Positions 1-32,000 of a stretch of 32,000 nt of DNA are shown here, piece by piece. The position numbers and the translations under genes were made by a program. Positions within the stretch are counted from its first letter, which is position 1. The number at the start of each line of letters is the position of its first letter. Location of the stretch: the NCBI GenBank assembly GCA_934660865.1, contig CAKUIA010000010.1, positions 30,001-62,000 on the forward strand, in the 5' to 3' direction. Below the pieces are notes generated by a model. It saw nothing but the letters and a program-made list of their open reading frames with translations, was not told the origin of the DNA and searched no databases. This DNA is from an uncultured Opitutales bacterium. Lineage in GTDB: Bacteria; Verrucomicrobiota; Verrucomicrobiia; Opitutales; Intestinicryptomonadaceae.

Positions 1-1
1 G

Positions 2-505
2 CACGTTTTCTTTTTGGCATATTCGGTTATGTTTTTGCACCACATTGTGCTTTTGTGCTTCGGCTTTTTGCTTTTCCTTGCGTTTGTAGAGGGCACGGCG
101 CAATACCAAAATAAGGTGTCGCTGCGAAGCCCCGTTTTGGTGGGGCTGTTCCTTACGGGGCTGGTTATACACGGCGGTTTGCAGGCTTGGTGGATAGAGC
201 CTTTGCTGGGCCGCATGGGCAAGGATATGATATTTTTCGGCTCGATGATTTTAAGCGCGTTTAACGACAACGCCGCAATTACATATTTGGCCTCGCTTGT
301 TCCGAATCTGTCGGAGACTATGAAGTATATGGTTGTTGCGGGCGCAGTTTCGGGCGGCGGGCTTACCATTATTGCAAACGCGCCCAATCCCGCGGGCGTG
401 TCGATATTGTCGCCCTGCTTTAAAAACGGCGTTTCGCCGGTTATGCTGCTGCTTTATGCGCTGTTTCCCGCCGCAGTTATGGTGGGGTGCTTTATGCTGT
501 TTTAG
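2..505 (+). CDS. C-terminal part of a polytopic membrane transporter, probably ion-transporter superfamily (ArsB/NhaD-like permease); 5' end lies outside the window
   Basis: The frame is open from the window edge; the track start at 14 is a TTG with no upstream stop. The protein is very hydrophobic. Motifs SAFNDNAAITYL and GGGLTIIANAPNPAG resemble the SAxLDN and GGxxTxIGxxAN hairpin motifs of IT-superfamily permeases. Family assignment is by eye only. Confidence 0.5.
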   Translation, partial: HVFFLAYSVMFLHHIVLLCFGFLLFLAFVEGTAQYQNKVSLRSPVLVGLFLTGLVIHGGLQAWWIEPLLGRMGKDMIFFGSMILSAFNDNAAITYLASLVPNLSETMKYMVVAGAVSGGGLTIIANAPNPAGVSILSPCFKNGVSPVMLLLYALFPAAVMVGCFMLF

Positions 506-512
506 CAAAAGG

Positions 513-1871
513 CTACTTTAGCAATACATTGTCGAGATATTTCAGCGCGCCGTCTATGTCGAAGAACTTCCCGTCGAGTTGGGCTTCGTAGGCGGCGCTT
601 AAAATTTGCGAAAACTTCGGCGAAGGCTTTAGTTTGCGCTCTATAAGGTGCCTTCCCAGCAATATGGGCTTTGGGGCCGAGTCTTTTATCTTCAGCTCCT
701 CGGCTCTCGACAAAATCCATTCGCCCTGCGGCGAGCTTTCCGTATATTTTTCGGCGCGGCCCTCGCGGTCGGCCTTGTCTATGCGCACAAGCCTGTCTAT
801 GCGGCCCACTTTGTTTGCAAGCCTGCGTATTGCCGAGTCTCCCGCATTCGAGCGCCACAAATCCAAAATAGCCATGTGTCTTTCGACCAAAACTTTTACG
901 CCGTCGAGCAAAACTTTTTCGTCGCTAATGCGCCTTAAAAATTTTTCGGCCACGGGGCCTCCCAAAATGTCGTGCCCAAGCGAGCGTATGCGCCCCGAGG
1001 CGTCTTTTTTTGTGCAGAGGGGTTTGCCCATGTCGTGGCATAAAACGGCAAGGCCCACAATGGTGTCCTCCTTTTCGTCTCCAATGCGGTCGCGCGCAAA
1101 AGAGTCCATGCAAAGCATTGTGTGGGTGTACACATCGCCTTCCGGGTGCCAAACGGGGTCTTGCGGGCAGCCAACCATTGCCGAAAGCTCGGGGAAATAT
1201 TTTACCCACTTGCAGTCCCTTAAAAACGCAAGGCCCCTCGAAATTTTTTTGCCCTTTAAAATAAGCTTTTTAAATTCCTGAAAAATCCTTTCTTTCGGCA
1301 GGTTTTCCATCGGTATTTTCGAGCAAAGCTCCACCGTTTGCGGGGCAACTTCAAAGTCGAAACGCGCGGCAAACTGCATTGCCCTAAGCACGCGCAGGGG
1401 GTCTTCGGCAAACTTGTCGGAGGTGTGCCTTATAATTTTCCCCGCAAGGTCTTTTTGCCCGTCGAAAGGGTCTGTTATTTCGCCGCTTAAAATGTCGCGC
1501 AGCATTGCGTTTATGGTAAAGTCGCGGCGCGAGCACGCCTCTTTCGGCGAAAGGTATGGGTCGCCAATAATGTCGAACGACTTGTGGCCCAGCCCGTTTT
1601 TGCGCTCCTTTCGGGGCATGCTTACGTCTATGTCCAGCCCCTTTAAAATCCACACCCCAAAGCTTTTGCCGACGGCCTCGAAACGGAATTTTTTAGACAA
1701 AATTTCCTCTATCTGCCCGGGGTTTAGGCCGAAAATCTCCACATCGGTATCTTTCGACTTTATCCCCAAAAGCGAGTCTCTTACGCAGCCGCCCACATAG
1801 TAGGCGCGCCCGCCAAAAGCTGCGGCTTGCGTTGCAATATATCGGCACGCGTCTTTGCTACTGAACGTCAT
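513..1871 (-). CDS. cca: CCA-adding tRNA nucleotidyltransferase with HD domain
   Basis: 452 aa. N-terminal class-II nucleotidyltransferase motif YYVGGCVRDSLLG...DTDVEIFG, followed by RRDFTINA and an HD motif (LCHDMGKP). The ATG at 1871 overlaps the upstream Dabb gene by 14 nt. Confidence 0.85.
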   Translation of the reverse strand: MTFSSKDACRYIATQAAAFGGRAYYVGGCVRDSLLGIKSKDTDVEIFGLNPGQIEEILSKKFRFEAVGKSFGVWILKGLDIDVSMPRKERKNGLGHKSFDIIGDPYLSPKEACSRRDFTINAMLRDILSGEITDPFDGQKDLAGKIIRHTSDKFAEDPLRVLRAMQFAARFDFEVAPQTVELCSKIPMENLPKERIFQEFKKLILKGKKISRGLAFLRDCKWVKYFPELSAMVGCPQDPVWHPEGDVYTHTMLCMDSFARDRIGDEKEDTIVGLAVLCHDMGKPLCTKKDASGRIRSLGHDILGGPVAEKFLRRISDEKVLLDGVKVLVERHMAILDLWRSNAGDSAIRRLANKVGRIDRLVRIDKADREGRAEKYTESSPQGEWILSRAEELKIKDSAPKPILLGRHLIERKLKPSPKFSQILSAAYEAQLDGKFFDIDGALKYLDNVLLK

Positions 1872-2148
1872 ATACCGTTATTTTTGCCCGATATTTTTTA
1901 AGATAGTCTTGTGCGAATTTAACGTGGATAGGGTCGTTAAGATACTGCGAAAGCGTTTGCTGGTCTTTGCACTGAACGCACAAGGCGGCGGCGAAAGTGT
2001 CGTCTACAACGGGTCTTTCGCTGGCGACGGGGCTTCCGAATGTTACGCTTTCGGCGCATTCGATTTGCTTTAGGGTTTGCAGCCCCTCCAAAATTTTGGA
2101 GGCGTTTTCGCCCGATTTTGTCCTTATTACAACAAAGTGCGTTATCAT
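1858..2148 (-). CDS. Stress-responsive dimeric alpha/beta-barrel (Dabb) domain protein
   Basis: 96 aa, single-domain size. It has the typical Dabb pattern: an N-terminal beta strand (ITHFVVIR), a mid-protein G.P/F.A segment, and HVKF...KITVYD at the C-terminus. It starts 5 nt after the ftsZ-like stop. Confidence 0.65.
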   Translation of the reverse strand: MITHFVVIRTKSGENASKILEGLQTLKQIECAESVTFGSPVASERPVVDDTFAAALCVQCKDQQTLSQYLNDPIHVKFAQDYLKKYRAKITVYDVQ

Positions 2149-2153
2149 TTTAC

Positions 2154-2903
2154 TTATACTATAATTTTAAGGTTTCTGCGCAAATAGGTGGGTATATCCA
2201 AATCTTCGCCGTTGTAGAAATTGCGTTTTGTGTCGCCGAAAAAGCCCCTTTGCTCGGAAAGCGAAACGAAGGGAAATTCGTCTTGCGCGAGGTTCTCGCC
2301 CGAGGCGGCTTTCGGCGTTTGGCTCTTTTGCTCGACGGGCGGAATGTCTTTGGGCTTTGCCCTTGTTATTTTCGACATAAACGAGGCTTTCCTTACTTCG
2401 GGCGCGACTTTTTGCGGGGGTATCGTCTGCACATACTGAAAGGATTTCATTATGTCGTTTTGGCGGAATATTTCGCCCACCGACAAATCGTTTGGCAGGC
2501 AAAGCAGGTTTTCGCAATTCTCCCTAAGGCGGGCAAGAGAGGCTCTAGAATAGTCGTCTATCTTGTTGGCAATGGCGCAAACGGCCAGGCGCCCTATGTT
2601 CATCGTCTTGGCGATTTTTGCGAATGCGGCGGTTAGGTGCGCCGATTTGTCGCCCCCGAATTGCGCCAGCAAAATTATGGTAGAATAGCCCTCTATGCTG
2701 CGTTTTATCGAGGCTATTTGAAGTTGCGCGGCTTCGGGGTCGGCGCTGATTAGCATTTTTTCGCCTATCGAAACGCTTTCCAAGTCGGTCTTGTTGGTTG
2801 AAACCGCGCAGCACGCCGCGTTTTTGAACGCGCCGAGCTTGAGTTTTGAAGCCAAAAACGAGCCGCCTTTGCCCACGCCTATAATCTTTATGTTTGCCGC
2901 CAT
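2154..2903 (-). CDS. ftsZ: Truncated, degenerate FtsZ homologue (249 aa): FtsZ N-terminal-domain-like core, disordered linker and canonical FtsZ C-terminal peptide. No tubulin signature and no C-terminal subdomain.
   Basis: Located immediately after ftsA. I prefer the ATG at 2903 over the track's TTG at 2918, because it forms a TAATG overlap with the ftsA stop and has GGAGGA 8 nt upstream. IKIIGVGKGG, AVSTNKTDL and LLCLPNDL align by eye with E. coli IKVIGVGGGG, AVNTDAQAL and LITIPNDKL. The signature position reads QFGGDKS (2643..2663) instead of GGGTGTG. The C-terminus EDLDIPTYLRRN (2175..2207) matches the FtsZ CTP (DIPAFLR). Confidence 0.75.
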   Translation of the reverse strand: MAANIKIIGVGKGGSFLASKLKLGAFKNAACCAVSTNKTDLESVSIGEKMLISADPEAAQLQIASIKRSIEGYSTIILLAQFGGDKSAHLTAAFAKIAKTMNIGRLAVCAIANKIDDYSRASLARLRENCENLLCLPNDLSVGEIFRQNDIMKSFQYVQTIPPQKVAPEVRKASFMSKITRAKPKDIPPVEQKSQTPKAASGENLAQDEFPFVSLSEQRGFFGDTKRNFYNGEDLDIPTYLRRNLKIIV

Positions 2904-4102
2904 TACAAATTCCTCCAAAGCCCCTTTATTTTCGAGAACAAACCTTCGCCCGAATCCGAGGCGTTGCGGATTTCGTTTTCAAGCGCGTAGTCCAAGAGGC
3001 CCAGCGACGTTGCAAATTCGGGGTGGCAAAGCGAATGTTTTACCCACGAATTGAACTTGCCGGTTGTGCATTTTACGCCCAAAACGCCCTCGGCAAGTTC
3101 GTTTATGCCCGTCAGGCGCGAAGTTCCGCCCGTTATTACAACGCTTTGTATGGTCGAGTCGAAAACCTCGCCAAGCTCGTCCCTTAGTATAAGGAAAAGC
3201 TCTTCGAGCCTTGCCCTTATTATTATGTTCATCGAGTTTAGCGATATTTTCCTGTCGCCTATTTGCTGGTCGCCTTTTGTCCAGATAAATTGCGATTTTT
3301 CGTCTTCGCTTATTACCGCCTTGCCTATTTTGCATTTTAAAAGCTCGGCGTTTTTGTTGTAAAGCCTAAGGCCGTGCGCAAGGTCGTTTGTAATGTGGTC
3401 GCCTCCTACGGGAATGGTGCCGGCTATAACTATCCTTGAATTTTTGTACATTGCATAGTCGGTTGTGCCGCAGCCTATGTCTATAACCAAAACCCCCTCC
3501 TTGCGCTGCTGCATGCTAGTTACCATTCTGGCCGACGCAATCGCCGAAAGCACAATGTCGTCTACCTCCATGCCGAAGCTGCGCACAATGTGCACGGTGT
3601 TGGCAATGGCGTCGCAGTCGTCGTGCACAAGCCAAAATTCGGCGTCTATGCGCCTGGCCCGCTTGCCGACGGGGTCTTGGCAGTATACGCCGTCTATGTA
3701 GTAGCCGCAGCAAATAAAATGTATAAAGGCCCTGTTTTCGGGCAATGTTTTGCTTTTTGCGTCTTCGCAGGCTCTGTCTACGTCTTCCTGCGTTACTATG
3801 TTGTTTGCGCTGCGCACGTTCGCATAGCCCATTGTGCGCATACCCTTTATCTGCGAGCCGCTAATGCCCACATATATCGACTTTGTTTTTATGCTCGTGT
3901 TCTTTTCGGCGTCTAAAATGGCCTCCTGCGCCAACTGCGACGCCTTTTTTAAGTCTACAATGTCGCCTTTTTTTACGCCAGCACTGGGTTTTTGCCCCAT
4001 TCCTATAATGCTTAAAGACTCGCCGTCTACAATTTCCCCCACAAAAACCTGCATTTTCGAGGTTCCTATTTCGAGGGCTGCCACCATTTTGCTGTCGTTC
4101 AT
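2903..4102 (-). CDS. ftsA: Cell division protein FtsA (actin-like ATPase)
   Basis: 399 aa. N-terminal VAALEIGTSKM phosphate-1 motif, DIGCGTTD and ITGGTS actin-fold motifs, and a C-terminal amphipathic helix GLFSKIKGLWRNL (membrane-targeting sequence). Sits in the dcw position between ftsQ and ftsZ. Confidence 0.9.
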   Translation of the reverse strand: MNDSKMVAALEIGTSKMQVFVGEIVDGESLSIIGMGQKPSAGVKKGDIVDLKKASQLAQEAILDAEKNTSIKTKSIYVGISGSQIKGMRTMGYANVRSANNIVTQEDVDRACEDAKSKTLPENRAFIHFICCGYYIDGVYCQDPVGKRARRIDAEFWLVHDDCDAIANTVHIVRSFGMEVDDIVLSAIASARMVTSMQQRKEGVLVIDIGCGTTDYAMYKNSRIVIAGTIPVGGDHITNDLAHGLRLYNKNAELLKCKIGKAVISEDEKSQFIWTKGDQQIGDRKISLNSMNIIIRARLEELFLILRDELGEVFDSTIQSVVITGGTSRLTGINELAEGVLGVKCTTGKFNSWVKHSLCHPEFATSLGLLDYALENEIRNASDSGEGLFSKIKGLWRNL

Positions 4103-4116
4103 ATAAAAAAATTATC

Positions 4117-4983
4117 CTATTTTCGCAATTTCATATCAGTACGGCCCTCAAGAGACAAGTCTATTTGCGAGCCCCTTACGGATTTGTCCTTTGCGTATCT
4201 TAAAACATACTCGAGCTTCGAAAGCTGCTTGTTAAAATCGCCCGCCAAAAATATTATCTTAACGTCCTCGTTTGTGTATACTTCAAGCAGCGGCGAAACT
4301 TTCGAGTGCAGGTCGCTTAAATCCACCCTTTGGTAGGTGTTGAAAACCGCGGGCAGCATTTTTTTTGTTTCCTCAAAAAGTTCGTTTACGGTTTTCGCCA
4401 TTGGGTATGCCACATACCTTTGCCCCTGCTTTAAAATCTTTATGCCCGTAAGCTCTACAAGCGAGTCGATTTCCTCTACCTTGTAGCATATGGGCTCGAA
4501 AAATTCGCCGCCGGCCGACATAAGCAAAACGCCGTTGCTTGTGTTTACTTTGGCTATGGGTTTTTTCTCGGTTATGCAGATTTTTATTTGGTCGGGGTAA
4601 ACCCTTTCGGCCTTTGCCGAGTTTACCTGGTTTACGTTTTCGATTTTTCTCTTCAGCGAAATAAGGTCTATCTTGTCGATTGGCGTGGCCTTTTTTATGC
4701 CGAGGTATTCCCTTATCCATTTCGGGCTTATTTTGCCGTCCGGATTGTCTAAAAACAGCTTTTTTGCAACCTGGTTTTTGTTGTATAAAATGTCGTCTAC
4801 AAAGCCCGACTGCACCGCCTTGTATGCGCCAAAGACCAGGGCGGCCAGCAACAGCGCAAAGCCGCATATTTTGCAAAATATAGCAAACTTTCTGAATTTT
4901 GCCTCGAAAGACAGGGGGGCTTTTTTCGAGCTTTTGCTTTTGCCTATGTCCTTCCAGGTTTTAGACTTTTGTTTTGTCGCCAT
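4117..4983 (-). CDS. ftsQ: Cell division protein FtsQ/DivIB (bitopic, POTRA domain)
   Basis: Basic cytoplasmic tail, one TM segment (FAIFCKICGFALLLAALVFGAY), then a POTRA-like periplasmic domain. I prefer the ATG at 4983 (MATKQKSK...), which forms a TAATG overlap with the ddl stop. The track start at 5031 would overlap ddl by 49 nt. Confidence 0.75.
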   Translation of the reverse strand: MATKQKSKTWKDIGKSKSSKKAPLSFEAKFRKFAIFCKICGFALLLAALVFGAYKAVQSGFVDDILYNKNQVAKKLFLDNPDGKISPKWIREYLGIKKATPIDKIDLISLKRKIENVNQVNSAKAERVYPDQIKICITEKKPIAKVNTSNGVLLMSAGGEFFEPICYKVEEIDSLVELTGIKILKQGQRYVAYPMAKTVNELFEETKKMLPAVFNTYQRVDLSDLHSKVSPLLEVYTNEDVKIIFLAGDFNKQLSKLEYVLRYAKDKSVRGSQIDLSLEGRTDMKLRK

Positions 4984-5897
4984 TAGCAGTTTAAAAACCT
5001 TTGTATTGCGGGTTTTACCATTTCGTTGCACAGGTCGTCAAAACTTAAACCCATGCACGACGCGCTTTTGGGCAGCAGGCTTGTGGGCGTCATTCCCGGA
5101 AGCGTGTTTATTTCAAGCGCTATAAAAGAAGTTTCGCCCAAAATAAAGTCCACCCTGCAAAAGTCCCGACAGCCGCATGCCGCATAGGCGCGCTCGGCTG
5201 CGGTCTGTATTTTTACGGTATTTTCGTCGCCTATTTTGGCGGGAAATTCGTACTTTGTAGAGCCCGCCGTATACTTGCGCTTAAAGTCGTATACGCCGCC
5301 TTCGGGCTTTATTTCCACAATGCCCATTGCGCGGCCGTTTAAAACGCCAACCGACAATTCGCGCCCCTTAAAAAAGCTTTCGGCCATCCATTGCCCCTTG
5401 TCCAAATCCGTTAGGGCCTTGTCGGTTTCGGCCGCGCCCTCTGGGCATTTTAGCCCGACGCTTGAGCCTTTGTCGGCTGGTTTGATAACCGTTTTGTTTC
5501 CCAAAATTTCGACAAGGCTTGCCCCCGAAATTTTGTCGGAGGAATCGAACAAAATTTCCCTTGCCGTATTTATGTTTGCCGAGCGCATAAGCGCCTTTGC
5601 GGCGGGTTTAACCATGCAAACTAAGCTCGACAAACTGCCGCAGCCTGCAAACGCAATGCCCGCACTTTCCAAGTCGCGCTGAAGCCCGCCGTTTTCGCCG
5701 TAGTCGCCGTGCATTACGGGCATTACAACGTAGTTTTTTTTGTCCAGCTTTTCGGGCAGTTTATTTTCGGCAAGCTCGAATTTTTCCACATCGTAGAATT
5801 TTTCGAGAGCCTTTGCCACATAGTTGCCGCTTACAAGCGAAACGTCTCTTTCGGGCGAAATTCCGCCGCAAAGCACGGCCAATTTAAAACTTTTCAT
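4983..5897 (-). CDS. ddl: D-alanine--D-alanine ligase
   Basis: 304 aa. N-terminal LCGGISPERDVSLVSG, ATP-grasp core (VIKPADKGSSVGL, ...EINTLPGMT). The start forms an ATGA overlap with the murC stop. Confidence 0.9.
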   Translation of the reverse strand: MKSFKLAVLCGGISPERDVSLVSGNYVAKALEKFYDVEKFELAENKLPEKLDKKNYVVMPVMHGDYGENGGLQRDLESAGIAFAGCGSLSSLVCMVKPAAKALMRSANINTAREILFDSSDKISGASLVEILGNKTVIKPADKGSSVGLKCPEGAAETDKALTDLDKGQWMAESFFKGRELSVGVLNGRAMGIVEIKPEGGVYDFKRKYTAGSTKYEFPAKIGDENTVKIQTAAERAYAACGCRDFCRVDFILGETSFIALEINTLPGMTPTSLLPKSASCMGLSFDDLCNEMVKPAIQRFLNC

Positions 5898-7114
5898 TTT
5901 TCTGATATAAACTCCTTTGCCTTAAAATAAATGTCTCCCGCTCCCACAAAAGCCGCCGTATATTTTTTGCCGCCTGTCTTTAGCGATTCGACGGTTTTCT
6001 GCATGTCCGAAAATTCCACCTTTTTTAGCAGTTGCGAATTTTGCGTTATTTTGTCGGAAGTTCCAAGCTCGTCGAACCTTTCGCTTGCCGCATAAACGGG
6101 CAAAACGTAGACGCTGTTGCCGAGTTTTGCAAAATCCTCCAATATTTGCGCAAAGGTTTTTGCAAAGCGTTTTGTTCTGGAATATCTGTGCGGCTGGAAA
6201 AATAGAATGCTTTTGTTGCCGTATTTTTTGCCGAACCACTTTAGGAAGGCTTTAACCTCGTTGGGGTGGTGCGCGTAGTCGGCCATAGCAAAAATGTGCG
6301 GGGTGTTGCACAAAACTTCCTGCCTGCGGTATGTGCCTTCGAAGGTGTCCAACACGCCGCAGTCCAAATTTTGCCCGAAAACGCTCTTTAGCGCGCACTG
6401 CGCCATAAGCGTGTTTATTGTCGAAAAGTCGGCATCGGGCCGAATTTGCACAATCTCGAAATTTTTGCCCGAGGCTTTTGCCAATTCGCACAATGTTTCG
6501 TCGCAGCTTGGCACTATTATCTTTTGCTTTGTCCTTTCAAAAAGCCTGCAAAACATATTTTTAAGCTCGTCGGCGTTTTTGTAGGTGTCGGTGTGGTCTA
6601 AATCGTAGTTTAGCGCAACGCAAATTTCGGGCGAAAAGTTTTCTATTGTAGCGTCGCTTTCGTCTATCTCCGAAAATATGTATTCGCCGTCTTTGCAGAA
6701 TTTTGCGGGGGCGTAGTGCTCCGACAGGGCGCCGACCATGTAGCCCGCATTTAGCGCAAGTTTGTTTATCGCGTGCGCGCAAAGATTGCTTACCGTGCTT
6801 TTGCCGTGGCTGCCCGTTATGGCTACAAGCTTTCGGGTTTTGCAAAAGTCGGCAAAGCAAACGCCGCGCCTTTGCGTTTTTGCCGCGCTTTTCAAATTGC
6901 GGCCGCAAAGGGCCGTGCTTATTACGAACAAGTCGGGCCTAACGTTTTCGTCGAAAGAGCTTTTACAGTCTATGCCGAATTTTTGCAGAAGCTTTTTTAC
7001 GCGAATGTCGGCGTTGTCGTCGAAGCCGAAAACCGTGTTGTTGCCGGCCTTAAGCAGAATGGCCAAAGGCGCCATTCCCATTCCGCAAATGCCTCCCATG
7101 TACACTACGCCCAT
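5894..7114 (-). CDS. murC: UDP-N-acetylmuramate--L-alanine ligase (compact, 406 aa)
   Basis: Mur ligase motifs ITGSHGKSTVSN (P-loop), DYAHHPNEV and FQPHRYSRT, which are typical of MurC/Mpl. Sits in the dcw position between murG and ddl. Confidence 0.85.
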   Translation of the reverse strand: MGVVYMGGICGMGMAPLAILLKAGNNTVFGFDDNADIRVKKLLQKFGIDCKSSFDENVRPDLFVISTALCGRNLKSAAKTQRRGVCFADFCKTRKLVAITGSHGKSTVSNLCAHAINKLALNAGYMVGALSEHYAPAKFCKDGEYIFSEIDESDATIENFSPEICVALNYDLDHTDTYKNADELKNMFCRLFERTKQKIIVPSCDETLCELAKASGKNFEIVQIRPDADFSTINTLMAQCALKSVFGQNLDCGVLDTFEGTYRRQEVLCNTPHIFAMADYAHHPNEVKAFLKWFGKKYGNKSILFFQPHRYSRTKRFAKTFAQILEDFAKLGNSVYVLPVYAASERFDELGTSDKITQNSQLLKKVEFSDMQKTVESLKTGGKKYTAAFVGAGDIYFKAKEFISEK

Positions 7115-7122
7115 TTTTCGCT

Positions 7123-8211
7123 TTAAGCCTCCGCCAGCTTTTCTATGTCGGCAACCATTTCGGAAATGTCGTTCATGGCGTCTATCCTTGCAAGATTTTT
7201 TGCCATGCGCTCCTTTAAAGCGTCGTTGAAAAACAGTTCCTTTACGTTGTCGAAAAGTTTGTCTATGTCGCTTTGCTGTATAAGCAGGCCGCCGCCGCAG
7301 CGCTCTACAAGCTTTGCGTTTTCAAATTGGTGGTTGTCGGCCGAAGTGGGCAAGGGCACCAAGACGGGCACGCAGCCGCACCTGGCAAATTCGGCAATGG
7401 AGCCCGCGCCCGCGCGCGCAACAACCATGTCGCAGCACGAAAGCGCATACGCCATATTGTCGCAAAACATAATCCTTTTTATTTTAACATGACCGCCGTT
7501 TTTTGCGGGCAAAACCTTTTCGTTTTCAACGCCGAATTTTGCGCCGCAAATGCACAATACCGAAATTCCGTTTTCGGCAAAAAGACTTTCGTTTTTTGCA
7601 AGCCAGTCGTTAAGCGCAAAGGCCCCCTGGCTGCCGCCGAACACAAGCAAAACCCTGTCGCTTTCGGCGAAGCCGAAAAATTCTTTTGCTTCGGTTTTCG
7701 GCACGCGTTTTATTTCGGGGCGAACGGGGTAGCCTGCATATTTTACAACGTCGGGCTTAAAGCGCTCCATGCTGGTTCCGTGTGGAATGTATATTCTGTC
7801 GGCAAACACGCCTAAAAAGCGCACGGCCTTGCCTATTTTCATGTTGGCCTCGTGCAATACAAGGCGGCGTTTAAGTATTTTTGCGGCAAGGGCAACCCCA
7901 AGCGAATTAAAGCCGCCGAACGCTATGGCGGTGTTGCAGTTAAACTTTTTTAAAAGCTTAAGCGAAGCAAAAAGCCCCGAAGTTTGCATGTAGGCAAAAG
8001 TCAGCGCCTTTTTGGGGTTAAGCGAAAAGGGCGCGCCCGAAATCTTTACAAAGTCGCATTCCGGGTATTTTTCGACAAGGGTGGAATCTACCTGTTTTTT
8101 GCTTATGGCAAAAACCACCTTGTGCCCCTTGTTTATCAAAGCCTTGCCTATTGCGATTCCGGGCGCCAAATGCCCTCCCGTTCCGCCGCAGGATATCACG
8201 AAATTACTCAT
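7123..8211 (-). CDS. murG: Undecaprenyl-PP-MurNAc-pentapeptide GlcNAc transferase
   Basis: 362 aa. N-terminal GGTGGHLAPGIAIG motif, C-terminal GAGSIAE...P and QxxNA motif (HQFENAK). ATGA overlap with the ftsW stop. Confidence 0.9.
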   Translation of the reverse strand: MSNFVISCGGTGGHLAPGIAIGKALINKGHKVVFAISKKQVDSTLVEKYPECDFVKISGAPFSLNPKKALTFAYMQTSGLFASLKLLKKFNCNTAIAFGGFNSLGVALAAKILKRRLVLHEANMKIGKAVRFLGVFADRIYIPHGTSMERFKPDVVKYAGYPVRPEIKRVPKTEAKEFFGFAESDRVLLVFGGSQGAFALNDWLAKNESLFAENGISVLCICGAKFGVENEKVLPAKNGGHVKIKRIMFCDNMAYALSCCDMVVARAGAGSIAEFARCGCVPVLVPLPTSADNHQFENAKLVERCGGGLLIQQSDIDKLFDNVKELFFNDALKERMAKNLARIDAMNDISEMVADIEKLAEA

Positions 8212-9344
8212 AGCAGTGTAGCCTTTATTTTAATGGGTTTGTTCCACGAGCGCAGGCAGTTTACAAGCAGCCCCGCAAAAACGAACATCGCCACAAGGTT
8301 CGAGCCTCCGTAGCTTAAAAACGGAAGCGAAATTCCCTTTGTAGGGAACATTCCCGTAACGACACCCATATTGAAAATGGATTGCAGTGTTATCATAAGC
8401 ATGGAGCCCGCGGCTATGTACAGCTCGAAAATATTAGGGGCTTTTTTTAGCCTGGAAACGACAATCAAAAACATTGCTAAAAAGGCGGCCACAACCAAAA
8501 GGGTAAACACAAGGCCGAGCTCTTCGCCCACTATGGCAAAGATAAAGTCGGTGTGCGCTTCGGGCAAAAAGAACTGCTGTTGGCGGCCCTGGCCTAAGCC
8601 CGCGCCGTCTACGCCGCCCGCACCGAAGCCCAATATTGCCTGGTAAAGCTGGTATGCGCCGTCTAGCTTGTTGTTTTCCAAATCCAAATAGCTTGTAAGC
8701 CTTGCCCAGCGCACGGGGTCGAAATAGACCAAAGTTAAAATGCCCGCAACGCCCACTATGAAAATTGCGATTATATACAAAAACTTTGTGCCCGCCAAAA
8801 ATATCATGCTAAGCGACACAATGGCACACAGCGTTGCCGTGCCGAAATCGGGCTCGATTATTATGAGAAAAAAGAAAAGGCCTGCAATGGCCATAGGGTA
8901 TGCAAAGCCCTTCAAAAAGGTTTTCATATACCTTTGGTTGTTTTGCAAATACCAGGCCATCAGCACGACAAGCGCAATCTTGCCTATATCGCTGGGTTGG
9001 AATGTAATGGGGCCTATTTCTATCCAGCGGCGCGCGCCGTTTACAACCTTGCCTACGTGCGGAATGGCCACTGCAATAAGCGTTAAAACCGAAAATACGC
9101 CGAAGTGCAGGGCGTATTTTTTTAAGAGGTTTAGATTTATGAAAGCCGCCGCCGTTCCTATTAAAGTGGCAATTACAAGCCAAGTTGCCTGCTTTTTAAA
9201 GAACACCAGCGAATCTTCCTTTGCCGACCCCGCGCTTATAAGGATAACCAAGCCCAAAGTGGTAAGGAAGATTACGAAAAGCAAAAACAACAGCCACGAC
9301 GGAATTGGAGGCTTACCCTCGGTCTTTTGTTTTTCTCTTCTCAT
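8208..9344 (-). CDS. ftsW: SEDS-family lipid II flippase / peptidoglycan polymerase FtsW
   Basis: 378 aa, about 10 hydrophobic segments. SEDS motifs FQPSDIGK, PEAHTDFIF and LPFLSYGGS. Confidence 0.9.
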   Translation of the reverse strand: MRREKQKTEGKPPIPSWLLFLLFVIFLTTLGLVILISAGSAKEDSLVFFKKQATWLVIATLIGTAAAFINLNLLKKYALHFGVFSVLTLIAVAIPHVGKVVNGARRWIEIGPITFQPSDIGKIALVVLMAWYLQNNQRYMKTFLKGFAYPMAIAGLFFFLIIIEPDFGTATLCAIVSLSMIFLAGTKFLYIIAIFIVGVAGILTLVYFDPVRWARLTSYLDLENNKLDGAYQLYQAILGFGAGGVDGAGLGQGRQQQFFLPEAHTDFIFAIVGEELGLVFTLLVVAAFLAMFLIVVSRLKKAPNIFELYIAAGSMLMITLQSIFNMGVVTGMFPTKGISLPFLSYGGSNLVAMFVFAGLLVNCLRSWNKPIKIKATLL

Positions 9345-9375
9345 TTCAAATGTATGGGTGCTTTCTTTTTTTAGA

Positions 9376-10578
9376 TTATATTTCTATAACTTCGTCTTCG
9401 CCGGCTTTTTGTTCGGGGGCGGGAGCCGCCTGCTGAACCTGCACGGGTTGTGCGGGCTGTGCGGGTTGTGTTTGTACGGGCTTGGGCTGTTCTACAGCCT
9501 TGTTTTCGACGGGAGCTATTGCCTGCGCCTTTTGTTCGGGGGCGGGAGCGGTCTTCTGAACCTGTACGGGTTGTTGTGCCTGTATCTGCTTGGGTTGTTC
9601 TTTTTCTTCGGCTTTTACCCTTATTTTTACCGCTTGGCCGATTTTAAGCCTTTTGGGGTTAATGGAGGGGTTAAGCTTTTCTATCTGCGAAAGGCTAACC
9701 TTGTTTTTTCTGGCTATTGCGCCCAAAGTGTCGCCCTTTTGAACTTTGTATACTTCGAAATTGCCCGAAACTTCGCTTTTGGCGGCTACGCTTTGCGGTT
9801 TTGCCGAAGCTGATTTTTCCGATTTTGTTTCGGAGGCCGTCTTGCCCGACTTTTCAAGCGTAAGGGTTTGGCCTACGCGGATAATGTCGTTCTTTAAGTT
9901 GTTTAGGGCCTTTATTTGCGAAACGGTTGTATTGTGGCGCTTTGCGATTTTGCCGAGAAAGTCGCCTTTTTGCACCTTGTATTTTATGGTGTCGGTGCCT
10001 ACGCTTTCAACCGAAGCCATTGCTTGCGCTTTGGGGGCGGCTTGGTTTACCACTTCGTCGGAGTCTTTTACGGGAACGATAAGCTCCTGACCGACTTTTA
10101 TTGTGGGGCTGCTTAAGCTGTTTAGGCTTTTTATTTTCGAAACTGTTGTAGAAAACTTCCTTGCGATTTTGCCGAGCGAGTCGCCCTTGGCTACCGTATA
10201 CATTTTCGTGTTTTCGGGCAGCTGCTTTTCGCTTTTCGCCGTAAGGGTAGAGGGCGCAATCAAGCCTTCGTTTGCCTGCGCTTTGGGAGAAAGTGTAGAC
10301 GGCTCGCTTTCGACTATAACGGGCTTGTTTTTGCCGTTGTCCATCGACCAAACGGGTCTTGTTGGGTTTGCCCTTAGCGCCGAGCTGCCCTCGGGGGCTT
10401 CTTCCTGGACGGGGGTGTTTGCCTCAACCTTTTCTTCGTTTGCGGGAACTATTTCGGCGTTAACGTCTTTTTCGGTTTTTTGCTCGCTTGCCGAGTTGCA
10501 GCCCGACTGTGCGAATATAAGCAAGCCTACCGCAATATGCAGGGCGGCAATGGCCGTTATTGTAAGTGAGTTTTTCAT
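9376..10578 (-). CDS. Secreted (possibly lipidated) protein with three LysM peptidoglycan-binding domains and a P/Q/A-rich repeated C-terminus
   Basis: 400 aa. Signal peptide ending AQSGC (Cys27, non-canonical lipobox). LysM units at about aa 127-169, 200-241 and 277-321 (Y[TK]V.KGD.LG.IA[RK]...L.....I.VGQ.L). C-terminus is QPVQVQ.xAPAPEQKA x2. Confidence 0.85.
   Translation of the reverse strand: MKNSLTITAIAALHIAVGLLIFAQSGCNSASEQKTEKDVNAEIVPANEEKVEANTPVQEEAPEGSSALRANPTRPVWSMDNGKNKPVIVESEPSTLSPKAQANEGLIAPSTLTAKSEKQLPENTKMYTVAKGDSLGKIARKFSTTVSKIKSLNSLSSPTIKVGQELIVPVKDSDEVVNQAAPKAQAMASVESVGTDTIKYKVQKGDFLGKIAKRHNTTVSQIKALNNLKNDIIRVGQTLTLEKSGKTASETKSEKSASAKPQSVAAKSEVSGNFEVYKVQKGDTLGAIARKNKVSLSQIEKLNPSINPKRLKIGQAVKIRVKAEEKEQPKQIQAQQPVQVQKTAPAPEQKAQAIAPVENKAVEQPKPVQTQPAQPAQPVQVQQAAPAPEQKAGEDEVIEI
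9403..9573 (-). repeat. Two copies of a ~46-nt coding repeat, 123 nt apart, inside the LysM gene tail
   Basis: 9407..9452 and 9530..9575 match (ttttgttcgggggcgggagcNgNctNctgaacctgNacgggttgt) with 4 mismatches. They encode QPVQVQ(K/Q)(T/A)APAPEQKA at aa 336-351 and 377-392. Confidence 0.8.
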
Positions 10579-10605
10579 AGTGTGGTTATCCTTTATATAT
10601 TGAAA

Positions 10606-11880
10606 TTATACTTGCCCTTTTTGCGCGATTTTCAAACTTAAAAGCTCTTCGTCGAAACATTTTCCGCGGTGCGCGTAGCCGTCGAACATTCCGAAGCTTG
10701 AAAAGGCCGGGCTAAACAGCACATAGTCTCCGCTTTTTGCCGCGCGGTAGGCTTCGCATACGGCTTCTTTAAGCGTTGCGCAAGTTTTTGCGTTGCAGTG
10801 TCTTTCGGTAAACATTGGCTCCAGCAAAGCCGCGCTTTGGCCTATCAAAAATACGCATTTGCAATTTTCGGCAACGGTATCCGCCAAATCGCTTAAGTCG
10901 CACTTTTTGTTTTTGCCGCCGCCTATCCATATAATAGGCTTTCCCTTAAGGGCGTTTATTGCCGCTATTGTAGAGTGCGCGTTTGTGCCTTTCGAGTCGT
11001 TTATAAATGTTATGCCGTTTATTGTTCCGCTTGTGGCAAAGCGGTATTTTGCAAGGGAAAATGTTTGGGCCGCCTTTTTCAAAATTTCTTCGCCGAGCCC
11101 CAGTTTTTTAAAAAGAGCTTTTGCCAGACAGTAGTTTTCGCTTTGTATATTGTTGTCGAAGGGCTTTGGGCAACCGCTTTGCCTTTGCACAATTTCGGCA
11201 AAGTCGGGCAGGGCAACGCCGTATTTTTGGGCATAGTCGGCAACGCTTTGCCCCGCAATAAACACGGGCTTTTTAAGCATTTTTACAAGGCCGAATTTTG
11301 CGTCGAAATATTCGCGCATATCGGTGTGCCAATCCAAATGGTCTTGGTCGAAATTTGTCCAAACATAGGCTACTGGCGACATATATTTTACGCCCATAAG
11401 CTGGAATGAACTTAGCTCGCAAACTGCGGTGCAGTTTACCCCGCCGCTTTTCTCGACGCAAAATTTCGAAAGCGGAATGCCTATGTTGCCCGCGGCAACC
11501 GCGTTAATGCCCGCTTCGTTTAGGGCTTTGGCCAAAAACGATGTTGTTGTGGTTTTGCCGTTTGTGCCCGAAATTGCAATTATGTCGCCTTGCCATGCAA
11601 GCGAGGCCAAATCGGGTTCGCATAAAAGCGTTGAACCGTTTTTTCGCGCAAGCTCAACCCACTTGTGGTCGGGGCGAAATGCGGGCGAATATACCACAAG
11701 GCTGTGTTTTTTTGCGGCGCTTTCGTCGAAAAGCGGGCAGTTGTCGGCCGCGTTTTCGGAATATAAAACCGAGCCTATGCCGAGGCTGTCGAGCAGGCCT
11801 TTTGCGCACAGCGCGCTAACGCCCTTGCCGAATATAGCGGCGGGTTTGTTGTTGCAAAGCTCTTTGATTTTGTCGCTCAT
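10606..11880 (-). CDS. murD: UDP-MurNAc-L-alanine--D-glutamate ligase
   Basis: 424 aa. Mur ligase P-loop ISGTNGKTTTTS and a MurD-type N-terminal Rossmann segment. Sits after mraY with an ATGA overlap. Confidence 0.9.
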   Translation of the reverse strand: MSDKIKELCNNKPAAIFGKGVSALCAKGLLDSLGIGSVLYSENAADNCPLFDESAAKKHSLVVYSPAFRPDHKWVELARKNGSTLLCEPDLASLAWQGDIIAISGTNGKTTTTSFLAKALNEAGINAVAAGNIGIPLSKFCVEKSGGVNCTAVCELSSFQLMGVKYMSPVAYVWTNFDQDHLDWHTDMREYFDAKFGLVKMLKKPVFIAGQSVADYAQKYGVALPDFAEIVQRQSGCPKPFDNNIQSENYCLAKALFKKLGLGEEILKKAAQTFSLAKYRFATSGTINGITFINDSKGTNAHSTIAAINALKGKPIIWIGGGKNKKCDLSDLADTVAENCKCVFLIGQSAALLEPMFTERHCNAKTCATLKEAVCEAYRAAKSGDYVLFSPAFSSFGMFDGYAHRGKCFDEELLSLKIAQKGQV

Positions 11881-12980
11881 CTAAACTTTAGTGTTGCAAT
11901 TCCCATAAGGGCGAACGCAAGCGAAATTATCCAAAACCTTATTACAACCTGCGTTTCCTTCCAGCCGCCGTATTCGAAATGGTGGTGTATGGGAGTGCAC
12001 CTGAAAATTCTCTTGCCGCATAGCTTGTACGACGAAACCTGCATTATAACCGACACGGTTTCCATTACAAAAACTCCGCCTACAATTACAAGCGTCAGCG
12101 GTTGTGCGGTTAAAATTGCCATTGTGCCTATCAGCCCGCCCAGCGCCAGCGAGCCGGTGTCGCCCATAAATACCGAGGCCGGATACGCATTGTGCCACAA
12201 AAACGCCATGCTGGCCCCCACTAGGGCGGCGCACACAACGCACAGTTCGCCGCAGCCGTTTATTGCGGGCAAAAACAGGTAGTTTGCCGCAATGGCATTG
12301 CCCGCAACATAGGCGAACACGCCGTAGGCCAGCGTAGACGAAATCGTGCAGCCTATGGCCAGGCCGTCTACGCCGTCGGTAAGGTTGATTGCGTTGCTTG
12401 CCCCCGAAATTACCAAAAAGAAAAACGCGCACAAAGCCCAAACGGGCATGCCGCTTATTATCGGGCCTTTTACAAACGGCGCATACAAATCTCTTATAAC
12501 GCCCTCGTACTGGCTGTTTACCAAAACAAATACGCATGCAAGCGACACTGCAAGCTGTACCAATAGCTTTACTTTGCCGTGAACGCCCTCGCTGCTTTTC
12601 CTTTTTATTTTTAGGTAGTCGTCGGCAAAGCCCAAAATTGTGAACGAAACATACACAAAAAGCGAAACCAAAACAAGGGTGTTTAGCTGCGCCCACAGCA
12701 ACGCCGAAACGGTAAGGGCAAAAAATATTATAATGCCGCCCATTGTGGGCGTTCCCTTTTTTGCGGCGTGCAGCTCGGCAAGTTTGCCAACCTGCTCCTT
12801 TGTTCTGAAAGCCTGCCCGAACTTTATTTTGTGCAGAATGTTTATTGCATACGGCGCTATGAGAAAACCGATGAACGCCGCAAAGCAAAACGCCATAAGG
12901 CACCTAAACGACAAGTATCTAAAAAGCCTTAACGGGCCGAAAAAGTTTTCGTAGTCAGCCAAATAGTATAACATAGCCAA
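11877..12980 (-). CDS. mraY: Phospho-MurNAc-pentapeptide translocase
   Basis: 367 aa polytopic protein. Conserved GFADDYLK, NAINLTDGVDGLA, VFMGDTGSLALGG and PIHHHFE motifs. Confidence 0.95.
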   Translation of the reverse strand: MAMLYYLADYENFFGPLRLFRYLSFRCLMAFCFAAFIGFLIAPYAINILHKIKFGQAFRTKEQVGKLAELHAAKKGTPTMGGIIIFFALTVSALLWAQLNTLVLVSLFVYVSFTILGFADDYLKIKRKSSEGVHGKVKLLVQLAVSLACVFVLVNSQYEGVIRDLYAPFVKGPIISGMPVWALCAFFFLVISGASNAINLTDGVDGLAIGCTISSTLAYGVFAYVAGNAIAANYLFLPAINGCGELCVVCAALVGASMAFLWHNAYPASVFMGDTGSLALGGLIGTMAILTAQPLTLVIVGGVFVMETVSVIMQVSSYKLCGKRIFRCTPIHHHFEYGGWKETQVVIRFWIISLAFALMGIATLKFR

Positions 12981-12986
12981 ATTCCG

Positions 12987-14597
12987 TTAAAATCTTTCGA
13001 TATCCTTGTCTATTTGCATGTCTTCGCTTTCGTCGTCGAAATCGTCGTCGTCGCAAAAATGGTGCTCCTCGCTTTCGTCGTCGCTTTCGTCGATACTGTC
13101 TAAAAGGCTTTGCGCATGTGGGTGTTCGCCGTCGTTTTCGGGCAGAACGGGCTGCGCGCTTTCGCTTTCTGGCTTTTCATCGCCGGCCGCTTCTTCGGCT
13201 TTGGGGGCGCCGCCGTTTATTGCGTTTACAACGCTGTCGGGCAGGGCGTTTTCTAGGGCGTATTTGCGGCTGCCTTTTAGGAACACAAAGCCCGATGCGT
13301 TCTCCAGCAGGGGTTTTACCTCTTGTGCCGATTCGCAAACGGTTATTTCGCTTTCGTTCCAGCCGTTTTCAAGCATGGCGTCTTTGTATATGTTTGCGCT
13401 TTCGCCGACCAATATTGCCCTGTCGTTTTCGCGGTGCTGTATGTGGTTTGCAATTTCCCTATGGTAGCTTAGGGTGGAAATTCCAAGTTCGGCCATCGAG
13501 CCCAAAACAAATGTCCTTTGCGGGGCGCCTTTCGATTTCAGCTCGAAAAACTCCAGAGAGTCCTTCATCGAAGTCGGGTTTGCGTTGTAGCAGTCTATGA
13601 AATATTCGGCGTTTTCGGTGTTTGCAAACAGGTTTCTGTAGCCTACGTTTTCGGTATTTTCTATGCCCGTGTATATAAGCTCTTCCTTGCAACCCAGCAT
13701 AAGCGAAACGATTATGGCCAAAACCGCGTCTTCGGCGTTGCCCCTGCTCATAAGCGGGGTTTCGAACGAATATTCGTTGCCGCCTTCAAGGTAGATTTCT
13801 ATCGAGCACTTGTCGGGCATATAGCCTATTTGGTATCTGAACACCAAGTCGGCCTTTGTTTCGGGGGCGTCCATGGGCAGGGCTATGGCCTTTTTGCATT
13901 TAAGTTCGTCGAAAGACTTCCACGAAAGCAGGCTTGCGGGCATAACGCAGTAGCCGCCCTCGGCGCAGTGTTCGGCAAGCTTTGCCTTTTCCTTTGCAAT
14001 CTGTTTTATTTCGCCAAAGCCTGCCAAATGCGACGCCGCAACATTGGTTATAACCGCAATGTCGGGCTCTATCATCGAGGCTAAAACGTCCATTTCGCCC
14101 GGGTGCGAAACACCCGCTTCGATAACCGCCAAATTGTTGCTTTTGCAGTCGGCTTTAAGCAGGCTTAGGGCCACGCCCAGCTGGTTGTTCAGGTTTTTTT
14201 CGGAATAGCAGGGGCTGCGCCATGCAAGGATTTTCGCCAACAATTCTTTTGTGAAGGTTTTGCCGCACGAGCCCGTTACGCCCACTACGGGGTAGTCGAG
14301 CCTAAGCCTGTGCATTTTTGCAACGGTTTGCAACGCCTTTAAGGTGTCGGCAACCTGCAATACGGGAATTTCTATGCCGTCTAGCTCTTTCGAAGCTATT
14401 ATTGCGCTAGCTCCCAATTCCTGCGCCGTTTTTGCAAATTCGTGCCCGTCGCGTTCCCCTACAAGACACACAAAGGCGTCGCCTTTTTCCAGCGTGCGCG
14501 TGTCGGTGGAAAACTTGTTAATAGTTATGTCCTTAGACAGCTGTTTCCATTCGCCGCCCGTCCATATTTTCAAGTCGTTAGATTTAAAGAATGGCAT
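12987..14597 (-). CDS. murF: UDP-MurNAc-tripeptide--D-Ala-D-Ala ligase with a ~75-aa hyper-acidic C-terminal extension
   Basis: 536 aa. VGVTGSCGKTFTKE P-loop, DCYNANPTSM and FLKGSRKYALE near the normal MurF end, followed by 75 extra residues (12990..13214). Confidence 0.9.
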   Translation of the reverse strand: MPFFKSNDLKIWTGGEWKQLSKDITINKFSTDTRTLEKGDAFVCLVGERDGHEFAKTAQELGASAIIASKELDGIEIPVLQVADTLKALQTVAKMHRLRLDYPVVGVTGSCGKTFTKELLAKILAWRSPCYSEKNLNNQLGVALSLLKADCKSNNLAVIEAGVSHPGEMDVLASMIEPDIAVITNVAASHLAGFGEIKQIAKEKAKLAEHCAEGGYCVMPASLLSWKSFDELKCKKAIALPMDAPETKADLVFRYQIGYMPDKCSIEIYLEGGNEYSFETPLMSRGNAEDAVLAIIVSLMLGCKEELIYTGIENTENVGYRNLFANTENAEYFIDCYNANPTSMKDSLEFFELKSKGAPQRTFVLGSMAELGISTLSYHREIANHIQHRENDRAILVGESANIYKDAMLENGWNESEITVCESAQEVKPLLENASGFVFLKGSRKYALENALPDSVVNAINGGAPKAEEAAGDEKPESESAQPVLPENDGEHPHAQSLLDSIDESDDESEEHHFCDDDDFDDESEDMQIDKDIERF

Positions 14598-14617
14598 TTT
14601 TACCCTGTATTTTAAAT

Positions 14618-16186
14618 TTATATCAATTCCCTTAAAGAGAGCAGCTCTTCGGCAACTTTTTTGTCGTCGAAGGGTATTATGGTGTCTTTAAGCTCCTGGA
14701 AAGTTTCGTGGCCCTTGCCCGCAATGAGAATGCAGTCGCCTTCCCTTGCCTGCGAAATGGCCATATTTATGGCCCTGCGGCGGTTTTCTACAAACTCTAT
14801 TTTTGAATCGTCTACAACGCCCGTTTTCATGTCGGCAAAAATCTGGGCAATGTCTTCGCCGCGCGGGTTGTCGGAGGTTGCCCATGCAAAGTCGGCGTAT
14901 TTTTGAACGGCTGCCACCATTTTGGGGCGCTTTGTCCTGTCGCGCTTGCCGCCGCAGCCGAATACCACCAAAAGCCTTTTCTTTGTAACGCTTTTTAGCA
15001 TCGAAAGGCCGTTTTTAAGGGCGTCGTCGGTATGGGCGTAGTCTATGAAAATGTCGAAGGGCGCGTTGCTTTTTACGCGCTCCATTCTGCCGGGAACCCC
15101 CTTAAAATCGGCAAGGGTTTGTGCGGCTTTTGCAATGTCAATATCTTGTGAATAAAGCGCCGACAAAGCCGTAAGCACGTTCAAAACATTGTAGTGCCCA
15201 GGCATGGAAATCCTCAAATTTTTTACGGTGCCTTCGGGATATACCAAGTCGAAGGTTGCGCTTTGCGAATCCATCTTAAGGTTTTCGGCGCGGATAACGG
15301 CGTCTTTGTTGTTTATGGCAAAGCTTACAAGGCGCACCGATTTGTCCAGATTTTTCGCCAAATACGCGCCTTTTTCGTCGTCGATATTTATTGCGGCGCT
15401 TTTCGGCATTTTGCAAACCGAACCTTTAAAGAGCAATTCCTTGCATTTAAAATATTCGTCCATAGTCTTGTGGTAGTCGATATGGTCTTGGGTTAGGTTT
15501 GTAAAGCACGCGCAGTCTACCGAAAGCCCCTTAACGCGCGACTGCTCAAGCGAGTGCGAGCTTATTTCTATTGCCAGCGACTTGCACGAAGCGTGCCGCA
15601 TTTGGTAGAGCATTGCGTATAGTTCCAGCGAATCGGGCGTTGTTCTGCCCGCGGGAATGCAGCGGCCGCCCAAGTCGTATTGAATTGTGCCTATCATGCC
15701 GCATTTTTGTCCGAGGCGGTCGAGCATGTGCTTTATAAGCCAGCTTACGCTTGTTTTGCCGTTGGTTCCTGTGACCGCAAAGGTTTTAAGGCTTTCGTCG
15801 GGGTTTTCGTAGAATGCCTTTGCAGCCCACGCCTTGGCAAACGCCATATTTTTCACCTGTATCCAGGTGGTAGGGCAAATTTTAGGGGCTTCGTTTTCGG
15901 AAACAACGGCCACGGCCCCCCTGTGTATTGCGTCGCCTACAAACTGGTTGCCGTCGCAGTTAAAGCCCTTAACGGCAAAGAAAACCGAGCCTTCGGTTAT
16001 TCTTCTGGAATCGGCCAAAAGGGTTTTTACGGGAAGCGATTTGTCGTTTGTAACTTTTAAAGCCCCCACGCTTTTTGCCAAATCGCTTGTTGTAAAAACA
16101 ATAGACGGGCCTTTTTGCTCGGCAAAGGAAAGTCTTTTGCCGCTAAGGCATATCAGGTTTGCAAGATTTAAAAAAGTATTGTTCAT
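14618..16186 (-). CDS. murE: UDP-MurNAc-L-Ala-D-Glu--2,6-diaminopimelate ligase
   Basis: 522 aa. VTGTNGKTS P-loop, DYAHTDDAL, and a DNPR motif (14861..14872) that in characterised MurE enzymes correlates with meso-DAP specificity. Confidence 0.9.
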   Translation of the reverse strand: MNNTFLNLANLICLSGKRLSFAEQKGPSIVFTTSDLAKSVGALKVTNDKSLPVKTLLADSRRITEGSVFFAVKGFNCDGNQFVGDAIHRGAVAVVSENEAPKICPTTWIQVKNMAFAKAWAAKAFYENPDESLKTFAVTGTNGKTSVSWLIKHMLDRLGQKCGMIGTIQYDLGGRCIPAGRTTPDSLELYAMLYQMRHASCKSLAIEISSHSLEQSRVKGLSVDCACFTNLTQDHIDYHKTMDEYFKCKELLFKGSVCKMPKSAAINIDDEKGAYLAKNLDKSVRLVSFAINNKDAVIRAENLKMDSQSATFDLVYPEGTVKNLRISMPGHYNVLNVLTALSALYSQDIDIAKAAQTLADFKGVPGRMERVKSNAPFDIFIDYAHTDDALKNGLSMLKSVTKKRLLVVFGCGGKRDRTKRPKMVAAVQKYADFAWATSDNPRGEDIAQIFADMKTGVVDDSKIEFVENRRRAINMAISQAREGDCILIAGKGHETFQELKDTIIPFDDKKVAEELLSLRELI

Positions 16187-17955
16187 TTCGAAAATTTCCA
16201 GGCGACGCCCTTTGCGGCTTCCTCGTCGTTTTGTATGCCGAGATAGCTTGCCGCGGTTTTTGCCAAACTACTGAATGCGGGAGCCGCCGACACGCCGCCG
16301 TAGCCGCTGCCGGGTTTGCCCCTCGGGTTGTCTATGATTACCGTTATTACAAGTCTGGGTCTTTGCGCGGGGAAAAACCCCGTAAACGACGCAACGTGCT
16401 GTGTAGACACATAGCGGCCGTTTACAATCTTTTGCGCCGTGCCCGTTTTGCCCGCAACTTTAAAGCCGTCTACGGCGGCTCTTGTGGCCGTTCCGCCTTT
16501 TTCGGTAACGCCCACAAGCATGTCGCTCATAAGGGCGGCGGTTTTGGGCGAAACAACCCTGCGCATGGCTTTGGGCGAAAATACAATGCTTGCCCCGTCG
16601 CTTTTCGAGCTGACCTTTTTTATCACCTGCGGCTTCATATACAGGCCGCCGTTTGCAATAACGCTCATTGCGCAGTGTATCTGCAGCGGCGTTGCGTCTA
16701 TCGCGTGCCCCATCGGAAGCCTTGTAATTGTAAGGCCGTCCCAGTCTTTTACCTTGTGCAAAATGCCGCTAACTTCGCCGGCGAGGCCTATGCCCGTCTT
16801 TTCGCCGTAGCCGAATTCTTTTGCGTATTCGTACAGCTTGTTTTCGCCTATTAAAATGCCTATTTGCGCCGAGCCGCGGTTGCTGCTTTTCTTTATTATG
16901 TCGCGCACCGAAAGCTTTTCGTAAACGTGGGTGTCTTTGGGCAGCTTTAAAATTCTGTTCTTGTAGGTTGCAGTGGAGTTTTTGCAGTCGAAAACGTCGT
17001 CGGCGCTGACAAAGGCTTCGTTTAGGGCGGCCGAAACGGGAACTATCTTGAATGTAGAGCCCGGCTCCAGCCTGTCGGAAATTGCGCGGTTGCGCAAGTT
17101 TGCCATCGGGAATTTGTTGTATGAATTCGGGTCGAAATTCGGGTAGTTTACCATCGACAATATAAAGCCCGAAGTGTCGCTTATTATTATGCTTGCCCCG
17201 TCGGGATTGAAGTTGGAGACAATCTTGCGCATTTCCTGGTGGGCGGCCTCCTGCAAAATAATGTCTATGCTGGTTTCCACGTTCATTCCGTCGACGGCGT
17301 CCTGCTCGCGCCCCCTAAACTGCGCCATTTCCCTGCGGCGGCCGTCGAATTCTATTTCCTTCCAGCCGTCCTGGCCCCTAAGGTAGTAGTCCGACATTTT
17401 TTCCACGCCGAATTCGGGAACGGCCTCGGCGTTCACAAAGCCTATTATGTGCGATGTCAAAGCCCCCGCAGGATACATTCTCTTGTATTTCCTTACGCCG
17501 TAAATGCCCTTAAAGTTCAGGTCTTTAATGCGCGAGTATGTGCCTTCGTCGAGCTGGTCGGCCATTTTGCGCCACCTTTTTTGGCGCACGGCGCCGTCCT
17601 GCGTTTTGTAGGTGGTTTTTTTGCAAAGCTCCCTTATTTGGGCGGTTGTTGTTCCCAAAATTTCGGCAAGCTTGCCGAATTTTTGCTCGTCTTTTTCTGT
17701 TATGCTTACGGGGTCGCAGCCCAGCTCGATGTAGGGGGCGGTAGTCGCCAAAATGTTCCCGCGCGAGTCTAAGATGTCGCCGCGGCGCGCGTCTATTTTA
17801 ATTGTGCGGTTGCGGGTTTCCTCTATGGCCTTTACGCAGTACGAGCGCTTGAAAATGTGCAGCCTGCACAGGTTTGCGCCCACGCCCAAAAAGCCGGCCG
17901 CAACAAAAACGGTAAGTAGTGTAATTCTAAGCCTGTCTATAAACGAACGGTTCAT
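16183..17955 (-). CDS. ftsI: Division-specific class B penicillin-binding protein (transpeptidase) FtsI
   Basis: 590 aa. N-terminal TM anchor and PBP dimerisation region. All three acyl-serine transferase motifs are present: STFK (GSTFKIV), SSN (KKSSNRG) and KTGT (AGKTGTAQ). ATGA overlaps at both ends. Confidence 0.9.
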   Translation of the reverse strand: MNRSFIDRLRITLLTVFVAAGFLGVGANLCRLHIFKRSYCVKAIEETRNRTIKIDARRGDILDSRGNILATTAPYIELGCDPVSITEKDEQKFGKLAEILGTTTAQIRELCKKTTYKTQDGAVRQKRWRKMADQLDEGTYSRIKDLNFKGIYGVRKYKRMYPAGALTSHIIGFVNAEAVPEFGVEKMSDYYLRGQDGWKEIEFDGRRREMAQFRGREQDAVDGMNVETSIDIILQEAAHQEMRKIVSNFNPDGASIIISDTSGFILSMVNYPNFDPNSYNKFPMANLRNRAISDRLEPGSTFKIVPVSAALNEAFVSADDVFDCKNSTATYKNRILKLPKDTHVYEKLSVRDIIKKSSNRGSAQIGILIGENKLYEYAKEFGYGEKTGIGLAGEVSGILHKVKDWDGLTITRLPMGHAIDATPLQIHCAMSVIANGGLYMKPQVIKKVSSKSDGASIVFSPKAMRRVVSPKTAALMSDMLVGVTEKGGTATRAAVDGFKVAGKTGTAQKIVNGRYVSTQHVASFTGFFPAQRPRLVITVIIDNPRGKPGSGYGGVSAAPAFSSLAKTAASYLGIQNDEEAAKGVAWKFSK

Positions 17956-18338
17956 TTGCTTGCGGTTTTATATGTTCCCAGTTTTGCGGGCGCCCTAAAG
18001 CTTAGCACCAGTTTTTCGCGCGTAGACGCCTCTACGCGGCCGCCTTCAAAATTGTCGTACGAAGCCCAAACGACCATTTTGTCGGATATGGGTTCGAGGT
18101 TGGCGGCGGCTCTTAGTTTTAAAATGTGGGGGTTTTCCTCGTTGGCTATTTTTACCTTTAAATCGCTGTTGGCTATGTGCAGTTTGTCCACCTTTTTTTC
18201 GAGGCTTTTAATGCTGTCGGCCAAGTCGGCTTGCAGGTTTCTTTCGAAGCTTAAAAAGAACGCGCCGAACGACATCGAGCAAATGCAGACGCCCACAAGC
18301 GATACGAGAATGTAGAAATATTTCGGAGTTTGTTTCAT
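17952..18338 (-). CDS. ftsL: FtsL-like small bitopic division protein
   Basis: 128 aa. One N-terminal TM segment (YFYILVSLVGVCICSMSFGAFFL) followed by a heptad-like coiled-coil stretch (SIKSLEKKVDKLHIANSDLKVKI). Sits in the position between rsmH and ftsI. Called on architecture and synteny, not sequence identity. Confidence 0.65.
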   Translation of the reverse strand: MKQTPKYFYILVSLVGVCICSMSFGAFFLSFERNLQADLADSIKSLEKKVDKLHIANSDLKVKIANEENPHILKLRAAANLEPISDKMVVWASYDNFEGGRVEASTREKLVLSFRAPAKLGTYKTASK

Positions 18339-18340
18339 TT

Positions 18341-19285
18341 TTATAATTTCCTTACGGCTCTTAGCTTTGCGCTTCGGCTGCGCGGGTTTTCGAGGTTTTC
18401 GGCGTCGGAGGCTACAATAGCCTTGCGCGTTAAAAGCTCGGCTTTCTTTACGCGGTCCTGCTGGCAGGTGCTGTCGTTTGCGTCTATTGGCATTCCCGCA
18501 AGCGACTTGAAAAAGCGCTTTACAATTCTGTCCTCCAGCGAATGGAAGCTTATAACCGCCAAAACTCCGCCGCTTTTTAGGGCGTCGAAGGCCTTTGGCA
18601 GGGCGCTTTCAATCTCGCTTAGCTCGCCGTTTACGGCAATCCTTATGGCCTGGAAAGAGCGCGTTGCGGGATTCGTTTTTTTGCCTTTGTCGAAAGCCGC
18701 ATTTTTTGCGATAAGCTCGGCTAGCGACTTTGTCCTTTTTAAAACGTCGGTGTTGCGGGCGTCTATTATCGCCTGCGCAACTTTGCGGTAGCGGGGTTCT
18801 TCGCCGTAAACTTTAAGTATTCTTTCAAGCTCGCGCTGCGACACGGTGTTTAGCAGCTCCAGCGCGCTTTGCCCGCATTCGGGATTCATGCGCATATCGG
18901 TAGGGCCGTCGCGCATAAACGAAAATCCGCGCTCGGCATTGTCCAGCTGGAACGACGAAACCCCCAAGTCCATAAGTATTCCCGCATATTGCGAAAAGCC
19001 CGTTTCGTTTAGGCTGGAAAAGTTTGTGCCAAAAAACGCGAAGCGTTCGCCGTATTTTTGGGAGAAATTTTGCGCAATAGCGCGCGCATTCGGGTCGCGG
19101 TCGAGGGCGTCCAGGCGGCAGTTTGCGCTTTCCAAAACCGCCTTCGAGTGGCTTCCGCCGCCGAAAGTGCAGTCTAAATAGCGTTCGCCGTCTTTCGGCG
19201 CAATAATTGCAAGCACTTCTTCGAGCATTACGGGGTAGTGCCCCGCAATCTCCGATTTAACGCGCTGTGCTATGCTATTGCTCAT
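18341..19285 (-). CDS. rsmH: 16S rRNA (cytosine1402-N4)-methyltransferase
   Basis: 314 aa. HYPVMLEEV, DCTFGGGSHS, DLGVSS.QLD and SFHSLEDRIVK motifs are typical of RsmH/MraW. Confidence 0.95.
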   Translation of the reverse strand: MSNSIAQRVKSEIAGHYPVMLEEVLAIIAPKDGERYLDCTFGGGSHSKAVLESANCRLDALDRDPNARAIAQNFSQKYGERFAFFGTNFSSLNETGFSQYAGILMDLGVSSFQLDNAERGFSFMRDGPTDMRMNPECGQSALELLNTVSQRELERILKVYGEEPRYRKVAQAIIDARNTDVLKRTKSLAELIAKNAAFDKGKKTNPATRSFQAIRIAVNGELSEIESALPKAFDALKSGGVLAVISFHSLEDRIVKRFFKSLAGMPIDANDSTCQQDRVKKAELLTRKAIVASDAENLENPRSRSAKLRAVRKL

Positions 19286-19354
19286 ATAGTGCCGATTTTG
19301 TGCGACCTCTTTTAAATGTTGTGGTTTTGAATGTGTGTAAAATTTTCACGGTAA

Positions 19355-19819
19355 TTAGAAAACGAGATTTGCCCAAACTTCGTTCGGGTCTTCGCCGTCG
19401 TCTTCGTTTATGAACTTGTCGAAGCGTTCGGGATCCCAAATCTGGAATGTTTGGTAGGCACCTACAAGTATTGCGTCTTTGGCTATTCCCGCCATGGACA
19501 TAAGCTTGTCGGTTAGGCTGATTCTGCCTTGTTTGTCGCAGCCAAACCTTTCGCCGTTGCGGAATATTTTTAAAAGAACGCGCTGGCGCGAGGGGTTTGT
19601 AAGCCCCGCCTGCGAAATCTTTTCGTCCAACTTTTCAAGCATATTGGGCGGATACACCGTTATCGAACCGTTTGGATTGGGCAAAGCAAGGTAGGCGTTG
19701 TCTTTGTCGTCGCCGGAAAAGCGCCATTTTGCGGGCACTATAAGCCTGCGCTTATCGTCCAGCGAACGCTTGTATTCGCCGGCGTAATAGTAGGCTCTCT
19801 CTTTTATTTCCGAAGACAT
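19355..19819 (-). CDS. mraZ: Transcriptional regulator MraZ
   Basis: Two SpoVT/AbrB-type half-domains carrying the DxxxR motifs (LDDKRRLIVPAKWR and CDKQGRISLTDKL). I call the ATG at 19819 (154 aa; AAGGGAGAA just upstream). The ATG at 19849 (164 aa) is an alternative. The track start at 20089 runs across a terminator and low-complexity DNA and is rejected. Confidence 0.85.
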   Translation of the reverse strand: MSSEIKERAYYYAGEYKRSLDDKRRLIVPAKWRFSGDDKDNAYLALPNPNGSITVYPPNMLEKLDEKISQAGLTNPSRQRVLLKIFRNGERFGCDKQGRISLTDKLMSMAGIAKDAILVGAYQTFQIWDPERFDKFINEDDGEDPNEVWANLVF

Positions 19820-19847
19820 TTTCTCCCTTAATTTACCATTTTCCTCC

Positions 19848-19875
19848 ATTCTTACCCAAAACCCTCCATTGTCAA
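19848..19875 (-). promoter_or_regulatory. Candidate proximal dcw promoter: TTGACA-N16-AAGAAT (minus strand)
   Basis: The reverse complement of 19848..19875 reads TTGACAATGGAGGGTTTTGGGTAAGAAT. If used, it would place the transcription start at or near the 19849 ATG, which favours the 19819 start for mraZ. Confidence 0.3.
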
Positions 19876-19880
19876 GCAGT

Positions 19881-19910
19881 ATTATCCCAAAATCGGCCAA
19901 TTTTTTGCAA
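19881..19910 (-). promoter_or_regulatory. Candidate distal dcw promoter: TTGCAA-N18-GATAAT with TGn extended -10 (minus strand)
   Basis: The reverse complement of 19881..19910 reads TTGCAAAAAATTGGCCGATTTTGGGATAAT. The -35 hexamer is the same one found in the rubredoxin promoter candidate. Confidence 0.35.
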
Positions 19911-19946
19911 AAATTTAGCCTTTTTTGCCCAAAAGTTTTAATTTTC

Positions 19947-19969
19947 AAAAAAAATGCCCCCACGGGGGC
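19947..19969 (-). terminator. Intrinsic terminator (minus strand) ~100 nt upstream of mraZ
   Basis: The minus strand reads GCCCC-CGTG-GGGGC-A-TTTTTTTT. This is a 5-bp all-GC stem, a 4-nt loop and a T8 tail. Confidence 0.6.
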
Positions 19970-20655
19970 TCCAAAAGCCGCCAAAAAAAGGGGCAAAATT
20001 TGAGTTTTTAAATAAAAAGGTACAAAAAAAGAATATTTTGTTGCGCTGTGTATAAAAATTTTTGCGTTGCGCGCAAAAAGCAGTGGCAAGCGCAGTTGGC
20101 CAAAATATATAACTTATTGCAAAGCCGATATATGCAAACAAAGATTTTATGGAATAAAACCCGCAAGATTTGCGTTTGCCGTGCAAAACAATTAAGAGAT
20201 TGCAAAGCTTTTTGCGCTAAAAAATCGTTTTTTATAAGATGTTTTTTTTCGCACCTTTTGGCCGCATTTATTCGGGTTTTGCAAAAAAAACAAAGGGCAG
20301 GTTTTCGCCTAAAAAAATGGCGGTTTTTTGCAAAAATTTTGGCGGGTTTTAAATCCAAAAAGGGCTTTTTTTGCCGCGCAAACAAGGCTTTTTTTTGGGG
20401 GTAAAATTGCGCAAAAAAAAGCGTTTTACGAATATATTTATGGGCAAAATATGGGGCAAAATAGCGCCGTTTTGCGCTCAAAAAACCGTGTTTTTTTATG
20501 GTAAACGCCGTAATAAGACGCCGTAAAACCCCCGCAATTTATATGGCAAACACAGCGATTTTCACGGTAAACAAGGGCGCTTTTTTCCCGATTTTATGCC
20601 GAAAACAAGCCGTGCTTTTTGTCTTTTATTTGCGTTAAAAGTGTTTTTCGGGGCA

Positions 20656-20685
20656 CAAAAAAACGCTCCCCAAAAGAGGGGAGCG
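20656..20685 (-). terminator. Intrinsic terminator of the PEP-CTERM protein gene
   Basis: The minus strand reads CGCTCCCC-TCTTTT-GGGGAGCG-TTTTTTT. This is a perfect 8-bp stem, a 6-nt loop and a T7 tail, 38 nt after the stop at 20723. Confidence 0.8.
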
Positions 20686-20722
20686 GCATAAAGGAGAACT
20701 TATGATAATCTTTTTTTTAAGC

Positions 20723-23539
20723 CTATTTCCTGCGGCGGTATATCGCCAAAGCCAAGGCCAAAGCTCCGAAAATTGCAGCCCATGTTGCGGGTTCGGGAAC
20801 TTCGAATGTTACATACATGCAGCCGTCGGCGTCGCCTTCGGTGAACTTTGCTATGTATTGGTCGCCAGTTGCCTTGTCTATGTATGTATAAGTTGCGCCG
20901 CTGTCGAGGATTTCCTTTAAGAAGGCGTTAGTTATATTTTCCTCTTCGGTAAACGAGAAGAGCAAAGTTTCCATATTCAATATGCCGGCAATGTTGCAGA
21001 ATACAAAGTCTGTCGACAAAATTTCGCCGCTAAGCTTCGAGCCGTCGGTAAGGTTAATCGACACGTCGCTGCCCATGCTAAAGTCGAACATGAACGAAGC
21101 GCCGCTTTCCTTAACAATGTTTGCAACATTCAAACCGTTGCCCGCCGCGCCTAAAAATGCGCCGCTTTTTACGGTAATTGTTGTATTGCCGTCGGTTCTG
21201 TTCATAAGCAACGTGCCTTCGTTTACGGTGGTAGTTCCCTTGTAGGTGTTGTTGCCGCCTAGAACTTGCGTGCCAGTGCCGTTTTTAACAATGTTTACAA
21301 CCTGGGCCGCCTTGCCGGACTCGTCGGAGATGCTGCCTGTATATTTGCCCGAACCGTTAAGGTTTAGCGTGTAGGTAATCCAGTCGGAATTGCCGTCTAG
21401 CTTAATTGTGCCGTAGCCGTTAAGGTTGCCGATATTGGCTGTTTTTTCCACAATGGCGCCGTCTGCACCGGTGTCTTTAAATGCAAATTCAAGCACGCCG
21501 CCGTTGCCCAAGTTTACGTTGTCGAGGTGCGAATAGCCTGTGTAGCCGTTCAACTCGCTTGTGCCAACCGAGCCGATGTGCAACCTTGTGCCTGCGTCTA
21601 GGTTTACGTTTTTAATATGAACTGCGCCCGCTTCGCCCACCGTGGTGTTAACTTCGGTCCAAGCGTAAAGCTCGCCGCCGTAGCCTGCCGAATTTTTTAC
21701 AACCGCGTTTACGGTGTCGATTTCAACGCTCTTTGTGCCGCGTACATTAAAGTAAACTACGCCCGCGCCGTTTATTGCATTTGTAAGCGAAATGTCGTTT
21801 ACGGTAATGCCCTGGTGGCCCGAAACTTCGCTGGAATTTGCCGTGCGAACATTGCCCGTAACTTTTTCGACCAAAAGTTTTGTGCCGGTAAAGTTTTCGG
21901 CGCCAATGCCGCCGTCGGAAACGGAAATGCCGTCTTCTATATTAAGTACGCCTATTTTCGCGCTTACCGTGCTAAAAGTGCTGAGCCAGTGCGACTGCTT
22001 TGCATAGCCCAAAACGTTTATTTTGTCTATAACCAAGGCGTAGTCGTCGCCGTAGTCTTTTTTACCTGTGTTTATACGGAATTCGCCAACTCTGTATGTT
22101 TTTGCGTCGGCGCTTTCGCCGCCCTGGAATGTCAGGTTTTCTATTGTTGCGGGGCCGCCGTTGCTTCTAATTTGGGCGTAGTTGTCGGTAATGCCGTTTG
22201 CTTCGTTTTCGGACGAAACAAGGTTGGTCAATATCGTTATATTCTTTGCCGAGAATGCGCCCGAGTCGGAAACGTAGAACAAGTGGTCTACGCCTTTTGC
22301 ATTTGCATCTCCTTCAACGTCTTTTGCATAGCGCGAAAAACCGCCGCCTATTGTGAGGTTGTCGAACGAAACGTTTGTGCCGTAGATGTCTACATAGCGC
22401 GCGCCTTTGTCGATTGTAGTGTTCTTTTCGCCCGAGCCGTATACTTCAAAATCGGAGAAGTGCGCTGCGTTTGTTTTTGCGTTAAACACAACCCTGCTTG
22501 CGGTTTTGGAATATAGCGAAGAACCTTCCTGGAAGTCTATACCCGCACCGTTTAGGTTGATATAGCCACCGATGTTGTTTATTTTAGAACCGTTTGTAAA
22601 CACCATCTTGCCCGCGTTTGTATTCGAGCCTATTGTGCCTTCGTTGTTGATAACGGCGTTTATGGTGTTGTCGCCCGTATTGTTGTCGATTGCGATTGTG
22701 CCGGTTGACTTGTTGTTTATAACACCCGAAAGCGCTTGGTTGCCCGCATATTGGCTATTTTGAATTACGGTTATTGTGCCGTAGTTATTGAAGTTGTTGC
22801 CTGCGGCAATAAATTCGGTATTAGCCCAAATGTTGATGTTGCCGTAGTTGTTTGTAGAACCCATTACGGCTTTAACTTGCTGATCGGCGTTTTCAAACTG
22901 TTTGCCCTGAATGGTAATGCTGGAGCCTTCGCCAATTTCGTTTACAAACATGTCGCTAATAGTTTCCCACTGTTGCTTTGTTTCGTTGTAAATGGCGTTT
23001 AGCTTTATAAGCGCGCATGTATTTTCAAACTGAAGCGTGCGCGAATTTTCTATGCTTACATAGCCCAAGTCTATAGACTTCCATGCGTGTGTTGTAAGCG
23101 CATTGAGGTTGTCGGGCCTAAAAACAATGTTTTTGTCGCCTCTAACTGTAAGGCCGCCCGTTACGGTGAAGTTGTTGTTTGCATTGTTTACGGCAACAAT
23201 CGCAAAGCTTGAATTGCTTGGTGAAGCTTTTGTGGAATCAAAATCTAACAAAATGCTTGCAACGTTCAATTCGAATCCTTGCGTGTGCATACGGTTCGAG
23301 ACTTGTGTGCCGCCGTCTTCTTCAACAGGGTCGTACGAATCGAATATTAGGTTGTCGTCTTTTGTGGGGACGCGGTTAAGCTTGTTGCCCTCGGCATCGC
23401 GCCAGTTGCTGGCATTTCTGCCGTTGTCGTCGCGCGACCCGTACAGGTAGCGCCAATACATTTCATCTGCTGGAGCGTTTACCGACATTGCCGATACAGC
23501 CGCCGCAACGAATATTGTTTTTAGGTATGATAGTTTCAT
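20723..23539 (-). CDS. Large secreted PEP-CTERM-anchored surface protein with autotransporter-associated beta-strand (PATR) repeat and probable beta-helix
   Basis: I call the start at the ATG at 23539 (MKLSYLKTIFVAAAVSAMSVNAPA signal peptide; 938 aa). The body is N/G/T/S-rich and repetitive, resembling a beta-helix. GTGTQVLGGNNTYKGTTTVNEGTLLMN matches the PATR repeat. The C-terminus VPEPATWAAIFGALALALAIYRRRK is a textbook PEP-CTERM sorting signal (PEP + TM + basic tail). Confidence 0.8.
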   Translation of the reverse strand: MKLSYLKTIFVAAAVSAMSVNAPADEMYWRYLYGSRDDNGRNASNWRDAEGNKLNRVPTKDDNLIFDSYDPVEEDGGTQVSNRMHTQGFELNVASILLDFDSTKASPSNSSFAIVAVNNANNNFTVTGGLTVRGDKNIVFRPDNLNALTTHAWKSIDLGYVSIENSRTLQFENTCALIKLNAIYNETKQQWETISDMFVNEIGEGSSITIQGKQFENADQQVKAVMGSTNNYGNINIWANTEFIAAGNNFNNYGTITVIQNSQYAGNQALSGVINNKSTGTIAIDNNTGDNTINAVINNEGTIGSNTNAGKMVFTNGSKINNIGGYINLNGAGIDFQEGSSLYSKTASRVVFNAKTNAAHFSDFEVYGSGEKNTTIDKGARYVDIYGTNVSFDNLTIGGGFSRYAKDVEGDANAKGVDHLFYVSDSGAFSAKNITILTNLVSSENEANGITDNYAQIRSNGGPATIENLTFQGGESADAKTYRVGEFRINTGKKDYGDDYALVIDKINVLGYAKQSHWLSTFSTVSAKIGVLNIEDGISVSDGGIGAENFTGTKLLVEKVTGNVRTANSSEVSGHQGITVNDISLTNAINGAGVVYFNVRGTKSVEIDTVNAVVKNSAGYGGELYAWTEVNTTVGEAGAVHIKNVNLDAGTRLHIGSVGTSELNGYTGYSHLDNVNLGNGGVLEFAFKDTGADGAIVEKTANIGNLNGYGTIKLDGNSDWITYTLNLNGSGKYTGSISDESGKAAQVVNIVKNGTGTQVLGGNNTYKGTTTVNEGTLLMNRTDGNTTITVKSGAFLGAAGNGLNVANIVKESGASFMFDFSMGSDVSINLTDGSKLSGEILSTDFVFCNIAGILNMETLLFSFTEEENITNAFLKEILDSGATYTYIDKATGDQYIAKFTEGDADGCMYVTFEVPEPATWAAIFGALALALAIYRRRK

Positions 23540-23638
23540 TGTTGTGTAAGTTAAATATAGTGGGAAGTTTGAATTTAACAAAAGGAAAGTAGGCTTTTGA
23601 TTTTGTAAAGTCAACCGAATTTTTGATACAGCAGGTTA

Positions 23639-23652
23639 TTTTTTTTTTTTTT
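23639..23652. repeat. Homopolymeric T14 (A14 on the coding strand) tract ~100 nt upstream of the PEP-CTERM gene
   Basis: Counted directly: t at 23639-23640 plus twelve t at 23641-23652. Confidence 0.95.
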
Positions 23653-23856
23653 GAATAAAATGTGATATTTAAATAATCTGTGCAACAGTGTAAATGTTAG
23701 TAAGTTATGTATTTAATGTTAGAATTTGCCCTTGTTTGTTTTGGTATTTTTGGCGTTATTTGATTAACCTATAAAACACAACTTGTGCAATTTTATTAAA
23801 GCAAGTAGTATAAATATATTTTGCGGTTTTCTCATGTAAAATTTTTACAGGGGCGC

Positions 23857-23887
23857 AAAAAAATGCGCGTCTTTTGGGGCGCGCATT
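23857..23887 (-). terminator. Intrinsic terminator of the glycoside-hydrolase-like gene
   Basis: The minus strand reads AATGCGCG-CCCCAAAAGA-CGCGCATT-TTTTT. This is an 8-bp stem and a 10-nt loop, 29 nt after the stop at 23916. Confidence 0.65.
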
Positions 23888-23915
23888 AAAAAAAAGGTTA
23901 ATATTTATTAAAAGA

Positions 23916-25241
23916 CTATTGGCCTTTGTCGGTTTTTGCCTTTACCGTGTCGTAGATTTCGGCAAGGTAGTCGTCGAAATTTTCGTCTACCTCCTTCATT
24001 GGGTCTTTTGGTCTCCAATTATTTTCGTAAACGCAAAAGCGCCCCTTGTTGAAGATGTCGGTAAAGTCCCAACCATAGTTTGTGGAACTTTTTATCGTAT
24101 TCTTTAGCAGGGCTGGGGTTTCGGCGCCCCTAAAGTCGCTGCCGTTAAGCGTCATATGCTCGCTTATTGCCCAGTTGCGGTTTAGTATGCGGTTTATAGC
24201 CCTTACCCTTGCATACGCCTTGTCGTTTGGCGACCTTGTTTTTAAGTGCCAGCTCCAGTTTACCTGAATTATCTGCACGTCTTTAAGCGAAGCTAAAAAT
24301 ATTTCGGGGTTGCCCATGCGGTTTCGCATTGTCTCTTCAAGCGCGTCCAAATAGTCTACCGCCGCAAATACGGGCTTTTTGTAGGCGTCTTTAAAGGCTT
24401 TTATATCTTGGCTAACCCAGTCGCCCAAATTTTCGGCAAGGAAAATCCCGAAAACGGGGCTGTCTAAAAATTCGCGGCTTACGGGGTATTCGGCGGGCAT
24501 TTCGGGGGCGGGTATGGCGTTGTTTTGTATGTATTCTTTATACGCCTTTCTTGCCGCGGGCGAAAAATCCAAAGTTTTGTTGCCTATATATTGGGGTTCT
24601 ACGGTGCTTTCGAAATTTAGAATGTCTTTGTCGGCCAAAGCGCGGGCAAGGTTTGCGATATACAGGCGCGTGGCCTTAAGGTAGTTTTTGTCGAACAGCG
24701 AGGGAACGGCGGTGCCCTTGCCGTATTCGTCGTCTATGCACTTTTTGCCCGTGCTGTCTATTGCAATGGCGTCGGGAAAGCGCTTGAAAAACTGTTTGGG
24801 TATTGTGCCGCCGCCAACGCCGTAGGTTTCTACCGCAATGCTGGCAAACATTCCAAGCTCGTTAATTTTGTCGATTACCGCCTTTAGGGGGGCGGTGTCT
24901 ACGTCTATTGTGCCGTCGCCGTCGCGGTCGAACTGGTGCCAGTAGCAGTTTAAAACAAGGTTGTTAAAGCCCTTTTCCTTTATCACGGGCAGGTCTTCGG
25001 CGATAAAGCGCTCGCACTCTTTTTTGCTGCCGAAATTGCGCAGGGGCTTGCCCGTTTTTAAAAATGTGTATTTGCCGTCTACGTAAAGCCTGCCTTTGTA
25101 TAATTGGCAAAGCTTGCCGTTAACTTTTGCCTGATATGCAACCTTTGCGCCCTTGGGCAAAAGAATGTCGCCCGAGTCTGCGCGGGCGGTAAATGCAAAT
25201 GTAGTTAAAAACAAAAAAAGTAGCGCTTTTATGATATTCAT
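23916..25241 (-). CDS. Secreted glycoside-hydrolase-like TIM-barrel protein (GH42-like layout; family tentative)
   Basis: I call the start at the ATG at 25241 (MNIIKALLFLFLTTFAFTARA signal peptide; 441 aa). Segments NCYWHQFD..., FPDAIAIDSTGKK, FESTVEPQYIG and DFSPAARKAYKEYIQ parallel the order of conserved blocks in GH42-type beta-galactosidases. CDS confidence is high; the functional call is weak. Confidence 0.45.
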   Translation of the reverse strand: MNIIKALLFLFLTTFAFTARADSGDILLPKGAKVAYQAKVNGKLCQLYKGRLYVDGKYTFLKTGKPLRNFGSKKECERFIAEDLPVIKEKGFNNLVLNCYWHQFDRDGDGTIDVDTAPLKAVIDKINELGMFASIAVETYGVGGGTIPKQFFKRFPDAIAIDSTGKKCIDDEYGKGTAVPSLFDKNYLKATRLYIANLARALADKDILNFESTVEPQYIGNKTLDFSPAARKAYKEYIQNNAIPAPEMPAEYPVSREFLDSPVFGIFLAENLGDWVSQDIKAFKDAYKKPVFAAVDYLDALEETMRNRMGNPEIFLASLKDVQIIQVNWSWHLKTRSPNDKAYARVRAINRILNRNWAISEHMTLNGSDFRGAETPALLKNTIKSSTNYGWDFTDIFNKGRFCVYENNWRPKDPMKEVDENFDDYLAEIYDTVKAKTDKGQ

Positions 25242-25335
25242 CTTTGGCAATGTGTGTAAAAGTTGTTCGCGGCAATTACTAATTTTGCAAAATTTTGTGT
25301 CAAGCGCAAAGCCGTAAAAACACCCGCAAAATATA

Positions 25336-25376
25336 CAAAAAAACGAAACGCCCCCCGAAAAAAGGAGAGCGTTTCG
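25336..25376 (-). terminator. Probable intrinsic terminator of rpmG
   Basis: The minus strand reads CGAAACGC-(17 nt loop)-GCGTTTCG-TTTTTTT, starting 29 nt after the rpmG stop. The loop is long, so confidence is moderate. Confidence 0.5.
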
Positions 25377-25404
25377 CAAAAAAACGGTTATCTAAAAATA
25401 AAAA

Positions 25405-25575
25405 CTATTTCTTGATTTCCCTGTGCAAAGTTCTGCGCTTAAGAGAGGGATTGTACTTCATCTTTTCAACCTTCTCGGCCTGTTTGCGGGGATTGCGTGT
25501 TGTCATATAGCGCGAGGGGCGTTTGCCTTCTTTGCGCGCTTCTGTGCATTCTATGATTACTGTTTCTCTTGGCAT
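25405..25575 (-). CDS. rpmG: 50S ribosomal protein L33 (56 aa; absent from the ORF track because it falls below the size cut-off)
   Basis: Hand translation: MPRETVIIECTEARKEGKRPSRYMTTRNPRKQAEKVEKMKYNPSLKRRTLHREIKK. This has the L33 pattern (...Y.TT.N.R....K.E..KY.P......H.E.K). AAGAGGA lies 7 nt upstream of the ATG. Confidence 0.9.
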   Translation of the reverse strand: MPRETVIIECTEARKEGKRPSRYMTTRNPRKQAEKVEKMKYNPSLKRRTLHREIKK

Positions 25576-25765
25576 TTTATTGTCCTCTTAAAATTGTTAA
25601 AGTTATAAATGTGCCATATATTTTTTATTTTTCAACCTTTTTTTTAAGAAAGGCGCCGTTTGTTTAAATTTTTAGTTGTTGATGCCGATTTGTTTTGCGC
25701 AAAAGCGCGGCTTTTTGCGTATAAAATGCGCCGAATTTTGCTTTCGGGCTCTTTTGCCGAAGTTT

Positions 25766-25794
25766 TTGCAAAAAATTTACGCTTTATATATAAT
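25766..25794 (+). promoter_or_regulatory. Near-consensus sigma70-type promoter for the rubredoxin/FDP genes: TTGCAA-N17-TATAAT
   Basis: ttgcaa at 25766-25771, a 17-nt spacer, tataat at 25789-25794. The ATG lies 19 nt after the -10 element, preceded by AAAGGAAA. Confidence 0.45.
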
Positions 25795-25813
25795 AGAAAG
25801 GAAACAAAACCGT

Positions 25814-25978
25814 ATGAAAAAATATGTATGCAAGGTTTGCCAATATGTTTACGACCCCCAAAAGGGCGACCCCGATTCGGGTATAGCGGCGGGAACTTCG
25901 TTTGAAGACCTGCCCGACGACTGGGTTTGCCCCGTTTGCGGAGTAGGCAAAGACGAATTCGAGGAAGCCCAGGAATAG
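25814..25978 (+). CDS. Rubredoxin
   Basis: 54 aa: [51 protein letters not shown]. Both CxxC(G) iron-binding knuckles and the conserved Y.YDP / F.DLPDDW.CP.CG blocks are present. The track ORF (25676) begins at an upstream alternative start. Confidence 0.95.
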
Positions 25979-26001
25979 CGTTTTTTTTGGCTTTTACAAA
26001 C

Positions 26002-26047
26002 AAGGTGCGTATAAAAGTGTTGCCCGAAGCATTTTTATATGCACCTT
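26002..26047 (+). promoter_or_regulatory. 15-bp inverted repeat / stem-loop between rubredoxin and the flavodiiron gene
   Basis: AAGGTGCGTATAAAA (26002-26016) pairs with TTTTATATGCACCTT (26033-26047), with one G-U pair and a 16-nt loop, and is followed by TTTGTTTG. It could be a partial terminator, an RNA-stability element or a palindromic operator. Confidence 0.35.
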
Positions 26048-26076
26048 TGTTTGCCGCATACAACAGACAAAAAGAA

Positions 26077-27249
26077 ATGACTTTTCAGGAAATAGCAAAA
26101 AACGTTATAGCCGTCAGAACCGACGACGCCGAAAGAAAACTGTTCGACCAGCTTGTTCCGCTACCCGAGGGCACAAGCTACAATTCGTATATAATTAGGG
26201 GGCAAAATGCCGTTATGCTGGTAGACGGCACCTACGCGCCCAAAGCAGGCGAATTTATAGCCTACCTAAGGCAAAACGGCGTGGACAAAATAGACTACAT
26301 TGTGGCCAACCACGGCGAGGAAGACCACACGGGAGCGTTGCCCGAAATGCTAAAGGCGTATCCTTCGGCGAAAGTTCTTACAAATGCAAAGTGCGCCGAA
26401 ATAATCAAAGACGCCCTGCATATACCCGCCGAAAAAATCGAAATTTTTGCCGACAACCAAAGCTACGATTTGGGCGGCAAAACCGTAAAATTTATGCTGG
26501 CGCCGTGGGTGCATTGGCCCGATACCTCGTTTGCGTATTTGCCGGAGGACAACATTTTGTTTTCGACAGACTTTTTCGGGGCGCACATTGCCAGCGACAG
26601 GGTGTTTTCGCCCGACAATGCCGAAACCGCGCTTGCCGCAAAGCGCTATTACGCCGAAATTATGCAGCCTTTTGCTAACTTTTGCCTAAAATACTGCGGC
26701 GTTGTAAGAAAACTAAACCCCGCAATTATTGCGCCAAGCCACGGCCTTGTTTATAAAAATCCCGATTTTATAATAAGCTTGTACGAAAAGTGGGCAAACC
26801 CCGTTCCCGAAAAGAAGGTTGTTATTGCATATGTTTCAATGTACGGGCATGTGGGGCAAATGTGCAAGGTTTTAAACGAGGCTTTGATAGAAGAGGGCGT
26901 AAAAACCGAGCTTATAGACATTGCCGAAAAGGACATAGGCGAATTTGCAATGTCGCTTATAGGCGCTTCGGTGCTGGTTGTAGGGGCTTCTATGGTATTG
27001 GCGGGGCCGCACCCGGTTGCGGTTTCGGCGTGCTATGTGGCGAACTTGCTTAGGCCGAAAATAAAATATTTGTCGGTAATAGGCTCGTTTGCGTGGGGCG
27101 GGGTTCTGCAAAAAAAGATAGAGGAACTGTTTGCGACAACAAAGCCCGAAAGATTGCCCGACGTTATCGTAAAAGGCGCTGCAAGCGACGGGCAAATGCA
27201 GCAGGTTAAAGAGCTTGCAAAAACCATAGCCGAAAAATTAAGGCAATAG
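26077..27249 (+). CDS. Flavodiiron protein (FprA / rubredoxin:oxygen oxidoreductase type): metallo-beta-lactamase-like diiron domain plus flavodoxin domain
   Basis: I call the start at the ATG at 26077 (MTFQEIAKNV...; 390 aa). The diiron ligand motif HxExDH is present as NHGEEDHTG. The C-terminal ~140 aa is flavodoxin-like (KVVIAYVSMYGHV...). Lies directly downstream of rubredoxin. Confidence 0.9.
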   Translation: MTFQEIAKNVIAVRTDDAERKLFDQLVPLPEGTSYNSYIIRGQNAVMLVDGTYAPKAGEFIAYLRQNGVDKIDYIVANHGEEDHTGALPEMLKAYPSAKVLTNAKCAEIIKDALHIPAEKIEIFADNQSYDLGGKTVKFMLAPWVHWPDTSFAYLPEDNILFSTDFFGAHIASDRVFSPDNAETALAAKRYYAEIMQPFANFCLKYCGVVRKLNPAIIAPSHGLVYKNPDFIISLYEKWANPVPEKKVVIAYVSMYGHVGQMCKVLNEALIEEGVKTELIDIAEKDIGEFAMSLIGASVLVVGASMVLAGPHPVAVSACYVANLLRPKIKYLSVIGSFAWGGVLQKKIEELFATTKPERLPDVIVKGAASDGQMQQVKELAKTIAEKLRQ

Positions 27250-27285
27250 AAAATCCGAATTTTTTGCGAAATCTTTAAACAAAAA

Positions 27286-27314
27286 AGCCCCGAAATTTTT
27301 TGCGTTTCGGGGCT
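27286..27314. terminator. Bidirectional intrinsic terminator between the convergent FDP and DegT-family genes
   Basis: AGCCCCGAAA-ttttttgcg-TTTCGGGGCT is a perfect 10-bp stem. It is followed by TTTTTT on the minus strand (strong) and by TACTTTTG on the plus strand (weaker). Confidence 0.8.
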
Positions 27315-27347
27315 TACTTTTGCGCCTTTTTTTATTCGCCTTTAGCC

Positions 27348-28523
27348 CTACTTTTGCGCAGTTTTCAGCACTGTTTTTACGGACTTTGCCGCCTGGTACA
27401 AGTCGCACTGTTTTATTGTTGGGTGCACCAAAAACATAAGCGATGTTTCGCCGAGCCTGTATGCGTTTTCAAGCTCGCTTTTGCCCTTGTTCCAGCCCTT
27501 TTTTACAAAGCACTTTTCCTCCGAAATGTTCGGGCACGAACCCGAATAGCATGGCACGCCCAGCTTCGAAATTTCGTCGATAATCCTGTCGCGCGACCAC
27601 CCGCTTTTTAGGCGGTCGGGCTCCACAAAACAGTAGTGCTTGTATTTTGCGTGCCTTACGTTTCCGGGAATTTTCTCGAGCCTAATGCAGTTAAATTCCG
27701 ACAAAACCGAATTGTATACCGCGGCATTTTGGTTGCGCGCCTTTATCCAGCTCTCCAGATTATTGTAGCCGTATATGCCGAGGGCCGCCTGCATTTCCGT
27801 CATTCTAAAATTTGTGCCGAAGCTTTCTGCAAGCCACCTAAACCCCTTTTTTTTCGCGGGGGCAAACACTTCGGCGTAGCTTTTGCCGTGGTCTTTATAT
27901 TCCCACATTTTGCGCCACAAATCTTCGCTGTTGGTGGTAACGGCGCCGCCTTCGCCGCCCGTTGTTATGATTTTGTCCTGGCAATAGCTAAAGGCCGCAA
28001 TGTCGCCGATAGAGCCTACGGGCTTTCCCTTGTAGATTGCGCCGTGTGCCTGCGCGCAGTCTTCTATCACATACAAATTGTGCTTTTTTGCTATGGCGCA
28101 AATTTTGTCCATATCGCACGGCATACCCGCCAAGTGCACAGCAACAACGGCCTTGGTGTTTTCGTTTACGGCGTTTTCTATGGCCTCGGGCAAAATGTTT
28201 TGGGTGTTTATGTCTACATCTACAACCGAAATTTTTGCACCCAAAACCGCCGCGGCCGAAGCCGACGCAATGAAAGTTCTGCAGGGGACAATAACTTCGT
28301 CGTTTGCCTTTATGCCTATGGCCCTGAATGCAAGCTCTAGCGCAAGCGAGCCGTTTGCCACGGCAACTGCGTATTTGCACTTTACGCTTTCGCAAATCTT
28401 CGACTCTAATTCGGTATTTAAGGCGCCCGTCCACCTGTTTACTTTGCCCGAACGCAAAACGTCGCAAACCGAATCTATGGCGTCTTGCCCGAAAAAGGGC
28501 CAATTTTTAAAACTGCTTTCCAT
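27348..28523 (-). CDS. DegT/DnrJ/EryC1/StrS-family PLP-dependent sugar aminotransferase
   Basis: 391 aa. Family-typical blocks: N-terminal FGQDAIDSV..VLRSG....G, ANGSLALELA, VIVP..TFIASA, and the SF...K segment (AAFSYCQDKIITTGGEGGAV) holding the putative PLP lysine. Confidence 0.85.
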   Translation of the reverse strand: MESSFKNWPFFGQDAIDSVCDVLRSGKVNRWTGALNTELESKICESVKCKYAVAVANGSLALELAFRAIGIKANDEVIVPCRTFIASASAAAVLGAKISVVDVDINTQNILPEAIENAVNENTKAVVAVHLAGMPCDMDKICAIAKKHNLYVIEDCAQAHGAIYKGKPVGSIGDIAAFSYCQDKIITTGGEGGAVTTNSEDLWRKMWEYKDHGKSYAEVFAPAKKKGFRWLAESFGTNFRMTEMQAALGIYGYNNLESWIKARNQNAAVYNSVLSEFNCIRLEKIPGNVRHAKYKHYCFVEPDRLKSGWSRDRIIDEISKLGVPCYSGSCPNISEEKCFVKKGWNKGKSELENAYRLGETSLMFLVHPTIKQCDLYQAAKSVKTVLKTAQK

Positions 28524-28716
28524 ATAAAATTTTTTAAAACCGCTGGGGTGTGTTTAGCTGCAAATTCTCGGCCTACAATGCCGTTGCCAACATAGCTTGT
28601 CAAGTTTTTAGGGGCTGTGCAAAAGCTTGGGTGCAAACACCGGTCAAGCGCAAGAAGCGTTTTGCCTCGGCGAATATCGGTTTGACAAAAAGCCCTCTTT
28701 ATTGTGTTTATTGCTT

Positions 28717-29595
28717 GTGAAATATTTTTTTATAGACGGACACAATTTAAGTTTTAGAAGCTTTTACGCTTTGCCCGATTTGCGGAACAAAGAGTCGTTC
28801 CCGACGGGGGCTTTGCACGCGTTTTCGGCGGCGATTTTCGGTTTTGCGTCTATGCACTGCCCGCACGATACCGCAATATTTTTCGACAAGGGGCGCTCGA
28901 AAAGGCACACCGAAATACGCCCACAATACAAGGCAAACCGCTCGTCTATGCCCGACGATATGCGCCTGCAAATGCCGTATATAAAGGAAATATGCAGCGC
29001 AATGGGCTTTGCGGTTGTAGAGCGCGAGGGCATAGAAGGCGACGACCTTTTGGGCAGCGCGGTGCAAAAGGTAAAAGACAGCGCCGAGGAGATATACATT
29101 CTAAGCTCCGACAAGGATTTTGCCCAGTTGGTTGCCCCAAAAATATACCAGCTTTTGCCGCCCGCAAAATCGGCCGACGGTTGGCGGCAGCTAGACATTG
29201 TTGCAGTACGCGCAAAGTTCGGGGTTTCGCCGGCGGAAATGGTAGACTACCTTTCGCTTATGGGCGACAACGCCGACAATATAGAGGGCCTTGTCGGCGT
29301 TGGCCCCAAAACCGCCGCAAAATGGATTAAGGATTTCGGCTCGGTAGAAAACATAATAAAGCGCGCCGACTGGATTAAGCCCGAAAAATTCAGGGCGCAG
29401 ATTGCCGAAAAAGCCAATTTGCTTATGGACAACACACGGTTGATACGCCTTAAATGCGACTACGACATCGGCCCGCTGGAAAACCGCAAGCCCGACTTTG
29501 AAAGGCTTGTGCAAATTTTCGAAAAAATGGCGCTTAAAAGGTCTATGGAACTGCTTAAACGCTACGCTTGGCAAGATTGGCAGGTAAGGCTATGA
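28717..29595 (+). CDS. Stand-alone 5'-3' exonuclease / flap endonuclease (Pol I N-terminal-domain homologue)
   Basis: FFIDGHNLSFRSFYAL, YKANR, VVEREGIEGDDLLGS, SSDKDFAQL and the H3TH block GDNADNIEGLVGVGPKTAAKWI. The start is uncertain: I chose the GTG at 28717, with TTGs at 28702 and 28711 as alternatives. The track's TTG at 28627 would place a TTGACA box (28682) inside the gene. Confidence 0.8.
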   Translation: MKYFFIDGHNLSFRSFYALPDLRNKESFPTGALHAFSAAIFGFASMHCPHDTAIFFDKGRSKRHTEIRPQYKANRSSMPDDMRLQMPYIKEICSAMGFAVVEREGIEGDDLLGSAVQKVKDSAEEIYILSSDKDFAQLVAPKIYQLLPPAKSADGWRQLDIVAVRAKFGVSPAEMVDYLSLMGDNADNIEGLVGVGPKTAAKWIKDFGSVENIIKRADWIKPEKFRAQIAEKANLLMDNTRLIRLKCDYDIGPLENRKPDFERLVQIFEKMALKRSMELLKRYAWQDWQVRL

Positions 29596-30455
29596 TAAGG
29601 AGCATGACCGGCTTCGGCGGCGCAAACGCCGAGGTAGACTCGGTAAAATACGAAATATCCGTTTCGGGCATAAACCGAAAGGGATTCGAGTTTGCGGCGT
29701 CTTTGCCGAGGGAATTGGCCGTTTTAGAGCCGAAAATTGCGGCTTTGGCAAGGGAAAATTCATCGAGGGGCAGGGTGTATGTTTGCGTGCAAAAGGCGCA
29801 AAATGCGTCTTTTGGATTCAACGAGGCGGCCTTTGCCAAAACGCTTTCCGACTTTGCGGAGCTTTGCGCAAAAAACGGCATACAATGCAAATTGGATTCC
29901 CAAACCGTGCTGGCCCTTACCGAAAAATGCCAGCTGGCGCAAAGTTCCAACATACAAGCCGTTTTCGAACGGCTTTTGCCCCACATAAAAAAGGCTTTAA
30001 AAGACTTTAACGATATGCGCGCAAAAGAGGGCGTTGCCCTGAAAGACGATTTCCTGAAAAGGCTGGAAAAGCTGTCGAAAATGCGCGGCGACTTGGCCGA
30101 TTTGTCGAAAGACTGCGTGCAGCTTCGCACCGCGCAGATTTTGGAAAGGCTAAACTCGCTAAACCTCGGCGTCGACGGGAAAGACCCCGCCGTTATGCGC
30201 GAGATTGTGCTTTACGCCGACAAAACCGATATTTCCGAAGAGCTTACCCGAATTTCGAGCCACATTGCGCAGTTTAAGTCGCTGCTGGACTCAACCGAAA
30301 CTGCGGGGCGAAAACTCGACTTTTTGTGTCAGGAGCTTTTTAGGGAAATAAACACGCTTTCGAGCAAGGCCGCAAAGCTTGAGTGCGTAAAAATCGCCGT
30401 AGATTTTAAAAACGAACTGGAACGCATACGCGAGCAGGTTCAAAATGTGGAATAA
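29592..30455 (+). CDS. yicC: YicC-family protein (stress-induced; family reported to have endoribonuclease activity)
   Basis: The start MIRSMTGFG is the characteristic YicC N-terminus. The C-terminal DUF1732-like block is EELTRISSH...GRKLDFLCQELFREINTLSSKA. The ATG at 29592 forms an ATGA overlap with the exonuclease stop. Confidence 0.85.
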   Translation: MIRSMTGFGGANAEVDSVKYEISVSGINRKGFEFAASLPRELAVLEPKIAALARENSSRGRVYVCVQKAQNASFGFNEAAFAKTLSDFAELCAKNGIQCKLDSQTVLALTEKCQLAQSSNIQAVFERLLPHIKKALKDFNDMRAKEGVALKDDFLKRLEKLSKMRGDLADLSKDCVQLRTAQILERLNSLNLGVDGKDPAVMREIVLYADKTDISEELTRISSHIAQFKSLLDSTETAGRKLDFLCQELFREINTLSSKAAKLECVKIAVDFKNELERIREQVQNVE

Positions 30456-30510
30456 AAGTGTTGAAATAAGCCGATTTTTGTAGGAGTATAAATCCCGAAT
30501 ACTTACAAAT

Positions 30511-31710
30511 ATGATGAGAGCTTTTTTAATTCTGTTTTCGGTGCTTGCGCTTTTTTGCGGTTTTGCAAATGCGCAGGGCATTTCCGGCGGCGTAGTTTCA
30601 ATCGACAAGGGGCTTAGCAAGGCGCCCGTATACAACATCGCCGTTTCCTCGGATTCCCCCGAACTTAAGGCCGCGGCAACCCGCGCGTTTTCAAGCCACG
30701 GTAGCTACAACATTGTGCAGGAAAAATCCTCGCAGTTTGTTTTCCACTTTACCAGCGTTGGCGTAAATGCGGTAAAGCTTTCGATTAAAGGCGGCGGCAC
30801 ATTCGAGCAGATTGTTTACGGCGACAACACCTTTAACGCCCTAATGCGCGCGTGCGACTTGGCGGTTGTAAAAACCCTCGGCGGCAACGGCTATTTTGCG
30901 GGCAAAATAACCTTTGCAAGCGACAAAACCTCGTTTAAGGAAATCTACGCGGGCGACTTGTTCTTTAACAGGGTTCGCCAGCTTACAAACGACAAATCCG
31001 AATCTATATTCCCCCTTTGGAGCGCCGACGGCACTAAAATTTTGTATTCTGGCTACTACAGGTCGGGCTTTATGGATTTGTACGAGCTTGATTTAAGCAA
31101 GGGCACAAGAAGGCCCTTTGCCCAATACAGGGGCGCAAACGCAGGCGGCGCGCCAAGCCCCGACGGCAGCAGGGTTGCAATGATTTTAACTACAAGCGGC
31201 AACGCCGAAATTTGGCTTGCAGACTCCAACGGGCGCAACGTTAAAAGGCTTACAAAAACGCAGGCTGTGGAATCTTCGCCGAACTGGTCGCCCGACGGCA
31301 AAACTTTGGTGTTTGCCTCCGACGCGCGCGGCGGCCCGCAAATCTACAAAATGTCGGTTAACGGCGGCAAGTTTGTAAGAGTGCCCACAAACATAAGCGG
31401 CTATTGCTCGGAGCCTTCGTTTAACCCAGTAGACCCGTCTAAAATAGTGTTTACGGCCGCAGTTGCAAGGGGCTTTCAGGTTGCGGTATACGACGCCAAA
31501 GAGCGCAAAAGCAAGTTTGTAACCTCGGGCTCGGAAAGGTGCTCGCAGCCCAAGTGGCTTGCCGACGGCCGCCACATAATATTTACAAAGGAAAAGGGCG
31601 GCAAACGCTCGTTGTGGATTGTAGACTCGGAAAGGGGCAAGCAGACTTTGCTTCACTCGAAGTCTATAGGCAACTGCTGCGAAGCAAGCTACTTTTACCC
31701 CGTACGATAA
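30511..31710 (+). CDS. tolB: TolB-like periplasmic beta-propeller protein
   Basis: 399 aa. Signal peptide (MMRAFLILFSVLALFCGFANA) and repeated PD40/WD40-like blades (P.WS.DG..I.F.S.R.G...I...): WSADGTKILYS, SPDGSRVAMIL, NWSPDGKTLVFASDARGGPQIY and PKWLADGRHIIFT. Confidence 0.75.
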   Translation: MMRAFLILFSVLALFCGFANAQGISGGVVSIDKGLSKAPVYNIAVSSDSPELKAAATRAFSSHGSYNIVQEKSSQFVFHFTSVGVNAVKLSIKGGGTFEQIVYGDNTFNALMRACDLAVVKTLGGNGYFAGKITFASDKTSFKEIYAGDLFFNRVRQLTNDKSESIFPLWSADGTKILYSGYYRSGFMDLYELDLSKGTRRPFAQYRGANAGGAPSPDGSRVAMILTTSGNAEIWLADSNGRNVKRLTKTQAVESSPNWSPDGKTLVFASDARGGPQIYKMSVNGGKFVRVPTNISGYCSEPSFNPVDPSKIVFTAAVARGFQVAVYDAKERKSKFVTSGSERCSQPKWLADGRHIIFTKEKGGKRSLWIVDSERGKQTLLHSKSIGNCCEASYFYPVR

Positions 31711-32000
31711 ATGAATATTTTTACCTTAGACTTGGAGGGGGTTTTAATTCCCGAAATTTGGATACGCTTTGCAAAGTCGGTTGGCATTGCCGAGCTGGAG
31801 TGCACCACCCGCGACGAGCCCGACTACGACAAGCTTATGCGCTATAGGCTGGAAATTCTCGACAAGCACAACCTTAAAATGCCCGACATAGAAAAGGTGC
31901 TGTCGAAAATAGAGCCGCTTGAAGGCGCAAAAGAGTTTTTAGACTGGCTTAAAAGCAGGGGCCGCGTTGTGATTTTGTCGGACACTTTCGAGCAGTTTGC
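31711..32000 (+). CDS. thrH: ThrH-like HAD-family phosphoserine phosphatase (5' part; continues beyond the window)
   Basis: Hand translation: MNIFTLDLEGVLIPEIWIRFAKSVGIAELECTTRDEPDYDKLMRYRLEILDKHNLKMPDIEKVLSKIEPLEGAKEFLDWLKSRGRVVILSDTFEQF. This closely parallels the Pseudomonas ThrH N-terminus (DLEGVL.PEIWI.FA...TTRD.PDYD.LM..R...L......L.PLEGA.EF.DWL......VILSDTF). The ATG directly abuts the tolB-like stop. Confidence 0.7.
   Translation, partial: MNIFTLDLEGVLIPEIWIRFAKSVGIAELECTTRDEPDYDKLMRYRLEILDKHNLKMPDIEKVLSKIEPLEGAKEFLDWLKSRGRVVILSDTFEQF

Follow-up and report, generated by a model that had tools for sequence, protein, structure and literature searches.

The gene that occupies the ftsZ slot in a small group of uncultured, gut-dwelling Opitutales encodes the conserved remnant of an FtsZ, here called hZ for half-FtsZ. 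The elements to which FtsZ owes its GTPase activity and its polymer interfaces are gone from this protein, and a folded N-terminal domain and a tail of the FtsA-binding type have been kept. We regard hZ as an ftsZ orthologue that degenerated in place, a pseudo-GTPase that would form no canonical protofilaments and would act through FtsA, and we put the probability of this reading at about 0.55. Almost all walled bacteria are considered to have their division organised by GTP-driven, treadmilling FtsZ filaments, and hZ bears on the question of how FtsZ came to be lost in parts of the PVC superphylum.

The stretch of DNA that we analysed (the window, 32,000 nucleotides) holds a complete dcw cluster of which hZ is the closing gene, in the ftsZ slot directly after ftsA. 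Going 5' from ftsA, the cluster consists of ftsQ, ddl, murC, murG, ftsW, a LysM gene, murD, mraY, murF, murE, ftsI, rsmH and mraZ. The stop codon of ftsA and the start codon of hZ overlap in a TAATG, and both this overlap and the GGAGGA of the slot, already pointed out in the preliminary description of this DNA, were confirmed by our own reading of the sequence and by the ORF calls. The genes and signals to which we refer below are the following.

2154..2903, minus strand: hZ coding sequence, 249 aa, ATG at 2901-2903 and TAA at 2154-2156; the protein (P0001) is identical in independent assemblies
2911..2916, minus strand: GGAGGA ribosome-binding site, 7 nt 5' of the hZ ATG and within the 3' end of ftsA, from sequence reading
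2903..4102, minus strand: ftsA (399 aa), its translation coupled to that of hZ (TIGR01174, 276 bits; dN/dS 0.008)
4117..4983, minus strand: ftsQ, with a POTRA domain; start as in public assemblies
19355..20089: mraZ, at the far end of the dcw cluster
1858..2148, minus strand: Dabb-family gene, 5 nt 3' of hZ, overlapping the gene of the CCA-adding enzyme
513..1871: gene of the CCA-adding enzyme

The order hZ-Dabb-CCA is syntenic across all hZ lineages, and ftsQ-ftsA-hZ is found in every one of them.

Judged by curated families, hZ does not reach the cut-offs for FtsZ. TIGR00065, for which the cut-off is 295 bits, gave 33, with residues 3-160 of hZ on model positions 18-193, and the Pfam Tubulin family (PF00091) gave 18 bits against a cut-off of 33. 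All seven family members stayed well under the PF00091 cut-off (best E-value 0.0006), and FtsZ_C (PF12327) had no match in hZ in the Pfam search. There is genuine though weak homology to FtsZ, which, as far as sequence comparison and a structural model can tell, is limited to the N-terminal subdomain. When hZ was run with phmmer against PDB sequences, FtsZ chains were the best 43 of the 45 matches listed, and residues 3-164 aligned with residues 18-198 of S. aureus FtsZ. A profile built from seven family representatives matched FtsZ chains as its sole PDB hits, with a best E-value of 5.5e-11. In an AlphaFold2 model, for which seven sequences only were available, the pLDDT is ~65-90 (mostly 75-90) up to residue ~140 and ~50 by residue 158, and past residue 158 the chain is disordered. 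Compared with the PDB by Foldseek, this model had FtsZ as all 50 of its 50 best matches (E ~5e-9, probability 1.0). The model, the Foldseek matches and the family profile agree that the N-terminal tubulin/FtsZ nucleotide-binding fold is present, in the following part of the gene.

2430..2903, minus strand: remnant of the FtsZ N-terminal (nucleotide-binding) subdomain, residues 1-158, with an alternating beta-alpha fold (AlphaFold2, Foldseek, HMM matches)

The FtsZ ancestry that had been proposed from the letters alone is thus upheld by TIGR00065, phmmer, Foldseek and the comparison of the family profile with the PDB; the profile search, run as a possible refutation, returned FtsZ/tubulin N-domain homology.

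What this subdomain has lost was judged by aligning hZ to E. coli FtsZ and to the full-length FtsZs of relatives. The sites concerned are these.

2862..2879, minus strand: what is left of the T1 loop, GVGKGG; all family members have GxGxxG, E. coli G20 is replaced by Lys or Asn and N24 by Phe
2736..2747, minus strand: junction ..KMLIS/ADPE.. of a 14-residue deletion of the T3 loop, common to all seven family members
2643..2663, minus strand: degenerate T4, QFGGDKS against E. coli GMGGGTG in the alignments
2568..2573, minus strand: junction of a five-residue deletion in the T5 loop, with PFxFE gone from the alignment; common to all family members
2484..2498, minus strand: LPNDL, the T6 motif, kept in the window lineage; the family otherwise has LSSDM and FPNSL
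2421..2441, minus strand: truncation junction FQYVQTI, where the linker takes over directly from the first turns of H7 (alignments, AlphaFold2)

T1 reads GVGKGGSF, so that the conserved Gly and the Asn are lost and an intact GGGGxN is absent. The NTD motif of T2 is STN in hZ. The tubulin signature GGGTGTG (E. coli G105-G111; GGGTG[ST]G in its general form) reads GGDKSAH, and Q81, F82 and D85 are invariant in the hZ family, D85 standing at the position of E. coli G107. LPNDL is not conserved among the other family members. Beyond ..KSFQYV, early in H7, ~130 residues are absent, namely the rest of H7, T7 (NxDxxD) and strands S7-S10. The whole C-terminal subdomain with its T7 synergy loop is therefore missing from hZ, by the Pfam result for PF12327, by alignment and in the model. 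Our alignments bear out the preliminary description on the degenerate signature QFGGDKS, on the deletion of the T3 loop after KMLIS, here measured at 14 residues, and on a globular part that ends in the first part of H7, with T7 and the C-terminal subdomain absent.

In FtsZ, the T3 loop is both the sensor of the gamma-phosphate and a longitudinal contact. Going by the established roles of the missing elements, the contacts to phosphate, ribose and guanine would all be compromised in hZ, and both longitudinal interfaces of the filament, the T3/nucleotide face and the T7 face, would be gone. Because of the roles that T3, T4 and T7 have in characterised FtsZs, we infer that hZ forms no canonical GTP-hydrolysing protofilament.

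The deletion of PFxFE in T5, the loss of the Asn in T1, the variability of LPNDL and a tail module of ~45 residues had been overlooked in the preliminary description. This module and the linker in front of it make up the remainder of the protein.

2292..2420, minus strand: disordered linker, residues 162-204 (pLDDT <50; dN/dS 0.10)
2349..2384, minus strand: conserved basic linker motif SFMSKITRAKPK, common in alignment to hZ and the L022 sister full-length FtsZ
2157..2291, minus strand: C-terminal module, residues 205-249, LAQDEFPFVSLSEQRGFFGDTKRNFYNGEDLDIPTYLRRNLKIIV, with no nonsynonymous change between strains
2175..2207, minus strand: predicted FtsA-binding peptide EDLDIPTYLRR, the core of the C-terminal module

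A C-terminal module of 45 residues is typical of the FtsZs of Opitutales and Puniceicoccaceae, and it is because of this common module that full-length FtsZs surfaced in sequence searches with hZ. Identity within the module is 71-76% across the hZ family and 56-62% to the tails of full-length Opitutales FtsZs; against the FtsZs of the sister lineages the tails are 56-67% identical. EDLD[IV]PTYLR[RK] is invariant in the hZ family and aligns with E. coli DYLDIPAFLRK, so a conserved C-terminal peptide of the FtsA/ZipA-binding type is present; that such a peptide stands at the end of the ORF had been proposed before and agrees with the alignments. The linker motif of the L022 sister FtsZ is SRMVSKIKSRFLKEKPKP, similar to that of hZ. 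We also considered the hZ linker motif as a membrane-targeting helix. For all its conservation and its likeness to the C-terminal helix of FtsA, the motif has an unconvincing hydrophobic moment of 0.24-0.42, and the candidate was rejected.

Constraint on hZ was estimated from the window allele and the L007-L010 allele, which are 96% identical in amino acids and 88% in nucleotides. For this pair dN/dS is 0.03 with a dS of ~0.7; by segment it is 0.02 in the N-domain, 0.10 in the linker and 0 in the tail. The neighbouring genes of the same pair of alleles range from 0.008 (ftsA) to 0.11 (ddl). In two other hZ sublineages dN/dS is 0.075 and 0.10, and across the sublineage comparisons dS ranges from 0.7 to 1.2 and the dN/dS of the N-domain from 0.02 to 0.16. 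More distant orthologues, with the same deletions and the same synteny, are 35-41% identical in the N-domain and 41-49% overall.

The family is small and sharply set off from FtsZ. Run exhaustively over 1.84 billion cluster representatives, phmmer found the same architecture at a like length in two more proteins, P0048 (248 aa, 47% identity) and P0049 (243 aa, 42%). When ~5.8 billion clusters, formed at 90% identity, were searched with a profile, a total of six hZ clusters, of 243-249 aa, came up. All members of the family have the same three deletions and the same synteny. Among the 5.8 billion clusters the score falls from 354 bits for the weakest hZ to 130 bits for the best full-length FtsZ, and no form intermediate between hZ and FtsZ was found either there or, by phmmer, among the 1.84 billion representatives. 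Representative bacterial and archaeal genomes, scanned with patterns specific to the hZ tail, returned three hZ loci only; the species-representative genomes that carry hZ are the Hadza human-gut genome CAKTSY01, SUG3736 (JAXFOH01) and FM_35_G125_V (JAWXTY01).

None of the hZ clusters has a Pfam domain on record, and their NCBI name is 'hypothetical protein [Opitutales bacterium]'. Our search of the literature on Verrucomicrobia, Opitutales and CAG-312 brought up no account of a truncated FtsZ, and a family-wide survey of FtsZ and tubulin describes verrucomicrobial FtsZ as highly divergent and leaves a truncated form unmentioned (PMC9871819). Prior cataloguing of the same architecture had been named as something that would speak against its novelty; with 'hypothetical protein' as the only name, no Pfam domain and no paper found, the half-FtsZ architecture is uncatalogued so far. 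Annotation pipelines overlook remnants of this kind, all members of the family being labelled as hypothetical proteins.

Several lines of evidence bear on the origin of hZ. The nearest FtsA outside the hZ family is ~55% identical and belongs to related Opitutales lineages. In both sister lineages examined, ftsA is followed by a full-length ftsZ (477 and 422 aa; Tubulin + FtsZ_C). In a neighbour-joining tree of FtsA, all lineages that carry hZ form a clade of their own (98% bootstrap), and the sister of this clade is the one that holds both lineages with full-length ftsZ. The N-domain of hZ is 21-23% identical to the FtsZs of these sisters, and both of the latter carry the same tail as hZ. The hZ clade in the FtsA tree, the full-length ftsZ in the same slot of its sisters and the likeness of linker and tail together indicate a single origin, in place, from the resident ftsZ.

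Canonical FtsZ, in particular that of Puniceicoccaceae and of the gut Opitutales in the sister lineages, has its N-terminal fold in common with hZ, and its gene likewise comes after ftsA where the dcw cluster ends on the 3' side. The full-length FtsZs of relatives also have the linker motif of this lineage, and their C-terminal module of 45 residues includes DLDIPTYLRR as well. Unlike hZ, canonical FtsZ has T3, GGGTGSG, PFxFE, the H7 core, T7 and the C-terminal subdomain, and it measures 420-480 aa in its full-length form, whereas hZ has 249 aa.

Based on these data, we propose that the T3 loop, a piece of T5, the bulk of H7, T7 and the C-terminal subdomain were lost through one ancestral set of in-frame deletions, and that substitutions destroyed the phosphate-binding signature. 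These changes leave a folded N-domain that would be a pseudo-GTPase, a disordered linker and the extended C-terminal module of the lineage, which includes the predicted FtsA-binding peptide. The resulting protein would neither bind nor hydrolyse GTP, and head-to-tail FtsZ protofilaments would be impossible for it; its tail, to go by tail conservation only, would dock onto membrane-bound FtsA. With no GTP turnover, no protofilaments and a tail docked on FtsA, hZ might therefore serve as a divisome adaptor, either non-polymerising or oligomerising in an unconventional way, in which the conserved surface of the N-domain would bind something else. FtsA, and not a treadmilling Z ring, would then organise septal peptidoglycan synthesis by FtsW/FtsI.

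The strong conservation of the remnant suggests that the walled bacteria of this clade may divide without a normal FtsZ ring. A wider claim can be put forward tentatively, at a little less than even odds: that a clade of gut Verrucomicrobiota, with genes for peptidoglycan synthesis and with its dcw cluster complete, lacks any polymerising FtsZ GTPase, that the FtsA-tethered pseudo-GTPase of 249 aa is its sole FtsZ-derived protein, that these bacteria are a living intermediate toward the FtsZ-less division of Chlamydiota and Planctomycetota, and that FtsA together with FtsW/FtsI organises their septum. If there is no second FtsZ, the scaffold role of FtsZ would be separable from its polymerase role and could outlast it, hZ would offer a natural system for learning what FtsA and FtsW/FtsI need from FtsZ, and the clade would provide a concrete intermediate on the way to division without FtsZ.

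A canonical FtsZ, or BtubAB or another tubulin-like polymer, might also be encoded elsewhere in these genomes, with hZ as an accessory decoy or competitor, or as a regulator of Z-ring attachment. The FtsA-binding tail is the best-conserved part of hZ, as a competitor would need, but we consider this arrangement less likely than the main reading. Firstly, hZ itself sits in the ancestral ftsZ slot, where the two sampled sister lineages hold the full-length gene, and a second copy would thus call for an earlier duplication or acquisition. Secondly, all the close full-length FtsZs found by similarity of the tail and examined belong to the dcw clusters of other organisms: the best matches, P0200, P0203 and P0002, each lie in another organism's dcw slot, as does the ftsZ beside the nearest non-hZ FtsA (P0301, P0298), and every close full-length FtsZ examined adjoins the ftsA of its own organism. 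A metagenome scan with a profile of full-length Opitutales FtsZ recovered 80 environmental Verrucomicrobia ftsZ loci, none of them from an hZ-bearing sample, and so says nothing for or against a second ftsZ. Thirdly, the N-domain is strongly constrained (dN/dS 0.02-0.16), which would be needless in a pure tail decoy. Finally, the filament-contact face of this domain (T3 loop, nucleotide) is destroyed, so that capping of a canonical FtsZ, or co-polymerisation with it, should be impossible.

The invariant residues of the family lie largely on loops of the former nucleotide pocket (G9, G11 and G14 in T1; S35 in T2; Q81, F82 and D85 in T4; C109, I111 and K114 in T5; E144, F146 and Q148 just past T6). 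With so many of them on pocket-lining loops, the pocket seems to have been turned into a new binding surface and not merely to have decayed, and the retention of GxGxxG and of a conserved pocket could allow the binding of some ligand. These same observations would fit a protein that binds a nucleotide or other ligand in the remodelled pocket and self-assembles by a new interface into a non-canonical cytoskeletal scaffold. Such a scaffold has a precedent in FtsZl1, which was proposed to polymerise without T6-H7 or a recognisable C-terminal domain of the FtsZ type (PMC2875224). We find it improbable for hZ, however: in the phosphate loop the glycine that corresponds to E. coli G107 has given way to an invariant Asp, deletions have taken away the T3 loop and the ribose contacts of T5, H7 no longer has the residues that touch guanine, and the present analyses predict no oligomer interface.

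The place of hZ below every curated family threshold and its annotation as 'hypothetical' might point to a pseudogene in decay, or to an artefact of assembly or of a frameshift. Both are effectively refuted. Many independent assemblies contribute to the six clusters at 90% identity, in which the ORF is unbroken and 243-249 aa long; dN/dS is 0.03-0.10 at a dS of 0.7-1.2, and the ribosome-binding site and the translational coupling to ftsA are conserved. The gene was recovered in more than 60 blocks of independent assemblies (ENA, Logan, JGI, NCBI), all of them metagenome assemblies of uncultured organisms, on contigs of up to 594 kb, and the order ftsA-hZ-Dabb-CCA is constant in them, with an exact or near-identical protein. 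The earlier judgement that the short ORF is no frameshift or assembly artefact is therefore substantiated by dozens of independent assemblies, by divergent orthologues and by the dN/dS values; the assembly deletion that could have explained the gap was looked for in these assemblies and not found, the architecture being the same throughout.

With the reading of hZ as an in-place degenerated ftsZ orthologue in mind, its nearest described parallel is FtsZl1, which differs in architecture. FtsZl1 has an FtsZ-like N-terminal domain without T6-H7 or a recognisable C-terminal subdomain of the FtsZ type (Makarova & Koonin 2010; PMC2875224). As in hZ, canonical filament formation by this protein is doubtful; unlike hZ, it has a coiled-coil region and a C-terminal domain of its own (PMC2875224). 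An assignment of hZ to FtsZl1 was rejected, since past residue 158 there is only a disordered linker and a tail of the FtsZ type (AlphaFold2, alignment).

Naturally truncated variants of FtsZ include FtsZm of magnetotactic bacteria and chloroplast FtsZ1. These proteins have both globular subdomains and GTPase activity and are without the C-terminal tail, and a canonical FtsZ coexists with them. Their truncation is the opposite of that of hZ.

Within the PVC superphylum, to which the hZ clade belongs as well, Chlamydiota and Planctomycetota are without ftsZ, and Verrucomicrobiota have been described as keeping it (PMC5147048, PMC12283558). The hZ clade resembles the first two phyla in that it has kept the synthesis of peptidoglycan along with further dcw genes and, to judge from the sequence, has probably lost canonical FtsZ function. 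It differs from them in that the gene is reduced to a conserved remnant and that ftsA, ftsQ, ftsW and ftsI are all present.

A compensatory change in FtsA, the putative partner of hZ, was considered and rejected, as the number of clade-specific replacements at otherwise conserved FtsA positions is equal in the hZ clade and in a control clade (one in each). The 2B subdomain of FtsA, where the FtsZ peptide binds in the T. maritima complex, is well conserved in the hZ clade, and the C-terminal amphipathic helix GLFSKIKGLWRNL is intact.

The start codon of the half-FtsZ gene is annotated differently in the NCBI record of the protein (MDY6069366.1, from one genome assembly), in which translation begins at an upstream TTG and gives 254 aa, opening with MEEFVMAAN:

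2904..2918, (-), upstream extension with the TTG start of the NCBI record

The ATG at 2903, which is accompanied by a GGAGGA site and by TAATG coupling, is the more likely start.

Just upstream of the C-terminal tail, the linker of the half-FtsZ carries a conserved motif:

2349..2384, (-), basic, partly amphipathic linker motif

Its variants in half-FtsZ proteins are SFMSKITRAKPK, SFIDKIIGRKPKK or SLFDRLKPDRK, and the full-length FtsZs of the two sister-clade loci have SRMVSKIKSRFLKEKPKP (L022) and RRGFFVFGKKKG (L021) in the linker. The motif resembles the membrane helix of FtsA, yet its hydrophobic moment is only moderate.

In alignments, the T7 loop of full-length FtsZs from Opitutales and Puniceicoccaceae relatives takes the form N-x-D-F-x-[T/S/M] (L021:7194-8627, L022:7207-8475, P0203, P0200, P0050, P0051 and P0002), so that the second Asp of NxDxxD is replaced by another residue. 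The corresponding residue of E. coli FtsZ, D212, is important for GTPase activity. The L021 protein is very divergent, its N-domain being only 28% identical to that of E. coli. A separate FtsZ-like protein recovered by sequence search (P0179, 304 aa), unrelated to the half-FtsZ, consists of an FtsZ N-domain only. Its T3 loop is apparently missing (LLLSQSDAMESRD), as in the half-FtsZ, its signature reads GLGGDAGT, and a Cys-rich C-terminus follows, without the FtsZ tail. Truncated FtsZ-like proteins may thus come in more than one kind, with P0179 as an example of a separate one.

Two genes lie 3' of the half-FtsZ gene:

1858..2148, (-), Dabb (stress-responsive A/B barrel) gene
513..1871, (-), CCA-adding enzyme gene

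Both follow the half-FtsZ gene in every lineage that has it, and neither comes after full-length ftsZ in the relatives examined. Such a neighbourhood may reflect a functional linkage or mere synteny.

Just beyond mraZ, at the other flank of the dcw cluster, the GC content is lower (0.43-0.45 vs about 0.49-0.51 elsewhere):

20723..25379, two ORFs: one of 963 aa, whose product contains a PATR autotransporter repeat, and one of 487 aa, which lacks a Pfam match

Two further dcw genes of the window were compared among relatives:

5894..7114, (-), stand-alone murC, 406 aa
9376..10578, (-), LysM-domain protein gene, 400 aa, between murD and ftsW

No murB is present in the window. A stand-alone murC is common to the window, the half-FtsZ clade and its sister clade; the locus of a more distant relative has a murC-murB fusion of 721 aa (L017:4575-6740). 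The LysM gene occupies the same position between murD and ftsW in all examined Opitutales loci that reach far enough upstream.

Follow-up and report, generated by a model that had tools for sequence, protein, structure and literature searches.

Organisation of the ftsA-ftsZ locus

The window, i.e. the whole stretch of 32,000 nucleotides analysed here, contains a complete dcw cluster in the order mraZ, rsmH, ftsI, murE, murF, mraY, murD, LysM, ftsW, murG, murC, ddl, ftsQ, ftsA. Its last gene, directly after ftsA and thus in the position that ftsZ canonically occupies, encodes a protein of 249 residues, hereafter short FtsZ. The features of the locus are listed in Table 1. Matches of this protein to FtsZ are weak but specific. 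TIGR00065 aligns to residues 3-160 with 33.3 bits, which is about 10% of the family cut-off (295.2), and PDB FtsZ chains are matched with E 2e-4. Likewise, Pfam Tubulin (PF00091) remains below threshold with 18 bits versus a cut-off of 33, and the PF12327 profile gives no match to the protein.

Table 1. Positions in the window of the genes and protein features discussed in the text
Feature	Position	Strand	Basis or remark
Dabb-domain gene, 96 aa	1858..2148	(-)	5 nt downstream of short ftsZ
Short ftsZ-derived CDS	2154..2903	(-)	249 aa from ATG, plus stop; stop codon 2154..2156
Conserved C-terminal module, aa 204-249 (46 aa)	2157..2294	(-)	identity, HMM match
C-terminal stretch GEDLDIPTYLRRNLKIIV	2157..2210		
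EDLDIPTYLRR	2175..2207		
Core C-terminal peptide DLDIPTYLRR, aa 234-243	2175..2204	(-)	56-sequence alignment
Disordered, variable P/K/Q/S-rich linker, aa 161-203 (~43 aa)	2295..2423	(-)	composition, pLDDT <50
Remnant of the start of helix H7, aa 149-160	2424..2459	(-)	low-confidence prediction
Folded core, aa 1-148: Rossmann-like N-terminal domain of FtsZ lacking functional nucleotide loops	2460..2903	(-)	AF2, Foldseek
AQFGGDKS, aa 80-87, in place of the tubulin signature GGGTG[ST]G (T4)	2643..2666	(-)	alignment
T1 remnant GVGKGG, aa 9-14	2862..2879	(-)	alignment to canonical FtsZ
TAATG, ftsA stop codon overlapping the short ftsZ start codon	2901..2905	(-)	
ftsA, 399 aa	2903..4102	(-)	TIGR01174, Pfam; stop codon 2903..2905
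FtsA C-terminal amphipathic helix GLFSKIKGLWRNL	2906..2944	(-)	hydrophobic moment
FtsA R298..E301 (subdomain 2B)	3200..3211	(-)	aligned to E. coli FtsA R300/E303 via 7q6d

In an exhaustive HMMER search covering 1.84 billion representatives, the short architecture was recovered in only three 50% clusters; at the 90% level there are six clusters. A search of genome contigs with patterns specific for the short family assigned it to three GTDB species. The synteny around the gene is identical across these three deep lineages, which form a monophyletic clade (100% NJ bootstrap, 968 columns), and the sister lineages carry a full-length ftsZ within the same dcw arrangement. Taken together, the short gene represents the positional ftsZ orthologue of one monophyletic clade of uncultured Opitutales. 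All carriers are uncultured, and one of the lineages is present in Hadza human-gut MAGs.

As judged by synteny, linkage of the downstream Dabb-domain gene to ftsZ is restricted to the short-FtsZ clade, and the gene is absent downstream of the full-length ftsZ in loci L015, L019 and L020. That the stop codon of ftsA and the start codon of short ftsZ overlap might be taken as a sign of a new stoichiometry. However, the gaps between ftsA and full-length ftsZ in sister lineages comprise only 2-3 bp, indicating that tight coupling of the two genes is ancestral and nothing specific to the short form, and we therefore rejected this interpretation.

The neighbouring FtsA is canonical. It scores 276 bits with the equivalog model TIGR01174 (cut-off 175.85), contains the Pfam FtsA and SHS2_FTSA (PF02491) domains, the latter representing subdomain 1C, and ends in an amphipathic helix. 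In line with the initial annotation, which had placed a membrane-targeting helix at this position, its best 11-mer ranks 3rd of 389 by hydrophobic moment within the protein, and the counterparts in the two other lineages rank 1st. Moreover, R298 and E301 are invariant in 10/10 FtsA sequences; the aligned residues of E. coli FtsA are presumably FtsZ-binding contacts.

The core and the C-terminal module of short FtsZ

The AF2 model of residues 1-148 shows six strands alternating with helices at a pLDDT of 77-95. When this model was compared with the PDB by Foldseek, the best 50 matches were all FtsZ, with a lowest E of 2.5e-9. The protein thus has the tubulin/FtsZ N-terminal Rossmann-like fold by both approaches. 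For the comparison of motifs we used a MAFFT alignment limited to the N-domain, a global hmmalign having placed the tail only. In this alignment loops T3 (14 residues) and T5 (5 residues) are deleted and T6 is variable. The T2 motif NTD is changed to STN (STN or SND across the family), and the T4 signature GGGTGSG reads FGGDKSA in the window protein and FG[GD]D[KN]S across the family. Residues Q81, F82 and D85 are invariant in 7/7 short sequences, and within the T1 remnant G9, G11 and G14 are invariant across the family. The protein lacks the tubulin signature together with loops T3 and T5, and likewise T7 (NxDxxD) together with the C-terminal subdomain.

The extent of the missing part was delineated with a clade-specific FtsZ HMM, which aligns to the short protein at positions 8-184 and 330-397 of 399 only. 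When all six frames of the window and of four homologous loci, drawn from the three short-FtsZ lineages, were scanned, no remnant of positions 185-329 was detected, and we therefore rejected the idea of a split gene with the C-terminal domain encoded nearby. These losses bear out the earlier proposal that the GTPase is gone. As judged from the missing motifs, short FtsZ is predicted neither to bind nor to hydrolyse GTP, nor to polymerise. We also considered that the former nucleotide pocket had been repurposed. However, the invariant core residues are not significantly clustered on the former nucleotide face (10/48 versus 15/100, p = 0.48), and this claim was dropped.

The core is followed by the linker, in which P, K, Q and S account for a fraction of 0.49 and which contains the semi-conserved motif SF[MI]xK[IL] (S174, K178, I179, K183). 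The initial annotation had described a low-complexity linker of about 70 residues (aa 161-232) ahead of a conserved tail of about 15 residues. This description stands for residues 161-203, which are variable and disordered, whereas residues 204-232 are highly conserved and rich in aromatic side chains, and belong with the peptide to one module of 46 residues. The module is 70-74% identical among the three deep short lineages and 54-60% identical to full-length relatives; for comparison, identity across the same three lineages amounts to 30-43% for the core, 15-23% for the linker and 48-67% for FtsA. It matches positions 330-397 of the clade HMM with E about 6e-21, and the C-terminal ~45-70 residues alone match full-length FtsZ of Opitutales/Puniceicoccales with E about 1e-17 to 1e-21. 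The pattern QDEFxF..EQRGFF.DT.RN.YNGEDLDIPTYLRR is common to the short proteins and their canonical relatives. A conserved C-terminal module that is larger than the classical peptide is thereby defined in Opitutales FtsZ. Its upstream half represents a pre-CTP motif without known partner.

The C-terminal peptide (CTP) lies exactly where it had first been annotated. Translated in six frames, the window contains a single instance of the consensus D[IL]Px[FY]LR, as compared to 0.01 expected from shuffled sequences, and D234, L235, D236, P238, T239 and R242 are invariant in the alignment of 56 sequences. Thus, as in FtsZ, a disordered linker is combined with a conserved C-terminal peptide. In the FtsZ-FtsA complex of T. 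maritima, three salt bridges are formed via an Asp, an Arg and the C-terminal carboxylate of the peptide (PMC3418248). At the level of sequence all three elements of the peptide are present here, as Asp236, Arg242 and the C-terminal carboxylate. R242 is followed by seven residues, corresponding to the length of the variable region of T. maritima (PMC3418248); this variable tail, RNLKIIV (aa 243-249), shares R243 with the peptide as delimited in Table 1. By homology, the tail of short FtsZ would bind FtsA. An AF2 prediction of FtsA fused to the last 100 residues of the short protein gave a mean pLDDT of 43, with FtsA, modelled without alignment, being unfolded.

Selection and alternative explanations

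The region-wise estimates of dN/dS proposed in the initial annotation yielded values of 0.018, 0.077 and 0.16 for the core in the three lineages (dS 0.7-1.0), about 0.10 for the linker and 0-0.05 for the tail, where dN = 0 against L001. For the whole gene, dN/dS ranges from 0.03 to 0.12. In a comparison of nine genes, comprising seven dcw genes and two genes downstream, short ftsZ is the second most constrained (0.032 versus 0.009 for ftsA, with the remaining seven at 0.045-0.116), and its dN/dS is lower than that of ftsW, murG, ddl, murC and ftsQ. None of the independent assemblies and none of the loci found by tblastn carries a disrupted ORF, and its length is 243-249 residues in all lineages. 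The tail is the best-kept part of short ftsZ, in line with the earlier notion that the interaction peptide persists while the catalytic motifs decay. However, this notion needs to be amended, since strong purifying selection acts on the core as well, and the gene is thus not retained merely to carry the peptide.

A different role would follow if a canonical ftsZ were located elsewhere than in the dcw cluster. In that case, the short protein would act as a non-polymerising competitor or modulator, e.g. for CTP sites on FtsA and other partners, and tune the attachment of the Z-ring, by a logic resembling that of plant ARC3 with its FtsZ-like domain. Its role would thus shift from sole FtsZ relic to regulator. 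We consider this unlikely, though it deserves more weight than any other alternative. With a second copy present, a cell would more readily survive the loss of an internal part of an essential gene, and the tail is identical in type to the tails of canonical relatives, which would entail competition for the same binding sites. Moreover, the patterns employed in the contig search are specific to the short family and blind to a second FtsZ. However, the orthologous dcw slot is occupied by the short gene, and no further FtsZ-like sequence is present within 20-32 kb around it in any lineage. The closest full-length FtsZs examined all belong to other assemblies than the short-FtsZ ones (6/6), and five of the six (P0200, P0202, P0051, P0302 and P0305) are likewise located after ftsA; the sixth, P0298, lies on a 3.4-kb contig, for which gene calling places a 66-aa fragment upstream, in the opposite orientation. 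None of the NCBI accessions of named Opitutales FtsZ matches falls inside the accession ranges of the short-FtsZ MAGs, and a duplicate FtsZ in Verrucomicrobiota is not reported in the literature searched. Furthermore, since both longitudinal interfaces are missing, the short protein could not cap FtsZ or co-polymerise with it.

The retained T1 glycines, the new family-specific invariant residues at the T4 and T5 positions and the strong constraint on the core might also indicate that the remodelled loops (AQFG.D..S, K114 and the T1 remnant) bind a nucleotide or another ligand, and that the protein forms a nucleotide-dependent polymer with new interfaces. This appears improbable, as not only T3 and T5 but also the base-contacting helix H7 and T7 with the C-terminal domain are missing, and the invariant residues show no significant concentration on the nucleotide face.

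The loss of the catalytic motifs and of a whole domain, together with a core that has diverged more between lineages than FtsA, could point to a decaying pseudogene or relic that is open by chance or by polar effects on downstream genes. The selection analysis refutes this explanation and leaves it with hardly any weight. The frame is unbroken in lineages whose FtsA proteins are only 48-67% identical, dN/dS is far below 1 in every region, and the core is predicted to fold with confidence. As already proposed from the window alone, the gene is no pseudogene; no orthologous ORF is disrupted and the CTP is conserved, and the strong purifying selection argues for a repurposed protein rather than a dead gene. 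An assembly or annotation artefact, i.e. a chimeric contig or a mis-called frame, to which nothing but the unusual length would point, is refuted and practically negligible, since dozens of independent assemblies (ENA, Logan, JGI, NCBI), which cover three lineages, contain the same ORF.

A putative FtsA-docked adaptor and its known counterparts

Taken together, we favour the interpretation that the gene encodes an FtsZ derivative which no longer polymerises and has been retained as an adaptor or regulator docked on FtsA, and assign it a probability of about 0.6. The architecture, the fold, the loss of motifs, the synteny, the monophyly and the purifying selection are shown directly, whereas the loss of GTP binding and polymerisation, the binding to FtsA and the adaptor role are inferred. 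A single ancestral event would have removed about 145 residues, namely the entire C-terminal subdomain along with the T7 synergy loop and the rest of H7. In addition, T3 and T5 are deleted, and T2 and T4 substituted. The remainder is a well-folded, selected pseudo-GTPase domain joined by a flexible linker to the ancestral 46-aa module. As the protein is expected to have neither GTP binding and hydrolysis nor either longitudinal protofilament interface, it could not be a treadmilling filament.

In model bacteria, the C-terminal peptide docks FtsZ onto subdomain 2B of FtsA. Short FtsZ, presumably made together with FtsA given the overlapping stop and start codons, would most likely be seated on the membrane-bound FtsA via its tail. 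In this position it would act on the FtsA/FtsQ/FtsW/FtsI divisome as adaptor or regulator, whereas the role of FtsZ as a cytoskeletal element would have disappeared or passed to another component.

FtsZ is generally regarded as essential and almost universal. The locus harbours an ftsZ orthologue that appears stripped of all requirements for a GTP-dependent filament, yet is strongly selected together with its predicted FtsA-docking tail. It is an evenly balanced question whether short FtsZ is in addition the only FtsZ/tubulin homologue of these genomes, such that division proceeds without polymerising FtsZ and the remnant acts as the FtsA-bound adaptor. In that case, division in a peptidoglycan-walled verrucomicrobial clade, which has at least one lineage inhabiting the human gut, would proceed with FtsA, FtsQ, FtsW and FtsI but without polymerising FtsZ. 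The clade would then represent a living intermediate toward the complete loss of FtsZ known from Chlamydiota and Planctomycetota, and in it the tethering-hub function of FtsZ would be naturally uncoupled from its filament function. The locus thus bears on how PVC bacteria came to divide without FtsZ, with the short-FtsZ clade as a possible intermediate stage, and on polymerisation-independent functions of FtsZ, for which hub or tether roles and the regulation of FtsA are candidates.

No report of this architecture emerged from the literature searched, including PMC5147048, PMC12283558, PMC5698493 and bioRxiv 10.1101/412759. Its closest counterparts are the full-length FtsZs of sister Opitutales (P0051, P0302), with which it shares its place behind ftsA in an equally arranged dcw cluster that also contains the LysM gene, the N-domain fold, and the disordered linker followed by the C-terminal module with DLD[IV]PT[YF][LM]R[RK]. 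In contrast to canonical FtsZ, the short protein lacks loops T3, T5 and T7, helix H7 and the C-terminal subdomain, its tubulin signature is replaced, and it comprises 249 residues as compared to 390-435 in its canonical relatives.

A laboratory-made isolated N-terminal domain of FtsZ folds independently and still binds GTP. The former is consistent with the confident AF2 model of the core; however, unlike the engineered domain, the short protein lacks the GTP-binding loops and bears its native tail. The ARC3 protein of plant chloroplasts contains an FtsZ-like domain without GTPase motifs and is a regulator of division. Short FtsZ shares such a domain, and in both cases an FtsZ-derived domain without nucleotide motifs would be retained for a division role other than polymer formation. 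However, ARC3 is eukaryotic, plastid-targeted and fused to MORN repeats, lacks an FtsA-binding peptide and acts on the co-existing FtsZ1 and FtsZ2.

Natural FtsZ-family proteins without the full architecture are also represented by the truncated alphaproteobacterial paralogues, namely A. tumefaciens FtsZ1 and FtsZ3, S. meliloti FtsZ2 and Magnetospirillum FtsZm, with FtsZ3 consisting of a partial GTPase domain only (bioRxiv 10.1101/412759). These are extra copies outside the dcw cluster beside an essential canonical FtsZ, whereas short ftsZ occupies the dcw slot. They keep a well-conserved GTPase sequence (48-49% identity to E. coli) and lack both linker and C-terminal peptide. Compared by their published description, short FtsZ is thus their reverse, with a degenerate core and with linker and peptide kept.

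Within the same superphylum, Chlamydiota and Planctomycetota divide without FtsZ, the gene being wholly lost while dcw and peptidoglycan genes remain, and Verrucomicrobiota are described as retaining a canonical ftsZ (PMC5147048, PMC12283558). The cytoskeletal function of FtsZ would likewise be lost in the short-FtsZ clade; unlike Chlamydiota and Planctomycetota, however, this clade retains a selected remnant of the gene with a putative FtsA-docking tail.

What is left of the FtsZ core and tail

At the sequence level, the short ftsZ product is recognizably but weakly an FtsZ: it scores 33 bits against TIGR00065 (cut-off 295) and 18 bits versus 33 for Pfam Tubulin, and its residues 3-164 align with residues 18-198 of FtsZ chains in the PDB at an E-value of about 2e-4. 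We trained a 399-position clade HMM on 220 full-length FtsZs from related Verrucomicrobiota; the protein aligns with it over two separate stretches, positions 8-184 and 330-397. The intervening positions 185-329, which cover the remainder of helix H7 together with the T7 loop and the entire C-terminal subdomain, are gone, and no trace of them was detected in the six frames of the window or of four homologous loci. Alignment of the N-domain revealed that T1 is partly kept (GxGKGG for canonical GxGGxG), T2 reads STN/SND (canonical NTD), T4 is replaced by FG[GD]D[KN]S (canonical GGGTGSG) and T6 (canonical PND) is variable; T3 (GLGAGG) and T5 (PFxFEG) are lost by deletion of 14 aa (8 aa in one lineage) and 5 aa, respectively. 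The initial annotation, which had considered the GTPase gone, is borne out by these changes. The protein would be expected neither to bind nor to hydrolyze GTP. Moreover, we infer that its T7-containing bottom face is absent and its top face destroyed, and therefore, judging from FtsZ structure-function knowledge, head-to-tail polymerization or capping should be impossible. AlphaFold2 predicts a confident six-stranded Rossmann-like domain for residues 1-148 (pLDDT 77-95) and disorder for residues 149-209, and a Foldseek search of the PDB gave FtsZ for each of its 50 best matches. No significant clustering of the invariant core residues was seen on the face that formerly held the nucleotide.

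The C-terminus, ...NGEDLDIPTYLRRNLKIIV, contains the peptide EDLDIPTYLRR exactly where the initial annotation had placed it. When the 32-kb window is translated in all six frames, the motif D[IL]Px[FY]LR is present a single time, versus 0.01 in shuffles. The proposal of a low-complexity linker of ~70 aa holds for aa 161-203, which are P/K/Q/S-rich (fraction 0.49), disordered and variable (15-23% identity between lineages), but not for the remainder, which is part of a conserved module, aa 204-249 (QDEFxFxxLxEQRGFFxDTxRNxYNGxDLD[IV]PTYLR[RK]N[LI]KIxx). Identity across this module is 70-74% among short-FtsZ lineages and 54-60% with full-length relatives, and database matches at E 1e-17 and better to full-length Opitutales/Puniceicoccales FtsZ depend almost wholly on it. 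Within the linker, we observed a small semi-conserved motif, SF[MI][SD]K[IL]..[KR]KPK (aa 174-184; S174 and K183 invariant), perhaps a short binding or amphipathic element; AlphaFold2 gave no confident structure for it.

A paper that cites the T. maritima FtsA-peptide structure describes three salt bridges that hold the peptide, to which a conserved Asp and Arg and the C-terminal carboxylate contribute, and a variable region of seven residues (PMC3418248). In the short FtsZ, D236 and R242 are invariant (56 sequences), and the stretch after R242 is exactly seven residues long in all members of the short family. FtsA residues R298 and E301, both invariant, align with E. coli R300 and E303, which we take to have a role in FtsZ binding. 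The amphipathic C-terminal segment of FtsA was likewise found to be retained, as had been claimed; its amphipathic moment ranks third among 389 windows in the protein.

Gene order and origin

The short ftsZ is the last gene of a complete dcw cluster (mraZ, rsmH, ftsI, murE, murF, mraY, murD, LysM protein, ftsW, murG, murC, ddl, ftsQ, ftsA), and its ATG overlaps the ftsA stop codon (TAATG).

Coordinates of the features in the window
Feature	Position	Strand	Remark
PolyA_pol/CCA-type nucleotidyltransferase gene	513..1871	-	overlaps Dabb gene
Dabb (stress-responsive A/B barrel) gene	1858..2148	-	96 aa; begins 5 nt past short ftsZ
Short ftsZ	2154..2903	-	249 aa
C-terminal peptide	2175..2207		
Linker motif	2352..2384	-	
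ftsA	2903..4102		
FtsA C-terminal segment	2906..2944		GLFSKIKGLWRNL
murC	5894..7114	-	405 aa, unfused
LysM gene	9376..10578	-	400 aa, three LysM repeats; between murD and ftsW
ORF upstream of mraZ	20723..23614	-	963 aa; sole match PATR (passenger-associated transport repeat)

The order ftsQ, ftsA, short ftsZ, Dabb, PolyA_pol is found in all short-FtsZ lineages. The Dabb and PolyA_pol pair follows ftsZ in each of them (the window and loci L001, L007, L010, L016 and L017) but not at the full-length ftsZ loci with an available downstream region (L015, L019, L020), and thus entered the operon roughly when the truncation arose. The LysM gene is kept in the short-FtsZ clade and in sister lineages (L019, L020). 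MurC matches Mur ligase models weakly (Mur_ligase_M 38 bits; N-terminal catalytic-domain match absent), and its gene is the least constrained of nine compared (dN/dS 0.116); the more distant L015 encodes a 721-aa MurC-MurB fusion. The ORF upstream of mraZ possibly encodes an autotransporter-like surface protein.

Among 1.84 billion representatives searched exhaustively with HMMER, only three 50%-identity clusters have the short architecture (249, 248 and 243 aa); a profile search yielded six 90% clusters. Scanning GTDB species genomes for short-family patterns only, we recovered three species, each labelled as an Opitutales MAG and one originating from Hadza human-gut samples. For the closest full-length FtsZs (P0051 and P0302), which come from other assemblies, the gene again follows ftsA, and the dcw arrangement is the same, with the LysM gene and a murC that is short and unfused. 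In a neighbour-joining tree of FtsA, Ddl and FtsQ (968 columns), the short-FtsZ lineages are monophyletic in 100% of bootstraps, and these full-length lineages are their sister; this points to one truncation event, kept since across a divergence with FtsA at 48-67% identity.

Several sister-lineage full-length FtsZs (L019 10001..11179; P0051, P0296, P0297, P0301, P0127, P0065, P0305) carry PF00091 without PF12327 in precomputed Pfam assignments. The C-terminal domain of these full-length proteins may itself already have diverged to an unusual degree, in keeping with a loosening of FtsZ constraint across the family before the truncation. The T7 loop of Opitutales/Puniceicoccales full-length FtsZ reads N[VLH]DF[SAN][ST]L (P0010, P0013, P0024, P0050, P0051, P0200), with Ser or Thr at the position of E. 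coli Asp212. An unrelated 304-aa FtsZ-like protein (P0179) lacks the T3 loop but retains a T7-like NVD motif, and its tail is different; this may be a further, independent FtsZ reduction.

Constraint and proposed role

We propose that the short FtsZ is a pseudo-GTPase derivative of FtsZ, most likely co-translated with FtsA. By its ancestral tail it would most likely dock on membrane-bound FtsA, and it would serve the FtsA/FtsQ/FtsW/FtsI machinery as adaptor or regulator, not as a filament. The main rival holds that a canonical ftsZ may reside elsewhere in the same genomes, with the short FtsZ as its competitor or modulator. No second FtsZ was seen in indirect checks of the window, the homologous loci, and the neighbourhoods and accessions of full-length FtsZs.

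A pseudogene or an artefact is refuted, the former by dN/dS far below neutral and by intact ORFs. Between the window and the ~12% diverged allele L001, dN/dS is 0.018 in the core (dS 0.92), 0.10 in the linker (dS 0.65) and 0 in the tail (dN = 0, dS 0.20). In the other two lineages, we obtained 0.077 and 0.16 for the core, the latter near dS saturation, and 0.052 and 0.026 for the tail. The whole gene (0.032) lies below ftsW, murG, ftsQ, ddl, murC and two downstream genes; only ftsA is lower (0.009). In addition, the ORF is intact (243-249 aa) at every locus found by tblastn, beyond those from exact protein look-up. Thus, the reading of a gene under selection with a conserved C-terminal peptide is supported overall, with the addition that the core is also under selection. 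By these measures core constraint is far from neutral. Over deep time, the core (33-43% identity) evolves faster than FtsA (48-67%), whereas a canonical pair shows no such difference (FtsZ core 52%, FtsA 50%); constraint on the core is therefore looser than on a working FtsZ. Synonymous divergence between window 2157..2903 (-) and L001 10001..10750 is very uneven: dS is 0.92 for the core, 0.20 for the last 44 codons and 0.375 for the adjacent ftsA. Recombination, constraint on codon usage or an overlapping signal that serves the downstream gene could account for this.

In reviews and a 2025 essentiality study (PMC5147048, PMC12283558), Verrucomicrobiota are said to keep a canonical ftsZ, which is lost only in Chlamydiota and Planctomycetota, and no description of the short-FtsZ architecture was found in the literature searched. 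The truncated alphaproteobacterial FtsZ paralogues are extra copies that keep the GTPase sequence without linker and peptide; among A. tumefaciens proteins, FtsZ3 has a partial GTPase domain, is dispensable and is diffuse in the cell (bioRxiv 10.1101/412759). Compared with these, the short FtsZ has the opposite architecture. Its nearest conceptual analogue is plant ARC3.
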